DNA of 20,000 nt from Chiloscyllium plagiosum (Eukaryota). The translations under genes and the position numbers were made by a program. Where the stretch lies: NCBI RefSeq assembly GCF_004010195.1, contig NC_057718.1, positions 56,336,984 through 56,356,983 of the forward strand, written 5' to 3'. This document shows positions 1 to 20,000 of the stretch, piece by piece. The stretch's first letter is position 1. Every line of letters starts with the position of its first letter. Below the pieces are notes generated by a model that saw only the letters and a program-made list of their open reading frames with translations, ran no database searches and was not told the origin of the DNA.

Positions 1-375
1 CATCATTAATTTTAGTTACCTGTTCCTTTTCTACCATAATTGTAAGAATTCTTACAATCTGTTTTTATATTCCTGATTAGTTAACAGCAACAAAAAACTT
101 TTGGAATATAGGCAGTATAATAATGTAGCATAAAATATTAATACCAAAGGCCTGCGTGCACCACCGTCTGGAAGTGATTCTGTTAGTATTATTCTTGAGA
201 TTCTTGTCCTTATCTTTTGTTGTAACTATTGAAACTTTCTTTGTAGGAAACCAACTTTATTTCTTTTTGGGTCCAACTCAAATCATACCTGCTTCTTTCT
301 CCTTTCAAAACCTTATGTTAATAATGTCCTTTATTAATATAGGAAAATTCTAAGCCTTAGAATTCAGTCAAGAAA

Positions 376-687
376 ATTAGATTCCCTACAGTGTGGAAAT
401 AGGCCCTTCGGCCCAACAAGTCCACACCAATCCTCCGAAGAGTAATCCACCCAGACCCACTTCCCTCTGACTAATGCACCTGACACTATGGACAATTTAG
501 TATGGCCAATTCACCTAACCTGCACATCTTTGGACTGTGGGAGGACACTGGAGCACCTGGAGGAAACCCTCGCAGACATGGGGAGAATGTGCAAACTCCA
601 CATAGACAGTCGCCCAAGGCAGTAATTGAACCCGGGCCCCTGGCACTGTGAGGCAGCAGTGCTAACCACTGAGCCACCATGCCGCCC
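376..687 (-). mobile_element. Full-length tRNA-derived SINE, HE1/V-SINE type
   Basis: The minus strand begins GGGCGGCATGGTGGCTCAGTGG (A box) and has GGTTCAAT (B box), a central V-domain-like TGTGGAGTTTGCACATTCTCCCC...GGGTTTCCTCC, and a CR1-like tail GGGCCGAAGGGCCTATTTCCACACTGTAGGGAATCTA. Confidence 0.85.
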
Positions 688-754
688 TATGCTGAAAAGA
701 AATGGTAACTTAATTGCTCATATTAGACATCAACAAAATATTATTTTTGAATAC

Positions 755-956
755 CTGAGTTTGAGTTGCTTATTCACCATGTCCAGTACTTCCCATTGTT
801 GCATTTTCTGATTAATATCTTGGATTATGTTAGTTTTGATCTGGATTGGCACATATTTAGTTTCTTTTGCAAATTCTAGGCTCTTGAGTTTCTTTTCCAG
901 GTTCCTTAGGTGCTTACATAGATCCTCGACATTTATAGATTCCTGCAATGTCAGAC
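755..956 (-). CDS. CLHC1: CLHC1 coding exon 4 (202 nt); gene continues beyond window start
   Basis: Acceptor tttctgtaatAG|GT completes G+GT (Gly). Translates GLTLQESINVEDLCKHLRNLEKK...KYVPIQIK...NKQLKL, resembling CLHC1 [23 protein letters not shown]...KYVP. Donor AG|GTATTC, phase 2. Confidence 0.9.
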
Positions 957-1633
957 CTATTACAGAAACAGTGCAAAAGAAAATACAGCTCAAAGCACTG
1001 TACTGCAGCTGCTTCCTGTTTACATTAAAAAGTCCTGCCTACAGAATGCATAGCCAATAATTGTTCCATTTATGGTTGGAAGGACTTAGATGATAATTAA
1101 ATTGATATCTTGATTTGCTCTAAATATTGTTACTGCAGCATATTGATATTTGGTTTGGCATTTCTAAACTGCAGATTTCTAACAATACAAACAAATTATG
1201 CCGTTTAAACTAAACTGTGGGAAGCTGTGGTAGTCCCGCAATTCTGTGGTCACAAGCAGCACAGACTATAATCAGGACTAGCAGCAAATGTCCAATTCTT
1301 CAGGTTCTGACTCTTTCAAACTAGACCACTGCAATATGGAAATAACAAGCAAAAATTCCTCACAAGATGGCACAGAAAATTAAAGGGACAATCGCTCTTG
1401 TACATCTCCAAGCTATCCTTTCCTGTCATTTGTAAGGTCCTGGAACCAGGCTGTCATCTTGGTTATGGCTGATGTAAGGTTTGAGGGATTCAAACAAGAA
1501 TAATGGAATAATATAATTCAATAACCTTTTAAATACAAGAATTTTTGGAAAGTGAGCACTTATCCTATATTAAACATTTAAGACATAACAAAGACTAAAA
1601 AGATACTTCAAAATGTTTAGACAAATTTCAGAC

Positions 1634-1773
1634 CTGGAATACATGTAATATGGAAGACATCTTCCTGTGGCGGTAAAGTCTGCTTCGTTTGCTCCTTTTG
1701 AACATCTCTTGATTTTTTTACTGCCTGCAAGTGAGCTTCTAATTCAGCTGTATTTTGTTTAATGAGATCAATT
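1634..1773 (-). CDS. CLHC1: CLHC1 coding exon 3 (140 nt)
   Basis: Acceptor ttcttttaacAG|A completes AA+A (Lys). Translates IDLIKQNTAELEAHLQAVKKSR...CIP. Donor CCAG|GTCTGA, phase 1. Phases fit both neighbouring exons, and it ends in the conserved IPG motif. Confidence 0.85.
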
Positions 1774-2360
1774 CTGTTAAAAGAATGTCCATTATTTAAC
1801 AAAATAAGAAAGAACTTACATTTATACAGATTTTATATTCACCTCAGGTGAACAAAAAGTGCTTTGCAAGCCACAAAAAGCTTATTTTTTATGAGGATGA
1901 GTGAAGAATTCTTAATACAATTTTTACTTGCCACAATTCTCAAATAACCATTTTTTTCTTGGCGTGATTTTCTATCAGGTCCCTCCAAAGGTCACGCTTC
2001 AGCTAAGAGGTGGGCATACAAAATTTATCTTCTAATTATTCCACCTTTTTCAAGTGTGTTGCACTGCTAGTTGCGAAAACAATCACAGAGGAAAATCAGA
2101 GGTTGATTTTCCTCTATCTACTAAAGTCCAGCATATAAACAATTTTGTGAAGTTTGGAGCATGGAATCGTAACACCTTTTAGGGAAGTAATTTTTCTCAT
2201 CTTAAATGGGCAATCCTTTATTCTGAAACATTGCCCCTTTCTCTAAATACACTCCATGAGGGAAAACATCCTCTTAGCATCTACTTTGTCAAGCCACTTC
2301 AGAATCTTTTATTTTTCAATAAAGTCAGATCTCATTCTTCGAAACGGAAATGGGTATAAG

Positions 2361-3996
2361 TCTAGATTAGAATGGTGCTGGAAAAGTACAGCAGGCCAGG
2401 CAGCATCCGAAGAGCAGGAAATCGACGTTTCAGGCAAAAGACGTTTCAGGCAAAAGCCCTTCATCAGGAATGAGGCAGGGAGTGTCCGGGGTGGAGAGAT
2501 AAATGGGATGGGGGTGGCTGGGGAGAAGGTAGCCAAGAGTACAATAGGTGGATGGAAGTGGGGATGAAGGTGATAGGTTGGAGAGGAGGGTGGTGTGGAT
2601 ATGTGGGAAGGAAGATTGGCAGGTAGGACAGGTCAAGAGGATGGTGTTGAGCTGGCAGGTTGGAACTGGCGTAAGGTGGGGGGAGGGGAAATGAGGAAAC
2701 AGGTAAAGTCCCCACTGATGCCCTGGGGTTGAAGTGTACGGAGACGGAAGATTAGGCATTCTTCTTCCAGGCGTTGAGTGGTGAGGGTGTGGCGGTGGAG
2801 GAGGCCCAGGACTTGCATGTCCTCGGCAGAGTGGGAGGAGGAGTTGAAATGTTCAGCCATGGGGCGGTGGGGTTGATTGGTGCAGGTGCCCTAGAGATGT
2901 TCCCTAAAGCGCTCTGCGATAAGGCATCCAGTCTCCCCAATGCAAAGGAGACTGCATCGGGAGCAACGGATACAATAAATGACATTGGTGGATGTGCAGA
3001 TGAAACTTTGATGGATGTGGAAGGCTCCTTTGAGGCCTCGGATGGAGATGAGGGGAGAGGTATGGGTGCAGGGTTTGCAATTCCTGCGGTGGCAGGGGAA
3101 GATGCCAGGATGGAGGGTGGGTTGTTGAGGGGCTTGGACCTGACCAGGATTTCATGGGAACGGTCTTTGTGGAAAGCGGAAAGGGGTGGGGAGGGAAACA
3201 TATCCCTGGTGGTTGGGTCCGTTTGGAGGTGGCGGTAATGTCGGCGGATGATGCAATTTATGCGGCGGATGATAGGGTGGAAGGTGAGAATAGTAGGTTC
3301 TGTCCTTGTTACGGTTGGAGGGATGGGGTTTGAGGGCGGAGGTACGGGACATGGATGAGATGTGTTGGAGGGCATCTTCAACCACATGAGAAGGGAAATT
3401 AAGGTCTTTAAGAGGAGGCCATCTGGTGTGTTCTATGGAGGAACTAGTCCTCCTGGGAGCAGATACAGCAGAGGCAGAGGAATTGGGAATATGGGATGGT
3501 ATTTTTGCAGGAGATAGGGTGTGAAGAGCTGTGGGAGTCGGTGGGTTTGTAAAAAATGTCAGTGTTACATCGGTTGTCATTGATGGAGATGGAGAGGTCC
3601 AGGAAGGGGAGGGAGGTGTCAGAGATGGTCCAGGTGATTTTAAGGTCGGGGTGGAATGTGTTGAAGTTGATGAACTGCTCAACCTCCTCGCGGGAGCATG
3701 AGGTAACGCCGATGCAGTCATCAATGTAGCAGAGGAAGAGGTGGGGAATGGTGCCGGAAGATGGACTGTTCTACGTAGCCAACAAAGAGACAGGCATAGC
3801 TGGGACCCATGCGGGTGCCCATGGCTACCCCTTTTGTCTGGAGGAAGTGGGAGGATTCAAAGGAGAAATTGTTAAGGGTGAGGACCAGTTCAGCCAAACG
3901 AATGGGAGTGTCAGTGGAAAGGTACTGGTGGGGACATTGGGAGAGGAAGAAATGGAGGGCTTGGAGGCCCTGGTCATGGTGGATGGAAGTGTAGAG
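2361..3996 (-). mobile_element. 5'-truncated Penelope-like retroelement (probably Neptune clade), copy A: degenerate RT + GIY-YIG endonuclease + pLTR
   Basis: The minus strand has KGVAMGT, RYIDD (3717-3728), FLDL, a Cys-rich linker CHRRNCKPC (about 3065-3095), a GIY-YIG-like NVIYCIRCSRCSLLCIGETG (about 2930-2985) and AEHFN...H...RLEEECLIFRLRTLQPQG, with frameshifts. Flanked by a 15-bp direct repeat GGAAATGGGTATAAG (2346-2360, 3997-4011). Confidence 0.9.
2424..2467 (-). ncRNA. Hammerhead ribozyme motif with internal 16-nt duplication
   Basis: Minus strand CTGATGA-A-GGGC-TTTT-GCCT-GAAACGT-CTTTTGCCTGAA-ACGTC-GATT. Confidence 0.6.
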
Positions 3997-4558
3997 GGAA
4001 ATGGGTATAAGCCCAACTGCAACCTTTTTCCATAAGTAAACTTCTTCTTGCTAAGAATCCTTCACATATCTCCAAAGTGACTCTCCACTTTATTGAATAT
4101 CTTTTCAACTGGAAGTTGAGCAATCAGCTGGTTGCTTAGGATATGGGATAGCTACATAAAATTTGGAAAGAGACACATTTCAGAAACCCGAGAAAAGAGA
4201 CATGAAAAGAAAACCATATTGGCATGCATAACTTCCTATAAATACTTTTGTATTGTACATAGAACTATGTAATTTGAATGCTTTCAAAATTGTTAACATT
4301 GATTAGGTATTTACATGTTCCATTTGTGAAATTAGATCTGATGTCACAGCTTCCATTGATAATTAGCTTTTACACAATCTTCTGTTAAAACAATATAAGT
4401 AAGCCTCTACCTATGGATGCTCAAACCAATAGGTATTGGTTTGAGCATCCAAGATCAGCCTGCTTGGTTGATCTTTTTCTACAACTGAAAACCTGCAAAT
4501 ACAAGGAGACATCCATGTGCAAACTCAACACTTACTGCAAAAACATGATTGCGTTACT

Positions 4559-4792
4559 TGAAATAACTCTTCAAAGTCTGGCATCCCATCACTAATCATG
4601 CTTTATTTACAAATGCATAGCCTTTGAGTATGGCACTGCCTCACCTTGAGTCAGACATTAAGTGGACCCAATATCCCTGATATTCACCCTTTTATGTCAA
4701 CCAAATTTCCCTGATTGGACCAGATTAACAGCCCCAATCAAAGAATTCATACTCTAAGGTCCAGCTGGCTGACCTTGTTACAATCACTAACC
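4559..4792 (-). mobile_element. Degenerate solo LTR (Gypsy-like), about 230 bp
   Basis: The minus strand reads TAGTGATTGTAACAAGGTCAGCC...two opposed CCAAT boxes...AATAAA (4607-4602)...GAGTTATTTCA. The layout is that of a short LTR and resembles a repeat I recall from shark genomes. One terminus is decayed and there is no clean TSD. Confidence 0.5.
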
Positions 4793-5123
4793 ACTAAATA
4801 TTATCATTCATCTGTGAAACAAAAGCAAAAAAAAGCTGCAAAATAGACTGAAAATGCTCTTAGTTATCATTAAACAGGATTCTGAAATGTACTTATTTTT
4901 CAATGCCAAGCAACTCTGAATATCCAATTTCAATATTGAGAACCACAAATTAGTGTTGTGGAGTCAGAATATTGAGAGATTAAGAACTGGATTTTACACT
5001 GAGGCCAGCTTCTTGCATCCCAAAATAAATTTTAGCGGCAAGTTACTTCGAATTGGTTGGCTTGTTGTGCTTTATCAAGTAACAATCCATTAATTAGTAT
5101 GAGGTAGATCATCTGTCCATATC

Positions 5124-5458
5124 TGGATTAGAATGGTGCTAGAAAAGCACAGCAGGTCAGGCAGCATCCAATGAGCAGGAAAATCGACATTTTGGGCAAA
5201 AGCCCTTCATCAGGAAGACAGACAGAGTGCCTGCAGGGTGGAGAGATAAATGAGAGGAGGGTGGGGATGGGGAGAAAGTAGCATTGAGTATAATAGGTGA
5301 ATGAGGGTGGGGATGAAGGTGATAGGTCAGAGAGGAGGGTAGAGTGGATAGGTGGAAAGTAAGATAGGCAGGTAGGACAAGTCATGGGGACAGTGCTGAG
5401 TTGGGAGTTCGGAGCTGGGGTAAGGGGAAATGAGGAAACTGGTGAAGTCCACATTGAT
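5124..5458 (-). mobile_element. Inverted pLTR (copy B) forming the left end of the 5124-7185 Penelope-like insertion
   Basis: Collinear with copy A 2361-2719 and reverse-complementary to 7019-7150. Confidence 0.88.
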
Positions 5459-6130
5459 TCACAAGCCTGATCACCCTGGCCGACCCATTGTCTCAGCATG
5501 CTCCTGCCCCACCAAAATCATCTCTACCTACCTCGACACTGTCCTATCCCCCCTCGTACAGGAACTCCCCACATATGTTTGAGACACCACCCATGCCCTC
5601 CACCTCCTCCAAGACTTCCATTTCCCCGGTCCCCAACGCCTCATCTTCACCATGGATATCCAATCCCTCTACACCTCCATCTGCCATGACCAGAGCCTCC
5701 AAGCCCTCCGTTTCTTCCTCTCCCGACGTCCCCAACAGTACCCTTCCACCGGCACTCTCATTCGTTTGGATGAACTGGTCCTCACCCTTAATAATTTCTC
5801 CCTCAAATCCTCCTACTTCCTCCGGACCAAAGGGGTAGCCATGGGCACACATAGGGGCCTCAGCTATGCCTGTCTCTTTGTTCGCTACGTAGAACAGTCC
5901 ATCTTCCGTAGTTACACCGGCACCACTCCTCACCTCTTCCTCCGCTACATTAATGACTGCATTGGCGCCACCTTGTGCTCCCGCGAGGTGTTTGAGCAAT
6001 TCATCAACTTCACCAACACATTCCACCCTGACCTTAAATTTACCTGGACCATCTCTGACACCTTCCTCCCCTTTCTGGACCTCTCCATCTCCATTAATGA
6101 CAACCGCCTTGACACCAACATTTTTTACAA

Positions 6131-7018
6131 NNNNNNNNNNNNNNNNNNNNNNNNNNNNNNNNNNNNNNNNNNNNNNNNNNNNNNNNNNNNNNNNNNNNNN
6201 NNNNNNNNNNNNNNNNNNNNNNNNNNNNNNNNNNNNNNNNNNNNNNNNNNNNNNNNNNNNNNNNNNNNNNNNNNNNNNNNNNNNNNNNNNNNNNNNNNNN
6301 NNNNNNNNNNNNNNNNNNNNNNNNNNNNNNNNNNNNNNNNNNNNNNNNNNNNNNNNNNNNNNNNNNNNNNNNNNNNNNNNNNNNNNNNNNNNNNNNNNNN
6401 NNNNNNNNNNNNNNNNNNNNNNNNNNNNNNNNNNNNNNNNNNNNNNNNNNNNNNNNNNNNNNNNNNNNNNNNNNNNNNNNNNNNNNNNNNNNNNNNNNNN
6501 NNNNNNNNNNNNNNNNNNNNNNNNNNNNNNNNNNNNNNNNNNNNNNNNNNNNNNNNNNNNNNNNNNNNNNNNNNNNNNNNNNNNNNNNNNNNNNNNNNNN
6601 NNNNNNNNNNNNNNNNNNNNNNNNNNNNNNNNNNNNNNNNNNNNNNNNNNNNNNNNNNNNNNNNNNNNNNNNNNNNNNNNNNNNNNNNNNNNNNNNNNNN
6701 NNNNNNNNNNNNNNNNNNNNNNNNNNNNNNNNNNNNNNNNNNNNNNNNNNNNNNNNNNNNNNNNNNNNNNNNNNNNNNNNNNNNNNNNNNNNNNNNNNNN
6801 NNNNNNNNNNNNNNNNNNNNNNNNNNNNNNNNNNNNNNNNNNNNNNNNNNNNNNNNNNNNNNNNNNNNNNNNNNNNNNNNNNNNNNNNNNNNNNNNNNNN
6901 NNNNNNNNNNNNNNNNNNNNNNNNNNNNNNNNNNNNNNNNNNNNNNNNNNNNNNNNNNNNNNNNNNNNNNNNNNNNNNNNNNNNNNNNNNNNNNNNNNNN
7001 NNNNNNNNNNNNNNNNNC
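6131..7018. other. Assembly gap (888 N)
   Basis: Run of N. Both flanks are Penelope sequence in the same orientation. Confidence 1.
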
Positions 7019-7058
7019 CCACTTATCTCTCCACCCTGCAGGCACTCTGCCTCTATTC

Positions 7059-7086
7059 CTGATGAAGGGCTTTTGCCCGAAACGTC
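7059..7086 (+). ncRNA. Minimal type I hammerhead ribozyme motif in Penelope pLTR (best-preserved copy)
   Basis: CTGATGA-A-GGGC-TTTT-GCCC-GAAA-C-GTC: conserved CUGANGA and GAAA boxes, 4-bp helix II, loop-less palindromic helix III (ACGT) and GUC triplet. Activity not shown. Confidence 0.7.
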
Positions 7087-8706
7087 AATTTTCCTGCTCC
7101 TCGGATGCTGCCTGACCTGCTGTGCTTTTCCAGCACCACTCTAATCTAGAATCTGGTTTCCAGCATCTGCAGCCCTTGTTTTAACCATCTGTCCATATCC
7201 ACAAGACTATTCTGTCTCAAAGTTGTTAGTGGAGGCTACCATTGGTGTGAAAGGTAGACCAAGGAGATATGCCAATATGTCGCTGGAACCAGGCTGCCAG
7301 ACCCCATGACATGGAAGTAGAGGGCATGTTGGACATGGGGAGACAAAACTGCGAGTGGGGGCTTCCAATTGACACACTAGGGCAGTTGTAACAAGCAGCC
7401 ATTTCACTGATCAGCAACTGTAAAGTTAAACCTGCCAGGCAACATTGGGCACAGATTCCGCCTAACTGCCTATTAAACAGAACAGCAACTTCTTTACACC
7501 ATTGGGCTGAAGTATTTTGTTTACTTTGACAGATTTATGAACACCTAAGAGGATTGTGTATTTTTAAGTAGATTTTGAAGCAGATGGTTCATGTTTACAA
7601 AATTGTGAGGTGTTCATGTTATTATAGAGCTTACAAGTTTTATCTATATAGTGGATACTAGGGAACATTTAGTATGAGGAGGTGACCAGCACTTTAGGGA
7701 GGGTTGGAGTGGTGAGACGGAAATGGAAGCTGGCAGGCCTGACTCCAGCCAATTCTTGACATTCCGTCATGAAAATAGCTTTGGCAGGCACTACTGGATA
7801 GGAGGTGGAATTGTGACTCTCATGACTGTCAATTCTTGCCTCTAAGATGATTGGTCTTTGGACTCAGTTAAAGGGTTAGGATTGGGCCTGACTGTTTCCT
7901 CTAACACTAAAGCTTTCATGGTTTGTGGGGTTAGTTCGGGAACACTCCATCAGCATGAGGCAGTCAAGCATATTGCACCCTCTGTTTGCATATTTTACAT
8001 CCAACGGTGGTACCTAATATGAACTCCAGCATTGGCTATCATAGTAGGATCCCATAGACCACATTCCAACAGCACAACAGTTCTGTCAGCACCTGAATAA
8101 TACTGATCTGATTTTTAAAAAATATGTATACTTCTTTAGGGTCCAGACTGTTATGGTAGCTTAGACTCATCCAAGAAGTTCACATAGGGAGGCCAGTACA
8201 CCTGTCAGCACTACAACACTGGGTCCTGTCTGAAGCTCTTGAATGGAATTTCCAGGCTAGGAAGGTTTCATTCCCTCTGTATGCCATTTGCCTTACAAAA
8301 GACAAGTAGTTTCACCACTCACTAGGCTCATTAAATCTGTGAAATGGCTAAATCTTAGTGCAATCAGGTATTTATCTTTCCTGTACGTTCTATGTGATCT
8401 CCATCAGAGATACAGCAGGACCTGGTAAAATCCACATGTAATTTCAAGACTGTAGCATTTCTATATTTTCTGCTTATGTTTTGTAATTAGTAACGTATTA
8501 CTTGAAAGCTTTAGAAGTATTACAATTGTTCACAAATTGACCATACTATATTATTTTTAAATGTCTTTTCTAGTTGTCCCAAGTATTAAGGAAGAGTAAT
8601 CAAACACTATATGATTGGAATTCCTAATTTGTTTGGAACATCAAATAATTCTCACAAGATGATTTATGAGCTATGAAAAGATCTCTGCTAAGGATTCTTT
8701 TCCTAC

Positions 8707-8894
8707 TTGTTTTGAAGCTGTATGGCTCTTTTTTTGTAAGCCACGTAAGTCATTGGTTCAAAGGCCATAGATTTCAGCTTTCTCCGTAGAAACAGAGAAT
8801 CTTCTTTCCCTTTATGTAAAACATTGATACTTTCTTCATACTCTTGTTTGATGGATGTGAGGATATTTTTGTATGCTGTTGCATTTTCAATGAC
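8707..8894 (-). CDS. CLHC1: CLHC1 coding exon 2 (188 nt)
   Basis: Acceptor tttcatttcacAG|GTC (phase 0). Translates VIENATAYKNILTSIKQEYEESI...KLKSMAFEPMTYVAYKKRAIQLQN, resembling CLHC1 VIEHITAYKSILTSIKKEY...RTIQLEAK. Donor AA|GTAGGA, phase 2. Confidence 0.92.
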
Positions 8895-9353
8895 CTGTGA
8901 AATGAAACAAATACGTACATAACACACTTGAACACATGTTCATGTATCTACACATATTCTTCGTTTTTTGTTTTAAATTGATTGTATGACCAATGTTTCT
9001 GTAATTATGTTTCTCCATTTGATATGGGGTAGAGTTTCCACTTTAAGCTGAAATCTTAATGCAAATTGTTTCCCTTATGTTTCTCTTCCTCACCCCAACA
9101 CACCTCCAACTCTTCTCAAACTTACTTGTATTACATAAAATGCAAAATCTGCCACAAATCAGTGCTGTTTATTATTTTAAAATAATGTCTTCAATAAAAT
9201 TTTGCTTAAAAATGATATATTTAATATTGGTAACTTGGTAACATTTACTTTCTAGTTCTGTGAATTTATCATTAAAAAAGTGTAATATCAACCCATCTAC
9301 TTAGTAACCCAATTATAAACTGCTTAAGTTTCCTGCTCACTTCACTTTTTTTT

Positions 9354-9779
9354 CCACCACCAAATCGTTACCACCCGAAGCCTGGAGAAGGAATGCCTCA
9401 TATTTTGCCTTGGGACCCTGCAACCACACAGGATAAATGTGGATTTCAACAGCTTCTTCATTTCCCCTCCGCCTCAAATTATTCCCAGTCCCAAGCCTCC
9501 AACTCGGCACCACCTTCCGGACCTGTGCATCACTGTCCCCTCTGACCTATCACCTTCTCCCTCACCTTCATCCCCCTATCGCTATCCCAGCTACCTCCCC
9601 CCAACCCCAACCCCCTCCCATTTATCTTTCAGCCCCAACCCACAAGCCTCATTCCTGAAGAAGGGCTTATGCCTGAAACGTTGATTGTCCTGCTTCCTGG
9701 ATGCTGCCTGACCTGCTGTGCTTTTCCAGCACCACACTCTCGACTCTGATCTCCAGCACCTGCAGTCCTCAATTTCTCC
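9354..9779 (+). mobile_element. Penelope-like 3' fragment (copy D, second subfamily)
   Basis: Encodes the endonuclease C-terminus (RSLEKECLIFCLGTLQPHRINVDFNSF), followed by a C-rich UTR, the hammerhead motif and the tail CTCCAGCACCTGCAGTCCTCAATTTCTCC. Homologous to copies A-C, with a tail like copy F. Confidence 0.85.
9655..9682 (+). ncRNA. Minimal hammerhead motif (CUGAAGA variant)
   Basis: CTGAAGA-A-GGGC-TTAT-GCCT-GAAA-C-GTT. Confidence 0.55.
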
Positions 9780-9780
9780 G

Positions 9781-9933
9781 GGTTTTTCCAACAATCAACA
9801 ATGTTTCATTGTTATCATTAGACTCTTAATTCCAGAATTTCTTTTGTATTGATTTCAAATTCTTCAACCTGAACATTCCCTGGGTCTCTGGATTAACAGT
9901 CCACTGATAATACCATTAGCCCATCGCCTCCCC
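9781..9933 (-). mobile_element. Truncated tRNA-derived SINE (second family; B-box region apparently deleted)
   Basis: The minus strand starts GGGGAGGCGATGGGCTAATGGTATTATCAGTGGACTGTTAATCCAGAG, a tRNA-like head with A box and anticodon-arm-like segment. It is cut off at Penelope copy D. Confidence 0.55.
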
Positions 9934-10530
9934 AGTTCAGTGATAGTAGCAGCTTTGAATAGTTAAATTATCTCTTGTTGGTGATGGTCATTGCCTGGAC
10001 TTGTGTGGCACAAACATCACTTGCCACTTCTCAATCCAAGCCTTGACAGTGTCCAGCTCTTGCTGCATTAGGATATGGACTACTTCATTGTCTGAGGAGT
10101 CAGAGTGCTGTTGAACATTGTGTAATCATCAGTGAACATTCCTTCTTCCAACCTGATGAAGTAGCTGAAGACTGTTGGAACAAGAACCATGTTCTTTTGT
10201 GCCATGTATAACTGAACTTGTGGAGAGTTTTCTCCCTGATTCTCATTGACTGTAATTTTGCTAGGGCTCTTTGATGCCACACTTGGTCAAGTGTGGCCTT
10301 GATGTCCCCTCAGTTCTGGAATTCAACTCTTTTGTCCATGTTTGAATGATGGTTTGCAATGACATCAGGAACTGAGTGGCCATAGTGCAACCCAAACTAA
10401 GCATCAGTGAGCAGGAAATTGCTAAGCAAGTGCAGCTTGATAGCATTATTGAGGACGTAATTGATTACTTTATGATCGTAAGTTGACTATTGGGATATTA
10501 ATTGGCCAGATTGGAGTTGTCCTGCTTATA

Positions 10531-10716
10531 GGTAAAAACAAGGACTGCAGATGCTGGAAACTAGATTCTAGATTAGAGTGGTGCTGGAAAAGCACAGCAG
10601 TTCAGGCAGCATCCAAGGAGCAGGAAAATCGACGTTTCGGGCAAAAGTCCTTCATCAGGAATAGAGGCAGAGTGCCTGCAGGGTGGAAAGATAAATGAGA
10701 GGAGGGTGGGGGTGGG
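10531..10716 (-). mobile_element. Short Penelope pLTR fragment with tail (copy E)
   Basis: Near-identical reverse complement of 7023-7186 (about 8 mismatches by manual count). Interrupts the old LINE RT. No TSD seen. Confidence 0.88.
10631..10658 (-). ncRNA. Minimal hammerhead motif, one helix II mismatch
   Basis: Minus strand CTGATGA-A-GGAC-TTTT-GCCC-GAAA-C-GTC. Confidence 0.55.
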
Positions 10717-11391
10717 ACAAACCTGAGCAATTTTCCACATTGCTGGGTAAATGATAGTGTTGTAGCTGTACTGGAAACAGCTTAGCTGAGGGCATAGCAA
10801 TGTCTGAAGCACATGTCTTAGTACTATTACTGTAATATTGTCAAAGCTGATAGACTTTGCAGTATCCAGTGCAAAGTCCACTCATTACTTGATATCATGG
10901 AGAATGAATGGGATCAGCTAAAGTCTGACATCTGTCAGGTTGAGATGGTTCATTAACTCAGCACTTATGGCTGAAGGTTGGTGTAAATGCTTTACGTTAT
11001 TTTTTGCACTGACGTACTTGACCTTAGTCAATAAGGATGGGGTGTTTAAAAACCTTTTTCAATTAATTGTTTAATTGACCACCACCATTCACAACTGGAT
11101 GTGGCAGGACTGCAGAGCTTAAATTTGATCTATTGATTGTGGAATTGGTTACGTCTGCTCTGTGGCATGTAAGTAACCCTTCTTTGAAGCTTCATCAGGC
11201 TGACACCTCCTGCTTAGGTATGTCTGGTGCTGTTCTCCTGCACTCTTCATTGAACCAAGGTTGATTTCCTGACTTAGTGGTAATGGCAGAATGGGGGAAT
11301 ATGCTAGTTCATGAGGCTGCAGATTGTGTTGGGGTCAAATTCTGCTGCTGCTAATGGCCCACATCACCTCACGGCTGCCCAGTCTAGAGTT

Positions 11392-12110
11392 ATCGAGTCA
11401 TAGAGTCATATAGTACAAAAACAGACCCTTTGGTCCAACGGTTCCGTGCCCACCAGACATCCCAATCTGATAGTCTGGTTTGCCAGCATTTGGCCCATAT
11501 CCTTGCAAACCCTTTCAATTCATATACCCATCTATATGCCTCTTAAGTGTTGTAATTGTAATTGTACCTGACTCCACTACTTCCTCTGGCAACTTGTTTC
11601 ATACACACACCATCCTCTGAGTGAAAATGTTACCCCTCAGGCCTTTTTACATCTTTTCCCTCTCACCTTAAACCTATGTCTCTAGTTTTAGACTCCCACA
11701 CTGAAGGAAAAAGACCTTGGCTTTTCACCTTATCCATGCCCCTCATGATTTTATACATTTCTATAAGGTCACAACCCAGCCTCTGATGCTACAGGGAAAA
11801 AAAACTCAGCCTATTCAGCCTCTCCCTATAACTCAAACCCTCCAGTTCTGGCAACATTTTCGTAAATCTTTTCTGTACTCTCTCAAGTTTAACAACATCC
11901 TTCCTAAAGGATGGCGACCAGAGTTGTATGCAATATTCTAAAAGTGGCCTAATCAATGCCCTGAACAGCTACAACATGATGTCCCAACTCCTATACCCAA
12001 CTCCTGACCAATGAAGACAAGTGTGCCAAACTCCTTCTTCACCATTCTCTGTACCTGCAACACCACTTTCAAGGAACAATGCACCTGTTCTGCTAGGTCT
12101 CTTTGTTCAG
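11392..12110 (-). mobile_element. CR1 (HER1-like) LINE 3' fragment
   Basis: Reverse complement of the 3' part of 14974-16143. Ends in the TATGACTC repeat tail. Possible AGAGTT TSD (11386-11391 and 12109-12114). Confidence 0.85.
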
Positions 12111-12829
12111 AGTTGCTAGATTTGTTCAAAATCAATCCAGTTAGCATGGTGATAGGGCCACAGAATACGATTTAGGACATTTTTGGTGTGAAAAAGGGAC
12201 TTTGTCTCCATAATTGCTGTGCAGTGGTCACTCGTACCAGCACAGCCATGGAAAGGTGCAGCTGAGGCAGATAGACTGATGAGGATGAGGTTAAATATGT
12301 TTTTTCCTCTTGTTGGTTCCCTCATCACCCACCACAGATTCAGTTTAATAGTTACGTCTTTAGGACTCAACCAACTCAGTCAGTGGAGTGCTGTTGAGTC
12401 AGTCTTGGTGGTGAACATTGAAGTCCCCCACTCAAAGTACATTCTGCACCCTTGCCACCTTCAGTGCCATCTCCAAGTGGCATTTAATATAAAGAAATAC
12501 TGATTCACAGCTGAGGGGTGGAATGCCACTTCCCAGCTTGCAGCATTTGAAGTGTTGCGCAGCTGGATTCCAAATATAGCACCGGCGCTGTACATGCCAG
12601 AAGGTCCCAGCAGTGATGAGTACTTTCATCCCTTCTGCTGTGTAATTTGGGCTCAGTTGCATAATTAATAGTGTGAAACGTGGAATGACAGAAGTTGCTC
12701 CAATCATGGAAAATTGTGGGCCATGAATGTCACAACAAAACACTAACTGCAAATGGGAAGATTCCACCCTTACAATTTGAGGTGAGCCCTGAATGGGCCA
12801 ACAAGATTATTCAATCGAGGCAGCCACAG

Positions 12830-13118
12830 TGGGAAGTTCAAAACTAGAGGGCATAAGTTTAGGGTGAGACGGGAAAGCGACCTAAGGGGCAATTTTTTCA
12901 TGCAAAGAGTGATGCATGTATGGAATGAGCTGCCAGAGGAAGTGGTGGAAGCTTGTACAATTATAACATTTAAAAGGTACCTGGATGGGTATTTGAATAG
13001 GAAGGGTTTCCAGGGATATGGGTCAAGTGTTGGCAAATGGGACTAGATTAATATAGGATATCTGGTCAGCATGGACAAGTTCGAAGCAGGGTCTGTTTCT
13101 GTACATCTCTATGACTAT
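12830..13118 (+). mobile_element. CR1 (HER1-like) LINE 3' fragment
   Basis: Encodes DLRGNFFMQRVMHVWNELPEEVVEA..ITFKRYLDGYL (CR1 ORF2 C-terminus). Ends ACATCTCTATGACT. Confidence 0.88.
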
Positions 13119-14340
13119 GTCATCAAATCTGGTCAGGCTGAATTCAAAAGAGCAATTCAACTCTAAAGGCTATTTTTTGTGGCTTTGTCCTTGTTCCATG
13201 CAAGCTAACAGTTGTATGCAATTTCCTAGTTTTCATGAAAGATAAGCAACCTGACAGTGCACGAGCCACTGAATGTTGCAGTTTCTTTTACATTTTAACC
13301 CTGGCAGATGTTTGAGAGGCAGCATTGCTGTGATGCCAGTAATGTTACATTGTTTGCTGTAATTGCACAAGGCTTCTGGTAGAGATTCCTGGCACCTACT
13401 TTCGTGTATTGCATTGACAGTACTACAATTCTAAATCACACTCACACGAGTGTGAAGCATTCAGTAGACAATGGTGTAAATGATGGTACAGAAAATCATT
13501 CATCCTCATATGGTACTGGATCCAGGTTCTCTTGAGCTATCCATGAGCTCTGACCTCCTCAGGCTCTGCTCAGGCTGCCTTTATTGCCATTCATAGACAA
13601 AAGAACATTCCTTCATCCAGGAGGGTCTTCAGGAAAATTTTGCCTGGTCTCTAGTACTTCCTGGGATGGGTGGGATTGATAAGCAAAGGTGAAAGATGCT
13701 CTATGTTGCAGACAGTCCAGGGCTGTCTGGGTACCTCTTAAATATGGTGCCCAGATGTTGGTATCCAGATGATCCTGCTGGACATCCTGCCTATAGAGTG
13801 TGCCATCTTACGTGCACAGGCATATGTAATAAGCTAAGAAGAACATAGGCACTCTGGAAAATCAGCTCTGTCCCTGTAATAACTCAGGAATCTTGACTGT
13901 AAAGGAACATCATATTGCTGAACACCAAATTGGAGCCACTATTCATGGCATGCACAGGCCACATGCCCAATCAGAAACAAACAGTTCTGCACATCTATCC
14001 CAGTATTGGTTTATCTTTTATTACTCCTGGATCTGCTTTTTTTGTGTGTTTGTTTTTAAACTACTATCCACTACTAGTAAAAATACCCTGTAGCCAATTC
14101 AAAATCTATGTAAAGCCTATTATGGACAGTTCAAATTCGGTCTGCTCAGCTGATGAGTTATAAGTTGGGCAGGTCACTGCCGTTACCAGAGGAACTCATA
14201 TTGTAAAGAGCTACATATGGAGATTAATTAGGAATTTCCTTTCTAGGGATTATCACAATCCTGAAGTGAAGTATACATTTTTTAGGCCAACTCTTACAAT
14301 TAGCCTCAGAAGACAAAATTGCACATAAAACGTGTGTTTC

Positions 14341-14934
14341 TGTTGAAGAAAACTCTCAGACTCGGACCTTGCGAACTGATTAGTTTATTACACGATATAT
14401 CATCGGGAATTCACCGTCCTAACTGTGGCTCAGTGTTATTCCGAAGTACATTAGGATACTACAGGATTATGTAGAGAAAACAGATAGGAGCTGATCGTTA
14501 ATTACACAGTTTGGCATGCTTACAAGTTGGTACTAAACTAGAGGTTAGTCATTAAGTTCAAAACTAAAGCACTATTATGCATTCTACAAGTGGACAGATC
14601 AAATGGTATCACCACCTGCTCTAGTTATACAGATTGCTAATACTAAGCAGAGATATCCTTAATTGACTGATTAACCGTGAAGACGCAATAACTAGAGAAG
14701 GAAGGGGGACTAATTGGACAGTCTATGTCAGCTTGACTAGTTCTACAGCCTGCGCTGATTTTCCAGCAAAGGGAGGAGACACTACCTTGAGAAGGAAGAT
14801 AAGGACAACCTTTTACATTACCTCATAGTAAGGAATGCATAGCCAGCAAAGTTCTGGCTGGGGACACAAAATGGAACTCTCAACCGAATTAGGAAAATGG
14901 CTTCCAGGCAAATAATGTTAACTTTTCCCCAACA
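14341..14934 (-). mobile_element. Solo LTR, 594 bp
   Basis: TGTTG...CAACA termini (10/12 inverted repeat TGTTGAAGAAAA vs TGTTGGGGAAAA). Perfect 5-bp TSD GTTTC at 14336-14340 and 14935-14939. AATAAA on the minus strand at 14389-14384. Confidence 0.8.
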
Positions 14935-14973
14935 GTTTCATATTTCATCCATTTTCTCTTTCGCATTATTAGT

Positions 14974-16143
14974 TTGATGAGGGCAGACCAGTAGATATGA
15001 TCTATATGGACTTTAGTAAGGCATTTGACAAGGTTCCCCATGGGAGACTGGTTAGCAAGGTCATGGAATACAGGGAGAACTAGCCATTTAGATACAGAAC
15101 TTGCTCAAAGGTAGAAGACACAGGGTGGTGGTGGAGGATTGTTTTTCAGAGTGGAGGCCTGTGATAGGTGGAGTGCCACAAAGATCAGTGCTGAGTCCTC
15201 TACTTTTTGTCATTTACATAAATGATTTGGATGGGAGCATAAGAGGTATAGTTAGTAAGTTTGCTGATGACACCAAAATTGGAGGTGTAGTGGACAGCGA
15301 AGGAAATTACATCAGCTTACAACAGGATCTTAACCAGATGGAGTTTAATTCAGTTAAATGCGAGGTGCTGCGTTTTGGGAAAGCAAATTTTAGCAGGACT
15401 TATACAGTTAATGGTAAGATCCTAGGGAGTGTTGCTGAACAAAGAGACCTTGGAGTGTAAGTTCATAACTCCTTGAAAGTGCAGTCACAGGTAGATAGGA
15501 TAGTGAGGAAGGCGTTTGTATGCTTTCCATTATTGGTCAGAGTATTGAGTACAGGAGTTGGGAGGTCATGTTGCGGCTGTACAGAACATTGGTTAGGCCA
15601 CTGTTGGAACATTGCGTGCAATTCTGGTCTCCTTCCAATCGGAAAGTTGTGAAACTTGAAAGTGTTCAGAAAAGAGTTACAAGGATGTTGCCAGGGTTGA
15701 GGATTTGAGCAATAGGGAGAGGCTGAACAGGCTGGGGCTGTTTTCCCTGGAGCGGAGGCTGAGGGGTGACCTTATAGAGGTTTACAAAATTATGAGGGGC
15801 ATCGATAGGATAAATAGACAAAGTCTTTTCCCTGGGAGTCCAGAATTAGAGGGCATAGGTTTAATGTGAGAGGGGCAAGATATAAAAGAGACCTAAGGGG
15901 CAACTTTTTCACATAGAGGGTGGTATGTGTATGGAATGAGCTCCCAGAGGAAGTGGTGGAGGCTGGTACAATTGCAATATTTAAAAGACATTTGAATGGG
16001 TATATGAATAGGAAGGGTTTGGAGGGATAAGGCCCGGGTGCTGGCAGATGGGACTAGATTGGGTTGGGATATCTGATCGGCATGGACGAGTTCGGCCGAA
16101 GGGTCTGTTTCCATGCTGTACATCTCTATGACTCGATGATTCT
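14974..16143 (+). mobile_element. 5'-truncated CR1 (HER1-like) LINE with RT domain, degenerate
   Basis: DMIYMDFSKAFDKVPH, GVPQRSVLSPLLFVIYINDLD, SKFADDTKIGG, LYRTLVRPLLEHCVQFWSP, with frameshifts and stops. 3' tail CTCTATGACTCGATGATTCT. Confidence 0.92.
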
Positions 16144-16189
16144 GTTTAAGGGGGACCAATATTTACTTTCAGCTAGATTCTTCTTTTTC

Positions 16190-17005
16190 ATTTACTCATG
16201 AAATTGAAAAATTGTGGCCCCAACAGTGACCCTTGTCACTGGCTGCCATCCTGAGAAGAACACTTTTATTCCTACTCTCTGCTTTCTGCCAGACAGCCAA
16301 ACTTCCTTCCATGCTAGCACCTTGCCTCTGACACCTTGGGCCCTTATCTTACTCAGTAGCCTCCTGTACAGCACCCTGTCAAGGGGCTTCTTGAAGTCCA
16401 AGTAGATAACATCTATTGGCTCTCCTTGATCTAACTTGCTCAATACTTCCTCAAAGATTTCTAGCAGATTTGGCATGATCTCCCATTGATGAACCCATGC
16501 TGAGTTTGCCCTATTTTACCATACACTTCCAAGTATTCAGAAATCTTGTTCTTCACAATGGATTCCAGGATCTTACCCATGACCAAGGTTAGGCTATAAT
16601 TTTCTGTCTTTTGCCTTACTCCCTTTTTAAACAGGGTGTAACGTTGGTGATTTTGCCATTCTCTGAGACCCTCCCTGATTCTAGCAATTCCTGAAGGATC
16701 ACCACTAACACTTCCACTATTTCTTCAGCTATCTCCCTTAGAACTCTGGGTGTAGTCTATCTGGTCCAAGTGATTTGTACACCTTCAGGCCATTCAGGTT
16801 TTCTAATATGATAGCCACCATACTCAGCTTTGCCCCCTGACTCTCTTGAATGTTTGGGATATTACTTGTGTCTTCCACCATGAAAACTGATGTGAAGTAA
16901 TTATTCAGTTCATCAAACATTTCCTTGTTCCCCACTACTATTTCTCCTGTGTCATTTTCCAGTGGTCCAATGTCCATTTTTGCCTCTCTTTTGTCTTCTG
17001 GCCTA
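16190..17005 (-). mobile_element. Internal CR1 ORF2 fragment (different subfamily)
   Basis: IGPLENDTGEIVVGNKEMFDELNNYFTSVF, KSLGPDRLHP and NLLEIFEEV...IDVIYLDFKK...WLSGRKQRVGI. Boundaries are approximate. Confidence 0.85.
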
Positions 17006-17413
17006 TTCACAGATTCACATTACTTTGAAGTGTGCACCCTTTCCTATCTCACCATTACTGAACTTACCCAAATTGTTATATTTCTAGCGTTTGACTTTTT
17101 TAAAATTTCTAAATCTCAACCACCTGAACCTGTTAGCTTAAAGACCTATATCCATGGTTGTTATTATAGAATTGCACATCACATCGAGCCATTTAACACT
17201 CTAATCTGCTTGACCCAAAGCAACTGACATGCTTCAGGAAGCAATTTGAAAATGAATATTTGTGAGCTTGGGTTCCCAAAAAAAGTTTATTCTAAATTCC
17301 CATTGTTATTCATTGTGAATCTACTTAAGAGTGAAAATTATAGAAAAGTAGTTGAAGTTGACTTCAACTCATTCATTCGGTTCTGATTATATCTGCAGAG
17401 ACCTTGATTTTCA

Positions 17414-17713
<300 letters not shown>

Positions 17714-18276
17714 TCACACTCATTATTTCATATTCTTCGGGTCAACATTTGTCTCCGAGTCGTGACAGAGCATATATCTAAAAGAGCTTTTAAGATCTTG
17801 TCCCCCATTACACTGACCATCGGTGTTAACAGTTATGAATCTCGCAATCCCCAGTTGGTTACTAAGGGAGCGAAACGACACACCGCACGATTTTCTGGGA
17901 AATGTAGTTTCAGCTCCACCAGTCTTTCAAAAAGACAACGTTTCTTTTCATAATCGGATTTAATTTTGTTGAACAGAAACAAATTATCTAGTTGCAAACG
18001 CAACATATGAAAAGTATTAACTTTAAACGGTATTTTATCGTTAGTTAGTTAACTCCCACAATGCAATGCATCAGGTTGTCTTGATCTTGAATAAAATTAT
18101 TAGAAATCAAGGTATCGATTTCATGTGGAAATACTTTGAAATGTACTTTAATATTTGTTTCAATGCCTGGAAAAGCGAATGATATTTTGAAAATTTGAAG
18201 TGCATCGAATACGGAGTTACCTAGACACCCACGCCCTGCTGGAAGGTTTGGAAAACCCCGTGGCTTGGGCACAAGG

Positions 18277-18314
18277 TCCTCTTTCGATACTGTGCTTTTA
18301 GAGTGCAGAAGTTG
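18277..18314 (+). promoter_or_regulatory. RPS27A: Polypyrimidine initiator (TCT/5'TOP) and short non-coding exon 1 of RPS27A
   Basis: TCCTCTTTCGAT at 18277 fits the ribosomal-protein TCT initiator. It is followed by donor TTG|GTAAGT at 18315 and a 92-nt intron with a pyrimidine tract ending in AG at 18405-18406. Confidence 0.75.
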
Positions 18315-18424
18315 GTAAGTCTGAGCTCCCGGTTTAACAGACATGTTATACAGCGTTAGCTCTCTGCCATCCGATTTTTATTTTTATCTTTTTTGGCCCC
18401 ATTTAGGTGGTTCGAGGTTTAAAA

Positions 18425-18472
18425 ATGCAGATCTTCGTAAAAACCCTCACGGGGAAAACGATAACCCTCGAA
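18425..18472 (+). CDS. RPS27A: Ubiquitin-40S ribosomal protein S27a fusion, first coding segment (ubiquitin residues 1-16)
   Basis: Encodes exactly MQIFVKTLTGKTITLE followed by a perfect GTAAGT donor. An intron after codon 16 is the RPS27A layout (UBB/UBC coding regions are intronless; UBA52 splits later). The exon starts at acceptor tttAG|G (18407). The divergent neighbour is CLHC1. The S27a part is outside the window, so the symbol rests on intron position and synteny. Confidence 0.9.
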
Positions 18473-18878
18473 GTAAGTACGGGGCGGGCAGCCGGCGCTG
18501 ACTCGAGGCCTCCTCCAGGTCTCGAGTCGAAACAAAACGTGCAAATGCCTCGAGCTGAAAATTAATATTTAATGTAATGTTGATTAAAGCTGTATTTAGT
18601 ATGCGCTCAGTATCCGGCTAGTGTCGTCTTAAGTTTACGAATCCCAAGGCCTTAAATATCATATGTAAATGTTTTTAAGGTAGTGGTTGTGAATTTATGG
18701 GTGTTTTTATTCATTTAAACAAGGCTACACGAGTAATTGAGTTTTGAGGATTAAGGAGTGCGGTCTATTAACATTAACTCTTGTTTTAATCTGATCATAA
18801 ATTAAAGTTTAGTTTGGCATTAAGTTGATTTACTCCACTCGAAAATCATTTGATTCTGTGCCTTAAGTATGTGAGCGC

Positions 18879-19702
18879 TTAAGACTATAAGAAATAGGAG
18901 TGGAAATAAGACCATTTGGCCCATCGAGACCATTCCACCATTCAATCATAGCTGATGGGCACTTCAACGCCACTTATCTGCACTCTCCCTGTATCCCTTA
19001 ATCCCTTGTGAGATTAAGAATATCAATCTCCGCCTTGACATTTAACAACCGGCCTCTAGTGCGCTCCGTGGCAATGAATTCCATAGGCCACTCACTATTC
19101 TCTGGCTGAAGAAATGTCTCCTTATTTCTGTTTTAAAGTGACCTCTAATTCTAAGGCTGTGCCCACTGGTTCTCGTATCCCTGCCTGACGGAAACATTCC
19201 CAGCGTCCACCCTTTCTAAGCCATACATTATCTTCTAAGTTTCTATTAGATCTCCCCTCAGCCTTCTGAACTGTGATGAAACCAATCCCAGGATCCTCTG
19301 CCGTTCGTTGTATGTTAGTCCCACCATTCCAGGGATCATCTGTGTGAATCTCTGCTGGACATGCCCCAGTGCCAGTATGTCCTTTCTGAGTTATGGGGCC
19401 TAACCAGAGCTTTATGAAGTCTCCGTAGCACATTGCTGCTTTTACATTCCAACCATCTTGAGATAAATGACAACATTACATTTGCTTTCTTAACCACGGA
19501 CTCAACCTGCAAGCCAACCTTTAGAGAATCCTGGACTAGCACTCCTAGATCCCTTTGTACTTTGGCTTTATGAATTTTCTCACCATTTCGAAATTAGTCT
19601 GCCTGTATTTTTTTTCCAAAGTGCAAGACCTTGCATTTGCTCAACTGAATTTCATCAGCCATTTCTTGGACCACTCTCTTAAACTGTCTAAGTCTTTCTG
19701 CA
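18879..19702 (-). mobile_element. CR1 LINE 3' fragment in the RPS27A intron
   Basis: KCKVLHFGKK, LVQDSLKVGLQVESVVKKANVMLSFISR...LHKALVRPH. The 3' end reads ATAAGAAATAGGAG...CCATTTGGCCCATCGAG on the plus strand. Confidence 0.85.
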
Positions 19703-20000
19703 AGGAGAAAGTGAGGACTGCAGATGCTGAACATCAGAGCTGAAAATTTGTTGCTGGAAAAGCGCAGCAGGTCAGGCAGCATCCAAGGAGCAGGAGAATC
19801 GACGTTTTGGGCACAAGCCCTTCTTCAGGAATGAGGAAGGTGTGCCAAGCAGGCTAAGATAAAAGGTAGGGGGGAGGGGTGTTGGAAATGCGATAGGTGG
19901 AAGGAGGTTAAGGTGAGGGTGATAGGCCGGAGTGGGGATGGGGGCGGAGAGGTCAGGAAGAAGATTGCAGGTTAGGAAGGTGGTGCTGAGTTCAAGGGTT
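19703..20000 (-). mobile_element. Penelope pLTR (copy F, same subfamily as D), continuing beyond the window
   Basis: GGAGAAAGTGAGGACTGCAGATGCTG tail and TGCTGGAAAAGCGCAGCAGGTCAGGCAGCATCC. The hammerhead motif at 19801-19828 has GAAA mutated to AAAA. Confidence 0.88.

What the first reader, a model, noticed from the sequence alone, without database searches (positions are those of the whole stretch)
2424..2467. 16-nt duplication may convert a dimer-dependent minimal hammerhead into a cis-folding ribozyme inside the CLHC1 pre-mRNA
Seen: GACGTTTCAGGCAAAA is tandemly duplicated (2424-2439, 2440-2455) only in this copy. The minus-strand RNA reads CUGAUGA A GGGC UUUU GCCU GAA ACGU CUUUUGCCUGAA ACGU C GAUU. 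Known: minimal hammerheads of Penelope-like elements have a tiny palindromic helix III and are thought to cleave as dimers. Inference: the two ACGU copies can form a 4-bp helix III closed by a 12-nt loop, placing the second GUC at the cleavage site with the original helix I strand after it. This strand is the CLHC1 sense strand (intron between coding exons 2 and 3), so it is transcribed. Caveats: helix I is weak (C-G, U-A, U.U, A-U) and helix II closes with G.U.
Basis: partly seen in the sequence, partly recalled or inferred. Interest (0 to 1): 0.7.

Follow-up and report, generated by a model that had tools for sequence, protein, structure and literature searches.

The report
Chance duplication in dead Penelope hammerhead
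A broken jumping gene in a shark intron carries a real 16-base duplication that could let its small self-cutting RNA motif fold on its own, but such duplications recur at background rate in this genome and this copy is predicted to cut slowly at best, so it is likely a neutral accident.

Summary
The 16-nt tandem duplication (2424-2455) is exact, and the form is unique in the genome. It lies on the sense strand of intron 2 of a CLHC1-like gene, inside the minimal hammerhead at the end of a dead, 5'-truncated Penelope-like element (2361-3996, 15-bp target-site duplication). The two ACGU copies can form a cis helix III on paper. It is not special, however. The core occurs 64,467 times in the genome, and 18 copies carry such a repeat, against 24 for a control site in the same element. 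Five others are predicted to fold better. This copy has lost the conserved G10.1-C11.1 pair and carries a change that favours a competing helix. The full fold is predicted at about 1e-5. Against my reading: helix I is no weaker than in typical family copies, and 3 of 45 U6 copies join exactly at the family's predicted cut, so the family likely does cut in cells. Verdict: a neutral microduplication with at most slow cis cleavage, and no likely effect on CLHC1. The duplication is not confirmed by reads. The scan noted a similar case in another genome (e1-8623173).

The parts
2424..2455 (.). Exact tandem duplication of 16 nt (2424-2439, 2440-2455); 17-nt match at period 16, i.e. 1 nt of microhomology
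2461..2467 (-). Hammerhead core box CUGAUGA (positions 3-9); an extra unpaired A follows at 2460
   Evidence: sequence
2448..2459 (-). Helix II, GGGC/UUUU/GCCU, opening with G.U where most copies have G-C (16 of the first 100 listed copies have this T, at a CpG); -4.8 versus -6.5 kcal/mol
2425..2444 (-). Potential cis helix III: ACGU (2444-2441) with ACGU (2428-2425), 12-nt loop; +0.2 kcal/mol as a bare hairpin, -1.2 with two extra loop pairs
2420..2424 (-). C17 (2424), predicted cut between 2424 and 2423, then the 3' strand of helix I (GAUU)
   Evidence: sequence; family cut position matched by U6 joins at other loci
2468..2471 (-). 5' strand of helix I (AUUC): C-G, U-A, U.U mismatch, A-U; duplex about -0.1 kcal/mol; typical of the family
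2409..2415 (-). GCUCUUC, which differs by one base from the family motif and pairs with 2462-2456, burying G8, A9 and one strand of helix II
2361..3996 (-). 5'-truncated Penelope-like element: end of the reverse transcriptase, GIY-YIG-type endonuclease region and 3' terminal repeat with the hammerhead; reading frame broken (5 pieces in shifting frames, 3 stops against P0021)
2346..2360 (.). Target-site duplication, first copy (15 bp)
3997..4011 (.). Target-site duplication, second copy (15 bp, identical)
1634..1773 (-). CLHC1-like coding exon 3 (downstream of the motif)
8707..8894 (-). CLHC1-like coding exon 2 (upstream of the motif)

Best explanation
This is an exact 16-nt duplication inside the minimal hammerhead of a broken Penelope-like element in CLHC1 intron 2, likely a neutral slippage or repair accident that is predicted to give at most slow self-cleavage and likely no effect on the gene. 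Shown: the element inserted with a 15-bp target-site duplication, is 5'-truncated and has a broken reading frame, and both duplicated units carry the same C-to-T change. Inferred: the duplication arose after that change, in the already decaying copy. It supplies in cis the ACGU partner that a second element RNA normally supplies in a dimer. But helix III is marginal, helix I has 3 pairs, G10.1-C11.1 is lost and a competing helix buries part of the core. The RNA would therefore rarely reach the active fold in the short time before exon 3 is transcribed, 650 nt downstream.
For: Background rate: 32 of 64,467 core copies have a second ACGTC within 3-30 nt, and 18 repeat the 8-mer GAAACGTC. A control site 3' of the ribozyme gives 24 per at least 66,287 copies, so there is no enrichment. 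This exact form is single-copy, so it has not spread. Of 30 such loci folded, 20 keep the first two helix I pairs; this copy ranks 6th of 20, and the five above it keep G-C in helix II. The predicted share of the full fold is 9e-6 to 6e-9 by context, 5-10 kcal/mol above the minimum, against 0.036 when helix I is made 6 Watson-Crick pairs in silico. The competing helix has P 0.51 and 0.38 in 91- and 161-nt contexts, against 0.001 with the family base. The segment folds no better than shuffles (z 0.77). The element is dead. Cervera and De la Pena 2014 (PMC4209133; parts 1-2 of 4 read) list G10.1-C11.1 as highly conserved and report that a helix III added to a single motif cleaved mostly at non-physiological Mg2+. 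PMC10919898 (passages) cites that slow intronic ribozymes did not affect splicing.
Against: Nearest-neighbour folding is a poor guide here. Given the same duplication in silico, 24 family copies have a median of 4.7e-6, and only 11 of 24 (13 of 24 with longer flanks) score above this copy, so its helix I is ordinary. Yet 3 of 45 U6 copies examined join exactly at the base after the family's GUC, as expected if the family makes 5'-OH ends in cells (RtcB route, PMC6789731 abstract). Helix III is predicted in 9-21% of molecules. Restoring G-C in helix II barely changes the predicted fold, so that defect rests on conservation, not on my folding. The competing helix falls to P 0.01 in the 301-nt context. 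No cleavage was measured.
Confidence: 0.78

Rival explanations
1. The duplication created a monomer-active hammerhead fast enough in cells to cut a measurable share of CLHC1 pre-mRNA and lower or redirect its splicing.
For: All core bases are present, the geometry is right and the strand is the transcribed one. The family likely cuts in cells despite an equally weak helix I (3 of 45 U6 copies joined at the cut), so cell factors may rescue weak folds. In PMC4209133 adding helix III to a single motif did give cleavage.
Against: That engineered cleavage was weak and mostly at non-physiological Mg2+. This copy has extra defects. Only 650 nt separate the cut from the next exon. There is no enrichment or spread of such duplications.
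Confidence: 0.07
2. The duplication is an assembly error in a very high-copy repeat, or a variant private to the sequenced animal.
For: The motif lies in a repeat of over 64,000 exact core copies, in a fragmented assembly (101,977 contigs) with an N gap 3.7 kb away. The form occurs once in the genome. No read support for the junction was obtained.
Against: Duplications of varied length (7-34 nt) occur at similar rates at two sites of the element, as real mutation would give. The element around it has a clean 15-bp target-site duplication, and contigs of four runs from four samples run from the unique flank 26-28 nt into the element end, short of the tool's 31-nt bar.
Confidence: 0.15

Closest known systems
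Minimal type I hammerheads (min-HHR) in the terminal repeats of metazoan Penelope-like elements (Cervera and De la Pena 2014, PMC4209133; parts 1-2 of 4 read. Lunse et al. seen only as a citation in PMC6765202)
   Same: Core boxes, unpaired base between 9 and 10.1, palindromic ACGU in place of helix III, short helix I, position in the terminal repeat of a reverse transcriptase/GIY-YIG element, tens of thousands of scattered single copies.
   Different: G10.1-C11.1 replaced by G.U; helix II is 4 bp; a 16-nt duplication supplies a second ACGU in cis.
Engineered helix-III ('dimer-mimic') constructs of Schistosoma and Drosophila virilis PLE hammerheads, and fungal/protist PLE hammerheads with a long helix III (PMC4209133)
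   Same: A single motif given its own helix III, which is what the duplication does on paper; so monomer-type PLE hammerheads are already described.
   Different: Here it is a natural mutation in a dead copy with a marginal 4-bp helix III and a 3-pair helix I; the fungal motifs have a large stable helix III and measured rates (0.16 per min at 1 mM Mg2+).
Domesticated intronic ribozymes: conserved type I hammerheads in amniote introns such as RECK (PMC6155905, passages) and the CPEB3 HDV-like ribozyme (PMC10919898, passages)
   Same: A self-cleaving motif on the sense strand of an intron, possibly derived from a retroelement.
   Different: Those are conserved across species and have full folds or measured half-lives tuned to splicing. 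This is one of 64,467 copies of a repeat core, with no sign of selection and no recognisable loop 1-loop 2 contact.

Membership tests
Penelope-like element | Reverse transcriptase followed by a GIY-YIG endonuclease in one frame | tested here: met
   A weak RVT_1 hit (E 0.015, below cut-off). The 3' piece matches 485 proteins, several bearing PF01541 (recalled as GIY-YIG) or PF00078. P0021 and P0023 align in order across 3996-2584, with frameshifts and stops.
Penelope-like element | Terminal repeat carrying a hammerhead | tested here: met
   The 3' end 2361-2470 matches the family end; only the 3' repeat is present because the copy is 5'-truncated.
Penelope-like element | Clade (Poseidon, Neptune or other) by RT phylogeny | not tested
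   No tree built.
Minimal PLE hammerhead | Core boxes CUGANGA, GAA, UH | tested here: met
   Sequence. Rfam gave no hammerhead hit even at E 10.
Minimal PLE hammerhead | Unpaired base between 9 and 10.1; palindromic 15.2-16.2 | tested here: met
   A at 2460; ACGU twice.
Minimal PLE hammerhead | G10.1-C11.1 pair | tested here: not met
   G.U here; 84 of the first 100 listed copies have G-C. Filed as a decayed derivative, not an intact member.
Minimal PLE hammerhead | Helix I of 4-5 bp | tested here: inconclusive
   3 pairs around a U.U mismatch, the commonest family pattern.
Monomer-active (cis) hammerhead | Stable helix III and three-way junction in one strand | tested here: inconclusive
   Helix III P 0.09-0.21, full fold 1e-5 or lower; family copies score similarly, so the model's absolute values are unreliable.
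Monomer-active (cis) hammerhead | Self-cleavage after GUC at physiological Mg2+ | not testable with these tools
   Needs an in vitro assay.
Domesticated intronic ribozyme | Conservation of the motif at the orthologous site across species | tested here: inconclusive
   No related genome could be searched; the contig lays were uninformative (see Tried and rejected).

The most novel reading that the evidence does not exclude
Microduplication of the palindromic helix III half-site is a recurring one-step route by which dimer-only Penelope hammerheads become monomer-active ribozymes in host introns; this copy would cut CLHC1 pre-mRNA in cells, and about 20 such natural conversions in one shark genome would form a ready test series for how intronic ribozymes are born.
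Probability: 0.07. Interest if true: 0.55.

Novelty: new member of a known kind. Interest (0 to 1): 0.15.

Why it matters
As best explained it matters little: one decayed copy among tens of thousands, with a mutation that recurs at background rate. If active, it would show a one-step natural path from a dimer-only transposon ribozyme to a stand-alone intronic one, a plausible origin for domesticated intronic hammerheads. For that question the whole set is more useful than this locus, and L058, L039, L044, L036 and L034 are better candidates.

Tried and rejected
Rfam scan at E up to 10: 5 weak unrelated hits, no hammerhead. Lay 1 (4 runs, 2150-2750) was swamped by repeat copies. Lay 2 (3 runs of organism A and 1 of organism B, 2400-2480): none of the 32 pieces shown, of more than 23,000, bridges the duplication junction (longest about 41 nt; I expected a junction contig of about 54 nt). 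These are filtered contigs that drop rare paths in repeats, so this is not counted as evidence of absence. An 8-copy variant with a second ACGUC and a 5-pair helix I was considered as a spreading monomer subfamily and rejected as most likely a recurrent point change: in 4 of 8 the inverted partner arm has the ordinary base. An alternative core using the second GAA has helix II at P 0.03 or lower and still needs a dimer. Cleavage after the first GUC was rejected because helix I is absent there (sequence). The Lunse et al. paper is not held, and the supplements of PMC4209133 were not read; both may show natural variants with a lengthened helix III. One paper search (hammerhead ribozyme + tandem duplication + helix III + monomer + retrotransposon) gave 0 papers; hammerhead + shark + Penelope gave 4, none on shark elements by title. 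A search for G10.1/C11.1 rate data gave 2 papers; the passages read from one gave no rate for a G.U substitution.

Full report
Observation. The five other full family ends in the window (5213-, 7059+, 9655+, 10658-, 19828-) lack the duplication. A pattern spanning both units matches once in the 3.56-Gb genome, at this place. Exon 2 of the host gene is 100% identical to a protein that its source names CLHC1-like from Chiloscyllium plagiosum. tblastn puts the coding exons on the minus strand at 17635-17453, 8894-8707, 1773-1634 and about 957-745. The motif is therefore sense, in intron 2, with the predicted cut (2424/2423) 650 nt before the next exon.

What it sits in. A 15-bp direct repeat at 2346-2360 and 3997-4011 brackets a 1,636-bp insertion. 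Its minus strand holds the end of a reverse transcriptase (weak RVT_1 hit) and a region whose relatives carry PF01541, which I recall as GIY-YIG. It aligns to P0021 in five pieces with frame changes and 3 stops. This is a dead, 5'-truncated Penelope-like element, with the hammerhead in its 3' terminal repeat. The family is huge: 64,467 exact matches to the 27-nt core and 55,929 that include the helix I strand. Contigs of four runs from four samples pass from the unique flank 26-28 nt into the element end, just short of the tool's 31-nt bar, which suggests the insertion is shared. The duplication itself was not confirmed in reads.

Is the duplication special? 32 core copies have a second ACGTC 3-30 nt downstream, and 18 of them repeat the 8-mer GAAACGTC, with periods from 9 to 34 among the loci examined. 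A control site 3' of the ribozyme, with the same period range, gives 24 matches on at least 66,287 copies (a slightly longer anchor, so a lower bound). The rates, 2.8 and at most 3.6 per 10,000, are alike. Duplications that build a cis helix III are thus ordinary background events. Both units here carry the C-to-T change at a CpG that 16 of the first 100 listed copies show, so the duplication probably came after that change. I folded the 30 of 32 loci that were fetched. Twenty keep the first two helix I pairs, this copy ranks 6th, and the five above it keep G-C in helix II.

Would it fold and cut? With ViennaRNA constraints in four contexts (61-301 nt), helix III alone has P 0.09-0.21 and helices II plus III 0.005-0.11. 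The full junction with two helix I pairs has 6e-5 to 6e-8, and with all three pairs 6e-6 to 6e-9. Helix I is worth about -0.1 kcal/mol and the bare helix III hairpin +0.2. Making helix I six Watson-Crick pairs in silico lifts the full fold to 0.036. A one-base difference from the family motif creates a 7-bp helix (2462-2456 with 2415-2409) that buries G8, A9 and helix II. It has P 0.51, 0.38 and 0.01 in 91-, 161- and 301-nt contexts, against 0.001 or less with the family base, and it is the only helix in the centroid structure. Cervera and De la Pena (PMC4209133; parts 1-2 of 4 read) name G10.1-C11.1 as highly conserved. They found no cleavage by a single minimal motif and low cleavage by dimers; when a helix III was engineered into one motif, cleavage occurred mostly at non-physiological Mg2+. 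That is close to the experiment this duplication performs. PMC10919898 (passages) cites that fast intronic ribozymes block splicing and slow ones do not. With 650 nt to go, polymerase would reach exon 3 in well under a minute (elongation rate recalled).

Results against my reading. The weak helix I is the family norm. Given the same duplication in silico, 24 family copies from 30 loci have a median of 4.7e-6, and 11 of 24 score above this copy (13 of 24 with longer flanks). Restoring G-C in helix II hardly moves the number. Following a lead from an earlier scan note (e1-8020112), I read the 3' flanks of 45 of 48 U6 matches. Three (L076, L093, L109) join exactly at the base after the family's GUC, and a fourth (L092) appears by eye to join the element body elsewhere. 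U6 with a cyclic phosphate is ligated by RtcB to 5'-OH ends (PMC6789731, abstract), so the family likely does cut at this site in cells. The folding model's absolute numbers therefore cannot exclude activity, and slow cis cleavage by this copy is plausible. What those joins do not show is that a decayed single copy cuts: they may come from intact, tandem or inverted elements with better 5' context, like L023 and L022, which have long helices I.

Verdict. The feature is real in the assembly and correctly described. It is best explained as a neutral microduplication in a dead Penelope-like copy, with at most slow cis cleavage and no likely effect on CLHC1 (0.78). A fast, gene-affecting ribozyme gets 0.07, and an assembly error or private variant 0.15. 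Minimal PLE hammerheads, monomer-type PLE hammerheads and engineered helix III versions are all published. My one search for a natural duplication of this kind found no paper, but the Lunse et al. paper and the supplements of PMC4209133 were not seen. The scan has noted the family many times and a similar duplication in another genome. Other papers opened, as passages only: PMC6155905, PMC6765202, PMC7229834, PMC544870 and bioRxiv 10.64898/2026.07.22.740005.

Noticed in passing
L076, L093, L109 (G000:C10:28341500-28341820, C7:109202480-109202800, C10:45249630-45249950): 3 of 45 U6 copies examined are joined exactly at the base after the family's predicted hammerhead cut, a sign of in vivo cleavage and RtcB-type ligation. 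Already noted by the scan (e1-8020112).
   Followed up: partly
L058 (G000:C80167:3485-3531), L039, L044, L036, L034: Other copies with a second ACGUC, intact G-C in helix II and a better predicted cis fold than the window copy; L058 has a 5-pair helix I.
   Followed up: partly
L023/L024 (G000:C1:817724-817814) and L022: L023/L024: head-to-head inverted hammerheads whose spacer gives one copy an 8-pair helix I. L022: an extended helix I with an internal loop. This suggests that the active ribozyme may get its helix I from a different 5' context.
   Followed up: no
window 10623-10658 and 5178-5213, minus strand: Two more sense-strand family copies in the same CLHC1 pre-mRNA: 10658 has an intact core with a mismatch in helix II; 5213 has a broken core. 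The 10658 copy is a possible dimer partner.
   Followed up: no
window 18425-18472, plus strand: Exon reading MQIFVKTLTGKTITLE, the start of ubiquitin, head-to-head with CLHC1; the RPS27A identity and the human synteny are recalled, not tested.
   Followed up: partly
window 5100-7200: A second Penelope-like insertion with inverted ends (5122-5252 against 7020-7150) spanning an 888-nt N gap.
   Followed up: no
window 4407-4457: Short hairpin with about 21-bp arms giving weak miRNA-family hits far below cut-off; likely a small inverted repeat.
   Followed up: no
L062-L069: Eight copies share a point change that makes a second ACGUC with a 5-pair helix I; likely recurrent mutation, since the inverted partner arm lacks it in 4 of 8.
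   Followed up: yes
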